This document shows, in pieces, positions 1-61,683 of a DNA stretch of 61,683 bases. Under the pieces are notes generated by a model. It did no database searches and had not been told where the DNA came from. It saw only the letters and a program-made list of their open reading frames with translations. The DNA is taken from IMG/VR virus record IMGVR_UViG_3300044878_000127, positions 1 to 61,683 of that record; one strand, written 5' to 3'. The stretch's first letter is position 1, and every line of letters starts with the position of its first letter. The translations under genes and the position numbers were made by a program. This stretch comes from a virus. Its lineage: Duplodnaviria > Caudoviricetes.

Positions 1-127
1 TCCCCGGCCCTGATCGTGGACAGCGTCCAACTGTCGGGCGCCGTGGCCAAGGTCTGGCTGTCGGGCGGCCTCGCCGGAGACTCCGACACTGTCACTGTGA
101 CGGCGACCACCGCGCAAGGTCGCATCA
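1..127. repeat. Terminal direct repeat, copy 1 (assembly circularisation overlap)
   Basis: Identical to 61557-61683. The length of 127 matches a common assembler k-mer, and an ORF reads through the join. Confidence 0.95.
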
Positions 128-165
128 AGGAAGTCACCTTTAACCTACGCATCGTGGAGTGCTGA
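1..165 (+). CDS. 3' part of a 91-aa tail fibre adaptor-like virion protein spanning the circular junction
   Basis: In frame with ATG 61446; reads ...SPALIVDSVQLSGAVAKVWLSGG...FNLRIVEC and stops at 163-165. Confidence 0.8.
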   Translation, partial: SPALIVDSVQLSGAVAKVWLSGGLAGDSDTVTVTATTAQGRIKEVTFNLRIVEC

Positions 166-166
166 T

Positions 167-1336
167 ATGCCGGCTGTCCTGAGTAACAACGCTGTAAGCC
201 GCTTGGCTTCGTCCCTTACATCCGGCGCGACGTCTTTATCGGTCACGACGGGCGAAGGCGCGAAGTTTCCGACCCTAAGTGGCGGCCAATGGTTCCCCGT
301 GACCTTGCTTACCAGTGCTGGCGCGCTGGAAATTGTGCGCTGTACAGCGCGCAGCGGAGACGTGTTGACCATTGCCCGAGCGCAAGAAGGCACGGCCGCG
401 CGTGCTTTCTCTGCGGGTGATCGTGTAGAGCTTCGAGCGACAGAGGCGGTCTTCGCCGACATGGCCGCCGCAACAGCGACAGCAAAGGCGGCGGCAGACA
501 ACGCACAGAATTCGGCTAACACAGCGCAGGCTGGTGCTGATCTAGCAGTCAAGAAGGATGCAGCCACTGCAACCGGCGCTGCGATCATTCCTGTCGGGAC
601 CTCTGCACAGCGACCAGCAAGCCCAGTTAGCGGGATGCTCCGGTATAACGCGGACTTTCTTGATTTTGATCGCTATCAGGGCGGGAAATGGCTGCCGCTC
701 AACGTCATGGACAAGGCGTTTAACGAGGCGCCACCGGTTACCCTGGCTTCGGCCGCTGCGGTCAATATTGGTGCGGCGCTGGCCAACACGGTCAATATCA
801 GCGGCACGACCACTATCACGGCGTTCGACACCATTGCGGCCGGCGCGATCCGGCGTCTTAACTTCTTGGGTGCGCTGACCCTTACGCACAACGCTACGTC
901 GCTGATCCTTCCGAACGGCGTAAACATCACCACCCGTGCTGGGGATGTGGCTGAGTTCCTGTCGCTGGGCGGTGGCAACTGGCGCTGCCTTAAATATTCC
1001 GAAAGGAAGTTCGTAAGCGCAGAGCAGACAATCACAGCGGGCGGAGCCCTTACCATCGCCCATGGCCTTGGTGTTAAGCCGGAGCAAGTTGGTTTTTACC
1101 TGGTGTGCACTATTGCCACGGGTAACTGGTCGGTAGGAGATGAAATCTTCATCAGACTGGATTTCGAACAATCCAGCGCAAGCGTCACGACCTTTGGCTT
1201 TACGTGCAAGCGTGACGCCACAAACTTGGTCATCCGGTTCGCTGCAAACGGTATTTTCATGATTGACGCCAATAACGGCGGTTACATCACCACCGGCAAT
1301 ACCAACTTCAAAATCGTTTTCGAGGCCCGAGCATGA
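167..1336 (+). CDS. Tail fibre protein
   Basis: 389 aa; N-terminal NNAxSxL...EIVRCTARSGDVLTIARAQEGT anchor typical of podophage fibres; GTSAQRP motif; beta-rich C-terminus. Confidence 0.8.
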   Translation: MPAVLSNNAVSRLASSLTSGATSLSVTTGEGAKFPTLSGGQWFPVTLLTSAGALEIVRCTARSGDVLTIARAQEGTAARAFSAGDRVELRATEAVFADMAAATATAKAAADNAQNSANTAQAGADLAVKKDAATATGAAIIPVGTSAQRPASPVSGMLRYNADFLDFDRYQGGKWLPLNVMDKAFNEAPPVTLASAAAVNIGAALANTVNISGTTTITAFDTIAAGAIRRLNFLGALTLTHNATSLILPNGVNITTRAGDVAEFLSLGGGNWRCLKYSERKFVSAEQTITAGGALTIAHGLGVKPEQVGFYLVCTIATGNWSVGDEIFIRLDFEQSSASVTTFGFTCKRDATNLVIRFAANGIFMIDANNGGYITTGNTNFKIVFEARA

Positions 1337-1740
1337 AATATTACGTTGATAGTGCCAATCGCTATCTGGGTGGCTGGGACAATAGCCCGCCAAGTGGCGC
1401 CGTTGAAGTTCCGCTTCCGCCCGAGGATGCGCGACAGGTGTGGGGTGGCAGTGCTTGGCTTCCATGCGCTGAGGTGGAGCGCGAGCGCTTCAAGGCTTCG
1501 CGAGCTAGCGCCGTAGAGCGAATCACCGTTACCACTAATAGCGGCATGACGTTCGATGGTGACGAGGTAAGCCAGGGTCGGATGGCGCGCGCCATCATTG
1601 GTTTGCAGAATAGCGAGCCGGGCACGTTGATTCGCTGGGTTCTCGCGGACAATACCACTGTCGACGTGAGCGTAGACCAGTTGACCGAGGCGCTGACCTT
1701 GGCTGGCTTGCGCCAGGCCGAACTGTGGGTTAAAGCCTAA
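1333..1740 (+). CDS. Tail fibre assembly/chaperone protein (DUF4376-like)
   Basis: FDGDEVSQGRMARAI...WVLADNT motif; ATGA overlap with the fibre gene. Confidence 0.75.
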   Translation: MKYYVDSANRYLGGWDNSPPSGAVEVPLPPEDARQVWGGSAWLPCAEVERERFKASRASAVERITVTTNSGMTFDGDEVSQGRMARAIIGLQNSEPGTLIRWVLADNTTVDVSVDQLTEALTLAGLRQAELWVKA

Positions 1741-1752
1741 AAGGGGCTCTGC

Positions 1753-3504
1753 ATGTCCATCCTGAAATTAATCGGGTTTGTCGGTGAAACGCCGAAGATT
1801 ATCCCGCGCTTGCTGGGTGATATGGCAGCACAGCAAGCCTCGAACGTGCGGTTGGACGATGGCGGCTTGACGCCGGTACGCAAGCAGCGCTTCGAGCATC
1901 AATTTGTTGGTGCTCCACCGGGCGGCTATCAAACGATCTACAAAAATGGCACTGACTGGATGGGGTGGCCGGGTGATGTTTATGCGGTCCCTGGCCCAGT
2001 GGCCAACGACCGCCTGTACATCACGGGGGATGGAGTCCCCAAGATGCTCGTCGGCGGGGTGACGTATCCACTTGCTGTCCCGTTCCAGGCGACACCGCTG
2101 GTGGCGACCTTGAGCGGAACCCCGACGGTTGGCGCCTCGGGCACTACGCGCCTGTACGTTATGACCTACGTTACGGGCTTCGGCGAGGAATCGGAGCCTA
2201 CGCCGGCCAGCGCAGACGTGTTCTGGACGCCGGGCGAAGTGGTCACTTTGTCCGGGTTTGCCGCCGTGCCGGCCGGACGCAACATCACCTTGCAACGCAT
2301 CTACCGCGCGCAGACTGGCAAGACCGGTACGCAGCTGTTCTTTATTGCCGAGCGCCCAGCGTCAAACGCCAACTACGTTGATAACGTCAGCCCTGAGTTA
2401 CTTCAGGAGGTGATCCCGTCGGTTGGCTGGAACGCGCCACCGGATGACCTCAATGGCTTGATCGCCCTGCCCAACGGCATGATGGCCGGCTTCAGTGGCA
2501 AAGAGCTGTGTTTCTGCGAACCGTACCGCCCGCACGCATGGCCGCAAGCCTATCGCCTGACCATGGATTACAGCCTGGTTGGGCTTGGCGCGTTCTCGTC
2601 GTCGATCATCGTTATGACCGAAGGAACGCCGTACATTGTCAATGGCACCGCGCCGGAAAACATGGTGAGCGAGCGGATCGAGCAAAATCTGCCGTGTATC
2701 AACCCGCGCGGGATTGTCGATTTGGGCTATTCGGTGGTGTACCCCTCGCCCGATGGCCTGGTGCTGGTGACTACCAGCGGGGCGGCGGTGATCACCACGC
2801 AGCTGTTTTCCAGAGACGACTGGCTGCGCTTGAACCCTTACAACATGGTTGCCGGGCAATACAACGGTCGCTACTTCACCAGCTATGGGTTTTCTGACGT
2901 CAACGGGGTTGAGTATCGCGGCACTTTCATCATGGACTTCACTGGTGATCAGCCGTTTTTGATTCGCTCCGATGTCGCCGCGTCAGCTATGTATTTCGAC
3001 CTGCCTACCGGCCAGCTTTATCTGCTGGTAGATGATTCGGTTTATGAGTGGGACTCGCTTAGTCAGCCGTCCGCGCTGCTGTCGTGGAAATCAAAACTGT
3101 TCGTTATGCCTAAGCCGACCAATTTCGGCGCCATCTTAGTCGAGGCTGACGCGGCGATGACGCCTGAGCAGGTCGACGCCATTCAAGCGGAAATAGATCG
3201 AATTCTGGCATTGAACGCGCTGATCTTCATGCAGGACTCCGTAGGGGGCGAGCTTGGCGGCGCCGCATTGAACACGCACCCGGTGAATGGTGACGAATTC
3301 CTGATTATCCCAAGCTTGAGCCGAACGATGTCGGTCAGTGTTTACGCCGACGGCAAACTCATCGCCACCACCGGAAAAAGCAACAGAATGGCTCGTTTGC
3401 CTGGCGGCTTTCTCGCTCGTCTATGGGAAGTCGAAGTGGTCAGCGACATGCCGATTACGCAAATCACCATGGCCGGCACGGGCGCCGAACTGGCGGGGGC
3501 TTGA
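1753..3504 (+). CDS. Tail nozzle/head-closure virion protein
   Basis: 583 aa, beta-propeller-like composition (FCEPYRPHAWP), position in the tail module. Confidence 0.7.
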   Translation: MSILKLIGFVGETPKIIPRLLGDMAAQQASNVRLDDGGLTPVRKQRFEHQFVGAPPGGYQTIYKNGTDWMGWPGDVYAVPGPVANDRLYITGDGVPKMLVGGVTYPLAVPFQATPLVATLSGTPTVGASGTTRLYVMTYVTGFGEESEPTPASADVFWTPGEVVTLSGFAAVPAGRNITLQRIYRAQTGKTGTQLFFIAERPASNANYVDNVSPELLQEVIPSVGWNAPPDDLNGLIALPNGMMAGFSGKELCFCEPYRPHAWPQAYRLTMDYSLVGLGAFSSSIIVMTEGTPYIVNGTAPENMVSERIEQNLPCINPRGIVDLGYSVVYPSPDGLVLVTTSGAAVITTQLFSRDDWLRLNPYNMVAGQYNGRYFTSYGFSDVNGVEYRGTFIMDFTGDQPFLIRSDVAASAMYFDLPTGQLYLLVDDSVYEWDSLSQPSALLSWKSKLFVMPKPTNFGAILVEADAAMTPEQVDAIQAEIDRILALNALIFMQDSVGGELGGAALNTHPVNGDEFLIIPSLSRTMSVSVYADGKLIATTGKSNRMARLPGGFLARLWEVEVVSDMPITQITMAGTGAELAGA

Positions 3505-3505
3505 T

Positions 3506-3697
3506 ATGACACCGCGCGACAAGGAAAAACTCGACGTGCTGGCGGGAGAGCGGGGCGACAAGAGCCAATCCGCCGTGCGCCTGGCCTCTGTTCAGGCATT
3601 GGTGAACAACATCAGTGTTGATCCGTCTGGCGATACTGACGCCGACATCAAGGCATTGTTTGCCTGCATCAACGCGCTACGCATCGCCTTGCGCTGA
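3506..3697 (+). CDS. Small virion-module protein
   Basis: 63 aa MTPRDKEKLDVLAGERG..., starts 1 nt after the upstream stop. Confidence 0.65.
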   Translation: MTPRDKEKLDVLAGERGDKSQSAVRLASVQALVNNISVDPSGDTDADIKALFACINALRIALR

Positions 3698-3700
3698 CGC

Positions 3701-3730
3701 TGGTTCTATACTGGCGCCAATGGTTCTATA
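3701..3730 (+). promoter_or_regulatory. Direct repeat TGGTTCTATA x2 with a -10-like TATACT
   Basis: Copies at 3701-3710 and 3721-3730 in a short intergenic gap before the GNAT gene. Confidence 0.45.
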
Positions 3731-3744
3731 ACCGGAACAACGAC

Positions 3745-4173
3745 ATGACCACGCTTGTGTACGACGATCAACCTGCATTGCTGAACTGGGCCAGTGAGCG
3801 CATCGGCCTGCTGCGCTTCAAGCCAGACGCCAAGGCGTTTGGTGTGCTCCGTGGCGGCGAGCTGTGTGCGGTGGTGGTGTGGGACACCTTTTCAGAGGTG
3901 GACTGCGCCATGCATGTCGCCAGCACTGGCGGCGGTCATTGGTTGAGTCGCGCGGTACTGATCCAAGCCTTCGGCTACCCGTTCATGGATTTGAAGTTGC
4001 GCCGTATCACCGCGCTGATCCCGGCCAAAAAGGTCGAGGCCATCCGCTTCAACGAACACCTGGGCTTCAAGCTTGAGGGGCTATGCCCGGAAGCGATGCC
4101 AGACGATGACATTCAAATTCGCGGCATGCTCCGTCGAGAGTGCCGTTTTATTCCCCCGGAGTATCGCCAATGA
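3745..4173 (+). CDS. GNAT-family acyltransferase
   Basis: RimJ-like C-terminus (RRITALIPAKKVEAIRFNEHLGFKLEG). Confidence 0.8.
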   Translation: MTTLVYDDQPALLNWASERIGLLRFKPDAKAFGVLRGGELCAVVVWDTFSEVDCAMHVASTGGGHWLSRAVLIQAFGYPFMDLKLRRITALIPAKKVEAIRFNEHLGFKLEGLCPEAMPDDDIQIRGMLRRECRFIPPEYRQ

Positions 4174-5111
4174 TGATGCGAGATTTTTGGAACCCGGCAG
4201 CACTGGAGCCGGGCAGCTTGCACCTTCGGCCGTCGAAGTTTGATCAGCGCTTGGCGGTGCTTGCGATTGGGCGCCACGTCTGTTTTGGCAAGGGCGGCGG
4301 CGGTTCGCCGGATGCTGACCCGCAGGTTGGTGAAGCGGCGAAGATGACCGCGCAGACCGGCGCCGACTGGCTCGACTTTGCCAAAACGCAGTTTGCCGAG
4401 AGCCAGGTGCGTCAGGACAAGGTCGACGCGCTGACCAATGAGGTGACCACCCAGCAACTGGGCGACATGCGCAAGGCCAGTGCGCGCAGCGACGACCAGT
4501 GGGACCGCTACAACAACCTGTTCAAGCCCGTCGAAGACCGCATGGTGTCGGACGCGCTGAACTATGACACCCCGGAAGCCCAGGCCAAGGCCGCCGCCGA
4601 GGCCAAAGCCGATGTCATGTCGAACGCTGGCCAGTCGCAGCAGCAGAACACGCGGCAGATGGCGAGCATGGGCATTGATCCGCGCAGCGGTCGCTTTGCC
4701 GGTGTGGACCGGACCACCGACCTGTCGACGGCGCTGGCCGCAGCCGGCGCGCAGAACGGCGCCCGTGAAGGCGTGAAGGCGACAGGCATGGCCTTGCGTG
4801 AAGGCGTGGCCAACTTCGGCCGAGGCTCGACGTCGACCGCCGCGCAACAGGTCGGGCTCAGCACCAACTCGGGCAACTCGGCCACCGGCAACCAGCTCGG
4901 CGCCGAAAGCAATTTCCGGGCGAACGGGCAGATCATGGCGCAAGGTTTTCAGGGTGCCATGAACGGCTACAGCAGCCAGGCCAACATTTTGGGCAACCAA
5001 CAAAGTCAGGCGCTGCAAGCCCAAGGCATGGATAATCAGGCGGCACAAGCCAAAGGACAGGCTACCGGCGCCATCGTCGGCACCATCGGCACTCTCGCCC
5101 TGGCATTCTGA
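4170..5111 (+). CDS. Internal virion/ejection protein with N-terminal leader and GKGGGGS motif
   Basis: A/Q/G-rich, hydrophobic C-terminus; ATGA coupling to the GNAT gene. Confidence 0.7.
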   Translation: MMMRDFWNPAALEPGSLHLRPSKFDQRLAVLAIGRHVCFGKGGGGSPDADPQVGEAAKMTAQTGADWLDFAKTQFAESQVRQDKVDALTNEVTTQQLGDMRKASARSDDQWDRYNNLFKPVEDRMVSDALNYDTPEAQAKAAAEAKADVMSNAGQSQQQNTRQMASMGIDPRSGRFAGVDRTTDLSTALAAAGAQNGAREGVKATGMALREGVANFGRGSTSTAAQQVGLSTNSGNSATGNQLGAESNFRANGQIMAQGFQGAMNGYSSQANILGNQQSQALQAQGMDNQAAQAKGQATGAIVGTIGTLALAF

Positions 5112-5121
5112 GGATTTCCCA

Positions 5122-6492
5122 TTGATCGAGGCTATCAACCGCGCCACTGACTTATCCCTAAACAAAGGTCTGCGCGTCATGCAGACCGCGCTCATTGGCG
5201 GGAGTCAGGCTGCGCACGTCGAGTACCTGTTAAAGCTGATGAACCCGATTCCCGGCGCGCACATCGTTGACGCCGGGTGCGGCATTGGCGAAGTGCCGTG
5301 GTTGATGCAGGGGCACCGACCGGACTTGGAATTTACCCTGGTCAACATCAGTCAGCACCAGCTGGATATGGCGCCATTTGGCCCGCAGTTTCACCAGCTG
5401 CTGGCCGACTTCACCAACAGCCAGTTGCCAGCCGGCTGCGCCGACGTGGTGATGTTCAACAGCGCGTTGTGCCAGATGCCGATTAATCAGGCCCTGAGCG
5501 AAGCCCGGCGCCTGCTCAAGCCGGGCGGCCAGTTGTTCGTCTGCGATCTGGCGATTGCTGAATACCGCGAGCTGCCCGAGCTGTACGCCACGTTCATGCC
5601 GGCCGATACCTGGAGCGAAGTGATCGAGCGCCATGGTTTCAAGATGATGAAAACCATCCTGACGACCGGTGACATGGAGCATTTTTCGGGCGAGTTCGAG
5701 GACTTCGAGCAGGCTTTGCCTGACGCCATGGTCTACATCGCGCAGTTCAGCAAGCAGGCCGATGATGCGCACTTGATGTCAGCGCTCGACCGGCATGAAC
5801 GCATTGCCTTTCAATTCAGCGGTGGCAAGGATTCGTTTGCGGCGCTGCTCCTGCTCCAAGAGCACTGGCCGCAGATGACTGTGTACTGGACGAATACCGG
5901 TGACCCGGTGCCGGAAGTGCTGGCGATGGTGGATCAGGTGCGCGCGCTGGTGCCGCACTTTGTCGAGATTGCCGGGCGGGTGAATGAGCAGATCGCCGCG
6001 CACGGCTTGCCGTCTGACCTGGTGCCGACCACTTCGGCGCCGACCGGGCTTATCGCCTACGGCGGCGGCGTGGCGCTGCAAGACCGCTTCAACTGCTGCT
6101 ATCACTCGTTGATGCTGCCAATGCAGGAACGCATGGTAGCCGATGGCGTGACGCTGATCGTGCGCGGGCAGAAGAGCGCCGACGTGATGAAGTCGCCATT
6201 GCGCTCGGGCGCCCTGCACGACGGCATCGAGCTGCTGTTTCCCATTGAGCACTGGACGGACACCGACGTGTTCGACTACCTCAACGGCAACGCCTTTGTG
6301 CCGGAGTATTACGAGCACCTGACCGCGTCGCCGGACTGCCTGACCTGTTCGGCCTACTGGGGCGAAAGTCGCGCCACTTGGCTGAAGACCAAACACCCCG
6401 AGGCCTATCAGGTCTATCAGGGTAAGCTCGACGTCATTCGCGAGGCGGTCATGCCGCACATCGCCCTGTTTAATCTGGAGGTTGCGCAATGA
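5122..6492 (+). CDS. SAM methyltransferase fused to a PAPS/APS-reductase-like domain
   Basis: VDAGCGIG motif I; PP-loop FSGGKDS; CC...CLTC cysteines; TTG start after GAGG. Confidence 0.85.
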   Translation: MIEAINRATDLSLNKGLRVMQTALIGGSQAAHVEYLLKLMNPIPGAHIVDAGCGIGEVPWLMQGHRPDLEFTLVNISQHQLDMAPFGPQFHQLLADFTNSQLPAGCADVVMFNSALCQMPINQALSEARRLLKPGGQLFVCDLAIAEYRELPELYATFMPADTWSEVIERHGFKMMKTILTTGDMEHFSGEFEDFEQALPDAMVYIAQFSKQADDAHLMSALDRHERIAFQFSGGKDSFAALLLLQEHWPQMTVYWTNTGDPVPEVLAMVDQVRALVPHFVEIAGRVNEQIAAHGLPSDLVPTTSAPTGLIAYGGGVALQDRFNCCYHSLMLPMQERMVADGVTLIVRGQKSADVMKSPLRSGALHDGIELLFPIEHWTDTDVFDYLNGNAFVPEYYEHLTASPDCLTCSAYWGESRATWLKTKHPEAYQVYQGKLDVIREAVMPHIALFNLEVAQ

Positions 6493-7766
6493 GCGGTTAC
6501 GGTTCTCTCGGTGTTGTTAACGGGCTGTCCCAAGGGATCGGGATCGGCAATCAGTTGGTAGACGCCTACTATCGCGGCCAGGAAAACAAGGACCGTGCCG
6601 AAGTCAAAAACGTGATGGCCGAAGGGTTGGCCGGGGCCAAGCAGAGTCGCGCCGACGACATCGAGGCCAACTCTCAGGTGGGCAGCAAGGCCAACGCCAG
6701 CGACACCATGACCATGCCGACTTTCGACGACACGCGCGGCAACAGCTTTGCTGACGCTGATGCGCAAAAGAAGGGCGCCGAGAAAAACGCGCCGTCGGTG
6801 GATGATTTCTACATGCGCGACGTGGTGCCGAAGATCAAGGAAACGTATCTGTCGCAGGGTAATGCGCAGGGCGCCGACGCATGGGATCAGTGGACGCAGA
6901 ACAAGCAGACGCAGACCGGCATGAAGCACTGGACGCAGGCCCTGCGCTCGGCGCAGATCGGTGACTTCAAGTCCTACGCTGACAACATGGTCAAGGCCTA
7001 CAACACCGACGGCTATTACGACGACGGTTTGCACGCCGAGGGTTACGACCTGGTGAAGGATAAGGACGGCAACACCACCGGCCTGACCCTGAACATGAAG
7101 AACAAGGACACCGGCGAGAAATTCGCGCAGACCATCCATGGTCAAGACGACATGATTCAGGCGGGCATCGGCCTGCTCGACCCTGCCAACGCCTTCAAAA
7201 CCACCATGGCCCGGGCGGCAGCGGCGCAGGCAGCGAGCGCCAAGGTCGGGCTTGAGCAGAACAAGTTCCAGAACAACCTGGTGCGCGATGAGCGCAAGGC
7301 CACGATCCAGGGTAACGTCGCCAGCCAGCTTGAAGACCAGCGCCAAGGCAACCGCTCAGCGCTCATGCGCGAAGGCAAAGAGCTGGACGTGCAGAACGCA
7401 GGCGCCACGCTCAACAACAAGATCGAGGTGCTGAAGAAGGCCGGCTACGACGAAAAGTTTATCAAGGAAGCGTTGCCGCAAATCCTCGGGATCGGCCAGT
7501 ACAAGAAGCCGGCCGACCCGCAGGAAACCCGGCGCATGCTGTTTCAGGCGCGCCTGAGCGACTTCAATTTCACCCGCAAGACGCCGCAGCAGCAGGCCGC
7601 GCAGATCGAGCAGGACATGCAGCTGATCGGTGGCGGCAGCCAAGGCCCAGCGCCGAGCAACCCCATGGCCAGCGGTTTGCCCGGCACGCAGGCGCAGACC
7701 TCGCCGGGCAAAGGTACGCCGATGATCTTCGACACCAAGACCGGGCAAATGATGCCCTATCAGTAA
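6489..7766 (+). CDS. Internal virion/ejection protein
   Basis: 425 aa, helical, G-rich N-terminus, directly upstream of the giant protein. Confidence 0.65.
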   Translation: MSGYGSLGVVNGLSQGIGIGNQLVDAYYRGQENKDRAEVKNVMAEGLAGAKQSRADDIEANSQVGSKANASDTMTMPTFDDTRGNSFADADAQKKGAEKNAPSVDDFYMRDVVPKIKETYLSQGNAQGADAWDQWTQNKQTQTGMKHWTQALRSAQIGDFKSYADNMVKAYNTDGYYDDGLHAEGYDLVKDKDGNTTGLTLNMKNKDTGEKFAQTIHGQDDMIQAGIGLLDPANAFKTTMARAAAAQAASAKVGLEQNKFQNNLVRDERKATIQGNVASQLEDQRQGNRSALMREGKELDVQNAGATLNNKIEVLKKAGYDEKFIKEALPQILGIGQYKKPADPQETRRMLFQARLSDFNFTRKTPQQQAAQIEQDMQLIGGGSQGPAPSNPMASGLPGTQAQTSPGKGTPMIFDTKTGQMMPYQ

Positions 7767-7844
7767 CCCTGCTACCCTCGGTCGCCGGTTGGCGCTAGAA
7801 TCGAACCATCTGATTCAGTTATCCAACCGCGCCGAGGACATCCC

Positions 7845-10800
7845 GTGGCAGAGAATCGCTTTCTACAGTCGCCATTCACGCAGGCCAGCCCTGCGACCGA
7901 CGCGCCAAGCACCCCGCCACTGCCCGAATTCAAAGCCCTGCCCGCGCGTAACGCCAGCTCCGGCCCGCTGACATCCAGCGCCGCGACCGTCCTGAGCAAA
8001 GGCCTGTTGCCGCCGCCTGACCTGCAACCCCTGTTCGAGAAGTATTCCGCTGAATACGGCGTTCCTCTGAACGTGCTGTCGGCCCTGGCGCAGCAGGAAT
8101 CGCGCTATAACCCCAACGCCGTCGGCGAGCAAACCAAGTGGGGCAAGGCCAAAGGCATGCTCCAAAACCTTGACGCCAACGCCAAGTCCTTGGGTATCGA
8201 CCCGTTCGACGCTGAACAGTCGATTGCCGGCGCCGCGCGGCAGATGCGTGAGCGCATGGACAAGGGTTACAGCATGGAGGATGTGGTGAAAGCCCACTTC
8301 GGGGGCGATAACCGTGAACAGTGGGGCGAGAAGACCAAGGCCTACGGCCAAGAGGTGTTAGCCAAATCCAGCATCATTGGCAGCGAGCTGATGGCCGGTA
8401 AGAAGGCCGCTGCGCCTGCCGCGCAAGGTACTGACCTGTCCGCTATCCAAGCTGAAATGGACGCCAAAGAGCCCGGCCGTTACAAGGTGATCGACCCGGC
8501 CGACATCGCCGAGCGTGACCAGCAGCGCGCCAGCATCGCCAGCGGAAAGGACGCACTGAAGAATGCCCAAGCCGAAACCGGCGCCTATGAAGCCCCGTCG
8601 CCGTTGACCCTGCAAAACCAGCAGGCGGTCGAGGACAAGGTAAACAGCGCCTCGGCGCCGTCGCCGTTGACGCCGACCAACCAAAGTCTGGTGCAGAAAG
8701 GCATGGCACCGGTCGATACCCGGCCGGAAGACGGCTTTGTTGATGCCACCGGCAAGCAGCTGAAGAACTTCGGCCCGCACATGAAAGACGCGGTGGCCGG
8801 GCTGGTGCGCATGGGTAGCGAGAGCATCGACAACGCCACGCTGGTCGGCAACGCCGGCAGCACTGGCATTATCGAGCGCATGCAGGACAACGGCGACATC
8901 ATCATGGTGCAGAACGAGCGCGGGCAGATGACCCCGACGCTGCGTGATGGCAAGCCGGCCGACGAGGCAAACCTTGCCGCGTACATCCGCAAGAACGCTG
9001 GCGACCTGATGTCGGCGGACGAAGCCGGCGCACTGATCGGCATGAAGCCGCGTGCGGTGACCGAGTGGGCGCAGAAAACTGCCAAGCAGGCCAAGCTCGA
9101 CACCATCGAGGTACGCCCCGACGGTCCGCTGGCCAAGTACGGCAGCATGATCATTGGTTCGACGGCAGAAATGATTCCAGCCCTGGCTGCGTCCGCCATC
9201 ACCCGTAACCCGGGCGTGGGTATGTCGTTGATCGGTGGCCAGGTGACCGGCCAAAGCTACAACAAAGGCCGTGCAGGCGGTCTGAACGCACAGGACGCCG
9301 GTAACTATGCGCTGGCGCAGGGCATGGCCGAAGCGATTCCGGAAGCCTTGCCGATTCATGTGATCCTTCAGCCAGGGCAAAACTTCTTCAAGGGCCTGCT
9401 CAAGGGCGGCGCCGCTGAGTCGGTGCAAGAAGGCGTGACGCAGATCATTCAGGACGGCCTTGATAAAGGTTCGATTGATCCGAACATGACGTGGGCGCAA
9501 GCGCGTCAGAACCTGGCCGACGCCATGATTGTCGGCGCTGGCGCTGGTGTGGCGCTGAAGGCAGGCGTTCACGGCATCCAGAAGGGTGTCGACACGCTGT
9601 CGCGCAACCGCGAGACTGATGCCGCCGCTGCCGCACAGGAACAGGCCGCGCAACCCGAGTTCGCTCCTACAGGTGAAACCCAGCAAACACAGGCACCTGA
9701 AGCTGATTTGACTGCCGAAAACCCGGCCCCCGCTCCCACAGGTGCAGAACCTGCTCCGGCTGCCCCTGTCGACGGCCCGCTGACCCGCGCCGCGCAGAAG
9801 TTTGTGGCGCCAGAACCGGAAGTGACGCCCACCGCTGAAGCCCCGGGCGAGCCGGTCACCGTGCGCAGTTCCGACGGCGAAATGGTCGGCACCTTGCAGG
9901 ATTACCAAGACCTCGGCCAGGGCAAGTGGTCCGCGCGCGTGCTGGCCGATGACGGCAACGCCTACGACTTCACGCAGGACGACGGCGTACAGCTGGACCG
10001 TGGCGAGCAGCCATCGCCGGCAGCGCCATCGATCCCGACCACCGGCAAGGTTGGCAAAATCCCAACCCTGACCGACGTGGTGAAGCCAGGCGTTGAAATC
10101 CAGACGTTGACTGAAGAAGTGCCGACGCTGACCGATGTTGTCGAGCCAGCCCCAGCGCCCGATTATTCGTCGATGGACGTGCCGCAACTGCGCACCGAAC
10201 TGAAAGTCATCGCCACCGCGATCAAGGCTGATCCGAAAAACAAGGCGCTGACCAAACAGCGCAGCACCATCGAAAAAGCGATCAAGGCCAACGTTGAGAA
10301 CGCGATCAGCAAACCGGCCGTGGCCGAGCTGGTCGGCGACAAGATCGATAAGGAATGGTCGCGCTTCGCCGATGACTCGGGCAGCTTGAACATCCCGCGC
10401 GCCGACATGCCGCAGATCAAAGCCGAGCACCGCGGCGCGCTTGCAAATTTCCTAAGTGCTCGGGGTGTAAAAAGCACGCATGAAGAAGTTCCAGCGGCGA
10501 GCCTAAAACCTACGCAGATGGAATTTTCGCCGGCCAAGGTCAAGAAGGCCATGGAATTTACTGGCGGCGATCGATCGATTCTTGTGTCCAAAGATGGTCA
10601 TGTATTGGACGGTCACCACCAATGGCTTTCAAAACTTAGCGGTAATGATCCTGTAAAGATCATTCGATTGGACGCGCCAATTTCCGACTTGATCAGCCTG
10701 GCTAAAGAATTCCCGAGCAGTACAGTTGCTAGTGGTGGTAGTCTAAACGCCAGCCCATCAGTTAATTTAAAAAATGAGAACGCACCTACACCGAAGAACG

Positions 10801-13800
10801 ACACCAACTCCGACCTACTCAACGTGGACGGCAATCAAGAAGCGTTGCAGCAATCCAAAGGCAACGGGGTACAACAGGTACGGCGGAGCGGGAGTGACGG
10901 TCTGCCAGCAGTGGATGCACAGCTACGAGACATTCCTGTCGGACGTCGGGGAGCGACCGAGCCTGAAGCACACGCTCGACAGAATGAACGGAAGCCTGGG
11001 CTACGAGCCGGGGAACGTTCGGTGGGCGACGAAGGGAGAGCAGGCGCGCAACCGAAGCAGCAACGTGAATCTGACATTCAAGGGCAGAACACAGGTGGCG
11101 AAGGACTGGGCCGCGGAGGTCGGATTGAATCCACCGACGCTGTACGCTCGCCTGAAGAAGGGTTGGACGGTGGAGCGCGCTCTGACAGAGCCGCAGGCCA
11201 CAAGGAAGCCGCGAAACCGCTGAGCCCGCAGCAGAAGGCAAAGGCCCGCGCCGAAGCCAAGCGCGAGGCTGCGCGTGAGCGCATGGGCGGGATTAAGGAA
11301 GGTGATCAGTTCATCCCATCCGTCGATGTCGGTTATATCACCGGTGGTGAGACGTACACCGTTGATAGTATCGACAGCAGCGGCAACGTCTACGTCAAAC
11401 GCAGCGGTACCAACAGCGGCACTCATTTGTCGCACGCCGACTTCAATGTGGCCGAGCACAAAGGCGTGACTTTCACCAAGGTCGAAGCGCCGACGCCGGC
11501 TATGGAAACACCAGCCGCACCGGCCGAAACGGCCAAGGAACTGGTAAAGGCTGCCGAGTATGGCGCGAGCAACAAACTGGTCAGCACCGATCGCGCGGCC
11601 GAGTTGCGCGCCAAGCTCAAGGCCAAGTTGAATGGTTCGCAGCTGAACAGCGGCATCGATCCCGAGATTCTGGCAATGGGCACCGAGCTGGCCGTGTTCC
11701 ACATCGAGGCGGGCGTGCGCAAGTTTGCCGAATTCGCCAAGACCATGGCTGAAGACTTGGGCCAGCCACTGGAGAAAATCCGCCCGTACCTGCGCAGCTG
11801 GTACAACGGCTCCCGCGACATGATCGAGGATGCCGGGCACTCCATCGCCGGCATGGACAGTGCTGATACCGTGCGCGCCGAACTGGTCAAACTGGACCAG
11901 GCGCCGGCAACTACCGAGAAATCCTCGGCAGTTCAGCCGCCAGCAGAAGCACCGCAGGCCTTGGCTGTTGGCGTGTACAGCCACAAGCAGCACCCCGAAG
12001 TGACGGCTACTGTCAGCTCCACAGATAAAGGCTACGCTATCGAGTGGGCGCCTGATGATGTTCAGGAGTTCAAAGGCAAACATGCTGTCGCCAAAGCACA
12101 GGCGGCGCTTTCAAGAGAGGGCTATACCCTCAACGAGGATTCTGATGCAGCAAGTACCAGCCAGCGTGTGGAACCAGATCGCGCAGACGCAACCCCTGCA
12201 AAACCCGTCGATGAAAGAACTGTTCCTGATGAATCAGGCGCAGCTCGACGAGGCACTGGCGAGCCAGGCGCAAGCGATGTCGAAGTTCGGGCAGACGGAC
12301 AGCGTGATCAACGCGTACCAACTGATGGCGCCGCTACTGGCCGAGAATCAGGCGATCAGCGCGTACATCAACCAGACGGGGCATTCCGACCTACGGTCAG
12401 CACTGCCGGAGGTGCTGAACCCGTCCGAGGCGACAGCGATCGCAACGCAGGAGAACCCGTTGAGCGCGAGCGAGCAGAACACATTGTTGAATCTGCTCCG
12501 TCCACTGATGCCATCGAGTTCAGTGAACGTCTAGCCGCACAGAAAAAGGCCGCGGGCACCAAGACGGTACGCGGCGACAAAGCCAACATTGACGCGGCCC
12601 TGCCGTTGCTGCTCGAACCCCAGCGCGACGATGTGCTGAAGGCCGAGCAGCGTTTCGCCGTGGGCAACGGCATGCTGCTCACCAACGGCACCGGCACCGG
12701 CAAGACCGCCAGCGGTATGGGCGTGATCGTGCGTTCGATCAACGCTGGCAAGCCCAATGCCCTGGTGATCGTCCCGAGTGACAAGATCGCTTCAGACTGG
12801 GTGAAGTTTGCCAAGATGCTGGGTGTTGAGCTGAAGATGCTCGAAAGCACCAGCGACAACGGCGGCACCGGCCCGGTCATCACCACCTATGCCAACTTCG
12901 GCGCCAACGATAGCCTGGCCCAGCGCGACTGGGATCAGTTCGTGGCGGACGAGGCGCACTACCTGTCGAGCAACGAGGCCGGCGAAGGCACTGGTGCACT
13001 CGCTCGCCTGCAAGCCCTGAGCGGCCATCACGACGGCTTCTATCAGTGGGTGCGCCAGCGCAACGCCAAGGAGTGGGGCGCCTACAAGGCGGCGATGAAC
13101 GCCAGCCGTGACGCGGCCGTGCCGGATTCCGGCTTTACCCAAACGCAGAAAGACCAGCTGGCCGAAGCTGAAGGCAAGCAGCGCGACCTGTGGGAAGCCA
13201 TCGAGAAGCCAGCCAAAAAAGCCTGGCAAGAGCGCTGGGCAAAACAGCAAGACCTGCCAAAAACCCTGTTCCTGTCGGCAACGCCGTTCGCCTACGTCAA
13301 AAGCGTGGACTATGCCGAGGGCTACCTGTTCGATTACGTCGCCCCGGCCGAGCGCTACAGCAACCGTCGCGAAACTGAAGGCGCCGCTTACAACAGTGGC
13401 GACGCGCGTGAAAAGTTTTTCATGCAGCACTTCGGCTACCGCATGCGCTACAACAAGCTGACCGCACCGGAAGCCGGGGTTGACTCCGAGCTGATGGAGC
13501 AGAATTTTAACCAGCACCTGAAGGACATCGGTGCGCTGTCGGGCCGGCGCTTGGAGGTGCCGTACGACTACGACCGCAAGTTTGTGATGGTCGATGACGC
13601 CGTGGGCCAGAAGATCGACCAGGGCCTGGCGTTCCTGCGCGAGCATGCCGATGGCAAATACCGCAAGGTCTATGACGCGGTAATGGCGACCTTCGACTAC
13701 CAGCGCCGTATGTACCTGCTCGAATCGATCAAGGCCCGGGCCGTGGTGCCGATGATCAACGAGCACCTGAAGCTCGGCCGCAAAGTGGTGGTGTTCCACG

Positions 13801-16800
13801 ATTACAACAAAGGCGGCGGTTTTGATCCGTTCGCCTCGGGCCTGGCCAGCATCACCGAGCCGGACGTGCGCGCCCTGGCCCGCGAAGCCTTTGCCGCGCG
13901 TCCGGACATCTTCAAGAAAATGGACTTGAAAGGCCTGTTCTCGCCGATCGATACCTTGTCGGCGGCCTTCCCTGACGCCTTGTTCTTCAACGGCACCGTG
14001 CCGAAAGCCAAGCGCCGGGCGAATGCTGACACCTTCAACGACGATAACAGCGGCAAAGACCTGATCGTCTTGCAGTCGGATGCCGGCCGCGAAGGTGTGA
14101 GCCTGCACGACACCAGCGGCAAGCACATGCGCGTGCTGATCAACCTCGGAATGCCCGGCAAGCCGGTCGCCGCGATCCAGATCGAAGGCCGCACCTACCG
14201 CACCGGCCAAGCCAGCGACGCGGCATTCCGCTACCTGACCACCGGCACGGCATGGGAAGCCAGCGCCTTCGCCAGCAAGATCGCCGAGCGCGCCTCGACC
14301 GCTGAAAACTTGGCGCTGGGCACCGACGCCCGCGGCCTGAAACAATCGTTCATCGACGCCTACAACGGCGCCGAAGACCTGGCCCCGAGCGCTGACGACG
14401 GCAAGGGCGGCAAGGCCATCGACCGTGAACTGGCGGCTACCGCCACACTGAGCCCGTTCAACAAGGCCAAGGCCTACTACTTCGCCCAACAGAAGAACAG
14501 CAAGCGCCGCGACCAGCGCGAAGGCGTGGATTACTTCGCCACCCCGGAACCGGTCGGCTTCAAGATGGCCGAGTGGGCCAACATCCAGAAGGGCGACGAC
14601 GTACTGGAACCGTCGGCCGGGCATGGCGCCATCGCGCGATTCTTCCCGCCGCAAACCAACGTCACCATGGTCGAGCCGAGTTATGACCTGTCGCAGCGCG
14701 CGGCGCTGGCCAATGGTCAAGCACGGATCATCAACGACACCTTTGAGTCGCTGCACCTGACCAACAAGTACGATGCGATTGTGATGAACCCGCCGTACGG
14801 CAATGGCGGCAAGACAGCCATCGAGCACGTCGCCAAGGCGGCCAAGCATCTGCGCGAAGGCGGGCGGATCGTTGCCTTGATTCCGCGCGGCGGCCTGACT
14901 GACAAGCGCCTGGCGGCCTTCCTCGAAAGCGAAGAGGCGCAAGACCTGCACCGCGTTGCGACCTTCACCATGCCGGCGTCGACCTTCGAGCGCGCCGGCA
15001 CCTCGGTGAACACGCAAGTGATCGTACTGGAAAAACACAGCAACCCGGACGATGCGCAGAACATCCACGCGCGCACCATCAACCTGGACAACGCCCAATC
15101 GACCGGCGAACTGTTCGACCGCATCGAGCACCTGGACCTGCCCGACCGCATGCCGAGCAGCAAGCCTGAAGTTAAACCGGTGATGATTGAGCACGTCACT
15201 GGCAAAGGTAAGACCCTCACCGGTATCGTGCGCACCGACCTGACCAAGGACGAAGCCAAGGAAATCGACCCGTACACCTTCCCGAAAAATGGCGGCTTTT
15301 TCATCCGCTCGAAATACCTCGGTGATGGCAACCGGTTGTCCGTGGCAGCGCCAACCGGCGACCCGGCCTCGCACCAGGAAGTGCGCGACGCGATCACGCA
15401 AGGCCCGTTCGGCACGGTGGTCAAGAAGCTGATCGACAGCGGCAACATCGTGGTGCACGGCAATGTGCAGTCGCTGCCGGACGGCGTAACACCGGTTACC
15501 GGCATGCAAGCGGTCACCACGCCCGACGGCAAGGTGCATTTGGTCGCGGCCAACCTGACCCCGGGCAACGCCAACGGCGTGTTGCTGCATGAAATGTTTC
15601 ACAGCGGTGGTGAAACGCTGGTGGGCTCCAAGCGCTGGGCCGGCCTGATGTCGCGCCTGGACGGTTTGCAGCGACAGGCCGAGCAATCCACCGGCAAAGC
15701 CCGCGCCGTGTTTGATCGGGCGCGTGAGCGCGTGCAGCAAGCACAAGCGCAAGGCGCCGTGGCAGAGAGCATGAGCGCCGAAGAGTTCGGTGCCTACGCG
15801 ATCGAGGAATACGAGCAGCTGCCGAAGGCGTTCCGCTCTTGGGTAGATGACCTGGTGGGCGCGATCAAGCATTGGCTGTTCAGCCGTTACGGCAAGCAGC
15901 TGGGCCAGGTCACCCCGGCGCAGTTGCGTGCGATGGCCAAGGACGCGCTGATTTCCATGGCCCTGGCCAAGCGTGGCGAGTTGTTCGGCCCGGCCGGGAC
16001 CATGTTCAGCGTGCGCCCGTCGAAGGTGTTCAAAGACCTGACCGACAAACAGAAATCGTTCCTCGACAAGATCGGCCCGGAGAAGCTGCCGCAGGTATTG
16101 GCTGACCGCTGGCGCCAGCTGACCGATAACCTCGGTCTACGCATCCGCCAGGCCGGTGTCGACCGCTATGCCTCGCTGCTGCGCAATGACAAAGCGCTGT
16201 ACGGCGCCGAGACGCTGGAAGGCTCGATTGCCGACAGTTCTTGGGTACTGGCGCGCATGAGCCCGGCCGCGGGCGGCGCCGTTCACGCACTGCTGAACAA
16301 CGGCCGTATCTACCGTGACGCTGATCAGAAGGTTATCGACATCCGCGACGGCACCACCGGGCTGGGCGCCACCTTGCGCAAGCTGGGGAGTCCTGCCGAA
16401 ATCGACCGCTTCATGGGATGGATTGCGGCCAACCGCTCGAAACGCCTGCTCGGCGAAGGCCGTGAAAACCTGTTCACCCCGGATGAAATCGAGGCGGGCA
16501 TTAAACTGTCGGCCGGCAAACTGCTCGACGGCAAGCCGCGCGGCATTCTTTACCAGCAAGCCTGGAAGGAATTCCAACAGCACCGCGACGACGTGCTGGG
16601 CATCGCCGAGGCTACCGGGATCATCACCCCGGAACAGCGCGCGACCTGGAGCGATGAGTTTTATGTGCCGTTCTATCGAGTGATCGATAGCGACAACCTC
16701 GGCGGGCCGAAGTCGGGCGGCGGTGGCTTGTCGCGTCAGCAAGCGTTCAAGAAACTGAAGGGCGGGCGCCAGCACCTTAACGATTTGCTGGAAAACACCC

Positions 16801-18653
16801 TGCTGAATTTCCACCACCTGCTGCAAGCCAGTTTGCGCAATCAGGCTGCCGCGATGGCGATGACCAACGCCGAGCAGCTGAGCATTGCCGACAAGACCAC
16901 CGAAGCGCGCCGGGACAAGAATAACAGCACCTTCGTCATGGTTGACGGGGAAAAGCAGTGGTACAACGTGAGCGACCCGCTGACCTTCAAGGCCGTGACG
17001 GCGCTGTCGGATACCGGTATGAACAACGTAGCTATGCGGGTGATGCGTGGCTTCAAGCGCTTCTTCACCAACATGACCACCATCACCCCGCAATTTGTGG
17101 TGGCGAACGCCATCCGCGACACGCTGTCGGCCATGGCCACGTCGCCGACGAGCGCGATCCCACTGAAGACCGCGTTCAAGGGCGCGCTGACCTACGGCAA
17201 CAACCACCAGCGGGCGCGGATGATGGCCAGCGGCGGGGCGTTCTCCTTCGGCCACGTCTATGGCCAGGGCGCGCACGAAATGAAGGTCGCCATCACCGGC
17301 ACCATGCGCAGTGCGCAAGTGCTGCGCGATCCGAAGTTGATCCCGAACATCTTGCTGAATGCCTGGCGCAAGTATCACGACGTGACCGACTTCGCCGAAA
17401 ACATGAACCGCGCCGGCATTTGGGAGCACAACAAGGGCAAGGGCAAACTCAAGGCCGCTTTCGAGGCGCGCGACCTGATGGACTTCAGCGCACACGGTGA
17501 TGCGGCGGCGATTCGCTTCCTGATCGACGTGGTGCCGTTCCTCAATGCGCGCATCCAGGGCTTGGACAAGCTCTATCGCACGGGCGTCAAGCCAAGCCTG
17601 AAAACCTTGTTCGGCAAGGGCAGCAAGTCGGATAAGCAGGCCTTTGCCCGCTTCGCCGCGGTGATTGGCGCACTGACCGCATTCAGCGTGATGCTCTACC
17701 TGCGCAACAAGGACGATGAAGACTATCGCAAGCTGGAAGACTGGCAGCGCGACACCTATTGGGTGATCAAGGTCGGCGGTAACATGTTCTTTATTCCGAA
17801 GCCGTTCGAGGTGGGCTCGATTGCCACCATGGGCGAGCGCCTGATGGAGCAGTTTGTTGATCCGACGGTGGGCGGCGACAAGCTGGCAGACCGCGCGCTG
17901 CACATGCTGAAAGATACCTTCTCGATGAACCCGATGCCGCAGGCGTTCAAGCCTATTCAGGAGCTGAGCTCTAACGAAAACAGCTTTACCGGCCGGCCGA
18001 TTGAAGATCAGTCGATGGCACGCCTTAGCCCAAGCCTGCGTGCGCGCCCGGAAACCACGCGACTGGCGGAAGCATCGAGCCGCGGCATCGAGAGTGCGCT
18101 GGAACTGGTGGGCGCCGGCAACTCGGCATTGAGCCCGGTGCAGATTGACCACCTGATCCAGGGTTACTTGGGTGCGGTGGGCACGACGGCGATCGGCACG
18201 GCGGACACCCTGTGGCGTCGCGCGCAGGGCGAAGAGTTGCCGGCCCGCAGCTGGGATGAATACCAGCCGGTGAAGCGCTTCTACAAGGACTTGACCAAAG
18301 AGGACAACTACACGCGGTACGGGACCGACTTCTACACCGCGCTGAAGAAGTCCGACCAGGCCTATGCAGACCTGCAACACCTGGCCAAGTACGGCGAGGA
18401 AGAGAAGGCCGTGGCGCTGGAAGAGAAGAAGGGTGATGTGTTGGCGCTGCGCACCACCTTGAACAAGGTCAACCGGGATATGTCGCGGATCAATGCGGAA
18501 ATGAAACGTGTGCAGGTCGATAAAGAAATGGACGGCAAAACCAAACGGCTGGAACTGGACCAACTGCGCTCGATGCGCAACCTGATGACCGAGGAAATCG
18601 GCAAGGACTTGGAGCAGATGAAGATGTCTAAGCGGGCTTCCGCGCCACAATAA
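7845..18653 (+). CDS. Giant DarB-like polyvalent virion protein (lytic transglycosylase, ParB-like, SF2 helicase, N6-adenine MTase, zincin-like peptidase, LPD38-like)
   Basis: 3602-aa open frame; QESRYNPNAV (SLT), LDGHHQW (ParB/Srx), GTGTGKT and DEAH, VLEPSAGHG and NPPY, LLHEMFH, C-terminal IPKPFE. Confidence 0.9.
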   Translation: MAENRFLQSPFTQASPATDAPSTPPLPEFKALPARNASSGPLTSSAATVLSKGLLPPPDLQPLFEKYSAEYGVPLNVLSALAQQESRYNPNAVGEQTKWGKAKGMLQNLDANAKSLGIDPFDAEQSIAGAARQMRERMDKGYSMEDVVKAHFGGDNREQWGEKTKAYGQEVLAKSSIIGSELMAGKKAAAPAAQGTDLSAIQAEMDAKEPGRYKVIDPADIAERDQQRASIASGKDALKNAQAETGAYEAPSPLTLQNQQAVEDKVNSASAPSPLTPTNQSLVQKGMAPVDTRPEDGFVDATGKQLKNFGPHMKDAVAGLVRMGSESIDNATLVGNAGSTGIIERMQDNGDIIMVQNERGQMTPTLRDGKPADEANLAAYIRKNAGDLMSADEAGALIGMKPRAVTEWAQKTAKQAKLDTIEVRPDGPLAKYGSMIIGSTAEMIPALAASAITRNPGVGMSLIGGQVTGQSYNKGRAGGLNAQDAGNYALAQGMAEAIPEALPIHVILQPGQNFFKGLLKGGAAESVQEGVTQIIQDGLDKGSIDPNMTWAQARQNLADAMIVGAGAGVALKAGVHGIQKGVDTLSRNRETDAAAAAQEQAAQPEFAPTGETQQTQAPEADLTAENPAPAPTGAEPAPAAPVDGPLTRAAQKFVAPEPEVTPTAEAPGEPVTVRSSDGEMVGTLQDYQDLGQGKWSARVLADDGNAYDFTQDDGVQLDRGEQPSPAAPSIPTTGKVGKIPTLTDVVKPGVEIQTLTEEVPTLTDVVEPAPAPDYSSMDVPQLRTELKVIATAIKADPKNKALTKQRSTIEKAIKANVENAISKPAVAELVGDKIDKEWSRFADDSGSLNIPRADMPQIKAEHRGALANFLSARGVKSTHEEVPAASLKPTQMEFSPAKVKKAMEFTGGDRSILVSKDGHVLDGHHQWLSKLSGNDPVKIIRLDAPISDLISLAKEFPSSTVASGGSLNASPSVNLKNENAPTPKNDTNSDLLNVDGNQEALQQSKGNGVQQVRRSGSDGLPAVDAQLRDIPVGRRGATEPEAHARQNERKPGLRAGERSVGDEGRAGAQPKQQRESDIQGQNTGGEGLGRGGRIESTDAVRSPEEGLDGGARSDRAAGHKEAAKPLSPQQKAKARAEAKREAARERMGGIKEGDQFIPSVDVGYITGGETYTVDSIDSSGNVYVKRSGTNSGTHLSHADFNVAEHKGVTFTKVEAPTPAMETPAAPAETAKELVKAAEYGASNKLVSTDRAAELRAKLKAKLNGSQLNSGIDPEILAMGTELAVFHIEAGVRKFAEFAKTMAEDLGQPLEKIRPYLRSWYNGSRDMIEDAGHSIAGMDSADTVRAELVKLDQAPATTEKSSAVQPPAEAPQALAVGVYSHKQHPEVTATVSSTDKGYAIEWAPDDVQEFKGKHAVAKAQAALSREGYTLNEDSDAASTSQRVEPDRADATPAKPVDERTVPDESGAARRGTGEPGASDVEVRADGQRDQRVPTDGAATGRESGDQRVHQPDGAFRPTVSTAGGAEPVRGDSDRNAGEPVERERAEHIVESAPSTDAIEFSERLAAQKKAAGTKTVRGDKANIDAALPLLLEPQRDDVLKAEQRFAVGNGMLLTNGTGTGKTASGMGVIVRSINAGKPNALVIVPSDKIASDWVKFAKMLGVELKMLESTSDNGGTGPVITTYANFGANDSLAQRDWDQFVADEAHYLSSNEAGEGTGALARLQALSGHHDGFYQWVRQRNAKEWGAYKAAMNASRDAAVPDSGFTQTQKDQLAEAEGKQRDLWEAIEKPAKKAWQERWAKQQDLPKTLFLSATPFAYVKSVDYAEGYLFDYVAPAERYSNRRETEGAAYNSGDAREKFFMQHFGYRMRYNKLTAPEAGVDSELMEQNFNQHLKDIGALSGRRLEVPYDYDRKFVMVDDAVGQKIDQGLAFLREHADGKYRKVYDAVMATFDYQRRMYLLESIKARAVVPMINEHLKLGRKVVVFHDYNKGGGFDPFASGLASITEPDVRALAREAFAARPDIFKKMDLKGLFSPIDTLSAAFPDALFFNGTVPKAKRRANADTFNDDNSGKDLIVLQSDAGREGVSLHDTSGKHMRVLINLGMPGKPVAAIQIEGRTYRTGQASDAAFRYLTTGTAWEASAFASKIAERASTAENLALGTDARGLKQSFIDAYNGAEDLAPSADDGKGGKAIDRELAATATLSPFNKAKAYYFAQQKNSKRRDQREGVDYFATPEPVGFKMAEWANIQKGDDVLEPSAGHGAIARFFPPQTNVTMVEPSYDLSQRAALANGQARIINDTFESLHLTNKYDAIVMNPPYGNGGKTAIEHVAKAAKHLREGGRIVALIPRGGLTDKRLAAFLESEEAQDLHRVATFTMPASTFERAGTSVNTQVIVLEKHSNPDDAQNIHARTINLDNAQSTGELFDRIEHLDLPDRMPSSKPEVKPVMIEHVTGKGKTLTGIVRTDLTKDEAKEIDPYTFPKNGGFFIRSKYLGDGNRLSVAAPTGDPASHQEVRDAITQGPFGTVVKKLIDSGNIVVHGNVQSLPDGVTPVTGMQAVTTPDGKVHLVAANLTPGNANGVLLHEMFHSGGETLVGSKRWAGLMSRLDGLQRQAEQSTGKARAVFDRARERVQQAQAQGAVAESMSAEEFGAYAIEEYEQLPKAFRSWVDDLVGAIKHWLFSRYGKQLGQVTPAQLRAMAKDALISMALAKRGELFGPAGTMFSVRPSKVFKDLTDKQKSFLDKIGPEKLPQVLADRWRQLTDNLGLRIRQAGVDRYASLLRNDKALYGAETLEGSIADSSWVLARMSPAAGGAVHALLNNGRIYRDADQKVIDIRDGTTGLGATLRKLGSPAEIDRFMGWIAANRSKRLLGEGRENLFTPDEIEAGIKLSAGKLLDGKPRGILYQQAWKEFQQHRDDVLGIAEATGIITPEQRATWSDEFYVPFYRVIDSDNLGGPKSGGGGLSRQQAFKKLKGGRQHLNDLLENTLLNFHHLLQASLRNQAAAMAMTNAEQLSIADKTTEARRDKNNSTFVMVDGEKQWYNVSDPLTFKAVTALSDTGMNNVAMRVMRGFKRFFTNMTTITPQFVVANAIRDTLSAMATSPTSAIPLKTAFKGALTYGNNHQRARMMASGGAFSFGHVYGQGAHEMKVAITGTMRSAQVLRDPKLIPNILLNAWRKYHDVTDFAENMNRAGIWEHNKGKGKLKAAFEARDLMDFSAHGDAAAIRFLIDVVPFLNARIQGLDKLYRTGVKPSLKTLFGKGSKSDKQAFARFAAVIGALTAFSVMLYLRNKDDEDYRKLEDWQRDTYWVIKVGGNMFFIPKPFEVGSIATMGERLMEQFVDPTVGGDKLADRALHMLKDTFSMNPMPQAFKPIQELSSNENSFTGRPIEDQSMARLSPSLRARPETTRLAEASSRGIESALELVGAGNSALSPVQIDHLIQGYLGAVGTTAIGTADTLWRRAQGEELPARSWDEYQPVKRFYKDLTKEDNYTRYGTDFYTALKKSDQAYADLQHLAKYGEEEKAVALEEKKGDVLALRTTLNKVNRDMSRINAEMKRVQVDKEMDGKTKRLELDQLRSMRNLMTEEIGKDLEQMKMSKRASAPQ
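10774..11223 (+). CDS. HNH-type phage endonuclease nested in the +1 frame of the giant gene
   Basis: TYSTWTAIKKRC...YNRYGGAGVTVCQQW...F..DVGERP...TLDRMN...YEPGNVRWAT..EQARN, plus a C-terminal DNA-binding module (WAAEVGL...LYARLKKGW). Confidence 0.88.
   Translation: MRTHLHRRTTPTPTYSTWTAIKKRCSNPKATGYNRYGGAGVTVCQQWMHSYETFLSDVGERPSLKHTLDRMNGSLGYEPGNVRWATKGEQARNRSSNVNLTFKGRTQVAKDWAAEVGLNPPTLYARLKKGWTVERALTEPQATRKPRNR
12145..12534 (+). CDS. 129-aa hypothetical protein nested in the +1 frame of the giant gene
   Basis: GAGGA RBS 5 nt before the ATG; third-position G/C bias is in this frame; globular helical composition. Confidence 0.72.
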   Translation: MQQVPASVWNQIAQTQPLQNPSMKELFLMNQAQLDEALASQAQAMSKFGQTDSVINAYQLMAPLLAENQAISAYINQTGHSDLRSALPEVLNPSEATAIATQENPLSASEQNTLLNLLRPLMPSSSVNV

Positions 18654-18852
18654 ACAACATGAACAGCACCAGCACCGGGAACAGGACAACCGGTGCTTTG
18701 ATGGCGCAGACAACCAGGATACCGAGCGGCAACCAGCCGAAGACGATCAGCAGAAAACCGCCAAGGCTTTGCCAGTGCGGCGGCACCTGCGTGTAGATGA
18801 ACAGACCGATGACGGTGGCAAGGATGCCAAGGCCGGAAAAATCGGAAAGCAT
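18628..18852 (-). CDS. Small multi-pass membrane protein, convergent with the giant gene
   Basis: 74 aa, almost wholly hydrophobic; GGAG RBS; own extended -10. Confidence 0.7.
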   Translation of the reverse strand: MLSDFSGLGILATVIGLFIYTQVPPHWQSLGGFLLIVFGWLPLGILVVCAIKAPVVLFPVLVLFMLFIVARKPA

Positions 18853-18881
18853 AAGGTCGTGCTCCGGTGGAAAGTGCTGAT

Positions 18882-18890
18882 ATGATAGCA
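18882..18890 (-). promoter_or_regulatory. Extended -10 (TGcTATCAT) for the membrane protein gene
   Basis: Consensus match about 30 nt upstream of the ATG. Confidence 0.45.
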
Positions 18891-18920
18891 CCGCCGAATG
18901 GTGTTGCCCCCGGGTATCAT

Positions 18921-19040
18921 CAGGAACGACTTGGGAACTGGCGCGTGATCCGGCCCCGGGTCGTCCATGCAGATGACGGCGCATCTGAATGGGCCTCTGA
19001 ACAGTGATGGCCGCCACTGAATTGCGCTTAGCGGCTGATG
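18921..19040 (+). ncRNA. Candidate multi-hairpin sRNA or leader upstream of the lysis cassette
   Basis: Follows TATCAT at 18915-18920; three clear stem-loops; no credible ORF. Confidence 0.4.
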
Positions 19041-19173
19041 TACCCCCTCCTAAATACCCCCTTCCCCCTGCTTTCCGTCTGGCAAACCGCCATTACGTCG
19101 CCCATTGGTTCCGTAACAGCACCAGAGAGACTATTATCTGACCATATTTAAATTGACTGGCCAGGGGCGCCGC

Positions 19174-19554
19174 ATGATTGAAGAGCTGAAACAGGCCGTT
19201 GAGGCGACCAAAGACCCGACGACTTACCCGGTGATGACGTATGCCTGGGTGGTGTTGATCGCGGCATGGGGCGGCCTGGTGCGCTTTCTGAATTCACGGC
19301 GAGAGCGAAAGGAAACGCTCGGCGAATCCCTTGGCACCCTGGCTATTGGTCTGATCACTTCAGTTTTCGTGGGCGTCCTCACGTTTTACGCCTGTGAAAT
19401 CGCCAATTTCGAAAAACTGACAACCGCCATTTGCGTGGCAATCACCGGGCACTTGGGCGCGCAGGCCATGCAGCTGTTCGAGAAGGCGATGATCAGTCGC
19501 TTGAAAGCCTTGTTTAAAGTAATTTTTGGCGCCGACTCGGTAGATACCCAATGA
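19174..19554 (+). CDS. Holin (LydA-like)
   Basis: KDPTTY..TYAWVVLIAAWGGLVRF motif, TM segments, overlaps the endolysin start. Confidence 0.8.
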   Translation: MIEELKQAVEATKDPTTYPVMTYAWVVLIAAWGGLVRFLNSRRERKETLGESLGTLAIGLITSVFVGVLTFYACEIANFEKLTTAICVAITGHLGAQAMQLFEKAMISRLKALFKVIFGADSVDTQ

Positions 19555-20138
19555 AAACCCCGCTGACCCTGGCCGATTTTGAACTGGCCGCTGCCACCCT
19601 GCGCGTTCCAGTCGCGGCCATTCGTGCCTTTGCTGAAGTCGAGTCGCGCGGCGCCGGCTTTCTGCCCGATGACCGTCCGGTGATCCTCTTCGAGCGCCAC
19701 GTTTTCCGCCGCCAGCTGCTGGCCAACAAGGTCGCGCCCGGGATCGTGGCCAACCTGGCGAAGACCCGGCCGGACCTGTGCAATGAAAAAGCAGGCGGTT
19801 ATGGCGCCGGCTCGAAGGAATGGCAGCGCCTGGACGACGCGGTACAGATCAATCGCCAGTCCGCCCTGGAGTCCGCATCGTGGGGTGCGTTCCAGGTGAT
19901 GGGCTTTAACTGGAAGCGATGCGGTTATGCCAGCGTGCAGGACTTCGTCAACGCCATGTTCAAGAGTTCGGCGGCGCACCTCGACAGTTTTGTGCGTTAC
20001 ATCCAGTCCGACGCCAACCTGCTCAAGGCTTTGCGTGCGCAGGACTGGGCGATGTGCGCGCGCCTGTACAACGGCCCCAACTACCTGATCAACAAGTACG
20101 ACACCAAACTCGCCGAGGCCTTTGCCCGGTACAGCTGA
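19551..20138 (+). CDS. Endolysin, N-acetylmuramidase (DUF3380 family)
   Basis: VESRGAGF...PVILFERHVF...SASWGAFQVMGFN...YNGP. Confidence 0.92.
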   Translation: MKTPLTLADFELAAATLRVPVAAIRAFAEVESRGAGFLPDDRPVILFERHVFRRQLLANKVAPGIVANLAKTRPDLCNEKAGGYGAGSKEWQRLDDAVQINRQSALESASWGAFQVMGFNWKRCGYASVQDFVNAMFKSSAAHLDSFVRYIQSDANLLKALRAQDWAMCARLYNGPNYLINKYDTKLAEAFARYS

Positions 20139-20150
20139 GGGGATTGCAAC

Positions 20151-20693
20151 ATGGCGGACTGGCAAAAGATGCTGAGCACGGTGGCTCCGTGGATCGGTGC
20201 AGCGGCTACCGGTGGCATGCCGGCACTGGTGGGCATGGCGGCCGTGCAGGTTGGCCAGGCCTTCGGCACGGACGTCAAGGCGACCACCGACGCCATCGCG
20301 CAGGCTGTGAGTGGTGCGTCGCCCGACCAGCTGTTGGCGCTGAAGACCGCCGACAACGACTTTGCCAGAAAGATGCAGGCGCTTGGCTTCCAGAACGCGC
20401 AAGCCCTGGAGCAGATCGCCGCGGGCGACCGGGACAGCGCGCGCAAGATGCACATGGCGGTGAATGACCTGTCCACGCCGATTCTGAGCTACATGATCTT
20501 TATCGCGTTCTTCTCAGTGCTGTTCCTGATCCTCTCTCAAAACATCGACGTCCCGGCCTCGATGCGTGACGTGGTGATGATGATGATCGGTTGTTTGACC
20601 GCGGCCTTCACGCAGGTGCTGAACTTCCGGTTTGGTACGTCAGCGGGCAGCAAGGACAAAACCGAAATGCTGAACAAAATGGTGCGGCCGTGA
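20151..20693 (+). CDS. Second holin-like membrane protein (3TM/GTA-holin-like)
   Basis: DRDSARKM motif followed by two TM helices and FRFGTSAGS. Confidence 0.6.
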   Translation: MADWQKMLSTVAPWIGAAATGGMPALVGMAAVQVGQAFGTDVKATTDAIAQAVSGASPDQLLALKTADNDFARKMQALGFQNAQALEQIAAGDRDSARKMHMAVNDLSTPILSYMIFIAFFSVLFLILSQNIDVPASMRDVVMMMIGCLTAAFTQVLNFRFGTSAGSKDKTEMLNKMVRP

Positions 20694-21157
20694 GTGATTT
20701 CACGGCGTTCTCCGCACCGCTGCTGATCCAGTACGACAAGGATGCCAGCCAAGCATTGGGCGCCGACCACTGGCGCGTCGCCCGAGAGTTCAAGTATTTC
20801 ATCGGCAGCGAGAATTCAAAGCGCTGGATCACCGTGCCGGCCGGGTACTTGACCGACGGCGCCAGCGTGCCGCGCGCATTGTGGTCGATCATTCCGCCAT
20901 GGGGCGCCTACGGCCAGGCTGCCGTCGTGCACGACATCCTGTGCGAATACCTGTCGATCATGGTCAGCGGCAAGCTGACGCCCATCACGCGGGAACGGGC
21001 CGACGAAATCTTTGCTGAAGCCATGGCGGTGCTACAGGTGCCGCCGCGCGACATTGCCCTGATCAGTGAGGGCGTGAAGCTCTATCGCCTTGCCAGCGGC
21101 GTCAGCGCCCCATCAACGCGCCTGGAAAAGCGTTTGCTTGAGGCGAATTGGGCGTGA
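20690..21157 (+). CDS. DUF1353-family protein
   Basis: ITVPAGYLTDGASVPRALW...AAVVHDILC...READEIF-like motif (RERADEIF). Confidence 0.85.
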   Translation: MSDFTAFSAPLLIQYDKDASQALGADHWRVAREFKYFIGSENSKRWITVPAGYLTDGASVPRALWSIIPPWGAYGQAAVVHDILCEYLSIMVSGKLTPITRERADEIFAEAMAVLQVPPRDIALISEGVKLYRLASGVSAPSTRLEKRLLEANWA

Positions 21158-21699
21158 GTGGTTTCCTCGATTACCGCGCCTATCCCGAACTGGTTCCGCT
21201 GGTGGCCGGCTTGCGCACGCAGTGGCAGACGCTGCGCACGGAAGCGCTCGCCGAGTTGGGCGCGTTCATCGACAGCCCGGAAGTGGCGATTCAAAACCCT
21301 GACGACATCCGCCTGTTCATCTTGCCACTGAAGTGGCAAGGGCAAACGGTGAATGCCGGGCACGGCCTGCCCTACGGTGCGGAAAAACTCGAGTTTTTTC
21401 CGGTGACTGCCAAAGCGATCGCCAACCCACTGGTGGTGTCGGCGATGTTCTCGCTGTCAGTGCCTGGCTGTGAGCTGATCCCGCATATCGACAATGAGGA
21501 ATGGATCGGCCCGGTGTGGCGGATTCATATCGGGCTCGATTGCCCGGACGGCTGCGGGCTGATGGTTGACGGCCAGGAACAGGCGTGGCGTGATGGTGAA
21601 GCGCTGATGTTCGACAGTGCGCGGGTGCAGCACTCGGCGTGGAACCGAGGCACTGCCCCGCGCTTGATCCTTATTGTGGACGTGGCGCGTCTTCCGTAG
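21154..21699 (+). CDS. Aspartyl/asparaginyl beta-hydroxylase-family Fe(II)/2OG dioxygenase
   Basis: LIPHID (HxD), RIHIGL, WRDGEALMFD, HSAWN, RLILIVD. Confidence 0.85.
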   Translation: MSGFLDYRAYPELVPLVAGLRTQWQTLRTEALAELGAFIDSPEVAIQNPDDIRLFILPLKWQGQTVNAGHGLPYGAEKLEFFPVTAKAIANPLVVSAMFSLSVPGCELIPHIDNEEWIGPVWRIHIGLDCPDGCGLMVDGQEQAWRDGEALMFDSARVQHSAWNRGTAPRLILIVDVARLP

Positions 21700-22159
21700 C
21701 AGCGCACGGACCTGAATGCCCGGCCCGGCGCGTGCAGGTCCAACCGGCTGGCGGCAAGAGGCATACGTGCGGCGTGGCGATACTGGAAAAGAACGCCTCT
21801 TGCGCCGCAACCCATAGCTCGCCATTCATCTGTACGGCCGCGAACCACTTGCCATCCTTGAATAGCATGTACTGGTTTGCTTCGCCTTGCGCCTCCCAGG
21901 TTAGGTCAGGCAGACAGTCGGGACATGGCGCCTCACCCTGCTCGAACGACTCCGGCGTCTGCCCGGTCGTATAACCGATGACGCCATGATCTTCGCAAGT
22001 GGTGCAGCGCGGCGGCCTTACCGGGTTGTTCGTGAAGTACGATTGCACTGCCGTGCGCATCTGCGTGAATATGGAGTGCGGTCCCAGTACATTGCCCATG
22101 ATGTCGCGTTCTATCTCGTCGAAGCGGTCGCGCAGCTCTTGCGGGATTGGATGTGTCAT
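21671..22159 (-). CDS. Hypothetical protein with CxxC motifs
   Basis: GAGGTGA RBS; ends in PPAGWTCTR..GHSGPCAA. Confidence 0.7.
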   Translation of the reverse strand: MTHPIPQELRDRFDEIERDIMGNVLGPHSIFTQMRTAVQSYFTNNPVRPPRCTTCEDHGVIGYTTGQTPESFEQGEAPCPDCLPDLTWEAQGEANQYMLFKDGKWFAAVQMNGELWVAAQEAFFSSIATPHVCLLPPAGWTCTRRAGHSGPCAATEDAPRPQ

Positions 22160-22173
22160 AGATCACCTCTGAT

Positions 22174-22311
22174 TTAGAAAACTTCGATTTCACCGCGCGG
22201 CCAGATCAGCCTAGCCCCATACAGCGCCTCGGCATAGCTGATGCTTTCACCGCTGCCCATTTGGAACACGGCGTAGCCTGGCACCTTCACGAACCATGAT
22301 TTCTTTTTCAT
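22174..22311 (-). CDS. Hypothetical protein (45 aa)
   Basis: MKKKSWFVKVPG...; ATGA coupling to the upstream gene. Confidence 0.6.
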   Translation of the reverse strand: MKKKSWFVKVPGYAVFQMGSGESISYAEALYGARLIWPRGEIEVF

Positions 22312-22484
22312 GGTGCGCGGGTGTCGCGGCTGCTGCTGTGCAATGGCTTCTGCCCTGGCTTCAACTCCCAAGGCCAAACCTCGGCGCACTTGCCATTGGT
22401 ACACCAGCGCTGAAACTGTGAAGCAATGTCGCTCAGAGGCTCATTGCAAAACGGGCACGGCTTACCTTGTGGGGCTTCAAACAT
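22308..22484 (-). CDS. Small zinc-ribbon protein (58 aa, not in the ORF track)
   Basis: MFEAPQGKPCPFC...WCTNGKC; AGGA RBS; fills the operon gap. Confidence 0.6.
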   Translation of the reverse strand: MFEAPQGKPCPFCNEPLSDIASQFQRWCTNGKCAEVWPWELKPGQKPLHSSSRDTRAP

Positions 22485-22492
22485 GATGAGTC

Positions 22493-23590
22493 CTATGCGA
22501 GTTCGGCCATGGTTACGACACGCGACAGGTGATCCTCGGTGACACCTTTACCCATGAAATCGTCGAGCTGGGCACGGGTAAACTTGCCGGCGTCGTGCGT
22601 GTTGTTCGAGTAGCCACTGAAGCAAGCGCGGTGATACAGATTGTGGCCGGTGTGGTAGAGCATGAACAGCGGTTCAGCCGTCGGAAACAAGATGTCACGC
22701 AGCTGGGCGGCGCGCTCGAAACGCATTTCCTTCACTGCCTTGTTCATTTCACTGTTCAGCCGTTTCTCGCGGTCACCATGGCTCAAGCGGTCGCGCAGGT
22801 TGGCTGGCTGGATTGTGTAGATGTCGTGGGTGTGCACCACGGCGTGGCCGTACTTGCCACTGACGATATACCACGCGGTGTTCAGGTCGTAGTAAGCCGT
22901 TCCGGTGAATATCCGCTTCGTGCGCCAGTCCTTGTACCAGACCTTCGCCCTGTGCTTGATGGTGCCGCCGTCGCGCGCCGTCTCATTGCATTTCGAGTGT
23001 ATCGGGGCGTGGCCAAGCTCTTTGTTGTAGTGACCGCTCTTGCGGGTTTCGCGGTCCTTCCATTCCAGCGCGGTGACGCCTTTCGGTCCGACGCCAATGG
23101 CCGGGAAGCGCTCCGGGTTGAGCGTGTATCCGGTGAACACGTTGCACAGGTAGTTGATGATGCGGTTGCGCGTGCGTTCCATTTCCAGGCGCATCAGGTA
23201 GGTCATGTGTTTTTCCAGGTCGCTCTGGTAACGGCCTTCATGGTCGGCACGGTCCGGCGTGTTGATGCTCTGGAAGAATTTCAGCGAGATAGACCGGCCC
23301 GACATTTCAAGGTCGGCTTTCAGGTCACCTTTTTGGCAGAAGCGTTTGCGCAGCGCGGATTCAACAGCGTATTTGCCAAAGGATTTCTTTGCGTGTGGCT
23401 CGACTTCCGGCGTGGTCAGGGTCCATCCGATATTGCGCATCATCCACACGACGCGTTTGAACACCTGCTTTTTGTATTCGTGTTCCCACGCCGTTTGCAC
23501 AGAATGGTCACGGACGTTATAGGCGCCTTCCTCGACGATGGACAGCGAAGCGGTTCCCAAGTTGATACTGCCGGTGCGCTCGATCAGCAT
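22493..23590 (-). CDS. Hypothetical protein with a UVR (UvrB/UvrC) motif
   Basis: LNSEMNKAVKEMRFERAAQLRD. Confidence 0.75.
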   Translation of the reverse strand: MLIERTGSINLGTASLSIVEEGAYNVRDHSVQTAWEHEYKKQVFKRVVWMMRNIGWTLTTPEVEPHAKKSFGKYAVESALRKRFCQKGDLKADLEMSGRSISLKFFQSINTPDRADHEGRYQSDLEKHMTYLMRLEMERTRNRIINYLCNVFTGYTLNPERFPAIGVGPKGVTALEWKDRETRKSGHYNKELGHAPIHSKCNETARDGGTIKHRAKVWYKDWRTKRIFTGTAYYDLNTAWYIVSGKYGHAVVHTHDIYTIQPANLRDRLSHGDREKRLNSEMNKAVKEMRFERAAQLRDILFPTAEPLFMLYHTGHNLYHRACFSGYSNNTHDAGKFTRAQLDDFMGKGVTEDHLSRVVTMAELA

Positions 23591-24321
23591 GGGAATACCT
23601 CTGCGTTTGGAGTTTCGATTAGCTTCGGCTCGGCGGCCGCTGGCTCTTCCGTCGGCATCAGCCAGTCAGGAAGCTGTTTCTTTGGCGCCTCGTTGTGCAT
23701 CGGCATCAGAAGACCAACAAAGCGCTGCTCCAGGTCGTGCGTGGTGAAACGTGCAACGACTGAGGTATTGCGCTCGCCGAAAAACATTTCAACGCCCTGG
23801 CCGTACTTGTGGTTTGGGATCAACAGTTTGGCGACCGAAGCGAGACGCGCCAGGTAGACGGCGTTCACGCACGGGAATGATTCACCGGCCTCGCGCTTCA
23901 GGCATACCACCTTGCGCCAGTCGGGATACTTGGCGTCGATGATTTCGATCTTGCTCATGTGCAGCGAGAGCATGGCGAACGGGTTTACTTCAGCAAAAAT
24001 ATTGGCATCACCAGTCACGACTGCGCCCATCTGGCTGATGTACAGCAGTTTTGGCACGGTCATCCGATGTTCGACGCCAGCGGTCGAGCAGGCGCTGATC
24101 AGCTTCTTGCTGATACCGCCAACGATGATTGGCGCTGCTACCCAGCCATCAGGGTCGTGAATCAGGCCGAGCGTGTGCCCGTCGGTGGCCACCATGATCA
24201 CGCCTTTCTCCGGATGCGGCTCGATGAACACGCCTTCTAGGTAATAACGCACGTCTCTGACCGCCATGAAAACGCTCATCGCGGCGAAGTATTTCGGGTT
24301 AACGCGGGCAATAGGTTGCAT
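23584..24321 (-). CDS. Beta sliding-clamp-like protein (partial fold)
   Basis: DVRYYLEGV...MVATDGHTL...IDAKYPDWRKVV...LLMPM match DnaN domain II/III motifs. Confidence 0.7.
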   Translation of the reverse strand: MQPIARVNPKYFAAMSVFMAVRDVRYYLEGVFIEPHPEKGVIMVATDGHTLGLIHDPDGWVAAPIIVGGISKKLISACSTAGVEHRMTVPKLLYISQMGAVVTGDANIFAEVNPFAMLSLHMSKIEIIDAKYPDWRKVVCLKREAGESFPCVNAVYLARLASVAKLLIPNHKYGQGVEMFFGERNTSVVARFTTHDLEQRFVGLLMPMHNEAPKKQLPDWLMPTEEPAAAEPKLIETPNAEVFPC

Positions 24322-24368
24322 GCAGTGATGCCTCTGCAAGGCGCCCGTAGGCGCCGGTCATGGTTGGG

Positions 24369-25526
24369 TTAGTACGCGATGGTTACGGCTGGAATTTGCT
24401 GCTTGATGATCGCGGTTACGATCGCCTTCGCTTCGGCGCCGGACAGGAAACTTGCCTGCTCGCCTTCGCCGGATAGGTTGACCTGCAAAAGCGCTTCGAG
24501 TGCAGCCTTGTTGATGGCGCCGCAATGCGCGCGGTTGGCGGCCCGGGCTTCATCGTCACGGCGCTGCTGATCTTCCTGCTCACGTTGCAGGCGGTCGCGC
24601 TCTTCCTGCTCATCGATTGCCTGCTGGCGAGCGGCGGCGGCAGCTTGGTTCTGGCGTATCACCGACTGATTGCGCTCATCTTCGGCGCGCTCTTCGGCTT
24701 CCTGTTGCGCTTGCTGGGCGCGAATCCTGGCATCTTCGGCGTTGCGCAGACGCTGCGCTTCAGCTTCTCGCCGGTCCTTCTCTTCATTGGCGACGCGCTG
24801 GCGCTCTTGCTCAACTGCCAGATCGGCAGCGTCCTTGAGACGCTTTTGCTCTTCGAGTTCGGCGATCTTGCGACGGTTCTCTACCAGCTCGGCCTGCTCC
24901 GCTTCCCACTGCTTACGTTTGGCCAGGGCATCATTGAGCACGGTAATGCCGTACGCGCGTTTCTGCTCGGCTTCTTCCAGGCGGTGGCCGAAGTCCTCGA
25001 CGGTCAGCGGCTCCTGTTCCAAGCCAAACAGCGCCGATTGAATCTCGTCAGCGGTGGCATCTGGCAGCAATTCGAAGCGCGCCACCACCTGGTCAATGCC
25101 AGCTTGCAAGCGATCTTCTTCGGCGTCGCGTGCGGCCTGCCACTCGTTCAGCGGGGCGCGCACTTCGTCACGCAGCGCGTCCATGTCGGCTTCGAACTGG
25201 CGCAGCTCAGCCTCGATCGGCTTGGTCATTTCCTTGAGTTTCTTCAGGTACAGGCGGCCCGCGCCGTCGACGGCGGTTTTCGAGCGTGCCACGCCCGCGG
25301 CCAATGACGCGATCCGCTTGCGGCCTTTGTCGGTGCTCAGGTCCGGCACCTCGTTGATCACCGCTGCCCGGGCTGCGTCAACGAACTGGCTCAGGCTATT
25401 TTGGCCGAAGATGGTCGGCGCCTTCTCAGCACTGATTGACGGAATCTTGATCAGCTCGGTGGCTGCGACTTCGATGGTGGTGGTTTCAGCGGCGGCGTCC
25501 GCTGCTTTGGTTTTTCTGGCTGCCAT
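24369..25526 (-). CDS. Coiled-coil phage protein
   Basis: PDLSTDKGRKRIASLAAGVARSKT motif and a long E/R/Q coiled coil. Confidence 0.8.
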   Translation of the reverse strand: MAARKTKAADAAAETTTIEVAATELIKIPSISAEKAPTIFGQNSLSQFVDAARAAVINEVPDLSTDKGRKRIASLAAGVARSKTAVDGAGRLYLKKLKEMTKPIEAELRQFEADMDALRDEVRAPLNEWQAARDAEEDRLQAGIDQVVARFELLPDATADEIQSALFGLEQEPLTVEDFGHRLEEAEQKRAYGITVLNDALAKRKQWEAEQAELVENRRKIAELEEQKRLKDAADLAVEQERQRVANEEKDRREAEAQRLRNAEDARIRAQQAQQEAEERAEDERNQSVIRQNQAAAAARQQAIDEQEERDRLQREQEDQQRRDDEARAANRAHCGAINKAALEALLQVNLSGEGEQASFLSGAEAKAIVTAIIKQQIPAVTIAY

Positions 25527-25554
25527 GTCGTGATGCCTCTGATGGTCGTGGTAG

Positions 25555-25833
25555 TTACGCGTCTTTTTTGGTGCTGCGGGATTTCTTGGCCGCGGCCTGG
25601 CACTTGTCCGACACGGTGCGTTTCGGCTTGTCGTCGCGGCGGGTTCCCGGCTCTTCAGCCTGGTCAGCTTCATACTGAAGCACGTCGCTCAGGCGATAGC
25701 CCGGCTTACCGATGATCACGCGCTTCGGGCCTTTGCCTTCGTTGAACCAGTTTTGCAGGGTGCGCGGTGTCAGGTTCCAGCGCTTGGCCAGTTCAACCTG
25801 CGTCAGCACGCGGTCTTCAGTTTCAGCGGTCAT
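25555..25833 (-). CDS. Excisionase/AlpA-like HTH protein
   Basis: LTQVELAKRWNLTPRTLQNW...GKGP...YRLSDV. Confidence 0.8.
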   Translation of the reverse strand: MTAETEDRVLTQVELAKRWNLTPRTLQNWFNEGKGPKRVIIGKPGYRLSDVLQYEADQAEEPGTRRDDKPKRTVSDKCQAAAKKSRSTKKDA

Positions 25834-26746
25834 ACTGTGGGCACTCATCAAGATAGGAATCATCGCCGAAATACGGTTCATCGGCGGGTTGCTGGGTTTG
25901 CTGTCTGGCTTGTGGTTCTGGCTCCGGTTGATCCTTGTTGATGATGGCCTGCAAGCGCGCTGGCTGGCCGGGCTTGTGCTCGACCTTCAGCGGCTCGGGC
26001 GCCTGATTGAACTCGAAGCCCATGGCGTCGTTGTCGTGGGCAATGACACGCTCCAGGTCTTCGCTGTCGGTCGGCAGCTGCTTGAAGGCGCGTTTGATCA
26101 CGGCCTTGATGCAGAATTGATCCTCCCAGTTTTTCCAGCCTGGCCCGTTGGGTGACTTCGAGGCGGCGCGCACAGAGGCCAAGTCCCGAGCGTTCATCAC
26201 TTCACGCTTGATCTGGCCGTTCTTCAGGGTGATGACGCAGTAGGCGGCAATGATCTTTCCCGGGTCTTCTGCACCCATGTACGGCTTGTGCACGATGCGG
26301 GGTGCGTCACCACGCTCGTACTCGAACACGTCCTTTTCGCGCACGGCCACGCCATCGATCATGGCCACGTCGCCCGTGCGATAAAGAATGCTGATCAGGC
26401 CGCGCACCATCGGCATGTACTGCGCTTGCTTCTCCCAAACAGCGGGGCAATTCTTCTTGGCGACGTTGCAGTTGTAGACCTGGATCACTGCCTCTTTACC
26501 GTCGGGCAGTAAGCCGTCCTTGGCCGCCAGCATGATCGACCCCATCAGCGATGGCATGGTGCAGGTAAGCAGCTCCGGGTTCATGCTCACCACGGTCATG
26601 GCGGTGCGAATGAAGCGGTCGACATCGATACCCTTCGGCAGCTGGGCGGCGACCTGATCGCGCTGATTGCCGGTCAGGATCGCCTTGAAGGCGGCGGCCG
26701 GGCTCACTGCTTTTTTATCTTCGGTGGTGGTTACGTTGGTGCTCAT
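25823..26746 (-). CDS. recT: RecT-family ssDNA annealing protein
   Basis: RFIRTAM...SLMGSIMLAAKDGLLPDG...KAVIKRAFKQLP. Confidence 0.88.
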   Translation of the reverse strand: MSTNVTTTEDKKAVSPAAAFKAILTGNQRDQVAAQLPKGIDVDRFIRTAMTVVSMNPELLTCTMPSLMGSIMLAAKDGLLPDGKEAVIQVYNCNVAKKNCPAVWEKQAQYMPMVRGLISILYRTGDVAMIDGVAVREKDVFEYERGDAPRIVHKPYMGAEDPGKIIAAYCVITLKNGQIKREVMNARDLASVRAASKSPNGPGWKNWEDQFCIKAVIKRAFKQLPTDSEDLERVIAHDNDAMGFEFNQAPEPLKVEHKPGQPARLQAIINKDQPEPEPQARQQTQQPADEPYFGDDSYLDECPQYDR

Positions 26747-26773
26747 GCTGACAGCCTCGAAACGATAGGTGGA

Positions 26774-27766
26774 TTACTGCGATTTGGCGTAGATGCGCAT
26801 CATTCGATACCCCGAGCGGCCGCCCAGGCGCTGGCCAATGTGCGCAGGGGTGATCAGCGTGCCGGCGCTGTCCTTGGTGGTGCCGGCGCTGATGCTGTAG
26901 TCGGGAACCAGTACCTTGGCGTTGTGGCCGATGGTTACCAGAATCTCGGCCTTGAGCGCGTCCTTTTTCTCGCCATAGGTCTTGGCTTCTTTGCTGGCCG
27001 CCTCATGCAAGGTGATCAGCTCTTTCAAGCGTGCGTTGTCGCCCATGTCGACGGTCTTGCCGTTGTCCTGGTACAGCAGCTGCGCGATGGTGGCGCCGTC
27101 CTGCGTGAAATCCGGGGCTGGCGCCTTGCCGGTGTCGACCATGTGCCAGAACTCGCCGACCTTGTTGATGATGGCCTGACCGATAGAGCGATCACGCTGG
27201 CGCAGGAACGGTGACGGCATGTTGCCACCCACCAGCGGCGCGATGAGCGTCCACTCCATGTCCGCGGTTTCTTGCTGGTGCTGCACTTGCAGCTCGATGT
27301 GCGGCGGCGCTTCCATAATGTGCTCGTCCACGATCCACGCGCGCTTAAATTGCAGGCCGTCGACGTTCTTCACTTCCATGATGCCCGGGCCGTTGTCACG
27401 GAAGGCGTCGCGGTAGGTTTCATCGGTGCCGGTGTAGTCTTCCGCCAGGCCGATGATTCTGAAGTCAAACGACGAGCCCATGCGCAGCTCAGGCATGCGG
27501 GCGTAAACCTTGAACGGCTCGACGATCAGGCCGGTGTCTTCGGCGATCCCGTAGGCAATGGCCGCTTCGAGCCGGTTGCCCCAGCGAATGCGATCGTTCA
27601 GTTCAAAATCGGCTTCGAGCTGACCGGTCTTGGCATGAAACAAGCTGTAGGCGGTGGCGTAGGGTGAGCAGCCGAACAGCGCAGAGCACTCGGTCGACGT
27701 GACGTCTTCGGCGCGCATGCCAAGCCATTCTTCTTCGGTGGTGAACATCAGGAATTCGCGTTTCAT
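26774..27766 (-). CDS. YqaJ-like recombination exonuclease
   Basis: EEWLGMR...WGNRLE...SFD...EVK...QVQHQ; adjacent to recT. Confidence 0.88.
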   Translation of the reverse strand: MKREFLMFTTEEEWLGMRAEDVTSTECSALFGCSPYATAYSLFHAKTGQLEADFELNDRIRWGNRLEAAIAYGIAEDTGLIVEPFKVYARMPELRMGSSFDFRIIGLAEDYTGTDETYRDAFRDNGPGIMEVKNVDGLQFKRAWIVDEHIMEAPPHIELQVQHQQETADMEWTLIAPLVGGNMPSPFLRQRDRSIGQAIINKVGEFWHMVDTGKAPAPDFTQDGATIAQLLYQDNGKTVDMGDNARLKELITLHEAASKEAKTYGEKKDALKAEILVTIGHNAKVLVPDYSISAGTTKDSAGTLITPAHIGQRLGGRSGYRMMRIYAKSQ

Positions 27767-27797
27767 GGATGCCTCAAGTGGTGTTGTTGGAGGCCAT

Positions 27798-27826
27798 ATA
27801 ATGGCGAATACGTTTCGCCTTGGCAA
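27798..27826 (-). promoter_or_regulatory. Sigma70-like promoter of the leftward early operon
   Basis: TTGCCA-17-CATTAT; the spacer holds the inverted repeat GGCGAA-N5-TTCGCC. Confidence 0.5.
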
Positions 27827-27859
27827 CCGGTATTTTCGCCAACCAATGAATGGATTTCG

Positions 27860-28435
27860 TCACATCCTCGACATCAGAACCGGCGCCGCCCACTCCAGTG
27901 TCACCGATTCGGCCGTGTAGGGTCCGGACAGGTTGAAGGTGCCGAGCTGGTAACCTCGGCGCACCGTGGCCAGCACTTGCGCCCCGCCGCCGATCTTGGC
28001 GTAACAGAAGCGCCCGACGGCATCGCCCGCGACTTCGCTGGGCCTCACGCAAAAGAATGACCATCCATCCATCCAGGCATTGGCCGAGTCGGCGGTGTGG
28101 GCCTGGAGCACCACCACGCCTTCCGGCAATCCCTCGGGCGACGGTGTGCGCTCGGGCCTATCGAGCAATGCAACGGTGCCATCGCCGCGCATCACGCCAA
28201 TCATCGGTAGTCGAGTGTCGCGCACGCCTTCAATGCCGGCAGCCTCGGCGATCCTGGCCAGCGGCACGCCGAAGATCATCGCCAGTTGATTGGCTTCGTC
28301 CAGCTGCATGCGCCGCTTTCCGGAAAAGGTCAGCGACAATTGCGAGTGCCCCATGCCCATACGAGCAGCCACGGCACGGAGGGAAAGTTTTTGTTGTGCC
28401 ATCAAAGCCTTGAAAAAACGCTTATCGACGGTCAT
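27860..28435 (-). CDS. XRE-family HTH repressor-like regulator
   Basis: LSLRAVAARMGMGHSQLSLTFSGKRRM; divergent from the AlpA-like gene. Confidence 0.82.
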   Translation of the reverse strand: MTVDKRFFKALMAQQKLSLRAVAARMGMGHSQLSLTFSGKRRMQLDEANQLAMIFGVPLARIAEAAGIEGVRDTRLPMIGVMRGDGTVALLDRPERTPSPEGLPEGVVVLQAHTADSANAWMDGWSFFCVRPSEVAGDAVGRFCYAKIGGGAQVLATVRRGYQLGTFNLSGPYTAESVTLEWAAPVLMSRM

Positions 28436-28472
28436 GGGGGATGCCTCTGTTAAAGTTTTGGAATCAAACCAG

Positions 28473-28502
28473 TTGCTTCTGTGGTGGGTACGGTAATACG
28501 AT
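28473..28502 (+). promoter_or_regulatory. Sigma70-like rightward promoter with operator-like boxes
   Basis: TTGCTT-18-TACGAT; 17-bp boxes at 28454-28470 and 28492-28508. Confidence 0.5.
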
Positions 28503-28552
28503 AGCACCACAACGCATCACGTCGAACCACAAGGCGTCACAAGAGGTCAAGA

Positions 28553-28747
28553 ATGGACGAGCGGCTTTTGAAACTGCCGGAAGTCATCAGCCTTACGGGG
28601 TTGAGCAAATCAACCATCGACCGCAAAGAGCGTGATAACGAGTTCCCGAAACGGGTCAAGCTCGGGGCGCGCTGGGTCGCATGGCCGGAAAGCAAAATCA
28701 AGGCTTGGGTACAGGCCACAATCGAAGCAACGGGAGAAGGTAAGTAA
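28553..28747 (+). CDS. AlpA-family transcriptional regulator
   Basis: [19 protein letters not shown]...[17 protein letters not shown]. Confidence 0.9.
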
Positions 28748-29256
28748 TGGCTGATTTGAACGAGTGGCAAGGGATCGGGCGCTTGGGCCGCGACATCGAG
28801 TTGCGCTACCTGGGTAACGGTGATGCGGTGGCGAGCTTCAGCATTGCCTGTGACGACAGTTACAAGGACAAGCAATCAGGCCAAAAGGTCGAGCGCACCG
28901 AGTGGGTTCGCTGCGTGGCGTTCCGTCAATCGGCTGAATTTCTGGCGGAATGGTTGGTCAAGGGCGCTCGCGTGCTGATCAAGGGCAAGTTGAAAACCCG
29001 CGAGTATGAAAAGGATGGCGTGAAGCATTACGTCACCGAGATTCACGCGGATCGCGGCACGCAGATCATCGACTGGCCAGAGCGCGAACCGAACCAAACG
29101 CAGCAGCAACAGGCCCCGCGCCAGCAACAACAGCGCCAGGCGCCGAACAACCAGCAGTCGGCGCCACGCCAGCAGCAGCAACGTCCAAGCCCGCAGCAGG
29201 CCGCACCGCAACCGCAGCCGGACTTTGATTCATTTGATGAAGATATCCCGTTTTAG
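28747..29256 (+). CDS. ssb: Single-stranded DNA-binding protein
   Basis: OB-fold motifs, Q-rich linker, C-terminal DEDIPF. Confidence 0.95.
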
Positions 29257-29325
29257 ACCATATTCCATTGTTATTGGTGCTGTATCAGCTCATCATGGTC
29301 TGGTTTCCTAACCAGGTCCTTTTGA

Positions 29326-29754
29326 ATGAAACATTGCAACACTTGCAGCACAACAAAGCAGCGATCCGACTTCCATAAACGCGCAGCATCGATTGATGGA
29401 TTGGCGGCCCGCTGCAAGGAATGCCAAAAGGCATACGACCAAGCGAGAAAAGACGACCCGGAGCGGCTGCGCGCTCGAAGGGAGTACGCAAAAACCGCAC
29501 CCGGCAAGGCTGCCGGTGGGCGCGCCAAGAAAGAATGGCGCGAACGGAACACCAGAAAGGCCAGGGCGCACGCAGCTATAGGGTACGCAATGCGAAGTGG
29601 CAAGCTGTTCAAAAAGCCATGCGAGCAGTGCGGAACCACTGAGTCGATACACGCGCACCACGATGATTACGCTGAACCGTTGAATATTCGCTGGCTCTGC
29701 GCCGCCCATCACCATCAGTGGCACGCAGAGCACGGCGAAGCACTAAACCCATAA
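29326..29754 (+). CDS. HNH-type endonuclease
   Basis: CNTC...CKEC...PCEQCG...HAHHDDY..PLNIRWLCAAHH. Confidence 0.85.
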   Translation: MKHCNTCSTTKQRSDFHKRAASIDGLAARCKECQKAYDQARKDDPERLRARREYAKTAPGKAAGGRAKKEWRERNTRKARAHAAIGYAMRSGKLFKKPCEQCGTTESIHAHHDDYAEPLNIRWLCAAHHHQWHAEHGEALNP

Positions 29755-29768
29755 ACTAGAGGCATCAA

Positions 29769-30938
29769 ATGAACCTTTTTAAATCCGCTGTAGTTTTCTC
29801 CGCTGAACTCCCTGCCATCGACGCGATGCTGAACCACTTGGCTGAAATCCCTTTCGGCCCTGTCGGTGAGGCGTCCGTGTCGAGGGCGGGCTTTATTCGC
29901 AACATCGCCACCGGGGAGCTGGTGACGCCAATCGAGGGCGGCTATTCCTTCAGTGTGCGCCTGGACGAAAAGATTCTGCCGGCCAGCGCCGTAAGCCGCG
30001 CGGTCAATGATGCGATCCAAGCCTACGCCGACGACAACGAACTGACCGTTGCTGACCTGGACGAAGACCTGATCGGCCTGCTCAAAGAACAGACGCTTTC
30101 GAAGTTGATCGCCAACGCGCTGATCAAAACCACCGTCGTGAACGCCTTCTACAGCGAGTCGGCGCAGTACCTGATTGTGCCGACCACCAGCAAGCCGCTG
30201 GCGCAAACGGTGATGGGCCTGCTGATCAAGGCTGTCGGATCGGTCAAGACGTCGACCATTCATGTGTCGAACATCAAGGGCGGCCTGACCACGCGCCTGA
30301 AAAACTTCCTCGGCATGGATGGCGAAGACAGCGATGAAACCGCATTCGACGGCTTCAAGCTGGGCGCGTCGTGCCTGCTCAAGCTGAAGAGCGACAAGGC
30401 CAAGTTCGACATGGGCGACCTGACCGAGGCGAGCGCCGGCTTGCGTGAAGCGCTGACCGGGGAAATGGAAGTTGAGTTGATGGAGCTGATCCACGAAGGT
30501 GTCGCGTTCAAGCTGACCCATGACTTCAAGCTGCGCGGCGTCCAGTTCCTGGCCGAGCTTACCGAAGACGAGGCGGAAAAATTGGAAGAGGCTGACAGCG
30601 CCTTTGCCTGGCGCCTGGTCGCGGCCACGCAGTTGCTGCAAGTGGTGGCCCTGATTGATGCGCTGTGCCAGCTGTTCGAGTACAAGCGCGAGCCGCTGAC
30701 CGAGGCGCATATCCAAACCGCACCAACCCCAACCCCGGAGCCTGAAGGCGATGAAAACGACGTGCTGTTTGACGAGGCCGTGGCCTACGTCCGTGAAAGT
30801 GGTCGTGCATCAATCACGGCGGTACAGCGTCAATTCAAAATCGGCTACAACCGTGCGGCCCGGCTGATCGAGCGCATGGAACTGGAAAACGTTGTGACGC
30901 CAATGAACACCAACGGCTCGCGCGAAGTGATGTTGTAA
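29769..30938 (+). CDS. rdgC: RdgC-like recombination protein with C-terminal FtsK-gamma domain
   Basis: EKILPASAV motif; DVLFDEAVAYV...SITAVQRQFKIGYNRAARLIE. Confidence 0.85.
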   Translation: MNLFKSAVVFSAELPAIDAMLNHLAEIPFGPVGEASVSRAGFIRNIATGELVTPIEGGYSFSVRLDEKILPASAVSRAVNDAIQAYADDNELTVADLDEDLIGLLKEQTLSKLIANALIKTTVVNAFYSESAQYLIVPTTSKPLAQTVMGLLIKAVGSVKTSTIHVSNIKGGLTTRLKNFLGMDGEDSDETAFDGFKLGASCLLKLKSDKAKFDMGDLTEASAGLREALTGEMEVELMELIHEGVAFKLTHDFKLRGVQFLAELTEDEAEKLEEADSAFAWRLVAATQLLQVVALIDALCQLFEYKREPLTEAHIQTAPTPTPEPEGDENDVLFDEAVAYVRESGRASITAVQRQFKIGYNRAARLIERMELENVVTPMNTNGSREVML

Positions 30939-31210
30939 TGACGTACCGGGTTGACTGGAAACTGAATTACCAGTCGCCCCGGATTCGCGGTAAGCGCTTC
31001 GCCCCGAAGCGCGCCGTGAACTGGCGCGGCAGCGTGTCGATGGTCTACATCGAAGGCGACAAGCGCGTGACGGACGCCCGCGAATGGGTGTCACCGTGCC
31101 CGCTGAAACGGGATGAAGCATTGGACGTCATGCGCGCCATGCTTCAGGACATCATTGATGAAAGCGGCCAGGGCGCCGTCGACGCGGCGTTTTGGATGGA
31201 GGTCCGGTGA
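30938..31210 (+). CDS. Hypothetical protein
   Basis: Coupled ORF in the operon. Confidence 0.7.
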   Translation: MTYRVDWKLNYQSPRIRGKRFAPKRAVNWRGSVSMVYIEGDKRVTDAREWVSPCPLKRDEALDVMRAMLQDIIDESGQGAVDAAFWMEVR

Positions 31211-31680
31211 AAGGCTATTTCCGCAAGATGCCGGGCGGCATTCTGGTCCCTGACAATGACGAAACCGCGGCCTACCTGCAAAAGATCAAGACCGGCGCGG
31301 TGATCAGCGGCGAGTTTGTCCAACCTCGCAACTACAAGTTCCTGCAAAAAACCATGTGCCTGTTCCAACACTGCTTTGATGTGTTTTCCGAGCAGATGGA
31401 AGAGAGCCACATGGAATACAAGGGGCAGAAGGCCGAGCCGTCGCTTGACCGGTTCCGGCATGACTTGACGATCTTGGCCGGGCACTACGATGTCACCTAT
31501 GACATCAATGGCGTGGTCAGGCTGGAAGCCAAGAGCCTCAGCTACGGCAAGTGTTCGGAGCAGGAAGCCGAACGCATTTACAACGACGTGATCAATGCCG
31601 CGCTGAAACAAGTCTTCAGAATGAGCATGACCGAGGACGAGCTGAAAAAAACCATCGATCAGATATTGGGGTACGCATGA
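31207..31680 (+). CDS. DUF1367-family protein
   Basis: PRNYKF...FRHDLTILAGHY...EAKSLSY. Confidence 0.8.
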   Translation: MKGYFRKMPGGILVPDNDETAAYLQKIKTGAVISGEFVQPRNYKFLQKTMCLFQHCFDVFSEQMEESHMEYKGQKAEPSLDRFRHDLTILAGHYDVTYDINGVVRLEAKSLSYGKCSEQEAERIYNDVINAALKQVFRMSMTEDELKKTIDQILGYA

Positions 31681-31681
31681 C

Positions 31682-32062
31682 ATGGCAGAATTCGAACGTG
31701 AGAACCGTTACATCGTTATCAAGCGCAGCGACCTCGACAAGCTCTACAAAGACCCTACTAAGTACGCGACCACGTTTGGTCATGCCTTAGCGCTGATTGC
31801 TCCGCATTTGCCGCCGCGGCAATTTGTGGTAGTCGAAAGCGACTGGCCTGAATATAACCTGGTATGGATGATGCTTGAGCATCGCATGGCCGGAAATCCG
31901 GTGCCGGACTTCAACGCGGTGCGCCACACCGAAGAGCTGCGCCGCGCATTGGCAGGCCTGCTGTTCGAGTTCGACGACGGCGTAAATGGTGGTCGCGGCG
32001 AACGGGTTGCCGCGCTCGACTACGCCCGCACGCTGGTATCGCCGGCAGAGTTCAAGGCATGA
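31682..32062 (+). CDS. Hypothetical protein
   Basis: FERENRYIVIKRSD...VVVESDWPEY motif common in phages. Confidence 0.75.
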   Translation: MAEFERENRYIVIKRSDLDKLYKDPTKYATTFGHALALIAPHLPPRQFVVVESDWPEYNLVWMMLEHRMAGNPVPDFNAVRHTEELRRALAGLLFEFDDGVNGGRGERVAALDYARTLVSPAEFKA

Positions 32063-32346
32063 ACGCCGTCGAAAAGAAGCATTTGAACAAGGTGGCGGCC
32101 TACGGCTGTATCGCGTGCCATGTCCAAGGCACACCGGGCACGCCGGGCGAGATTCACCATCCGCGCGCTGGGGGCGCTGGCATGGGCAAGAAGGCTTCGC
32201 ACTATGACGCCATTTGCCTGTGCCCGCCGCATCACCGTGGTACCGCTGGCCTGAGCGTGCCGAGCATTCACGCCAGCAAGAACGCTTTTATCGAGGCCTT
32301 CGGCACCGAGGCGGAATTGCTGGAGCTGTCGAAAACATTGATCTAG
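32059..32346 (+). CDS. Ref-family (RecA-dependent) HNH nuclease
   Basis: GCIAC...EIHH...GMGKKASH...LCPPHHR...FGTEAELL. Confidence 0.85.
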   Translation: MNAVEKKHLNKVAAYGCIACHVQGTPGTPGEIHHPRAGGAGMGKKASHYDAICLCPPHHRGTAGLSVPSIHASKNAFIEAFGTEAELLELSKTLI

Positions 32347-32354
32347 GGGGATTC

Positions 32355-32861
32355 ATGATTATAGGGATTGATCCAGGGGGATCGGGCGCGCTGGTGGCGC
32401 TCGACGCGGATGGTTACATCATCGACACGCTGCTGATGCCAACGATCAAGGTCGGCACCAAGACCGGGATCAACGCCGCCGCCGTCGCTGCGTGGGTGAA
32501 AGGGCTTACCGAAAACAGCTCGATCAAATGGCGCGCGGTCATTGAGCTGGTGAACGCCATGCCGAGTGGTCCGCCCGGCGCCAAGCGCGCCATGGGCACC
32601 GGATCGGCATTCAGTTTTGGCAAAGCGGCTGGCATGGTCGAAGGCGTGATTGTCGGCGCCATGATCCCGCTGACCTACGCCACGCCGCAGGCCTGGAAGA
32701 AGCACGCCGGCCTGATTGGCTCCGATAAAGATGCGGCCCGCTCACGGGCAATTCAGCTTTACCCATCCTGTCGAATCTTAGACCAGAAGGGCAAAGGCCA
32801 AGCCGTAGCCGACGCGATATTGATCGCGCGTTACGGGCTTTTCCGCGAGTCTGGCGGTTAG
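32355..32861 (+). CDS. RuvC-like Holliday junction resolvase
   Basis: IIGIDPG...IE...FSFG...PQAWKK...ADAILIA. Confidence 0.85.
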   Translation: MIIGIDPGGSGALVALDADGYIIDTLLMPTIKVGTKTGINAAAVAAWVKGLTENSSIKWRAVIELVNAMPSGPPGAKRAMGTGSAFSFGKAAGMVEGVIVGAMIPLTYATPQAWKKHAGLIGSDKDAARSRAIQLYPSCRILDQKGKGQAVADAILIARYGLFRESGG

Positions 32862-32997
32862 ATTTGGGCACCGTTCGGTTGTGTCAAGATAAATAACTGC
32901 TATATCTGGTTGGAGTGCCGCGAGTTTTGCGCGGTACACTCCCGCCATGCGCAAAATTGCGCTGACGCCCCACCTTGGCGGGTGGTAATATTTAACC

Positions 32998-33083
32998 AGG
33001 CCTTTCCAAGGTCAGTGCAGGGTCGGTTGAATCCCTGTCCGCCAACGCCGCTTCGGTGACTGATCTTGGAAAGGCCTTTTTTT
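32998..33083 (+). ncRNA. Structured leader/sRNA: 19-bp closing stem, two inner hairpins, U-run
   Basis: 32998-33016 pairs with 33059-33077; T7 at 33077-33083; TGgTAATAT box just upstream. Confidence 0.6.
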
Positions 33084-33095
33084 GGTCTCGAAAAC

Positions 33096-33326
33096 GTGAA
33101 AGGACTGCAATCGCAATGCGCGTCAATCCTGAAATGGATGCGCGAAGGTAAACCCGTCACCCCGCTGGTGGCGCTCGATCAATTCGGCTGTTTCCGCCTG
33201 GCCGCCCGCATCAACGACCTGAAAGCCTCGGGTCACGACATCCATTCCCAAATGATCACCGTCACCAACCGCGACGGCAGCCAATCGAAGGTTGCCGAGT
33301 ATCGCTTGCTGGGGGCAGCATCATGA
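33096..33326 (+). CDS. Winged-HTH protein
   Basis: VTPLVALDQFGCFRLAARINDLK..GHDI; start uncertain. Confidence 0.75.
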   Translation: MKGLQSQCASILKWMREGKPVTPLVALDQFGCFRLAARINDLKASGHDIHSQMITVTNRDGSQSKVAEYRLLGAAS

Positions 33327-33727
33327 TGCCTTCCTGCTCGAACACCATCACCCGCACCGCGCGCCGCCAGCACACTTGCTGCGAGTGCGGCACAAACATT
33401 CATCCAGGTGATGTCTACGAATACGCCTCTGGCGTGTGGGATGGCGAGCCTGGCTCATTCAAAACCTGCATGGCCTGCATCGATGCGCGCAACTTCTACG
33501 AAGGCGATTGCGACTCTGTGTCGTTCCGTGACAGCGACATGGGCGCATTCACCTTCACCCAACTGCATCAGGATCTTGTCGACTTCGCTGGCGATTGCCG
33601 ACCAGGCACCGGGCTCAAGTTCGGCGCCCTGCGTCATGTCGTGAGCATCAGGCGTCGGCGTGAAGCTGCGCGCGCCCAATACAACACAGAGACGGCAGCC
33701 AAGGCCGCAGTAAGGGGTAACGCATGA
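33323..33727 (+). CDS. Cys-rich hypothetical protein
   Basis: ARRQHTCCECG...I.PG..Y...WDG...KTCMAC. Confidence 0.75.
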   Translation: MMPSCSNTITRTARRQHTCCECGTNIHPGDVYEYASGVWDGEPGSFKTCMACIDARNFYEGDCDSVSFRDSDMGAFTFTQLHQDLVDFAGDCRPGTGLKFGALRHVVSIRRRREAARAQYNTETAAKAAVRGNA

Positions 33728-34542
33728 GTGTGGAGCGTAAGTTTAAGGGCGTTTGGATTCCTTCCGAGCTGTGGCTTGATCGCGATCTATCGATCACCGA
33801 AAAGGTGATGATGGTGGAAATTGAAAGCCTTGAGGATGACGTGCGGGGCTGCTACGCCAGCAATGCACACTTCGCCGCGTTCTTCGGCCTGTCCAATTCT
33901 CGGGTTTCGGAAATCATCAGCGGTCTTAGCGAGAAGGGGTTTGTTTCTGTCGAGCTTATTCGCGAAGGCAAGCGTGTTGTTGAGCGCAGAATCCGCTTGT
34001 CGACCCCCTTCGAAAAACCGAATACCCCTTCGGAAAACCCGTCGAACCCCTTCGGAAAACACGTAGAACCCCCTTCGGAAAACACGCAGGGGAGTAATAC
34101 AACTTCAGGGAATACAAAGAAGGGTAAAAACAAAGGTCAGTCTGAGTCCGAATCTGACGAAGTTGTGAAATCGCAAGCTGCTCAAGCGAAAGACATTTTT
34201 GATCACTGGCGTCTCACGATGAACTCGCCGCGCTCGAAGATGGACGAGAACCGTCGCGCCCTGATCGTCAAGGCGATGGGCCTGTACGCCGTCGAAGACT
34301 TGATGCGCGCTATCGACGGCTGTGCCGGCTCGCCATTTCACATGGGCGTCAACGACCGCAAAGAGAAATACAACGGCCTACACTTGATATTCCGCAACGC
34401 TGAAAAGATCGATGGTTTCATTGCCAGGGCAGACAGTCCACCAGTGGCGCCGAAGCAATCAAGCATGGATCAGGACTTCGACGGCAAAGAGTACAAGGGC
34501 ACCGCCAATGAAAATTTCGCTGATTTCCTCCAGGACGACTGA
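33724..34542 (+). CDS. Replication initiator (lambda O-like, N-terminal HTH)
   Basis: RKFKGVWIP...CYASNAHFA; internal iterons; followed by a DnaC-like gene. Confidence 0.85.
   Translation: MSVERKFKGVWIPSELWLDRDLSITEKVMMVEIESLEDDVRGCYASNAHFAAFFGLSNSRVSEIISGLSEKGFVSVELIREGKRVVERRIRLSTPFEKPNTPSENPSNPFGKHVEPPSENTQGSNTTSGNTKKGKNKGQSESESDEVVKSQAAQAKDIFDHWRLTMNSPRSKMDENRRALIVKAMGLYAVEDLMRAIDGCAGSPFHMGVNDRKEKYNGLHLIFRNAEKIDGFIARADSPPVAPKQSSMDQDFDGKEYKGTANENFADFLQDD
34005..34083. repeat. Four iterons CCCCTTCGRAAAAC (probable replication origin)
   Basis: Copies start at 34005, 34025, 34047 and 34070, followed by A-rich DNA. Confidence 0.8.
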
Positions 34543-34546
34543 ACCC

Positions 34547-35515
34547 ATGGACGACCTGACCCTTGTAAGTGTTCGCGGCACCTGTGGTACGCACGGCGTG
34601 TGGTCGCATGAAGTTCCACGCATCAGCGCCGAGCAGGCCAAGGGCCAATGCCCGGAATGCACGCCGACGCTGAAGCCGGTGCGCATCGATATTGTCGAAC
34701 TGACCGGCACCTGTGAGCATCATGGCCCCTGGACCAACCCGGTGGCCGGCTTCCTGGTCAAGCGCATGGAAGGCCGTTGCCCAGCCTGCGACGCCGCATC
34801 GGCTGAAGCCAAGGACCGCGAGCTGGTCCAAGCGCAACGCACGGCGCAGGTTGGCAAGCGCGCCAGCCATATGCGCCGCCTGTTCGACGGTGCCGACATT
34901 CCCAAGCGCTTTGCCCAACGCAGCTTCGACAACTACCGCATCGAAGACGGCAATCAGGCTCAGGCCGAGGCGCTGCTACGTGCCAAAAAGTTCGCCAAGA
35001 ACTTCCCCAAGGCCATGGAGCGCGGCGCCAACTTCGTGTTCTGTGGCAAGCCTGGCACCGGCAAGACGCACTTAGCCTGCGCCATCGGCAACGCGGTGAT
35101 CAGCCAGCACGGCGCCAGCGCCCTGTTCGTGACCGTGTTCGACGTGATCCAGCGGGTGAAGTCTACGTACAGCGACAAGGACCAATCCGAACGCACGGTG
35201 ATGAACAGCTTTGTCGAGCAGGATTTGCTGATCCTCGATGAGGTCGGTGTGCAATTCGGCACCGACTTCGAAAAGGTGATCATTACCGACATCATCAACC
35301 GCCGTTACAACGACATGCGCCCGACCATTATCCTGTCCAACCTGGACGAAACCGAGTTGGGCGACTACCTCGGGGCGCGGGTGATGGATCGCATGTTTGA
35401 GGGTGGCGGCGGGGTGATCGCGTTCAGCTGGGGCAGCTACCGGGCCAAAGTGCTGAAGGACGACGCACTACCGCGAGGCAGTTACGAAGCCCCGGAATGG
35501 ATGCAAGGGGAGTAA
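34547..35515 (+). CDS. DnaC/IstB-like helicase loader ATPase
   Basis: GKPGTGKTHLA, LLILDEVG, RVMDRM; duplicated CxxHG...CPxC N-terminal motifs. Confidence 0.9.
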   Translation: MDDLTLVSVRGTCGTHGVWSHEVPRISAEQAKGQCPECTPTLKPVRIDIVELTGTCEHHGPWTNPVAGFLVKRMEGRCPACDAASAEAKDRELVQAQRTAQVGKRASHMRRLFDGADIPKRFAQRSFDNYRIEDGNQAQAEALLRAKKFAKNFPKAMERGANFVFCGKPGTGKTHLACAIGNAVISQHGASALFVTVFDVIQRVKSTYSDKDQSERTVMNSFVEQDLLILDEVGVQFGTDFEKVIITDIINRRYNDMRPTIILSNLDETELGDYLGARVMDRMFEGGGGVIAFSWGSYRAKVLKDDALPRGSYEAPEWMQGE

Positions 35516-35521
35516 GGTGGT

Positions 35522-35555
35522 GCCTGGCAGTGGTATAAACCTACTGCCAGGCTTT
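35522..35555 (+). terminator. 10-bp inverted repeat after the DnaC-like gene (terminator or operator)
   Basis: GCCTGGCAGT-N11-ACTGCCAGGC then TTT. Confidence 0.4.
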
Positions 35556-35715
35556 GCCGCTGCCATGCAGGCGCGACTAACAGCGCTTCAGGTAGGTGGA
35601 TGTACCGGCACGGTATGTGGAACGTCTTAAACGCGCTCTCAGAGCGTTACAGAAAAATGACAGCTGGGCCAGTTGGTGTCGTCGGGAGGGGCGGCGCCGG
35701 ACGCAGGAGACAGAC

Positions 35716-35880
35716 ATGATCAAATACTTGAAGGGTTACGCGGTGCTGGCGGGATATGTGGCGCTGACGCAGGCGGTGGGGTTGAACTTCTGGCAGGTAG
35801 AGCCCGCCAGTCGGCCCCTTTGGATGCTGGGCGCGCTGGCGGTGCTGATGTTGGCGCCAAGGCGGCGCCAGATGGTTTAG
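35716..35880 (+). CDS. Small membrane protein (54 aa)
   Basis: AGGAG RBS; two hydrophobic segments. Confidence 0.55.
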   Translation: MIKYLKGYAVLAGYVALTQAVGLNFWQVEPASRPLWMLGALAVLMLAPRRRQMV

Positions 35881-36086
35881 GGTTTGAGCAGCCAGGACAG
35901 GCCGTCATTGCGGCAGCGCTGCATGATTCGCATCAAACGATCAACGCTCATGCCGAACTGTTTTGAGAGGATTTTCCAGCACACTCCCTCTTGGCGCAGT
36001 TCGTAAATCAGCGCCGCATCGCTCCGGCCAACCTTAAATTCTCGGCCGCGGCGACGGCGTACAGCGCATGGGGCAAGGTCAGTCAC
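35877..36086 (-). CDS. Small HTH-like protein
   Basis: GTG start coupled to the upstream stop; LIYELRQEGVCWKILSKQFGMS. Confidence 0.6.
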   Translation of the reverse strand: MTDLAPCAVRRRRGREFKVGRSDAALIYELRQEGVCWKILSKQFGMSVDRLMRIMQRCRNDGLSWLLKP

Positions 36087-36634
36087 TGCTGCTCCCCGTC
36101 GCGCTGCATCAGGAATTCCAACTCTTCGCTGGTGGTCCGGGTCAGGAACATGCGGCTTTTGACGCTCCGGTGGTGCGCGCAAAACAGGCTTTCCGGTGAT
36201 CGCATCGACTGGCAGTGCAGGCCGCCAACGCTGGCCGCGCACAGCTTAGCCGGTTCGCTGCGCTCGATGCCGATCACCGTCATGCGCCCCTGGTCATAGC
36301 TAACCGTCGTCTTGACGGCCATGTCGCCGCCTGGCTTGCCTGGATCGACTGAGACAATGCACTTCGGACACGTCGGGCGTTTGCCACCCCAAAGCTCTTC
36401 AGGCGTGTAGTCTCCGCTCGCTAGCAGCTCTTTCTCTAGCGTTGTTGGTGAGCAGCATTCAGATTCGCGGCCGCTGAACGCCCACGCCGTCGGACCTTGG
36501 CACATTTCCAAGGTCAGATTACGCGTGATTTCGTCGATCACTACGCGATCCAGCTTCTTGCCGTAGTGGTTGACCAGCTCGTTGACGATGGTGTGAACCA
36601 TGGTGCCCAGGCGATTGGATTCGTTAGTGCTCAT
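36083..36634 (-). CDS. Hypothetical protein
   Basis: Coupled ORF beginning MSTNESNRLG. Confidence 0.65.
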   Translation of the reverse strand: MSTNESNRLGTMVHTIVNELVNHYGKKLDRVVIDEITRNLTLEMCQGPTAWAFSGRESECCSPTTLEKELLASGDYTPEELWGGKRPTCPKCIVSVDPGKPGGDMAVKTTVSYDQGRMTVIGIERSEPAKLCAASVGGLHCQSMRSPESLFCAHHRSVKSRMFLTRTTSEELEFLMQRDGEQQ

Positions 36635-37338
36635 TGATTCAGCGCCTTCATCATGTTGAGGTAAACGTCGGCCATTTCTTCGATACGTTCCTGGGATACC
36701 GGTACAAAGTCGTCTTCTGACATCGTACCGACTCCCCAGGCACTCCACACCCTGGTGCAGTCGTAGGTGTCGCCGCCGATTGTTTCGGCGATCAGGTCGC
36801 AAACGGCGTCGTGTGTTGGCAGTACCACCGCTACCGGCGTGGCCGTAGCCGATGGATAACGATCATCGCGTGAATTGCGCTCAATGCGAACGAACAGATG
36901 GGCGTTCCACGATATGGAAATCTGCTCCCAGGTCTTGAGCGCGGCCGACCGAGCGCCTGCGCCTGTGAACATCAGGTTTTCGCGCTCGGCATCATCGAAC
37001 ACGATCAAGTGCGGGCACTCTTCTGGGATCGCTACCGGCGCGGGCGGCGAGGTGTAGAGAGGGCCAATCTTAACCATTGCATCTTGGTAAGCGTTCCACC
37101 CTGAGATATATCCGTCGTGCAAAACAGTGTGTCGATAAGGGTTGCGGATATCGCCGACAAACGAGCGTTCAGGTAGTTTCACCGGCTCTTGGCGCTCAAC
37201 GGCAGGCGCGGCGAGAAGGGAGCGCAGCTCAACCCATTCCGTAATGTCTTCGGCTTCGTTTCGCTCGTTTGCACGGGAAAGCCAAACGAAGATGTTCTCC
37301 GCCAGCTCCAGCGGCATGGTTACGGTTTTATTGGTCAT
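36631..37338 (-). CDS. Hypothetical mosaic accessory protein
   Basis: Coupled ORF; YDCTRVWSAWGVGTMSEDDF motif. Confidence 0.7.
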   Translation of the reverse strand: MTNKTVTMPLELAENIFVWLSRANERNEAEDITEWVELRSLLAAPAVERQEPVKLPERSFVGDIRNPYRHTVLHDGYISGWNAYQDAMVKIGPLYTSPPAPVAIPEECPHLIVFDDAERENLMFTGAGARSAALKTWEQISISWNAHLFVRIERNSRDDRYPSATATPVAVVLPTHDAVCDLIAETIGGDTYDCTRVWSAWGVGTMSEDDFVPVSQERIEEMADVYLNMMKALNQ

Positions 37339-38144
37339 GGCTTGCTCCGCTGACAGGTTCCGAGGCACCCGTCGGTGATGTTTGGACATTGGCCGCAATC
37401 CACATGGCTTGCTCCCGATTCGGTGGGTTTGGCTAGAGCGGCGGCTACAAACGCCCGGATCTCTCTAACAAAGTCATGCTCGTCTTCTTCGTTTTCGAAG
37501 TCCTTGTAACCTTCGTCCATGCCCATACATGCGCGAATATTCAGACAGTGCTCCACCATGCCGATAACAACTGAGTAAGCTTCAGGCGAAAGCTTTTGAA
37601 CTGCAGCATACCGCTGCTCGGCGGCAGTCAGGCGCGCATCGCGCTGCAAGTCCAGATAGTGCCAGTGCTCCAATTGCGCTTTCGATTTGGCCAGCTCTTC
37701 CCGCAACGCAGCCAGTTCGGAATCTTGGTCAACCACTTCGACCAGGGTATCCAGCGTGTTGCCGTCCTCGTCGCCTTCCAGGTGGCAGAAGATGCAAAGC
37801 GACTGGCGGGGCGTGCCGTCGCTGCTAAAAAGCGTGGCCGGCCACTGGGCGATCAAGTTATGCCCGATGCACACAAATACGGTGGGGAGGCCTTGATAGC
37901 GAAACTTGGTGCCGTACGGCAGAAGGCGGAAAGGCTTCAGGTCTTTCAGCATGTCTTTCAGCGGTACATGCTCGACGCCTTCACTGCTGACTTTCATCAC
38001 GCCAGTGCCAACGGTAAAAGCTTCGTGCGTGGCGGCAGTGATCGCGCGGACGTGGCCGGTTTTGCCGGTGTTGTCGCACCAAACACAATCGGGCTGGCCT
38101 TCTTCTTTGCCGGTCCCGTTGCAAAACATGCATTTGTCAGTCAT
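37335..38144 (-). CDS. Hypothetical mosaic accessory protein
   Basis: GGAG RBS, CxxC motifs, coiled coil. Confidence 0.7.
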   Translation of the reverse strand: MTDKCMFCNGTGKEEGQPDCVWCDNTGKTGHVRAITAATHEAFTVGTGVMKVSSEGVEHVPLKDMLKDLKPFRLLPYGTKFRYQGLPTVFVCIGHNLIAQWPATLFSSDGTPRQSLCIFCHLEGDEDGNTLDTLVEVVDQDSELAALREELAKSKAQLEHWHYLDLQRDARLTAAEQRYAAVQKLSPEAYSVVIGMVEHCLNIRACMGMDEGYKDFENEEDEHDFVREIRAFVAAALAKPTESGASHVDCGQCPNITDGCLGTCQRSKP

Positions 38145-38286
38145 AGCGGTGACTCCGTGAGCGTTCAATTTCATCTGAGCCGTAATCGCCGTCTGGCTCG
38201 TACTCGTCGTTGGGTTCTTCTGGATCGATCAGTTTGCGCGGCGGCGGCACGAACAGCGGCGCCTTGTATTTCTCGTCAGTGCTCAC
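38137..38286 (-). CDS. Small acidic protein (49 aa, not in the ORF track)
   Basis: GTG start overlapping the upstream stop; STDEKYKAPLFVPPPRKLIDPEEPNDEY... Confidence 0.5.
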   Translation of the reverse strand: MSTDEKYKAPLFVPPPRKLIDPEEPNDEYEPDGDYGSDEIERSRSHRYD

Positions 38287-38591
38287 GGGACCACCTTCGC
38301 CGACATGATCGACTGTTCCAGTTCGAGAATTTCCGCAAGCTTGGCATCCAGCTTGGCGCTGATCGCCTTCTTCACGCCGAGCATGATCAGCTCGCGTCCG
38401 CGAATCAGGCGCTGCATGTAGCTGCGATCCATGGCGGTAAGCATGACGGTTCCGACGTCGGCGACGGTCACGGTAATACTCATTTGGTGGCCGTTCAGGT
38501 TGCAGGCTTTCAGGCTCTTTTCCAGCGGCGGTACTTCGGCGCGGAGATTATCCAGCTTGTCGAACAGCTTGTTCAGTTCGGCGCGATTCAT
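38283..38591 (-). CDS. Hypothetical protein
   Basis: Coupled ORF. Confidence 0.7.
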   Translation of the reverse strand: MNRAELNKLFDKLDNLRAEVPPLEKSLKACNLNGHQMSITVTVADVGTVMLTAMDRSYMQRLIRGRELIMLGVKKAISAKLDAKLAEILELEQSIMSAKVVP

Positions 38592-38893
38592 TGGGCCTTC
38601 CTCAGTGCTTCGAGTTGGCGGCGCTGCTCGCCAGCGTCACGGCGGTGCGACTCGCGCCACTCGATTTGCAATTCCAGCAAGCGGATATCACCGGCCGGCG
38701 TGGTTTTGTAGTAGTCGCCCGAGTCGTCGGTGGCGACCTTGACCAGGTGACCCGCTGCAACGCCGTCTTCAACGTGCCCGGAGAGGTTGGTGAAATTGGT
38801 GAATTCCTTCGGCTGAACGTGCAAGCCTTGGCGCTGGCTGGCGAAGTACAGGGCCTTTTCTTCGGTGTAGAACATGCGGCCGGCCTTTTTCAT
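38588..38893 (-). CDS. Hypothetical protein
   Basis: Coupled ORF, GGAGG RBS. Confidence 0.7.
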   Translation of the reverse strand: MKKAGRMFYTEEKALYFASQRQGLHVQPKEFTNFTNLSGHVEDGVAAGHLVKVATDDSGDYYKTTPAGDIRLLELQIEWRESHRRDAGEQRRQLEALRKAQ

Positions 38894-39432
38894 TTGAACC
38901 TCCGCACCAGCATGGCTAGTTTGCCCGGTGCAACCGGCTCGACAATCTTGGCGTTCGGATTGGCCAGATATTCCATGCTGAAGGCTTCAGCGATTTTGCA
39001 CTGAGCCGGCTCGAACAGACCGAAGTGACAATCAGCTGTGCTGATGACCATCTTCCCGGCGAGCCAGGCATAAGCCTGTTTTCGGCTCATGTGGCCGTCG
39101 CGGAAAATTGTCTCGAAGGTTTTCTTGGTGGCGTTGCGCGCATCACGCGTGCGCTTGTCGGCCAAGGTGCCCAGCGGCAAGTCGGTTTGTGGGTGCAGGC
39201 CAACGTAGGCGCGGCAGCAGCTGCACAGGTAGGCATAGGGCCAATCGCCAAACGTGCGGCCGTTGTAGATCACGCTGTTTTCAACCAGGTCAACGGCGCC
39301 GGAGCAGTAGCGGCACACGGTTGGGATGGCGATAGGATCGGCAACACGCAGCAAGGCGCGGCGGCTGACGTGCGGCAATGGCGCTGGCGGTTCGATCTTC
39401 TCCACGCTGTGAGCGCGGCTGTCGATGGTCAT
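38890..39432 (-). CDS. Zinc-finger protein (DUF3268-like)
   Basis: CRYC...YLCSCCRAYVGLHP...PLGTLAD...AYAWLA...CHFGLF. Confidence 0.82.
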   Translation of the reverse strand: MTIDSRAHSVEKIEPPAPLPHVSRRALLRVADPIAIPTVCRYCSGAVDLVENSVIYNGRTFGDWPYAYLCSCCRAYVGLHPQTDLPLGTLADKRTRDARNATKKTFETIFRDGHMSRKQAYAWLAGKMVISTADCHFGLFEPAQCKIAEAFSMEYLANPNAKIVEPVAPGKLAMLVRRFK

Positions 39433-39507
39433 GATGGGATGCCTCTGTGTTGTGGTGGGTGGTGCTTCAGGAAAGCGCTCTCGCGGAAAGCGCAGACCTC
39501 AAACGCC

Positions 39508-39738
39508 TCAGATCAATTTCGCGGCCGTGGCGAACCAGTAGCCGAACAGCGACAGCGCTACGGAAATGACCAGCACCGCCAGCACCACGTTGAGGACCGG
39601 ACGCTTTACCGGGCGAGCCGGCGCCACCAGGGTGGTCAGCGGCGGCTTTTCGCCGGGCTTGAACACGTAGCCTTTCCCGGTCCAAAAATCCCAGTACGCG
39701 GCTTCTTTCGTGGTCAGGCGGGTTGCTTGTGATTTCAT
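39508..39738 (-). CDS. Small membrane-anchored protein
   Basis: MKSQATR...; C-terminal TM helix. Confidence 0.6.
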   Translation of the reverse strand: MKSQATRLTTKEAAYWDFWTGKGYVFKPGEKPPLTTLVAPARPVKRPVLNVVLAVLVISVALSLFGYWFATAAKLI

Positions 39739-39848
39739 CCGGTGACACTCCAGTTCCATAGGGCGAAGGTGGTTGCCACCAGGTGCGCGGTGAGCACCAT
39801 GGTGGCGGTGAGCACCATGGTGGCGGTGAGGCGTAAGGTCAGGCGCAT
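39735..39848 (-). CDS. 37-aa hydrophobic peptide with an internal 6-aa duplication
   Basis: MRLTLRLTATMVLTATMVLTAHLVATTFALWNWSVTG; overlaps both neighbours. Confidence 0.45.
   Translation of the reverse strand: MRLTLRLTATMVLTATMVLTAHLVATTFALWNWSVTG
39787..39830. repeat. 18-bp tandem repeat, about 2.4 copies
   Basis: Unit GCGGTGAGCACCATGGTG containing the palindrome CACCATGGTG. Confidence 0.85.
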
Positions 39849-40063
39849 TGTGCAGCGTTGCGGCGCTGTTCGCGGATCAGCTTGATAACGACTTGCTGGT
39901 TCGAGTATTCCGCCGCCGTCATATGCCCGCAGGCCATGGCGTAGGCCTGCATTTCCGCGGCAGCGGCCAAACTGCGCTCGGCGAACGCGTCGATGGCGGT
40001 GGTGCGCGCATTGTTCAGGTGCAGGTCGATGATGTTGCGGCCAGCTACGGGCATCATGCTCAT
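39839..40063 (-). CDS. Hypothetical protein
   Basis: AAGGAG RBS; MSMMPVAGR... Confidence 0.65.
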   Translation of the reverse strand: MSMMPVAGRNIIDLHLNNARTTAIDAFAERSLAAAAEMQAYAMACGHMTAAEYSNQQVVIKLIREQRRNAAQCA

Positions 40064-40073
40064 GTGAAACTCC

Positions 40074-40412
40074 TTAGAACCAAACGCGGCGAGAGAAGAG
40101 GACGGCGGTGCCAACAATTGGCGGCAGACTTTCCGGGTCAACCTTCGGGTGTTGTTTGAGCCAGTTGGCGCGGTAGATCGCCGAAGCCTTGGTGTTGAGC
40201 GGCAAGCCTTTGAGCAAGCCGTTTTCATCCACGAACATGTCGGTGTATCCGCCAGCGTGCAGCACGTTGACGCGCTCGAAGTCGTTGCGCTCGCCAATGA
40301 TGGGTTGAATCACAGCCTTCAGCTGGAAGTAATCCGGTTCGGCTGGCAGCTCGACGGTGCGAACCTCTTCGTCGCCGTTGGCGCGGATGATCGTGTATTC
40401 CGTGGTTTGCAT
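40074..40412 (-). CDS. DUF3846-like protein
   Basis: MFVDENGLLKGLPLNTKAS...IVGTAVL. Confidence 0.75.
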   Translation of the reverse strand: MQTTEYTIIRANGDEEVRTVELPAEPDYFQLKAVIQPIIGERNDFERVNVLHAGGYTDMFVDENGLLKGLPLNTKASAIYRANWLKQHPKVDPESLPPIVGTAVLFSRRVWF

Positions 40413-40440
40413 GGGTGATGCCTCAAGGTTGGGTTATGGA

Positions 40441-41157
40441 TCAAGCGGCTATCAGTTTCAGGTAGCGCCCCCATTGGTCGCCCATCGCGGCAGCAATACC
40501 CGGCCAAGTTTTCGAGCGTTCAAGCCAACGATTGGCACTTGGCGGTTCGCGAAACTGGCCGCTGTCGGTTTGGTTGTCGTAGCGAAGCTTCGGCTTGTTG
40601 CTGCCCTTTGGCCACTCGACCAGCCGGCCCATGGCCTGCATCTTGAATGGCAAAACCTCCAGAGTTGGCAGACCTTTTGTCAGCCAAAAACCTGTGCCTT
40701 TGCTAGCGTTATCACCGAAGTGGTACGGGTGAACTACTTGATCTGGAGGCCTGATCGCAGTGTTGATCCCAGAAGGGGCAGGGTTCTCAATGGCCACCGG
40801 AAACGGCAGATCAAGCAGGCGCTTGAAGTTCTCGACGTCGGCAGCCTTAGCCGCACGACGCGCGGCGCCGGTCAGCGTCGAAGGCTTTACCTTCTGGTGA
40901 TAACCGACACCGGGATAGCGATCAAAATCAGGGTCCTTCAAGGCCCAAACAGAAGCATTGTTCAGATAGGTGCACATCGGGTGAAGCACAGCCATATCCC
41001 AGCCTAGCGCCAGAGCTTGCCAGATGTCGCATTGCAAGTGCTTCGGCGATTCGCCGCGTGAAGGCAGAAGATCGCAGGTCCATACGTCATGGCCGTGCGC
41101 CTCAAACGCTTCACGGGTCAATTGGCAGGCGGAATAACCAATCAGAATTTTAGCCAT
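40441..41157 (-). CDS. Short C5-cytosine DNA methyltransferase-like protein
   Basis: REAFEAHGHDVWTCDLLP, WDMAVLHPMCTYL, IENP, RSKTWPGIAAAMGDQW. Confidence 0.75.
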   Translation of the reverse strand: MAKILIGYSACQLTREAFEAHGHDVWTCDLLPSRGESPKHLQCDIWQALALGWDMAVLHPMCTYLNNASVWALKDPDFDRYPGVGYHQKVKPSTLTGAARRAAKAADVENFKRLLDLPFPVAIENPAPSGINTAIRPPDQVVHPYHFGDNASKGTGFWLTKGLPTLEVLPFKMQAMGRLVEWPKGSNKPKLRYDNQTDSGQFREPPSANRWLERSKTWPGIAAAMGDQWGRYLKLIAA

Positions 41158-41290
41158 TGCGGCGCACCTTTACCGTAACTGGAACATTGAAGTGAATGGC
41201 GGCCCGCACTTTCGCGATACGTAGTGAAGGCGCCTCAATCGAATCGACGTACCGGCCATTGATAAAAACATCGAAGACTTTGGCGGCCAT
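41150..41290 (-). CDS. Hypothetical protein (46 aa, not in the ORF track)
   Basis: MAAKVFDVFINGRYVDSIEA...; fills the operon gap. Confidence 0.55.
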   Translation of the reverse strand: MAAKVFDVFINGRYVDSIEAPSLRIAKVRAAIHFNVPVTVKVRRNG

Positions 41291-41292
41291 GA

Positions 41293-41547
41293 TCAGCGAG
41301 CCCCCGGGGTGCCCGGCAGGACGTAATACTCGTCGTCCGCTTCAGGGTCGAACTTGGCGCGGCAGATAATCCCTACAGTGAGGAGAGATTGCAGGCAGTT
41401 GCGAATTACGTCGCCGTTAACGCTCATGTCGCCGAGTGCTAGCTTAACGGCCGGCAGAATGCCGTTGATCCATCCACCGTTTCCGCTTTCAACTGCGGAT
41501 CTGATGGCCGCGACGATAATTTTCTTTTTTTGTGCTGGGTTGATCAT
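41293..41547 (-). CDS. Hypothetical protein, first gene of the leftward accessory operon
   Basis: GAGG RBS; MINPAQKK... Confidence 0.6.
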   Translation of the reverse strand: MINPAQKKKIIVAAIRSAVESGNGGWINGILPAVKLALGDMSVNGDVIRNCLQSLLTVGIICRAKFDPEADDEYYVLPGTPGAR

Positions 41548-41549
41548 TT

Positions 41550-41727
41550 TAATTTGCCTCGTTGTTCGTTGCTTTCTTGGTATGTGTGCAAACTGTAGAT
41601 AACTTTCCTTGCGCGCGCAATAGAGGTGATGAAAATAAACGCGAAACAAACCGTTGATAAGACGAAAGCTGTTGCTACGACAGCGAACTGTGATAGGGTG
41701 GCATTCGTAACAGATAAAGGGCAGTAA
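41550..41727. promoter_or_regulatory. AT-rich divergent promoter region
   Basis: Strand switch point with TTGCGC and TTGCTA -35-like hexamers. Confidence 0.5.
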
Positions 41728-41802
41728 ATGACGTTCGAAACATGGCTACAGCTGCAATGGAAAATCCTGATTGAGCACGGCTTGATCAAACCCCAGCAAT
41801 AA
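41728..41802 (+). CDS. Possible 24-aa peptide
   Basis: AAAGGG RBS; MTFETWLQLQWKILIEHGLIKPQQ. Confidence 0.4.
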   Translation: MTFETWLQLQWKILIEHGLIKPQQ

Positions 41803-41822
41803 CCCAACAAGAGGCATCACCC

Positions 41823-42398
41823 ATGTCGCAAAGCACCAACCCCGAGGCCGTCGTTCTCGGCGCCTTGTTTGACTTCGCCGGGCATCTGCGCACGTCCAAC
41901 ATCATCAACCCCCTGAGCGGCATCGATGGGTTTGCCAAAAAGCGCAAACTCCAGGCGGATGAAATTCCGACGCTGACTTGGCGCGAACAGCTCGACACCC
42001 TGCGCGATCCGGCGCAATCGTTGCCGACCGACAGCGAGCTGGTCACCGACTTGCTGTTGCTCGCCGAAGCCTTCAAGGATGGCGACCCGGGCGCCGACAA
42101 CAAGGTGTTCGATGTTCTGAATGATGCCGCCACGCGCCTGCGCCGACTGGATGCGGAGCCTGCTCCTACGATCGACGCAATTAACTGGAGCCTCGCTCCG
42201 GCCGCCACGCATTACGCACCAAAGCGTGAGCCCGGCGATTTCTGGTGCGCGTGCTTCTTGCAGCTGGTCGACGGTAAGCCGGTAAAGGCCTGGGTTCTGA
42301 CCGATGGCGTCATTACCCGCGAGATTTTCAACCCGAGCTACACCGACGACCTGCTGGCGCGCTTGATCGCTCGACCGCTGAAGGGTGGTGCGCAATGA
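41823..42398 (+). CDS. Hypothetical protein
   Basis: GAGGCATC RBS; INWSLAPAATHY motif. Confidence 0.7.
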   Translation: MSQSTNPEAVVLGALFDFAGHLRTSNIINPLSGIDGFAKKRKLQADEIPTLTWREQLDTLRDPAQSLPTDSELVTDLLLLAEAFKDGDPGADNKVFDVLNDAATRLRRLDAEPAPTIDAINWSLAPAATHYAPKREPGDFWCACFLQLVDGKPVKAWVLTDGVITREIFNPSYTDDLLARLIARPLKGGAQ

Positions 42399-42787
42399 TC
42401 GCTGTCATCCACAACTTCGATTACTGGGGCGACAACGGCCGTTACACCGATGAGGGTGTAGCCGAAGGTGAAACCGAAGACGCGGTGGTTGCCGAGTGCT
42501 GCGATATCGCGGCCCGGCATGACATGGGGTTCAAGGTTGAGCGCATCTACGGCGCGACCGACGCGGAGGCGCTGACCGCTCGCATCAATGCGGCGGTGAT
42601 TGCTCGCAGCGCAAGCGATAAGGTCAAGGCGGAAATACAAAGCCTGGAACGCAGCATTGCCGAAAATCAGAAGTGGCTCGGAAACGTAGAGGCTGAAAAG
42701 TCTCGTCGGCTTGATTTGATCGAAAAGAACAACGCCCGATTGCTGGAGCTTCGCCCGGAGGTGGTCAATGACAACGCTCGGTCCTGA
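42395..42787 (+). CDS. Hypothetical coiled-coil protein
   Basis: Coupled ORF. Confidence 0.7.
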   Translation: MIAVIHNFDYWGDNGRYTDEGVAEGETEDAVVAECCDIAARHDMGFKVERIYGATDAEALTARINAAVIARSASDKVKAEIQSLERSIAENQKWLGNVEAEKSRRLDLIEKNNARLLELRPEVVNDNARS

Positions 42788-43202
42788 TCATTACCGCTAC
42801 ATCGACACCATTGGCCCGGAAGGGCTTGAAGTGCATTGCATCACCTACACCGTGATCGGCGTCACTGATCAGTGCTACTACATCGGCGACAAGCACACCG
42901 TCGATATGGTCAACGGCCACCAGTACAGCCATACCGCTGAGGCGATCAAGAAGCGCCGCAAGCGCGTGCTGAAAGCTGGTGGTGAGTGGGGGCGCCGCTT
43001 TGCCTACCCCGACAAGTCGCGGGCGCTGGAGTCATACAAGGCCCGCAAGCGCTGGCAGATGCGCCATGCAAAGATTGCCATGGAGCGCGCTAAAGCGGCT
43101 ATTGGCTACTTCGGCGACGCGGAAACCAAAAGCACGGTGCCCGACGGTATGGTGACTATCCCGTGCGAGTACATCCAGAGCATGAACTGGAGTGAATACT
43201 GA
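42768..43202 (+). CDS. Hypothetical protein
   Basis: GGAGG RBS; RRFAYPDKSRALESYKARK. Confidence 0.7.
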   Translation: MTTLGPDHYRYIDTIGPEGLEVHCITYTVIGVTDQCYYIGDKHTVDMVNGHQYSHTAEAIKKRRKRVLKAGGEWGRRFAYPDKSRALESYKARKRWQMRHAKIAMERAKAAIGYFGDAETKSTVPDGMVTIPCEYIQSMNWSEY

Positions 43203-43519
43203 TGACGCCGGATCAATTGCAAGACTTGGCCCGCGCCGTAGCCAAGGCCATCGAGGCGGGCAAGGCTGCCGCTGAAGCGCAACCCGATGACGGCGGCAGC
43301 GCCAACCGTGACCATGTGTATCTGTACGGGCTTAAACGCATGAAGGTGGCCACGCTGCGCGCGGCTGGCATCGACTGTACCAAGTGGTTGCCGGGCGAGT
43401 TCCATTTGCGTGCGCCGTTCGCGGGCCAGGCCGACCGCCGCTATGCCGGCGTGCAGGCCATGTACAAATCCCTCATTGCCGACGGCGTTGAATGCTCCGT
43501 CTACTACCAAGCGGACTGA
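43202..43519 (+). CDS. Hypothetical protein
   Basis: Coupled ORF; DDGGSANRD...YYQAD. Confidence 0.7.
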   Translation: MTPDQLQDLARAVAKAIEAGKAAAEAQPDDGGSANRDHVYLYGLKRMKVATLRAAGIDCTKWLPGEFHLRAPFAGQADRRYAGVQAMYKSLIADGVECSVYYQAD

Positions 43520-43523
43520 CGCC

Positions 43524-43937
43524 ATGAATCGAGCAAGCCCTGTAGACCTGCGCAAGGCGATGGAAGCCTCGCAAACCTTTCTCAAGGCCGGGCTGAGGTT
43601 CGTGCCGATGCCGGTCCTGAATGAAAGAGACTTCAATGACCTGGTCAAACAATGCGATTCACGCCTGACGCTGATCGAGCAATACGGCGAATCGGCTGAT
43701 GATGCCTCGGCGCGCTACTTCGTCAACGCCCGCACGCGCATGTGCAAAGTGCTGCTGAGCCTCGGGCCTGATCATGAGGCCAACATCCGCCAGACCAAGC
43801 GCGAAGAGTTCGTGGAGGTGACCGGCGACCTGATGGCCCTGTTCCAGGCCGACACGCAGAAAGCCAAGGACGCCGGATGGAAACCGTTCGGCCGCACGTC
43901 CTACGCTAAGTTCATGGAGCGCCTGAGCAATGAGTAA
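43524..43937 (+). CDS. Hypothetical protein
   Basis: MNRASPVDLRKAME...FVPMPVL. Confidence 0.7.
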   Translation: MNRASPVDLRKAMEASQTFLKAGLRFVPMPVLNERDFNDLVKQCDSRLTLIEQYGESADDASARYFVNARTRMCKVLLSLGPDHEANIRQTKREEFVEVTGDLMALFQADTQKAKDAGWKPFGRTSYAKFMERLSNE

Positions 43938-44496
43938 GCGATTCGGACGTAACCAGAAGCGCGCCATGCGCGCCGAAATTGCTCTCAATTATGGGGCGCT
44001 GGTGCTGGCTACCCGTAAGGCTGGTGACCTGGAAGACAACAACCATCGACTGAGGAAAGAGACTCGCGGCCTGACAGCCAATTTACAAGTTGCGTTGAGC
44101 GCCATCGAGGAAGCCCGGACCATTCTCGGCGAGTATTTCCATGGCCTCCCGCCGAGGGTGATCGAGCAGGCGCACATCCCTGAGTCTGTGATGCTCCCGC
44201 ATCGCGGTCGACTATATGGCGTGGCTGACCAAGCCAGCGATCTTATTGCTGCCGCGAACATGGCGGAAAGACTTGAAACCATTGATGGTGGCGCCTGGCT
44301 GGATGATCTGACCTTGGGGATGCACGTCAGTTTCAAGACACCGTTGGGTAACGTCGCCTATGCCTTCAATCCGCGAACGTTTCAAGGCCAACCAAAACAC
44401 CGGGTCGTGCGTCACTTGGCTGATGAAATGGCCAATCACCTTTGGCATTCAGCCGAGGCGAACGGATTACTTACAAAGGCCGGGGTGAAACCATGA
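43930..44496 (+). CDS. Hypothetical protein
   Basis: MSKRFGRNQKR start common in phages. Confidence 0.7.
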   Translation: MSKRFGRNQKRAMRAEIALNYGALVLATRKAGDLEDNNHRLRKETRGLTANLQVALSAIEEARTILGEYFHGLPPRVIEQAHIPESVMLPHRGRLYGVADQASDLIAAANMAERLETIDGGAWLDDLTLGMHVSFKTPLGNVAYAFNPRTFQGQPKHRVVRHLADEMANHLWHSAEANGLLTKAGVKP

Positions 44497-44822
44497 ACAA
44501 GCGCGACGCGAAACTCATTGCTGAAACCGTGACGCGTGAACAACTGCTGGCGATGTTCGAGCGGGCGAAGGTGTCCATCACCGACTGGAAAGAGCCGAGC
44601 AAGGTCAACCCGAGCATCACGCTCGGCGCCGCCTGGAACATCTACTACCCGGCGTTCATCAACGACAGACGTCCGATGACGCTTGGCCACGTCAAGACCA
44701 ACATGCTTTGGGTGTTTGGTGACTACCTGGACGAATCGCTGAAGCCGGGCAAGAAGGAAAACATCCGGTCGCCAGCGATCAACGTGTTTCATCAGGAACC
44801 TATTTTCGAGGTGTCGCCATGA
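44493..44822 (+). CDS. Hypothetical protein
   Basis: ATGA-coupled; MNKRDAKLIAE... Confidence 0.7.
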   Translation: MNKRDAKLIAETVTREQLLAMFERAKVSITDWKEPSKVNPSITLGAAWNIYYPAFINDRRPMTLGHVKTNMLWVFGDYLDESLKPGKKENIRSPAINVFHQEPIFEVSP

Positions 44823-45406
44823 TCGACAAAGAAAATCTGAAGCGCCTGGCCGAGGCCTGCCCGGACGAGCCGTTGCGTCTGGTCGTGTACCACGGCAACA
44901 AAATGTACCTGCGCAACACGGCCGGCATTGTGTTCGAGGTGTACCGCAACCCATCGTTCCCGCAGTTCGCCGCGATCAATGAGGCACATGCCCGGCTGGC
45001 AGAAGCTGCGACTCCTGCTGTTTTGCTGGCGCTGCTCGCCGAGAACGCAGAGTTGCGCAAGGACAAGGATCGACTTGACGCATTGGAGTCGAGCTTTTGG
45101 GATGTCCGGCACACCAGCGACCCAATCGGCGATTCGGGGGATAGCAGCGTAAGCATCGAAATCGTTGGTAGCTGGATGGATGAACCGCGCGAGCGGGTGA
45201 TCGGTGAGGATTACAACGAGAACCTGCGCGCCGCCATCGATCAGGCCATGAAGGCGCCCGCCTATCCACCGGCCCGGCCAGAATACGAGTATGAAATTCC
45301 AGATTTTGGCCCCGGCAACGGGAACAGGGCGCGACGTCGTGCTGAATCGATGGGTATCGACTACACCGCCGCAATGAAGACAGCCCCAATGAAAGCCCTA
45401 CCATAA
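44819..45406 (+). CDS. Ead/Ea22-like protein
   Basis: IDKENLKRLAEA...AATPAVLLALLAENAEL. Confidence 0.6.
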   Translation: MIDKENLKRLAEACPDEPLRLVVYHGNKMYLRNTAGIVFEVYRNPSFPQFAAINEAHARLAEAATPAVLLALLAENAELRKDKDRLDALESSFWDVRHTSDPIGDSGDSSVSIEIVGSWMDEPRERVIGEDYNENLRAAIDQAMKAPAYPPARPEYEYEIPDFGPGNGNRARRRAESMGIDYTAAMKTAPMKALP

Positions 45407-45433
45407 CAACCAATAAGCACGGAGCATTTTCAA

Positions 45434-45964
45434 TTGATGAAAGAATTGAGGCAACGGCAATTGCTGGAAGGTCAAAGCAGCGTGGCGCGCAAGGTGTTCG
45501 AAGGCGTGCCGATCCAAGAGGCGTGGCCGGAGAACGCCATCTTCGACGCCGTCCGCAACAACAACATTTGCATTGCCGCGCACGCGGTGCGTGGCTGCCT
45601 GAAAGACATGAAGGACGTAGGCCTGGTCCGTGAGGCGCCCAAGGGGCACTTCCAGCGGACGCCCGTGCAGCCGCCCTTGCGCTTGAGCGCAGCACCAGTA
45701 CAGAAAATCAAACCCCAGCCAGTGAGTGAGCCAACCGTGCAGACCCCAACCGCCAAAGCCGCAACCGTAACCCCGCTGGACCTGCTCGGCAGCGTGGCCA
45801 CTGAATTGACCTTGCTCGCCAGTGAATTCGGCGAACGTCTGCGCGCTCTGTCCCTGCGCGTGGAAGAGGTGGCGCTATTGGTAGAGGCGCAGCGCGAAGA
45901 CGACGCCAAGGTGATCGAGCAAGCCAACCAACTGAAAGCGCTGCTGAAGGGGTTCGGGCAATGA
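45434..45964 (+). CDS. Hypothetical protein (wHTH-like N-terminus, coiled coil)
   Basis: Long ORF with matching codon bias; TTG/ATG start. Confidence 0.7.
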   Translation: MMKELRQRQLLEGQSSVARKVFEGVPIQEAWPENAIFDAVRNNNICIAAHAVRGCLKDMKDVGLVREAPKGHFQRTPVQPPLRLSAAPVQKIKPQPVSEPTVQTPTAKAATVTPLDLLGSVATELTLLASEFGERLRALSLRVEEVALLVEAQREDDAKVIEQANQLKALLKGFGQ

Positions 45965-46188
45965 AGGCGATCGCTTACAAGTTGTACATGTGCATCTGCT
46001 TTGTCGCGATTTTGTTGTTTTTGATTGATACCGCAGTAGCTGTGTACCTGCGCACTACTGCCGAGGATGGCGTGTATGACGTAACTTACCTGGAGCAGAT
46101 TGATGCCACCTGTGTGAAATCCATCTATCAAGGCGATGTGGTAATGGATTGCATGGACGGTAAGCGCCTGATCAAGGAGGCGCCATGA
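45961..46188 (+). CDS. Small membrane/exported protein
   Basis: N-terminal hydrophobic helix, AT-rich. Confidence 0.6.
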   Translation: MKAIAYKLYMCICFVAILLFLIDTAVAVYLRTTAEDGVYDVTYLEQIDATCVKSIYQGDVVMDCMDGKRLIKEAP

Positions 46189-46358
46189 CACCAGAACAGC
46201 AAAAGACCGTCGACGAGCGCAAGGCCGAAGGCTTCCAGGTAGTGGGCAAGGACCACGACGGCGTGATTCGTTTGACCAAGGGCGCCGACGCTCGCGTCGT
46301 GTTCCACAATGGCAGTGAGAAGCGGGGCCAGCATTACCTGGCCAAGGGGAAAGCATGA
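46185..46358 (+). CDS. Hypothetical protein (57 aa, not in the ORF track)
   Basis: AAGGAGG RBS; ATGA overlaps at both ends. Confidence 0.65.
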   Translation: MTPEQQKTVDERKAEGFQVVGKDHDGVIRLTKGADARVVFHNGSEKRGQHYLAKGKA

Positions 46359-46696
46359 TCAGCAAGTTGAAGAAGTACGCCGAGGACTGCAAGGCGCTGC
46401 GCGCTCAAGGCTGGGCCGGGAACATGGCTGTGCATGAGGACGATATTTTGTCGATCATTGCCGAGAACGAGGCGCTGAAGGCGTCCGCCAATATCACGCT
46501 GTCCGGCTGCGAGTTCAATCCGCTCGACATCATTGAGCAGGCAGTGCGCAACATGAAAGGCCCGAGCAAGTACCGCAACAAGTGGGGCACTGTGCGTTGG
46601 GCGCTGGTCAGGGATGCGTTTGGCGTTGGTTCTGGCGTGGCGACAGCGTTGTGTCGTCGCTTCGGTTTTGATCCTGACGAGGTGCTGCGCTCATGA
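46355..46696 (+). CDS. Hypothetical protein
   Basis: RWALVRDAFGVGSGVATALCRRFGFDPDE. Confidence 0.7.
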   Translation: MISKLKKYAEDCKALRAQGWAGNMAVHEDDILSIIAENEALKASANITLSGCEFNPLDIIEQAVRNMKGPSKYRNKWGTVRWALVRDAFGVGSGVATALCRRFGFDPDEVLRS

Positions 46697-46896
46697 CCTG
46701 GAAAGCCCAAGGCCCGCACGCGGTCGTGAATGAAAACGGTTATGTGGTGGCGCGCTACCGCATAGCCGGCGTCGAATACTTCCGGCCCAGTCATGGCAAG
46801 AGCTTCATCGGGCCGCCCGTGCATGACAAAGACCAAGCCAAGCGCGTTTGCGCCGATCATCACAAGGAGGCTCAGAAATGCCCAGTCCAATCCTGA
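46693..46896 (+). CDS. Hypothetical protein
   Basis: Coupled ORF. Confidence 0.6.
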   Translation: MTWKAQGPHAVVNENGYVVARYRIAGVEYFRPSHGKSFIGPPVHDKDQAKRVCADHHKEAQKCPVQS

Positions 46897-47066
46897 TTCA
46901 CTTCGACGGCGCGCACCTGCCCATTCAGCTGCGCGCCATCGCCAAGCCTTTCGAGGACTTGGCCGGCACGCTTGATGCTCTGCTACCGGAAGGCCCGGAG
47001 AAATCCACGGCGCTGCGCAAGCTGCTGGAATCGCTCGATTGCGTGGTACGCGCAGCACGCAAGTAA
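46878..47066 (+). CDS. Small helical-hairpin protein, possibly Acb2/Tad1-like
   Basis: AAGGAGG RBS; HLP..L...AKPF..LA...LPEGPEKSTALRKLLE..DC.VRA. Confidence 0.6.
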   Translation: MPSPILIHFDGAHLPIQLRAIAKPFEDLAGTLDALLPEGPEKSTALRKLLESLDCVVRAARK

Positions 47067-47119
47067 TGGCAATAAGCCCTAGCATTCGCCGGGGCGTTTT
47101 AATACACTGGATACCTTGT

Positions 47120-47195
47120 TGCGTGGTAGCTCAGCGGTCAGAGCGCATGGTTCATACCCATGATGTCGCCGGTTCGAATCCGGCCCTCGCTACCA
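47120..47195 (+). tRNA. tRNA with CAT anticodon (Met, fMet-like or Ile2)
   Basis: Cloverleaf, TTCGAAT T-loop, encoded CCA; mismatches at 1:72 and 5:68. Confidence 0.85.
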
Positions 47196-47200
47196 GTTTC

Positions 47201-47275
47201 GCCCCCATAGCTCAGTTGGTAGAGTCCGCGGCTGTTAACCGCGTTGTCCCTGGTTCGAGTCCAGGCGTGCCAGCA
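47201..47275 (+). pseudogene. tRNA-Asn(GTT) with a non-pairing acceptor stem
   Basis: D, anticodon and T arms intact; 5' GCCCCCA cannot pair with 3' CGTGCCA; no CCA after the discriminator. Confidence 0.75.
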
Positions 47276-47305
47276 TTAAGAAAATAGACGCCTTGAGGGC
47301 AGTCA

Positions 47306-47701
47306 TTGAAAAAGCAAATCCAGCTTGGAATGAATCCAGGCACCGCAAGCAACAGGCTTGTCAAAGACATACTGTTCAAATTCCTTTCGGATGCCGGGCA
47401 TGTATGCCACCAATGCGACAAGCCTATGACGCGCGAGAACTTTTCCATCGAGCACAAAGAACCATGGCTTGATAGTGAAGACCCGCAGAAGGCGTTTTTC
47501 GATCTTGAAAACATCGCCTTCAGTCACCGTAAATGCAATTCGGGAGAGCGAAGGGTTGGCAATCCAGCGCAATGCGGTACAAACTCCCGCTACGTCAGTG
47601 GTTGCCGCTGTGTTGATTGCAAGACCGCTCACCGTGCCTACGCTCAAAAGAATTACACTCCTGAGAAGCGGAGCGAGCGATACCAGCGAAGCGGCAAATA
47701 G
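47306..47701 (+). CDS. HNH endonuclease in the tRNA island
   Basis: QLGMNPGTASNRL...CHQC...SIEHKEPW...NIAFSHRKCN. Confidence 0.85.
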   Translation: MKKQIQLGMNPGTASNRLVKDILFKFLSDAGHVCHQCDKPMTRENFSIEHKEPWLDSEDPQKAFFDLENIAFSHRKCNSGERRVGNPAQCGTNSRYVSGCRCVDCKTAHRAYAQKNYTPEKRSERYQRSGK

Positions 47702-47751
47702 AGTCCTGAAGCAAAGTCGTGGCTCCCCAGCTACCAGCCCGCACATGCGGG

Positions 47752-47919
47752 GTTCGTCTTTATCAGGTAGCACATAGGTAAGCTCAGCGGTAGAGCTACG
47801 GCTTGGGAAGCTGGCCAGCAGACAGTTCATGAAGGGCATGCCCTGATTGCCTTGTCACCCTACGCTCCGTGGTCGCGGGTTCAATTCCCGCGCTGTGTGC
47901 TACCTGATACAGATGGAAC
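47752..47919 (+). ncRNA. tRNA-like RNA with expanded anticodon domain on a long terminal stem
   Basis: D arm 47782-47796, T arm 47875-47891, 17-bp stem 47761-47777/47893-47909. Confidence 0.7.
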
Positions 47920-47989
47920 GCCTTGCTTAGGCGCTAAGTTGGAGGGAGCGTTGAACATACCCGTGCGGTCCCTGTTCGATTGCGCGATA

Positions 47990-48316
47990 GAGGGTGGTGT
48001 ATGTGACTCCCGAGAGCCACCCCAAAGCCAGATTTGAGCACTGGCCTGATGTATCCAGTTGCTGTCCTGGGATGCGGTCCCGCGCGGGAGTTTGTGCCGC
48101 TGTAAGTCCAGGCTGTATCTGAAAGAGCGTGGGCGTGCAAAACTGAAACCTTCGATACGGTGGCTGTACCAAATCCCGATTGGCGCCGATTGCAAAGAAG
48201 GTGGCTCGCTCTTTTTCAGATGCAGATGACCACCAGTAATGATTCCGGCAGCAATGCCGGCTATGGCCGGACCTGGACCGCCTGACCCTGTAAAGGGACG
48301 TGATCTAAGTCATCTG
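47990..48316 (+). ncRNA. Candidate structured ncRNA array
   Basis: Consecutive nested stems, GNRA-capped hairpin, no credible ORF; strand inferred from G-U pairs and context. Confidence 0.5.
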
Positions 48317-48353
48317 TCCTAATTCACCCAACCCAAACCTGATGGAGCAGTAC

Positions 48354-48641
48354 ATGATGATCAAACGATTCCTCTGTTTCGCTGCGCTGGCTGTCTGCGC
48401 ATGTTTCGGCCCGTCCGCGTTCGCACTGGAGCGACCGGTAAGCTATCTGGCCGCCAAGTTTGACCAGATGCCAGACACGCACCTGACCGCCACCGCCCGC
48501 CTGGAGTTGACCCTTGCTCAGTGGCGAGAGGGCAGCGAAGCCGGCAATGACGCCTTGAGTTCCAACCTGCGCGCATCGAGCAATCATTTCATCATGGCCT
48601 CGGTCAATACCCCGGATGAACCTGGTGTTGATCTGACCTGA
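48354..48641 (+). CDS. Hypothetical protein with signal-peptide-like N-terminus
   Basis: GGAG RBS; KRFLCFAALAVCACFGPSAFA. Confidence 0.65.
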   Translation: MMIKRFLCFAALAVCACFGPSAFALERPVSYLAAKFDQMPDTHLTATARLELTLAQWREGSEAGNDALSSNLRASSNHFIMASVNTPDEPGVDLT

Positions 48642-48656
48642 TAGCAGCGTCACCCG

Positions 48657-48693
48657 AAAAGCCCCGACTCGGTACACGGCTCGGGGCTTTTTT
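48657..48693 (+). terminator. Rho-independent terminator
   Basis: AAAAGCCCCGA...TCGGGGCTTTTTT. Confidence 0.85.
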
Positions 48694-48700
48694 ATGCCTG

Positions 48701-48735
48701 TTGCTTAGTGCACATAACGGTTCGATAATCAAACC
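48701..48735 (+). promoter_or_regulatory. Promoter upstream of terS with a palindromic box over the -10
   Basis: TTGCTT-17-GATAAT; GGTTCG-ATAAT-CAAACC. Confidence 0.65.
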
Positions 48736-48765
48736 TACTTTTTCCACTTCACACCCGAGGCATTC

Positions 48766-49380
48766 ATGACCGAGAAGAAGGTGAACGCCAAGCGCGTCAC
48801 GCCCAAGGAAGAGCCGCCCAAGGCCAAGCGTGCGCCAAGGAAGAAGGCTGACCCCAAGCCCGAGGTTGAGCCGAATCCACCACGCACGCCCAAGGCTAAG
48901 AAGCCAGTAGGGCGCCCCGCGCTGTACACCGTCGAGCTGGGCGAGCGCATCTGTGGTGAACTGGCTACCGGCGTATCGATGAAGACCGCTTGCCTGCCTG
49001 ATGACATGCCAAGCGCTGCGACTGTGTTCGGGTGGATGCGCAAGCACCCGGAATTCTTAGAGATGTACACGCGCGCCAAACAGGAATCGGCTGACGCCTT
49101 GGTCGAAGAGATGATGGACATCGCCGACGACGGCACCAACGACTGGATGGAAACGCACGACAAGGACGGCAACGACACCGGTTACAAGATCAATGGCGAG
49201 CACGTTCAGCGTTCGCGCCTGCGTGTCGAGACGCGCAAGTGGGTGGCCGCCAAGCTGAAGCCGAAGTATTACGGCGACAAGGTGGACGTGAATCACGGCG
49301 TGCAGGCAGACAACCCGATCACTGCGCTCATGGGCCAGATGGCCGGCAAAGTCCTCAAACCGGTGACTGAGAATGAATAA
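48766..49380 (+). CDS. terS: Terminase small subunit (Sf6 gp1-like)
   Basis: GRPALYT...ICGELATG.SM...MPSAATVFGW...RSRLRVETRKWVAAKLKPKYYGDK. Confidence 0.9.
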   Translation: MTEKKVNAKRVTPKEEPPKAKRAPRKKADPKPEVEPNPPRTPKAKKPVGRPALYTVELGERICGELATGVSMKTACLPDDMPSAATVFGWMRKHPEFLEMYTRAKQESADALVEEMMDIADDGTNDWMETHDKDGNDTGYKINGEHVQRSRLRVETRKWVAAKLKPKYYGDKVDVNHGVQADNPITALMGQMAGKVLKPVTENE

Positions 49381-49687
49381 AGTTCGCTCCTACGTGAAAT
49401 CTGTGAAGTCGCGCGGGTCATTGGCCTGCGCTTTTCTCGTACGCGCATGGCAGAACCTGCTGTGTCGGTGGGGATGGCACGACGACGCGCCAAGCACCTG
49501 GTACAACCTGCACATCGATCACCCTGACGGCACGACAAAGGTGGCCGGCGTTCGCATCGTTTTCACTTGCAAGTGCTGCGACCATAGCATTCAGGGCGAG
49601 CACTTCGAGACATCGGCTGATCGCCTGCACTGGAACGCCAGCCCTGAACGCCGCCGCGTCACTCTGCGCGACTGGGGCAATCAATGA
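49373..49687 (+). CDS. Hypothetical protein
   Basis: Overlaps both neighbours; LLCRWGWHD...CKCC. Confidence 0.55.
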   Translation: MNKVRSYVKSVKSRGSLACAFLVRAWQNLLCRWGWHDDAPSTWYNLHIDHPDGTTKVAGVRIVFTCKCCDHSIQGEHFETSADRLHWNASPERRRVTLRDWGNQ

Positions 49688-50100
49688 ACATCTATATCGA
49701 CTGCGAGTTCAACGAGTTCCGCGGCGAGCTGATCAGCATGGCACTGGTAGCTCAGGACGGCCGAGAGTTTTATGAGGCGCTGCCTTGCGAGAACCCGCGC
49801 GAATGGGTCGCACAGCATGTGATGCCGATCATCAACCGCCACCCAATCCCCGAGAACTGGTTTAAGCATCGCCTTGGTCAGTACCTGGTGCAATTCGAGC
49901 GCGTGCACATCATTGCTGACCGGCCTGAGGACATTGCCCACTTCTGCCAAGCGCTGATCACTGGGCCGGGCATGCGCCTGAACACGCCGCCGCTGACGAT
50001 GGAGATTCGCCGCGACCTTGATGCCGTGTCGAAGCTGCCACACAACGCGCTGGAAGATGCCAGAGCCATTCGCCTGCTCGCCATCGAGAAGGGTTTGTAA
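49684..50100 (+). CDS. DEDDh 3'-5' exonuclease
   Basis: IYIDCEF...LISMALV...HNALEDARAI. Confidence 0.85.
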   Translation: MNIYIDCEFNEFRGELISMALVAQDGREFYEALPCENPREWVAQHVMPIINRHPIPENWFKHRLGQYLVQFERVHIIADRPEDIAHFCQALITGPGMRLNTPPLTMEIRRDLDAVSKLPHNALEDARAIRLLAIEKGL

Positions 50101-51677
50101 TGGCGGGCGCCGTTGCCTACAAGCCCATCGAGGCGATGACACAGGCCGAGTTCACGGAAGCGCTCGCGGACCCGCTGTGGCGCATGTCGAACCTGTATTA
50201 CATCAAGACCAAGGACTCGGTTGATGATGACGATGACGATGATGCGCAAGGCGTGGTGGTCAAGTTCAAGCCGAACCGGGCACAGAAAGTCCTGATGAAG
50301 CGGTTGTGGTATCGCAACCTGATTCTCAAGGCGCGGCAGCTGGGGTTCACTACCTGGATTCAAATCTACTTTCTCGACGTGGCGCTATTCACACCCAACA
50401 TGAACCTCGGGGTGCTGGCTCACACCGAAGAGGCGGCGAAGAAGATTTTCAAGAAGATCAAGTTCGCCTATGACCGCCTGCCGCCCGCAGTCAGGGAGGC
50501 GATGCCGCTCAAGTCATGCAGCGTGCTGGAAATGACGTTGATGAATGGCACCACCATTCAGGTCGGTACGTCGATGCGGGGCGACACCATCCACTACCTG
50601 CACGTTTCCGAGTACGGGAAGATTTGCGCCAAGCGCCCGGACCGCGCCGAGGAAATCGTGACCGGTACGTTTCCTGCTGTGCCTGATAGCGGGATCATCT
50701 TCATCGAGTCGACCGCTGAAGGCCGTGGCGGCGACTTCTTCGACAAGTCGAACCGTGCCGAGGCCCTGCATGACGCGGGCGTGAAGCTGCGCCCCAAGCA
50801 ATTCCGCTTCCACTTCTTCCCGTGGCACGACGAAGACGGTTACCGCTGCGACCCGGCTGGCGTGATCATCAGCCAGAAAGAGCACAGCTACTTCGACGAG
50901 CTGGAAGGCAAGTTGAAGAAGGTGATCGACATCGAGCAGCGCGCCTGGTGGATCACCACCCGCGACGAGCTGTTCGGCGGCCAAGACGAACGCATGTGGC
51001 AAGAGTACCCATCGACGTCGAAAGAAGCGTTCCAGCAGTCGACCGAGGGCACGTATTACAAGATGCAGCTCATTGCTGCGCGCAAGCAGAAGCGCATCAC
51101 CACCGTGCCGTATCACCCCGGCATTCCAGTCAATACCTTTTGGGACATCGGCAGCAGCGACGGCGCGGCCATCTGGCTGCATCAGCGCGTGGGCCAGCGC
51201 GATAACTTCATTGGCTTCATCGAGAACTGGACCGAGCCCTATTCGTGGTACGTCGCCGAGATGCAGAAGACCGGCTACGTGTGGGGCACGCACTACCTGC
51301 CGCACGACGGCAACCACATCCGCCAGGGTGAGGACGTCAACAAGTCGCCAAAGGAAATGCTCGAAGCGCTCGGCCTGCGCCGCGTCGAAATTGTCCAGCG
51401 CGTCAGTGAGTTGCAGCACGGTATTCAAGCCACACGCAACGCTTTTAGCACCTACTGGTTCGATGAGGTAAACTGTAAGGAAGGCCTGGCGCACATCGAG
51501 CTGTACAAGAAGGCCTGGAACACCAAAACACAGACTTGGAGTGACCGCCCGCTGAAGGATGGCCACACCGAAGCCGCCGACGCCTTGCGCCAGCACGCGC
51601 AGGGCTTTATCGACCACGGCCCGCAGAAGAGCGTCGCAAGCGTTCGCGGTAGCCGTAAATCGTGGAGAGTATCGTGA
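50100..51677 (+). CDS. terL: Terminase large subunit
   Basis: ILKARQLGFTT, LHVSEYG, IESTAEG, FWDIG nuclease motif. Confidence 0.93.
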   Translation: MAGAVAYKPIEAMTQAEFTEALADPLWRMSNLYYIKTKDSVDDDDDDDAQGVVVKFKPNRAQKVLMKRLWYRNLILKARQLGFTTWIQIYFLDVALFTPNMNLGVLAHTEEAAKKIFKKIKFAYDRLPPAVREAMPLKSCSVLEMTLMNGTTIQVGTSMRGDTIHYLHVSEYGKICAKRPDRAEEIVTGTFPAVPDSGIIFIESTAEGRGGDFFDKSNRAEALHDAGVKLRPKQFRFHFFPWHDEDGYRCDPAGVIISQKEHSYFDELEGKLKKVIDIEQRAWWITTRDELFGGQDERMWQEYPSTSKEAFQQSTEGTYYKMQLIAARKQKRITTVPYHPGIPVNTFWDIGSSDGAAIWLHQRVGQRDNFIGFIENWTEPYSWYVAEMQKTGYVWGTHYLPHDGNHIRQGEDVNKSPKEMLEALGLRRVEIVQRVSELQHGIQATRNAFSTYWFDEVNCKEGLAHIELYKKAWNTKTQTWSDRPLKDGHTEAADALRQHAQGFIDHGPQKSVASVRGSRKSWRVS

Positions 51678-52114
51678 TGCAGAGCTACGTCGGGACAAAG
51701 CTGGTCAAGGGCCAGCCGATGAATCGCCAGGAGTACAACGACTATCGCGGCTGGACGCTGCCAGCAGACGAGAACGGCGCCGATGCGGGCTATCTGGTCG
51801 AATACCTGGATGGCGGACAGCCCAATCACCCGGCGCATACGGGCTATATCAGCTGGAGCCCGGCCGAGCAGTTCGTGAATGCCAACGTTGCATTGGGTGA
51901 CATCGATCACTTGGCGCCGCATCAACAACGCCTCGTTGCCGAGCTGGAGCAGACCGCCGACCGCCTGACCAAGCTGGAAGCGTTCTTTCGTACGCCGTTG
52001 TTTGACTCGCTGGACGACGACGAGAAGCAACTGATGAAGATGCAGGCCGACGCCATGACGTTGCTGGTCGGCATCCTCAATGATCGCGCGCGTAAGTTCG
52101 GTGGTGCTAAATGA
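51677..52114 (+). CDS. Two-domain protein (YxGTK...SWSP domain plus crAss001_48-like helical domain)
   Basis: YVGTKLVKGQPM...GYLVEYLDG...YISWSP; QQRLVAELEQ...KLEAF...Q..AM...IL..R. Confidence 0.7.
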   Translation: MQSYVGTKLVKGQPMNRQEYNDYRGWTLPADENGADAGYLVEYLDGGQPNHPAHTGYISWSPAEQFVNANVALGDIDHLAPHQQRLVAELEQTADRLTKLEAFFRTPLFDSLDDDEKQLMKMQADAMTLLVGILNDRARKFGGAK

Positions 52115-52458
52115 CAACCAACAGTTACGAAAACCTGACATTCAGCGACGCCCTGGCCGCCATCAAGGCCGGCAAGCGCGTCCAACGCAGCGGCTGGAAC
52201 GGTAAAGGCCTGTTCGCCTTCCTCAAGCCCGGCCTCTTTCATGGTCCTTACTTGGGCTTCAAGCCTGACGATAAGATCGCGCCCAACCACCCGAGCACCA
52301 TCGAAGGCGTGAGCGTGTCGCTGTTCGAGCATGACGCGCCAGAGGATACCGCGATGCGTTTGCCGCATGTGTGCCTGTCCTACCCGACCGGCACCTTTGT
52401 GGCCTGGGCGCCGAGTCAGACCGACATGCTCGCTAGCGACTGGACGGTGGAGCAATGA
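52111..52458 (+). CDS. DUF2829 / Tad2-family protein (nucleotide-signal sponge candidate)
   Basis: FSDALAAIKAGKRVQRSGWNGKG...WAPSQTDMLASDW. Confidence 0.85.
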   Translation: MTTNSYENLTFSDALAAIKAGKRVQRSGWNGKGLFAFLKPGLFHGPYLGFKPDDKIAPNHPSTIEGVSVSLFEHDAPEDTAMRLPHVCLSYPTGTFVAWAPSQTDMLASDWTVEQ

Positions 52459-52892
52459 ATGCGCCGGTCCTCGACCTGACCAATCGCGCCTTCACGCATG
52501 TGCTCGGCGAAATCACGCTGATCGGCACCTGGTACGGCGCCGATATCAACGAGTGCGAGCCGGTGCTGTGCCTGGTGCCGACGTTCCGCATCAACATGTT
52601 CGACGGCGTGTCGATCCGCTCCAAACCGTGCTGCGTCGCGCTTTCTGCTGCATACCTGTACGACGATCCGCGTTACTTGCTCACACGCGCGCGTGAATTC
52701 AGCGAACTGATGGGGTTCGGTGACGATATGCAGCGCACCCACCGCATCGCCGAGGCGATTCACGGACGACTGCAAGACCTGATCCAGATGCCGCCACGCC
52801 CGGTGATTGGCTCGTTCGTGGGCGCTGACGCCATCCTGACCGACCAAGACTCAGGCCGTCAGACAACCCACGAACTGCATCACCACTACTGA
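52455..52892 (+). CDS. Hypothetical protein upstream of portal
   Basis: Coupled ORF with good codon bias. Confidence 0.75.
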   Translation: MNAPVLDLTNRAFTHVLGEITLIGTWYGADINECEPVLCLVPTFRINMFDGVSIRSKPCCVALSAAYLYDDPRYLLTRAREFSELMGFGDDMQRTHRIAEAIHGRLQDLIQMPPRPVIGSFVGADAILTDQDSGRQTTHELHHHY

Positions 52893-52910
52893 TCCTCAAG
52901 GAGTACGCCT

Positions 52911-55205
52911 GTGTTTGACTTGGCCAGCGACGACCACACCCGCACAAAGAAAGGCTTGGCTTCGCGCGTTGGCCAGGAATATGAGGGCGAGTACGAGGTA
53001 GTAGAGACGCCAGACGACCCGCTGGACGGTCCCGACAACCACTTGCTGCATGGCAAGTTGCTCGGCTACTACCAGCGCGAGCTGGACCGGCAGAACGATA
53101 ACCGTATCCAGATGGCTATCGACGAGGACTACTACGATAACGACCAGTGGAGCGAGTCGGATGCCGAAGAGCTGCGCGAGCGCGGTCAAGCGCCCATCTG
53201 CTACAACGTGATCACGCAGTCGATCAACTGGGTGATCGGTAGCGAGAAGCGCGGCCGTTCCGACTTCAAGGTGTTGCCGCGCGGCAAGGAAGACGCCAAG
53301 CCGGCGCAGAAGAAGACGCAGCTCATGAAGTACCTGAGCGACGTCAACCGCACGCCGTTCAACCGTTCGCGCTCGTTTGAAGACGCGGTAAAGGTCGGCC
53401 TCGGCTGGATTGAGAGCGGCGTGACCGAGCGCGACAACGGTGAACCGATCTACAACCGCTATGAATCGTGGCGCAACATGCTGTACGACAGCGCCTCGAC
53501 CGAGTTCGACCTGTCCGATGCCCGCTACGTGATCCGCGTCAAGTGGGTTGACCTCGATGTGGCGATTGCCATGTTTCCGCAGCGCGCCGCCCTGCTTGAG
53601 CGGTCGGCCAGCACCAGCGAGCGCTACGGCACGGACCTGGCCAACGGCGACGAAATCATGGACTTCGCCGAGGACGAGATGGATTCACTTGGTCGTGGCA
53701 TGTCTGACTACAGCGTCGAGCGTCGTCGCGTGCGCATGATCGAGGTGTGGTTCCGCAAGCCGGAAAACGTGCAGAAGATCGTCGCGGGCCAGCGCCAGGG
53801 CGAAGTGTTCGACGAGCAAGACCCGAACCATCAGGCCTTGGTCGATGCCGGTCAATCGGTGGTTGCCTCGCGCATGATGATGACCATGAACCTGTGCATC
53901 ATGACCACCAGCGGCATGTGCTACGTGGGCCGCAGCCCGTACAAACACAACAAGTTCCCGTTTATCCCGGTGTGGGGCTATCGTCGCGGCAGGGACAACC
54001 TGCCGTACGGCATGATTCGCGCCATGCGTGACATTCAGGACGACGTGAACAAACGCGCCTCGAAGGCGCTGTTTATCCTGTCGACCAACAAGATCATCAT
54101 GGACGAGGGCGCCGTCGATAACATTGCCGACCTGATGGAAGAGGCCAGCCGGCCAGATGGCGTAATCATCAAGAAGCACGGCAAAGAGTTGACGCTTAAC
54201 GTCGACCGCGAGCTGGCCCCGGCGCACCTACAGATCATGTCGCAGTCGATCAACATGATTCAGTCCGTCTCGGGCGTGACTGATGAACAAATGGGCAAGA
54301 CCACCAACGCCAAGTCGGGCGTGGCGATCCAGGCGCGTCAGGATCAGGGCAGCAAGTCCACTTCCAAACTGTTCGACAACCTGCGTTACGCGTTCCAGTG
54401 CGACGGCGAAATCACCCTGAGCCTGTGTGAACAGTATTTCACCGAACAGAAACAGTTTCGCATCACCAATCAGCGCGGTACTCCCGAGTTCGTCGACGTC
54501 AACGACGGCTTGCCAGAGAACGACATCACCCGCACGCAAGCCGACTTCATTATTTCCGACAGCGAATGGCGCGCGTCCTTGCGTCAGGCGCAGGCGCAGC
54601 AACTGGCCGAGATGATGCCGACCCTGCCGCCTAACGTGCAGCTGGTGCTTCTCGATCTGCTCATTGAAGAGCTGGACCTGCCGAACGGTGAGGAAATGGT
54701 CAAGCGTATTCGCCAGATCACCGGCATGCGCGACCCGGACGCGACCGAGCCAACCCCGGAAGAGGTTGCCGCCGAGCAGGCGCAGGCCGCCGCACAGCAG
54801 CAGCAGCAGGAACTGGCCGCCGCACAACTGCGCAACCTCAACGCCAAGTCGATAAAGGACGAGACGAACGCGCAAAAAACCATGGTCGACACCGTGCTGG
54901 CCAGCGTTCAGGCGCAGCAGACCGCCGTAGAGGCTGCGCAAGTGTCCTTGCTCAACCCGGCCATTCTGCCAGTGGCCGACGCCTTGCTGCATGAGGCGGG
55001 TTACAAGTCGCAGTCGGAAGAGGAAGCCCAGCAAGCGCAAGAGCAGGCGATGCAGCAGCAACAGGCCGCACAGCAGCAAGCGCAGCAGGAGCAGATGCAG
55101 CAACAGCAGATGCAAGAGCAGCAGGCGCAACAGGCCCAGCAAGAGCAGCAAGCCCCGGCGCAGTCCATGCAACAAGGCATCCCGCTGCCAGGCGGCCCGC
55201 AATGA
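52911..55205 (+). CDS. Portal protein (P22-like) with Q-rich tail
   Basis: DYYDNDQW...RGQAP..YN; SGVAIQARQ; position between terL and scaffold. Confidence 0.9.
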   Translation: MFDLASDDHTRTKKGLASRVGQEYEGEYEVVETPDDPLDGPDNHLLHGKLLGYYQRELDRQNDNRIQMAIDEDYYDNDQWSESDAEELRERGQAPICYNVITQSINWVIGSEKRGRSDFKVLPRGKEDAKPAQKKTQLMKYLSDVNRTPFNRSRSFEDAVKVGLGWIESGVTERDNGEPIYNRYESWRNMLYDSASTEFDLSDARYVIRVKWVDLDVAIAMFPQRAALLERSASTSERYGTDLANGDEIMDFAEDEMDSLGRGMSDYSVERRRVRMIEVWFRKPENVQKIVAGQRQGEVFDEQDPNHQALVDAGQSVVASRMMMTMNLCIMTTSGMCYVGRSPYKHNKFPFIPVWGYRRGRDNLPYGMIRAMRDIQDDVNKRASKALFILSTNKIIMDEGAVDNIADLMEEASRPDGVIIKKHGKELTLNVDRELAPAHLQIMSQSINMIQSVSGVTDEQMGKTTNAKSGVAIQARQDQGSKSTSKLFDNLRYAFQCDGEITLSLCEQYFTEQKQFRITNQRGTPEFVDVNDGLPENDITRTQADFIISDSEWRASLRQAQAQQLAEMMPTLPPNVQLVLLDLLIEELDLPNGEEMVKRIRQITGMRDPDATEPTPEEVAAEQAQAAAQQQQQELAAAQLRNLNAKSIKDETNAQKTMVDTVLASVQAQQTAVEAAQVSLLNPAILPVADALLHEAGYKSQSEEEAQQAQEQAMQQQQAAQQQAQQEQMQQQQMQEQQAQQAQQEQQAPAQSMQQGIPLPGGPQ

Positions 55206-55244
55206 ATCCCGTAGCAACCCAACTCACAGACCGAGGTTTTAACA

Positions 55245-56240
55245 ATGTCGACTGAAGCAACTGCAAACGCTGGCCTGACCGAAGAAGAGACGGCCGCGCT
55301 CGCCGAAATGAACGAGCAAATCAACGGCGCAAGCGACGATGACCCGGTGTTCAACATCGATGAAGTCATGCGTAAGGGCCACACGCCAGAAGATGCCGGC
55401 TTGGTGGCTGACAAGGTGGCGCAGGAAGCTGACGCCGCGAAGGCTGCCAAGGAAGATGAAGACGCTGCCGCACTGGCTGCCGCTGCCGCCAAGCAACCTG
55501 TCGAGCCGACGCCTGAAGAGAAGGCCGCCGCTGAAGCCAAAGCCGTTGCTGATGCCGCCGCTGCCGCGGTGGAAGAGCCGGCGCCGGCCGAAGTGAAGGC
55601 CAGCCAGCCAGTGCTGATCGCACAAGTGCCAGAAGGCACCGTCGAGCGCCTGACCGCCATCGAGGAAGAGCGCAAGGCCATCGCTGCTAAGTACGACGAC
55701 GGCGATCTGACCGACTCTGAGCGCACCGCCGCGCTGGACACCTTGCGCAAGGAAGAGCGCACGCTTGAACGGGTGATCGACCGCGCCGAACTGGCCACCG
55801 ACCTGGAGGACCAGCGCATCACCAACGAGCGGACGACTGAAATCAACACGTTCCTCAGTGATGTGAAGATTCCCAACGATCCGAAGAACCTTCGTTTCCA
55901 GACGCTGAATCAGGCGGTCATCCAAGTGGCTAGCGATCCAGCCAACGCCACGTTGGGCGCTACAGCGATCATGCAGAAGGCGCATGACCTCTGTGTGGCT
56001 GAAGGCGTGTTGCCGCCGAAGGTAGCCAAGACCGATCCGGCACCAGCCAAAGACCCGGTCAAGGCGCCTAAACCGATCAATGCCCCGCCAACCTTGGCCG
56101 GCGTGCCTGCCGCTGACGTCTCGACCACCGAAGAAAACCGCTTTGCTCACCTCAACCGGATGAACCCGGACCAGCGAGAGGCCGCGTTTGGCAAGATGAG
56201 CGAAGCCGACCAGAACGCATACCTGGCCGCAGGAGCCTAA
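55245..56240 (+). CDS. Scaffolding protein
   Basis: Acidic/Ala-rich, PPTLAGVPAA motif, between portal and capsid. Confidence 0.7.
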   Translation: MSTEATANAGLTEEETAALAEMNEQINGASDDDPVFNIDEVMRKGHTPEDAGLVADKVAQEADAAKAAKEDEDAAALAAAAAKQPVEPTPEEKAAAEAKAVADAAAAAVEEPAPAEVKASQPVLIAQVPEGTVERLTAIEEERKAIAAKYDDGDLTDSERTAALDTLRKEERTLERVIDRAELATDLEDQRITNERTTEINTFLSDVKIPNDPKNLRFQTLNQAVIQVASDPANATLGATAIMQKAHDLCVAEGVLPPKVAKTDPAPAKDPVKAPKPINAPPTLAGVPAADVSTTEENRFAHLNRMNPDQREAAFGKMSEADQNAYLAAGA

Positions 56241-56245
56241 CCCTT

Positions 56246-56443
56246 ATGCTGCGACTCGACCTCAAACCCGGCGAGAGCGTGAAGATCGGCGAAGGCCCGA
56301 ACGCCGTCGTGATCACCCTCGAAGACAAATCAGGCCGTAATGCGCGCGTCGCGTTCGAGGCCGACCGCAGCGTTAAGATTGCCCGCGTCAAAGAAGACAG
56401 CACCCCGGCGCAGTTCCTGCGTCAGGGCTTGCTGGCCAGTTAA
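56246..56443 (+). CDS. CsrA/RsmA-like protein
   Basis: MLRLDLKPGESVKIG...VVITLEDKSGRNARVAFEADRSVKIAR aligns with the CsrA beta-strand pattern. Confidence 0.65.
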   Translation: MLRLDLKPGESVKIGEGPNAVVITLEDKSGRNARVAFEADRSVKIARVKEDSTPAQFLRQGLLAS

Positions 56444-56457
56444 CACGGGCGTGGCGG

Positions 56458-56492
56458 TTGCAAAAACCAGCCGCCCGTTCGATAATCAAACC
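56458..56492 (+). promoter_or_regulatory. Promoter upstream of the major capsid gene
   Basis: TTGCAA-17-GATAAT; shares GTTCGATAATCAAACC with the terS promoter. Confidence 0.7.
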
Positions 56493-56552
56493 AACGTAGA
56501 GCGCAGGAGCTGCCTATGTGACTGATTCACTCAATCACTAGAGGGTAGCCAA

Positions 56553-57650
56553 ATGGGCTCTACTGTCATCGCTTGGGGCGATCCCAAGGCGCAAAAAGCG
56601 TGGTCGACCGGCCTGGCCGTCGATCAAATCAAAAAAGCCTACTTCGAGAAGAAGTTCGTCGGCACTGACGAAAACTCGATCATCCAGCGCAAAACCGAAC
56701 TCGAAAGTGATCCGGGCGACCGCGTGTCCTTCGACCTGTCGGTTCAACTGCGCGGTGAAGCGACCGAGGGCGACGCCCGCCTGGAAGGCAAGGAAGAAAG
56801 CCAGAAGTATTACACCGATGAAGTGGCCATTGACCAAGTGCGTCACGCGGTATCGGCTGGCGGTGCGATGACTCGCAAGCGTACCAACCTGAACCTGCGC
56901 GGCAACGCCAAGCGTCTGCTGTCTGACTACTGGTCGCGCTTCTACGATGAACTGATGTTCATCTACCTGTCCGGCGCACGCGGTATCAACAAGGATTTCC
57001 TGTTCCCGCTCGACTATTCCGGTCGTGCGAGCAACGCCATTCAGCCACCGGATGCTGGTCACCTGCTGTACGGCGGTGCTGCCACGTCCAAAGCGTCGAT
57101 GGTTGCTGGCGACAAGATGACCACCCTTCTGATCGAGAAGGCGCAAGTCAAGTCGACCATGCTTCAGGCGCAAGACCCGGAAGCGGCCAACATGGTGCCG
57201 GTCAACATCGACGGTGAAGAGCATTACGTCTGTGTGATGAACCCATTCCAGGCGCATGACCTGCGTACTGCTGCTGGTTCCGTCTGGATCGACATCCAGA
57301 AAGCCGCTGCCGCTGCCGAAGGCCGTAACAACCCGATCTTCAAGGGTGGCCTGGGCATGGTGAAGAACGTGGTCCTGCACGAACACCGCAACGGTATCCG
57401 CTTCAGCGACTACGGCGCAGGCGCCAACGTTGCAGCCGGTCGCGCGCTGTTCATGGGTCGCCAAGCCGGTGTTGTGGCTTACGGCACTCAGGGCGGTCTG
57501 CGCTGGAGCTGGAAAGAAGAAATGAAGGACTACGACAACGAACCAACGGTAGCGGCTGGCGCGATCTTCGGCATCAAGAAGGCTCGCTTCAACTCCCGTG
57601 ACTTCGGCGTGTTGTCCCTCGATACCGCTTGCGTTGACCCTAACGCCTAA
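56553..57650 (+). CDS. Major capsid protein (N4-gp56 family)
   Basis: IQRKTELESDPGDRVSFDL...LEGKEE...NPIFKGGLG. Confidence 0.9.
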   Translation: MGSTVIAWGDPKAQKAWSTGLAVDQIKKAYFEKKFVGTDENSIIQRKTELESDPGDRVSFDLSVQLRGEATEGDARLEGKEESQKYYTDEVAIDQVRHAVSAGGAMTRKRTNLNLRGNAKRLLSDYWSRFYDELMFIYLSGARGINKDFLFPLDYSGRASNAIQPPDAGHLLYGGAATSKASMVAGDKMTTLLIEKAQVKSTMLQAQDPEAANMVPVNIDGEEHYVCVMNPFQAHDLRTAAGSVWIDIQKAAAAAEGRNNPIFKGGLGMVKNVVLHEHRNGIRFSDYGAGANVAAGRALFMGRQAGVVAYGTQGGLRWSWKEEMKDYDNEPTVAAGAIFGIKKARFNSRDFGVLSLDTACVDPNA

Positions 57651-57665
57651 TCCGAGGACGTAACC

Positions 57666-58106
57666 ATGTCTATTGTTCAATCTTCGTGGGGCGCGCTGAA
57701 GCGTCAAGCCCCGGTTTCGGGTGAGGCGGGCGGCGTTGTTGCTGAGCGCTACACCTTTACCGTTCCGGTCGGTCTGACCCTGGCCGCCAACGACATCATC
57801 GAGCTGGCGATTCTGCCGGCGTATCACACCGTGCTGGATGCCACGTTGGTGATCGATGAAGCGGGCACCGCCACCTTTGATGCCGGCATCATGTCGAGCA
57901 TTCCGGGTGACACCGATCAGGCCCGCACCTGTGGTAACGAGTTGTTTGCTGGCGCAGCGGATGCGCAGGCCACTCGCATGTCGAAGAGCGCCGGTTTCCG
58001 CATTGCCCCGATTGCGGGTGATCGCTCTATCGGTATCAAGGTGCTCGGCGCTTCGGTGGTAGGCGCAGGTCAGATTTTTGACCTGATCCTGTACACCAAG
58101 CAGTAA
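57666..58106 (+). CDS. Capsid decoration/cement protein
   Basis: Beta-rich, LAANDIIELAILPA motif, right after the capsid gene and before a terminator. Confidence 0.65.
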   Translation: MSIVQSSWGALKRQAPVSGEAGGVVAERYTFTVPVGLTLAANDIIELAILPAYHTVLDATLVIDEAGTATFDAGIMSSIPGDTDQARTCGNELFAGAADAQATRMSKSAGFRIAPIAGDRSIGIKVLGASVVGAGQIFDLILYTKQ

Positions 58107-58125
58107 CAGGGACGTTACGCACCCG

Positions 58126-58154
58126 AAAGGGCCGGTCTAGGCTGGCCCTTTTTT
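58126..58154 (+). terminator. Rho-independent terminator
   Basis: AAAGGGCCGGT-CTAG-GCTGGCCCTTTTTT. Confidence 0.8.
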
Positions 58155-58179
58155 GTACCCACCACACAAGAGCATCCCC

Positions 58180-58908
58180 ATGAAAATCGAGTGCATCCTT
58201 CGTCGTGACCCGCCCGCTGTTGTTACCCTTGGCGCTACTGCCTACCAATTCAAACCTGATGAACTGGGCCGCCACGTCTGCGAAGTTGAAGACAACGCGC
58301 ACCTGGCCCGCCTGCTGAGCATCAGTGAAGCCTATCGTCTGCCGGACAATGAGCCTGTTCCGCTGGAACTGATTCCCGTCATCGTCGAGCAAACTTTGCC
58401 TACGGCCGCCGCCACCTTGGCGCCTATCGATGAAAACGTGGTCAAGGGCAGCACCGTGCACCCGGCCACCTTCGACTTGGGCGGTGACGCCTCGGTTGAC
58501 CTCGAAGACGTGGTAGCGCATGCGCTGGAACTGTCCGGCCTGACCACCATGGAATGGAACGGCCTGCCGGACGATGACCGTCACAACCTGATCGACATCG
58601 CCCTGGACGAACTCGACAAGCGCGAGCCGGCCGACGTGACCGAGCAGAAACTGCCGCCTGTGATCGAACCTGTAAAGCCGACTACCGAGACAGCGCCGGT
58701 TTCGGACGCTGGGAACTCGAACGGCGCCGGGCTGAACGAAAACCCGGTCGATATGGTAGATGACAAGGCCAAGTACGAGGCCGAGCGTGAAGCCGCAGCC
58801 GTGGCCTACAAAGAAAAGTTCGGCGCACGCCCACACTACAAGTGGACGATTGAAAAAATCGCTGAAGAAATGGCCAAGCCTGCCCCTGCTAAAGAAGGCG
58901 ACGAGTAA
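58180..58908 (+). CDS. Hypothetical virion-module protein
   Basis: MKIECILRR...; acidic; YKEKFGARPH tail. Confidence 0.7.
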   Translation: MKIECILRRDPPAVVTLGATAYQFKPDELGRHVCEVEDNAHLARLLSISEAYRLPDNEPVPLELIPVIVEQTLPTAAATLAPIDENVVKGSTVHPATFDLGGDASVDLEDVVAHALELSGLTTMEWNGLPDDDRHNLIDIALDELDKREPADVTEQKLPPVIEPVKPTTETAPVSDAGNSNGAGLNENPVDMVDDKAKYEAEREAAAVAYKEKFGARPHYKWTIEKIAEEMAKPAPAKEGDE

Positions 58909-59561
58909 TGGCCGGCATCAGCGCAGCCATCCTGATCGAGCGCGCGGGCTTCCTCCTACAGGATGAAGAGTACGTACGCTGGACCGTCCCCGAGTTGATC
59001 AGCTGGATCAATGAGGCGGCGGGCGCGCTGGTGTCGATTCGCCCGAGTGCCGGCGCCAAGCTGGTCGTTCTGCCGCTGGTGGCCGGCACTCAACAAACCC
59101 TCGACGACAACGTGGTGCAACTGCTGGACGTAGTGCGCAACGTTGGCGCCGACGGCGTGACACCGGGCCGCTCGATCCGCCTGGCTGAACGCCACCTATT
59201 CGACAGTACCGATCCTGACTGGCATACCCGTTCGGGCAAAGCGGTGATCAAGCACTACATCTACGACGACCGCACGCCCAACGTGTTCTACGTCTACCCG
59301 CCTGCGCTGGCCGGCACCAAGATTCAGGCCAGCCTGACTGTCATCCCGCCGCAGTTGACGGCCGACACCGACACGCTGGACCTGGACACGCAGTTTGAAA
59401 GCGCGCTGGTGAATTACGTGGTGTTCCGGGCCATGGCCAAAGACAGCGAGTACGCCAACGGCGCCATTGCCACCGGTTACTACCAAGCCTTTCAGGCGGC
59501 GCTGGGCGGCAAGGACGCGGGCGAGCAATCGGTTTCCCCTAACACCAAGGTGCCAGCATGA
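58908..59561 (+). CDS. Head-tail adaptor protein (DUF6682-like)
   Basis: LLQDEEYVRWTVPELISWINEA...LVAGTQQ...ALVNYVVFRAMAKD. Confidence 0.8.
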   Translation: MAGISAAILIERAGFLLQDEEYVRWTVPELISWINEAAGALVSIRPSAGAKLVVLPLVAGTQQTLDDNVVQLLDVVRNVGADGVTPGRSIRLAERHLFDSTDPDWHTRSGKAVIKHYIYDDRTPNVFYVYPPALAGTKIQASLTVIPPQLTADTDTLDLDTQFESALVNYVVFRAMAKDSEYANGAIATGYYQAFQAALGGKDAGEQSVSPNTKVPA

Positions 59562-60172
59562 TCGACCTCGACGTGTTTATGCCGCACATCCTGCCGTACG
59601 CGCCGGGCTGCCCGGAACCTACGGCGTTCAGCAATATCATCAAGGCCGCGCAGACGTTCAGCGAACGCACGCGGCTGTGGCGTGACCGTGATCAGTTCAG
59701 CGTCACGCCGACCAGTTGCAACGTGGTGTGCGCACCGAGTGGCGCCGAGCTGTTCGAAATCGAGAGCGCGCGCTTCAATGGTTGCCGTTTAGAACCAATC
59801 TCACTGTCTGATCTGGACGCCAAACACCCGACGTGGCGGCAAATGTCAGCAGGGGAGGCGCGCTGGATCACGCAAGTCGAGCCAGGCAGCGTGCTCTTGG
59901 TGCCGACCTGCACCGGGACGCTGGACCTGTCCACGATCCTGCGCCCGACCAATGACGCCGAGCAGCTGCCGGACCTGTTCAGTCAGTACACGCAAGTGAT
60001 CGCCAACGGCGCGCTGGCCGAAATCCTGATGTTACCGGCGCAGAGCTTCAGCGACCCGCAAAGCGCTCAATTTTATGCAATGCGGTTTGATAATCGAATC
60101 AGCGAGCTGTCTAATCGAACCATCCAAGGCCAGCAACGGGCGCCCGTCCGTTCGCGCGCCAAATTCTTCTAA
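59558..60172 (+). CDS. Adaptor/tail virion protein
   Basis: PYAPGCPEP...FSERTRLWR; coupled ORF. Confidence 0.75.
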   Translation: MIDLDVFMPHILPYAPGCPEPTAFSNIIKAAQTFSERTRLWRDRDQFSVTPTSCNVVCAPSGAELFEIESARFNGCRLEPISLSDLDAKHPTWRQMSAGEARWITQVEPGSVLLVPTCTGTLDLSTILRPTNDAEQLPDLFSQYTQVIANGALAEILMLPAQSFSDPQSAQFYAMRFDNRISELSNRTIQGQQRAPVRSRAKFF

Positions 60173-60184
60173 AGGAGTACGCCC

Positions 60185-60604
60185 ATGTCCGCAGCATCGG
60201 ATTACCTGGAAAACGCCCTTGCTAACGCCGTCTTGCGTGGCGTGGCGTTCACCTCCCCGACTAAAACCTACATCTCGCTGCACACGGCCGCCCCCGGCGA
60301 TACCGGCGCTAACGAGGTGTCGCTGGCTGCGTTTCCGGCCTACCTGCGCAAGGATGCCGCCTTGGGTGGCGCGCAGTCGGCCGCCTGGACTGCCGCGTCT
60401 GGCGGTGTGTCAAAGAACGCCTTGCAACTGATCTATGCCGTGTACGACGGCGCCGCACCGCTGACCATCACCCACTTCGGTGTATGGGATGCGCTGACCA
60501 CGGGCAACAACCTGTTGAACGGTGCGCTGGCCGCGAGCCGCACGCTGAACCCCGGCGACGTGTTCGTGATCGACGTGCAGAAGCTGACGGTAACGGTGCT
60601 CTAA
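60185..60604 (+). CDS. Tail-associated virion protein
   Basis: SDYLENAL...YISLHTAAPGDTG...ITHFGVWDALTTGN. Confidence 0.75.
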   Translation: MSAASDYLENALANAVLRGVAFTSPTKTYISLHTAAPGDTGANEVSLAAFPAYLRKDAALGGAQSAAWTAASGGVSKNALQLIYAVYDGAAPLTITHFGVWDALTTGNNLLNGALAASRTLNPGDVFVIDVQKLTVTVL

Positions 60605-60605
60605 C

Positions 60606-61445
60606 GTGAACGTCTTTGCCATCAATGCGGCAGCCGTCAACGATTCCAATGAAATTTGGAGTTGGTACGGCGACGCGGGCATGGCATTGCAGGCTGATGG
60701 CGAGTTGATCGCCGGCATTACTGGCGTCGGCGACGCTAACGTTGTAGTGCAATCCGACCTGATGCCGTCCGTGCGTTTGCTCGTCGAAGGCTCCGCTGAT
60801 GTGGCGCTGACGATGGCTGGCGAGGCGCTGTATGGTCGCTCCGGGTCAGGTGATATGCAGCTGGCGGTGAACGCTGGCGGTGAGGGTGTGCGATGGACCT
60901 TCGGCGAAAGTGACCTACCGGTTGTGTTCCAGGCCGACGGTGACGCACAGGTCGTTTCTCAGGTGTCGGCCAGCTTCAACATCCAGTTCGAAGCCGAGAT
61001 GGACGGTCGAGCAGCCACGGTACACCAGGGCATTGCCGATTTGTCGGTGGTGTTCGACACGCAACTGGATTACCGCGTTGCCCGCCCGATTTACCTCGAA
61101 GGCGACGCCGCCATGGTGTTTGGCATCGAGGCGATGCCGTTCATGTGGATCAATTCCGCCAGCGGTGCGGCCGACATTGCTTGGCAAGCAGCCGGCGACG
61201 CGCGTTTTGGTGGCGTGCTGTATGGCGAAGGCTCGGCGGAACTGGAGTGGATCGCGACCGGCGACGCCTTGCAGTGGCATTACCACTATGCCGAAGGTGC
61301 CGTCGACATCCAGATCACTGCCGTGGCCGAGCGCCACGGTAAGCCGGCCTTGCCGAGCGAGTTTACTGCCGCGCCATTGATCCGCGCGATGCACCTGGGC
61401 GTCGAGCGTCGCGCCTTTATCGTACCTGCCGAAAGGAGAGCTTGA
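60606..61445 (+). CDS. Beta-rich tail-associated protein
   Basis: 279 aa, repeated G-x-A-D/A-x-G strands. Confidence 0.7.
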   Translation: MNVFAINAAAVNDSNEIWSWYGDAGMALQADGELIAGITGVGDANVVVQSDLMPSVRLLVEGSADVALTMAGEALYGRSGSGDMQLAVNAGGEGVRWTFGESDLPVVFQADGDAQVVSQVSASFNIQFEAEMDGRAATVHQGIADLSVVFDTQLDYRVARPIYLEGDAAMVFGIEAMPFMWINSASGAADIAWQAAGDARFGGVLYGEGSAELEWIATGDALQWHYHYAEGAVDIQITAVAERHGKPALPSEFTAAPLIRAMHLGVERRAFIVPAERRA

Positions 61446-61683
61446 ATGCTTGGAACCATGCGCAAGCGCCCCGACGACACACTGGATTATGACGTCAGCT
61501 TTGAAAAGTGGCTGCCGGCCGGCGACAGCCTGACGGATGCCACTGCAACGGCCGATTCCCCGGCCCTGATCGTGGACAGCGTCCAACTGTCGGGCGCCGT
61601 GGCCAAGGTCTGGCTGTCGGGCGGCCTCGCCGGAGACTCCGACACTGTCACTGTGACGGCGACCACCGCGCAAGGTCGCATCA
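61446..61683 (+). CDS. 5' part of the junction-spanning adaptor-like protein
   Basis: AAGGAG RBS; MLGTMRKRPDDTLDYDVSFEKWL... Confidence 0.8.
   Translation, partial: MLGTMRKRPDDTLDYDVSFEKWLPAGDSLTDATATADSPALIVDSVQLSGAVAKVWLSGGLAGDSDTVTVTATTAQGRI
61557..61683. repeat. Terminal direct repeat, copy 2
   Basis: Identical to 1-127. Confidence 0.95.

Follow-up and report, generated by a model that had tools for sequence, protein, structure and literature searches.

The window analysed here is a complete phage record of 61,683 bases, in which a giant gene occupies the last position of the virion module, with tail fibre and internal virion genes before it and holin and endolysin genes after it. This gene, here termed the host gene, contains a much smaller ORF in its +1 frame. 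The features of the locus, in window coordinates, are the following.

7845 to 18653, + strand: host gene, 3602 aa, polyvalent (SLT, SF2 helicase, adenine methylase and LPD38 domains)
11637 to 11873, + strand: unnamed helical host domain (host aa ~1265-1343), usually near the nested gene
12135 to 12139, + strand: Shine-Dalgarno-like GAGGA, with a five-base spacer to the nested ATG at 12145
12145 to 12534, + strand: nested gene, ATG to TAG, 129 aa, in the +1 frame with respect to the host ORF 7845-18653
12532 to 12534, + strand: nested stop TAG, formed by the host codons CTA GCC, CTA being a rare leucine codon
12567 to 14399, + strand: SF2 helicase/translocase (host aa ~1575-2185) with intact Walker A, Walker B, motif III and motif VI
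12681 to 12707, + strand: Walker A loop (host aa 1613-1621), entirely inside the predicted interface
14178 to 14207, + strand: helicase motif VI (host aa 2112-2121), its final three residues in the predicted interface
14442 to 15074, + strand: adenine methyltransferase domain, 3' of the helicase, co-conserved and given no contact in the model

The motif names used for the host helicase follow general usage for SF2 enzymes. The SF2 ATPase presents a Strawberry-notch-type C-terminal domain, and the host gene combines several unrelated domains (SF2 ATPase, methylase and LPDs among them) with a virion gene context, as is characteristic of polyvalent proteins; its relatives are annotated as 'DarB-like'. 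The host protein is likely to be packaged in the virion, by analogy with the DarB-like protein of JC1, identified as a virion component in the proteomics account of PMC9144972, and with P1 DarB, to which the corresponding passages of PMC9024508 and PMC12810830 assign the same location.

Several other observations concern the host gene and its surroundings. The unnamed helical domain, or its variant, lies within -700 to +450 codons of the nested gene in 111 of 137 host rows (repeated contigs included); it comes in two sequence variants (hhalign probability 91%) and can be found on either side of the nested gene, and the database proteins P0172, P0197 and P0200 present fusions of the two in both orders. 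A phosphoadenosine phosphosulfate reductase-like gene (5122-6492, +; PHROG E 1.4e-34) lies in the virion module just 5' of the giant gene. In one relative (L039, from position 10001 onward), the N-terminal match of the helicase is split near Walker A by an insertion of ~320 codons, possibly an intein.

Dual coding at the nested locus

The nested frame opens as the earlier note had described it, with GAGGA, five bases and an ATG leading into a +1 ORF of 129 aa. Its preference for G/C-ending codons, also pointed out there, amounts to a GC3 of 0.80, and over the same bases the host frame does read like a shadow, its GC3 falling to 0.40 as compared with 0.81-0.83 across the helicase-methylase and C-terminal parts. 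Even the hand count of six T-ending codons, all of them followed by a pyrimidine, proved exact. The CTA that the host frame contributes to the nested stop accounts for 5 of the 262 leucine codons in the rest of the host gene. In the window, the +1 stop-to-stop frame extends 47 codons 5' of 12145 (giving a 159-aa ORF from 12055); homologue starts align with 12145, and at 15 of 72 loci an in-frame stop lies immediately 5' of the ATG.

Taken alone, the open +1 frame of the window is weak evidence for a gene, since a stop-free +1 frame arises with a probability of 0.44 when the host peptide is recoded synonymously; proof comes with the homologues. Recoding the nested protein in the same manner leaves the host frame open with a probability of 0.13. 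Of the 72 loci (window included), all but five are nested, the ORF lying in the +1 frame and the host frame being open at these 67. Removal of duplicates, of a cut contig (L061) and of the five non-nested loci leaves 57 distinct copies; the host frame is open in all 57, as against ~4.3 expected under synonymous recoding of the nested protein, and the third frame contains stops at every locus. Of these 57 homologues, 50 have a Shine-Dalgarno match of at least four bases; for 5326 other +1-frame ATGs taken from the same set of host genes, the proportion is 13.8%. The nested stop falls on a host CTA codon in 29 of the 57, against a background use of 3.7%.

The pattern of substitution is equally frame-specific. 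In 14 close pairs, 158 isolated substitutions are silent in the nested frame and change the host peptide, 30 do the reverse, 39 change both frames and two change neither, with observed/expected ratios of 3.1 for nested-silent, host-changing substitutions and of 0.5 for host-silent, nested-changing ones; the helicase control region presents the normal third-position pattern in the host frame. Of the 496 pairs that can be formed among 32 sequences (the locus L009 being left out of this comparison), 491 have a higher identity in the nested frame than in the host frame, and the frame-specific signal holds down to ~30% identity, in phages of several host groups. Taken together, the open host frames, the substitution bias and the conserved signals indicate that neither frame is free to decay, the nested one being kept for its sequence and the host one for its continuity, and sequence comparison thereby confirms the +1 ORF at 12145-12534 as a gene under purifying selection. 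The earlier proposal of a real protein gene hidden from annotation is supported by its conserved start, ribosome-binding site and stop and by its frame-specific constraint, the nested frame being favoured in all frame-specific tests across homologues. Stops in the +1 frame of orthologues, or a better conserved host peptide, had been named as findings that would speak against such a gene, and the open frames of the homologues, together with the identity and substitution counts, contradict them.

Distribution of the family and its free-standing copies

A single-sequence search retrieved 31 proteins, mostly of exactly 129 aa and nearly all from short contigs, and a profile search extended the family to 552 clusters at 50% identity (E up to 0.001). 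Within the annotated phage collection, the nested gene is present in eight records, corresponding to Skulduggery (two), Parlo (two), ZX1, Ruegeria 45A6 and two Vibrio phages. F116 and Bcep22-like phages had been put forward as those in which to look for the gene; it was not found in the records of those phages in this collection. Of eleven further loci, nine hold a nested copy, one has a stop in the host frame and one gave no match. The host CDS is the only one annotated at the nested-gene site in six annotated phage regions, and in two plasmid records only the large protein is annotated under the match.

Searches of family databases gave little. The best Pfam match of the nested protein (E 0.028) falls short of the cut-off and its best PHROG match has an E of 0.017; 38 members of the family match no PHROG family at E 0.01, 31 longer members have no Pfam match, and no PADLOC model corresponds to the nested family. 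The ESM Atlas returned no usable match for the nested protein, and a genome scan with the Crenobacter homologue returned no match. Literature searches, which covered mainly freely accessible papers, brought up no description of a gene nested in such a giant protein, and the embedded genes noted for phage Parlo in PMC6606913 are spanins only. Judged by its sequences, the nested gene is thus a widely conserved, unannotated and new protein family, of which at least 552 sequence clusters escape standard annotation because they are hidden within what reads as a low-complexity linker.

Further +1 ORFs occur in these giant genes. In the window, a second nested ORF (10774-11223, +; 149 aa) encodes an HNH endonuclease (PHROG E 1.3e-50) with nested relatives in the hosts L048 and L053, and the presence of nested HNH genes in such hosts indicates that these linkers can take up a pre-existing gene while the host frame stays intact. 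Host-frame GC3 also drops below first-position GC at ~9495-9950 and 10395-10770 (+). A further +1 family, with members 66-76 aa long, is found 89-427 codons upstream of the nested gene in six relatives (L041, L046, L049, L051, L062 and L066) and combines Shine-Dalgarno motifs with flipped GC3; smaller +1 families of ~60 aa are found in L049/L062/L066, L042/L044 and L046/L051, and single +1 candidates include a 91-aa ORF in L010. The earlier note had suggested that linkers of large polyvalent proteins may often hide genes. The additional families seen in relatives, with their Shine-Dalgarno motifs and flipped GC3, are candidates for such hidden genes.

The five non-nested loci are L009 (Bacteroidales), L067 and L068 (both Bradyrhizobium), L070 (Magnetococcales) and L072, which is frameshifted. 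The first four adjoin integrases or primases, in satellite-like or integrative elements; in addition, the neighbours of L068 include a dCTP deaminase defence gene (PADLOC E 5.6e-158), and L009 lies near type I restriction, Mrr and AlbA genes. Bar two weak matches of 90-100 residues, the helicase-methylase was not found in the five genomes with free copies, and the fact that these copies keep their frame there fits a protein able to act in trans. Such copies are rare: a genus-centred sample of 401 genomes contained three, one of them broken and all of them already known. A quick tree places three of the non-nested copies within a supported clade of 31 rows, 26 of which are nested, and sets L009 apart. 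In L067 and in a B. japonicum protein a piece of the neighbouring host domain is fused in front of the nested domain, and in L070 the former host frame is still open for 168 codons, both of which can be read as signs of excision from a nested arrangement. On the quick tree, the likely direction of change is from nested to free-standing.

The Bradyrhizobium satellite-like elements (L068:6101-15152 and L067:9842-15686) carry a primase-polymerase or an integrase and share small genes, and the freed gene in them has C-terminal extensions. C-terminal extensions are also seen in the family members P0047 and P0134, where by eye they resemble a helix-turn-helix and have no Pfam match.

Linkage to the helicase-methylase module and predicted complex

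The helicase lies 3' of the nested gene in 66 of the 67 hosts, the contig of the 67th coming to an end; the methylase is present in 65 of the 67, and in all 65 hosts with both domains the helicase precedes it. Other parts of the host are variable: SLT is found in 20 of the 67, the metallopeptidase region in 26 and LPD38 in 36, and the ParB-like region also comes and goes, part of the variation in these four being due to the cutting of loci at 10 kb. When the helicase alone was used as query, all 74 viral loci obtained, the helicases of which share 36-91% identity with that of the window, carried the nested gene upstream in the +1 frame (E <=3e-12), at a distance of ~120 to 540 codons from the helicase. 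According to contig names, 40 of the 74 lie on contigs new to the nested-gene set, and in the annotated phage collection the nested-gene query and the helicase query lead to the identical eight records. In terms of gene content and order, these counts show that the nested gene is tied to the helicase-methylase module.

The nested protein, with a net charge of -6, is modelled by AlphaFold2 as eight helices (pLDDT 81, pTM 0.73). Foldseek searches against the PDB and BFVD at E 0.001 gave no match for this model, and the best result of a fold search (VIA, Z 4.5) has an rmsd of 4.1 over 86 residues; both outcomes are compatible with a new or a known fold. In one complex prediction, the nested protein was combined with host aa 1575-2410 on the basis of alignments from 49 loci; left out of these were the six annotated phage loci and five hosts in which the helicase-methylase match was partial or split. 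The complex scored 0.74 in three runs, the best of three controls reaching 0.00; the runs share at least 89% of contacts and the partner has a pLDDT of 87. This mark is attained by 116 of the 157 solved pairs and by 2 of the 215 mismatched ones, proportions that apply only roughly to the alignments used here, and 7 of 44 blind neighbour pairs passed in the predictor's own test.

The predicted interface includes the Walker A loop in full, together with the motif Ia helix, Walker B, motifs III and V and the end of motif VI, with contacts that bridge both helicase lobes around the ATP site. The model thus predicts that the nested product binds across the ATP cleft of its host helicase. A chaperone, inhibitor or packaging partner of the helicase/methylase part had been envisaged from the sequence of the window; co-occurrence at 74 of 74 loci agrees with this, and the complex model would locate the partnership on the helicase, no contacts being given on the methylase. 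Recall of a similar complex by the predictor is unlikely, since the nested protein has no solved relative by sequence (best E 0.12); the helicase has only distant ones. The 25 best contact pairs present a mean covariation z of 0.78, versus 0.08 and 0.12 for entropy-matched nulls (p <=0.001), a modest signal that is not independent of the model because the model saw alignments of the same families. Among the top 20 to 200 covarying pairs overall, interface pairs number 1, 1, 2 and 4 versus 0.4, 1.0, 2.0 and 4.1 expected, with no enrichment at an effective depth of 69, and the interface residues of the nested protein are no more conserved than the remainder (entropy 1.66 versus 1.52). At position 103 of the nested protein, which belongs to the interface, 91 of 93 sequences have Asp or Glu.

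Possible roles and comparison with known systems

The explanation that we favor, while giving it somewhat less than an even chance, is that the nested product would be made from the same late mRNA as the giant protein and would occupy the ATP cleft of the host's own helicase, acting as a lock that keeps the translocase-methylase inactive in the producing cell. Packaging or ejection would then strip the lock off, and the enzyme would be released on delivery to a new cell. Nesting would guarantee the joint inheritance, shuffling and expression of lock and enzyme, and the linker peptide, which needs little sequence, would be left to drift. Binding at the ATP cleft by itself fits inhibition, activation or folding help, and it is inhibition that we infer. 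A bolder version, which we consider rather unlikely, portrays the nested gene as an out-of-frame safety pin: a co-expressed inhibitor of a new family would plug the ATP site of the translocase until ejection, and satellites and integrative elements would repeatedly have stolen the pin and turned it against incoming or helper phages, disarming the enzyme that these inject.

Linkage to the module and an interface spanning both helicase lobes might equally be presented by a chaperone that keeps the 3600-residue chain soluble or capsid-loadable via those lobes, inhibition being incidental, and the description of P1 in PMC12810830 has DarB packaged in order with small accessory proteins. We judge a chaperone unlikely, if deserving of a serious hearing, in that the predicted contacts fall on catalytic motifs and not on general surface, and in that the persistence of free copies in genomes without the helicase gene is poorly explained by a dedicated chaperone. 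It seems distinctly unlikely that the nested protein is instead a subunit that is packaged, co-ejected and active in the new cell, where it would stimulate the helicase or couple it to the methylase in the manner of Ulx with P1 DarB. The nested gene is indeed present at every helicase-anchored locus, and the relevant part of PMC12810830 counts Ulx among the co-ejected Dar proteins needed against EcoB and EcoK, but there is no detectable likeness to Ulx (hhalign probability 0.1%) and a cover over the whole Walker A loop would more simply block nucleotide access. Made in lysogens or early in infection, the protein could also act as an exclusion or immunity factor that blocks the injected helicase of superinfecting relatives. 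Four intact free copies on integrase- or primase-bearing elements, one beside the dCTP deaminase and one near restriction-type genes, would suit such a role, as would the three places that free copies occupy among nested ones in the quick tree. Their rarity (3 of 401 genomes, one broken) argues against it, however, and no sigma-70-like promoter was found between 10000 and 13000 (0.6 expected by chance), so that there is no sign here of expression apart from the late operon; on balance, an exclusion factor is quite improbable.

Two further readings dispense with a separate gene. Some database proteins fuse the nested domain and the neighbouring host domain in one frame, as might be expected if the +1 frame were a part of the giant protein entered or left by programmed frameshifting. 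Such a segment is very improbable in view of the in-frame stop directly 5' of the ATG in 15 of 72 loci, of the conservation of the Shine-Dalgarno motif and ATG, of a stop retained at the cost of rare host codons, of a host frame that stays open, and of a distance to the helicase that varies from ~120 to 540 codons. The prospect that the ORF merely shadows the host frame and has no function is next to negligible; an open +1 frame is not rare in the window alone (P 0.44), but every frame-specific test favors the nested frame, down to ~30% identity and across the phages of several host groups.

Should the binding model hold, the nested lock would show phage control of a DNA translocase-methylase between its synthesis and its delivery, and would represent a natural inhibitor of an SF2 ATPase. 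The function of 'DarB-like' giant proteins would also become testable, as a knockout of the nested gene leaves the host domains intact in the cultured phage Skulduggery, which grows on a laboratory strain (Pseudomonas fluorescens SBW25). Deleting or expressing such giant genes also removes or adds a second protein.

The Rz1 gene of lambda lies in the +1 frame. Rz/Rz1 spanins are described in PMC9144972 as a whole gene inside another on the same strand, and in PMC5295617 their products are reported to form a complex, which provides a precedent for the arrangement seen here. The present case differs in that a soluble helical protein, encoded in one linker, is predicted at the enzyme active site of a 3602-aa multidomain host, and in that neither sequence nor context indicates a lipoprotein or lysis role. 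Identity with a spanin was considered and rejected: no PHROG families were obtained for the 38 members searched, and the holin and endolysin genes lie apart from the nested gene, at 19153-20138.

The Dar system of P1 offers a second likeness, since in the accounts of PMC5512222 and PMC12810830 it comprises a large virion-delivered methylase and SF2 ATPase protein with an adjacent small accessory gene. Ulx, however, is encoded by a separate downstream gene, whereas the nested gene lies inside its host, and the DarB methylase is placed N-terminal to the SF2 helicase in PMC5512222, the reverse of the host order. A comparison of the host with P1 DarB (last 1843 residues) reached an E of 0.09 only, and the nested protein was rejected as a Ulx homologue at an E of 0.63 against the single P1 sequence. 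The host shares its SLT, SF2 ATPase with Strawberry-notch-type domain, adenine methylase and LPD38 with the polyvalent proteins of Iyer et al. 2017 (PMC5512222), in the main text of which a word search found no 'overlap', no 'frameshift' and two instances of 'nested', both referring to a hairpin, and no nested gene.

The genes comS in srfA of Bacillus and gndA in gnd of E. coli are likewise small same-strand nested genes. Their products have fewer than 50 residues or act on other proteins. The gene described here encodes, in contrast, a folded family of 120-130 residues that is predicted to act on the product of its own host. Nesting itself has its precedent in Rz/Rz1; what appears to be new, on the strength of the complex model, is that a protein encoded within the gene of an enzyme is predicted to sit in the active site of that very enzyme.

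Follow-up and report, generated by a model that had tools for sequence, protein, structure and literature searches.

A tRNA-shaped RNA element as exchangeable cargo of a predicted RNase III-type stalk in a tailed phage

In this study, we analyzed a 61,683-bp stretch of phage DNA (hereafter the window), which is a complete virus record with direct terminal repeats, and found that the element at 47752-47919 has a real tRNA-like fold but is not a conserved standalone RNA. As related phages fill the same place with unrelated sequences, it is one interchangeable cargo of a swappable slot. The slot is closed by a long stalk that covaries across a family of such units and is enriched for base pairs preferred by RNase III. 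Taken together, the structure, the exchange, the covarying RNase III-type stalk and its processing make up a proposal that we consider quite probable. The complete chain, in which RNase III would release a non-decoding tRNA chassis displaying a 65-nt payload against host defences, is more tentative, and here we stand somewhat closer to doubt than to belief.

Genome setting of the array

The window encodes a 3602-aa DarB-like protein, RecE/RecT-like genes, terminase, portal and capsid (PHROG search), and its TerL is 53-60% identical to the TerL of Itty13, Parlo, Skulduggery and Bcep22; by sequence, the phage can be classed as Bcep22/Itty13-like. Its host is likely a Pseudomonas, because the tRNA, HNH and small-ORF sequences near the element matched Pseudomonas phages. 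Upstream of terS, Itty13, Parlo, Bcep22 and Skulduggery have no annotated RNA genes, and no match to the array was detected by BLAST.

The array lies on the + strand. It opens with a tRNA-Met and a damaged tRNA-Asn, continues with an HNH gene and ∼600 non-coding bases, and ends with a 99-aa ORF and a terminator, followed by terS. The tRNA-Met(CAT) at its head (47120-47195) was called by ARAGORN and matched the Rfam model with 63.2 bits. The following tRNA (47201-47275) has an Asn(GTT) anticodon and an unpaired acceptor, and only positions 8-63 of the Rfam model were matched. Since the contig from run X2 carries ∼79 more bases at this site, with the D arm repeated, the window copy is likely a Thr/Asn fusion that arose by deletion of one tRNA unit, or alternatively the result of an assembly collapse. 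The HNH endonuclease gene (47306-47701; phrog_23251, E-value 1.6e-38; Pfam HNH) separates the tRNAs from the cassette array. By eye, an HNH-like ORF was also seen at the matching array position of one relative (L057), and in another (L059) an ORF substitutes for both slots.

The non-coding part begins with the constant leader of slot 1 (47703-47760), recognized by comparison with relatives, which contains a hairpin (47738-47751) and the outer 5' stalk arm (47752-47760). Behind it are the slot-1 unit (47761-47909), a second type of tRNA-shaped scaffold, which carries a variable payload of its own (47910-48054; found by comparison with L055 and L058), a constant element (48060-48115) and the slot-2 unit (48116-48222), which is a second stalk-closed variable cargo. 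The two structured constant elements, 47703-47751 and 48060-48115, are kept in close relatives and have no Rfam match. The 99-aa ORF that accompanies these arrays (48342-48641) gave no PHROG or Pfam match; it has a hydrophobic N-terminus and also occurs with RNA arrays in different phages (L199 and L207). An intrinsic-terminator-like hairpin (48657-48693) marks the array end before terS (48766). No sigma-70 promoter was called within the window, and in the relative L058 one was called before its tRNA. It should be noted that a tRNA-Ala reported by ARAGORN at 14591-14666 (- strand), inside the giant gene, has no Rfam support and is likely spurious.

Fold of the tRNA-shaped element

A previous sequence-only reading described the element as a tRNA mimic with a canonical elbow, a structured insert in place of the anticodon loop, a long terminal stem and no CCA, and most of this description was borne out. 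The D arm was found at 47781-47797, where the stem AGCTC/GAGCT has 5 bp, one pair more than had been claimed, and the T arm at 47875-47891. The acceptor continues as a 17-bp helix (47761-47777 with 47893-47909) followed by ∼8 outer pairs, the latter with one mismatch, and CCA is absent from the element. Between the two arms lies an anticodon domain (47798-47870) in which the 4-bp ACGG/CCGT stem (47798-47801 with 47867-47870) surrounds a 65-nt payload (47802-47866).

The region 47740-47930 folded with −86.3 kcal/mol (z-score −4.85), and none of 200 shuffled sequences folded as well; this strong signal is that of the stalk and the T arm. Pair probabilities were 0.96-1.0 for 16 of the 17 stalk pairs, 1.0 for the T stem, 0.85 for four pairs of the D stem and 0.5 for its fifth pair. 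The ACGG/CCGT stem, although present in the sequence as claimed, formed with a probability of only ∼0.01 in the free fold, and a cloverleaf that includes this stem lay 3.8 kcal/mol above the minimum fold; the stem has its support from homologues rather than from the free fold. Similarly, the 65-nt insert stands at the place given to it, but its proposed further folding was no better than chance (z-score +1.2; 269 of 300 shuffles were as good or better). Two palindromes in the insert (47810-47819 and 47833-47844), which occurred together in 4 of 3000 shuffles in a post hoc test, could act as drivers of RNA dimers, with a predicted gain of ∼17 kcal/mol.

Comparison with a canonical tRNA showed D and T arms with conserved loops. 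Instead of a 7-nt anticodon loop on a 5-bp stem, the element has 4 bp around 65 nt, and instead of a 7-bp acceptor with NCCA, it has a G.G mismatch at position 7-66, the 17-bp helix and no CCA. The two programs suggested by the earlier reading gave divided answers: the Rfam tRNA model scored 31.2 bits in Infernal (cut-off 29) with a 58-nt insertion, which makes the element a marginal tRNA, and ARAGORN gave no call by default but an intron-bearing tRNA under a relaxed setting. The latter call, a tRNA-Pro with a 58-nt intron, might indicate an intron-containing tRNA that is spliced into a working tRNA, the more so as a compact form of the element is known (L179, see below). Such an origin is highly improbable in view of several findings. 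No group I or group II family was matched by Rfam at the gathering threshold or at E-value ≤10, which agrees with the earlier statement that the element is not a group I intron, and RtcB is absent from the genome. The missing CCA, the G.G mismatch at 7-66 and the 5-bp D stem also disagree with a spliced tRNA, and CCA is likewise absent from compact L179, whose own loop measures 8 nt. We also considered hammerhead, twister, HDV-like and intron readings, none of which had Rfam support.

Exchange of the slot among related phages

Two flank patterns retrieved seven related phages from IMG/VR, six of which keep both flanks, that is, a leader ending in TATC and a GATA-CAGATG junction. The leader at 47703-47760 is kept in six of the seven and partly in the seventh. 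In the six phages with both flanks, the slot interiors measure 65-143 nt. None of them is related to another or to the window: BLAST gave no cross match at E-value <0.01. One of them (L057) holds another tRNA-like RNA, of a different type; in the other five the elbow is absent from the slot. The seventh relative (L059) has a hairpin and an ORF in place of the slot; this hairpin (∼1260-1310), which we take to resemble the C4 antisense motif, has no Rfam match. The boundaries of the exchange could be seen in a 62,299-bp contig from run X2, which closely matches the window on both sides of the slot and has 110 other bases in place of the 141 bases at 47765-47905. The same joint was found in run X3, which comes from the same study as X2. 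Between relatives, it is the entire slot that is swapped, and the flanks stay constant. This exchange would proceed by recombination in the flanks through the phage RecE/RecT-like proteins; the adjacent HNH nuclease might start it, and a homing nuclease could be a driver of cassette spread.

Other searches returned few relatives. When the element was compared with 50,697 phage records by BLAST, only short tRNA-arm matches were obtained; for the array region there was a single match of 25 nt, to a group of unrelated phages. Scans with the leader motif over one metagenome (69 loci) and over genomes (50 loci) yielded no true member among 119 loci, and a 21-mer of the T arm recovered the element in none of 34 loci. 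A scan for the T loop plus the junction was more productive, with 80 loci, nine of which passed the stalk filter and ∼6 of which were true array members. One candidate member (L050) was rejected as an unrelated repeat; at ∼250-530 of this AT-rich viral contig there is a tandem repeat of ∼66 nt in 4-5 copies.

Stalk covariation and a predicted RNase III site

The junction pattern occurred in at least 120 IMG/VR loci (∼280 estimated), part of which are chance coding matches. Among the matches listed, 63 3' junctions were in array context and 56 had the 5' motif, giving 44 distinct arm pairs; the 5' junctions were defined from sequence alone. The stalk covaries: its positions 5-16 pair in 437 of 528 cells over the 44 arm pairs, compared with 271.5 ± 10.1 when partners were shuffled (maximum 308 in 2000). 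Later counts leave out nine arm pairs that formed fewer than 9 of 12 pairs without gaps; most of these nine are offset by a 1-nt bulge. The remaining 35 stalk slots, again among the matches listed, hold 32 unrelated interiors. These interiors are 67-167 nt long and in none of the 35 units reduced to a short loop; eight of the 35 cargos end in a T-arm hairpin, and as a set they fold no better than shuffles (median z-score −0.26, with 3 of 35 below −1.5). The array motifs were unannotated in 16 of 17 matches in cultured Pseudomonas phages. In the cultured phage PAJU2, a full stalk cassette was read by eye in the leader adjoining cI.

According to the accessible part of one source, the pairs favoured by E. 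coli RNase III at positions 1-4 of the proximal box (pb) are G-C, A-U/U-A, A-U and a weak pair, and those favoured in the distal box are U-A plus U.G; the boxes lie within an 11-bp helix, cuts leave 2-nt 3' overhangs, and in the model substrate pb2 is nt 9 and the middle box nt 12-13 (PMC1540722). We placed pb4 at stalk position 7, a register that was picked after the columns had been seen and that uses the E. coli rules. In this register, 24 non-redundant stalks reached a box score of 82 versus 38.3 ± 4.8 in permutations (0 of 5000 as high), with a mean of 3.4 box matches per stalk versus at most 2.2 in the other eight registers. An A-U or U-A pair occupies pb2 in 20 of 24 stalks (99 of 264 elsewhere), and U.G occupies the distal box in 8 of 24 (4 of 264 elsewhere). 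Further, the invariant outer bases of the stalk form a mirror-image proximal box, and the mirror distal position, which took no part in choosing the register, is U.G in 32 of 35 stalks. The family stalk thus appears to have RNase III boxes to either side of a single predicted cut, as a dyad, and at the family level it has a helix of at least 11 bp with proximal and distal boxes on each side, as an RNase III substrate does.

In the window copy, three of the six inner box positions agree with the rules, and pb4 is G-C, a pair described as a catalytic antideterminant in the accessible part of the same source (PMC1540722). Therefore, the window stalk may be bound by RNase III but cut slowly. The predicted cuts, 47766|47767 and 47905|47906, would release a 139-nt RNA (47767-47905) with an 11-bp closing stem, a 2-nt 3' overhang and no CCA. 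We suppose that the element would be transcribed together with the tRNAs and cleaved at these two sites, and that the same cleavage would free the 5' end of the next tRNA-shaped unit.

Relatives of the tRNA elbow

A D-arm pattern retrieved a single IMG/VR locus (L179), which belongs to a different, GC-rich phage and adjoins a TerD-like gene. In this locus, 49 of 50 core bases are identical to those of the window (all 25 in the half that runs from the linker to ACGG, and 24 of 25 in the half that runs from CCGT across the T arm). As the pattern did not select the second half, the two elbows are homologous. L179 is a compact form with a 10-nt segment where the window has the 65-nt insert, and its acceptor has a different sequence with 7 fully paired bp. 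A looser D-arm pattern gave 10 loci. Six of them possess a T arm together with an acceptor of 6-9 contiguous pairs whose sequence varies; the middle domains of these six are 22-90 nt long and open with a helix right after the D stem. One further locus (L388) fits by eye if a second T arm is used, and three (L385, L389 and L394) showed no fit to the family. Among the loci of the looser pattern, CCA is encoded only in L386. In 8 of the 10 loci, an additional A in front of the D stem has a U behind the stem as its counterpart, a combination seen in 0 of 32 tRNAs with an ordinary linker, which points to a maintained fold. On the basis of the L179 homology, the loci of the looser pattern and this A/U match, the chassis can be described as a small family whose D stem has 5 bp and whose anticodon domain is free to vary.

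These data bear on two other explanations. First, the interior might be neutral filler, that is, a decayed tRNA with an insertion that drifts inside a stalk serving only the processing of the tRNA precursor or of the next unit. The unrelated interiors without an average fold signal would be expected in this case, as would the signs of array decay in the window (the fused tRNA, the broken acceptor of unit 2 and the G.G at 7-66). We nevertheless regard it as quite unlikely, because interiors stay at 67-167 nt without a single short loop in 35 units, elbows recur, and the A/U match around the D stem speaks for a fold that is maintained.

Second, the tRNA shape might titrate tRNA-binding defence nucleases or sensors, the insert merely blocking cleavage or decoding; a decoy for elbow-binding defence nucleases was also suggested by the sequence-only reading. 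The intact D and T loops and the near identity of the core to L179 agree with such a role, as does the T arm in 8 of 35 cargos, which comes from several different tRNA types. Defence tRNases are widespread according to partly available literature, and the accessible text on AriB proposes a contact with the D loop in addition to cleavage of the anticodon stem (PMC12409363). However, five of six relatives have no elbow in this slot. In the accessible portions of the sources, the determinants also lie mainly in the anticodon arm, which sets tRNA resistance to OLD (PMC12445682) and whose stem is cut by AriB, and phages are rescued from both systems by working, resistant tRNAs (PMC12445682 and PMC12409363). 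A pure elbow decoy is weakened by these points and appears unlikely. Of the earlier proposal of a processing scaffold or decoy, the first half is supported by the RNase III boxes in the stem, and the decoy half lacks direct support. In our preferred reading, the elbow is likely a stable chassis for the display of the payload.

Comparison with known RNAs

The element differs from tmRNA in having A3-U70 rather than G3.U70 and a 5-bp D stem rather than a stemless D loop, and ARAGORN found no tmRNA. It is not a YrlA RNA either: the arm order is canonical, the only match to that family (19.9 bits, cut-off 69) lies over the two tRNA genes, and no TROVE/Ro60 protein was found in the genome. Both exclusions had been made before and are upheld here.

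The resemblance to T4 RNA C noted earlier proved sound, the layout being alike. T5 RNA1 and RNA2 (AY543070) and T4 rnaC (species 1 RNA, NC_000866) are 125-144 nt long, lie in tRNA clusters and, like the element, have a T arm near the 3' end, an enlarged anticodon domain and no CCA at the annotated end. As T5 RNA1 and RNA2 share this layout and are already annotated as 'tRNA-like stable RNA with unknown functions' (AY543070), the term 'new ncRNA class' used in the sequence-only reading is an overstatement. No sequence match was found between the element and T4 rnaC or T5 RNA1 and RNA2; they are of the same kind but not of the same family. Unlike these RNAs, the element has a 5-bp D stem and an exchanged slot, and its ends are predicted to form an RNase III-type stalk, which their annotated ends do not. 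T4 rnaC and rnaD are expressed and, in the available parts of recent sources, still described as of unknown function (PMC9697503 and PMC12685909).

The stable RNAs RNAIII, RNAIV and RNA2H of T5 share with the element a long terminal stalk running into the flanks; they differ in having no tRNA elbow and another stalk sequence. The annotated ends of RNAIII, which give all 11 inner pairs and leave a 3' overhang of 2 nt within a continuing stalk, reproduce the geometry predicted for the element, whereas those of RNAIV do not fit. The RNase III stalk of T7 R1.1, whose distal box we take to be nt 15-16 of the hairpin, has proximal and distal box pairs at positions matching the family stalks, also as a dyad. 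In contrast with this model, the clamped loop here is a large exchangeable RNA and the cleavage is a prediction. Engineered tRNA scaffolds for RNA expression likewise consist of a tRNA body whose anticodon loop is replaced by a payload; the element differs in being natural, in lacking CCA and in its predicted release by RNase III rather than RNase P. By analogy, the element would correspond to T4 rnaC and T5 RNA1 and RNA2 in layout and to T5 RNAIII in its clamp, without sequence homology. In the open-access literature, we found no description of the exchangeable slot, of the scaffold motifs, of Proteo-phage-1 or of phage tRNA-mimic decoys, and an earlier one is possible.

Payload and possible functions

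The 65-nt payload has no homologue in 50,697 phage records, and its longest match in the window genome is 11 nt, which equals the shuffle mode. A 15-nt complement in Aurca01 had an E-value of 0.04 over all loci and was taken as a chance match. Thus far these results concern an antisense or regulatory small RNA whose payload would pair with host or rival-phage mRNAs, in the manner of the C4/CI or Pas/STnc100 RNAs; C4 and CI of P1 and P4 are tRNA-shaped immunity RNAs. Such a role would suit the loosely folded and hence accessible payload and the position of sister arrays in phage leader transcripts (PAJU2 beside cI, and L242 between Q-like and holin-like genes), and prophage sRNAs cluster near tRNAs according to a partly available source. 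On the other hand, neither the window genome nor the phage records offered a payload match, the unit lacks a U-rich terminator tail, and Rfam gave no match to C4/CI antisense or STnc100/PasD in the window. We consider this explanation unlikely.

An Rfam scan of 60 loci, most of them array loci, returned tRNAs, Proteo-phage-1 RNA in four loci and one abiF motif. The latter is located in a sister array of a prophage (L242, 1248-1283 on the - strand; 42.1 bits versus a cut-off of 37, E-value 1.7e-5) outside any stalk slot; it was seen in 1 of the 60 loci and is absent from the window. It lies in non-coding sequence flanked by what are presumably a Q-like and a holin-like gene, neither of which has a Pfam match, and no ORF was recognised as AbiF in the 3-kb locus (two ORFs scanned). 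As stated in the accessible part of a recent report, abiF motifs neutralise the AbiF toxin in trans (10.1101/2025.04.15.648962). The solitary motif in L242 is a candidate antitoxin mimic.

We propose that the role of the payload is probably counter-defence. Its specific action as an RNA mimic that would bind and neutralise a host defence component is the least certain step of our proposal. It is possible, if rather doubtful, that in Pseudomonas phages arrays of exchangeable RNA cartridges form an RNA-level anti-defence hot-spot, with the stable RNAs of T4 and T5 as fixed members. If true, arrays of RNase III-clamped and tRNA-shaped chassis would be the counterpart of anti-CRISPR protein clusters and would carry a library of RNA mimics, such as antitoxin motifs, tRNA elbows and payloads of unknown kind. 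The locus would also present stable RNAs of the T4 rnaC/rnaD and T5 type as exchangeable units with predictable ends. If some payloads are defence-neutralising mimics, the constant flanks would offer a way to search for anti-defence factors made of RNA, and natural chassis for RNA expression would be available in the scaffolds.

A second scaffold type and nested units

The window unit at 47910-48054 has a D-like hairpin (47919-47933), a T-like hairpin (48027-48045) and a partly broken acceptor. Among the matches listed, the junction runs on into a D-like hairpin in 74 loci, and at least 50 distinct payloads of 27-174 nt are found between D-like and T-like hairpins. The loops of the two hairpins are complementary to each other, and in 45 of 50 units the acceptor forms 6-7 of its 7 pairs. 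No Rfam family was found for this scaffold. The RNase P processing of tRNA-shaped units has a precedent in P1 C4 and P4 CI, and by analogy RNase P could plausibly act on the second scaffold after its leader is trimmed by RNase III. Together with the 32 unrelated interiors of the 35 stalk slots, these payloads would offer a ready panel for use against defence systems, and PAJU2 is available as a cultured phage.

The second scaffold is widespread (window 47910-48054; L185-L304) and is unannotated in cultured Pseudomonas phages. Nested cassettes, in which an RNase III-type stalk has a tRNA-shaped scaffold as its cargo, were observed in two loci (L266, ∼134-300, and L397, 1394-1541). In addition, the Rfam Proteo-phage-1 RNA lies directly upstream of the array junction in L216, L230, L240 and L250.
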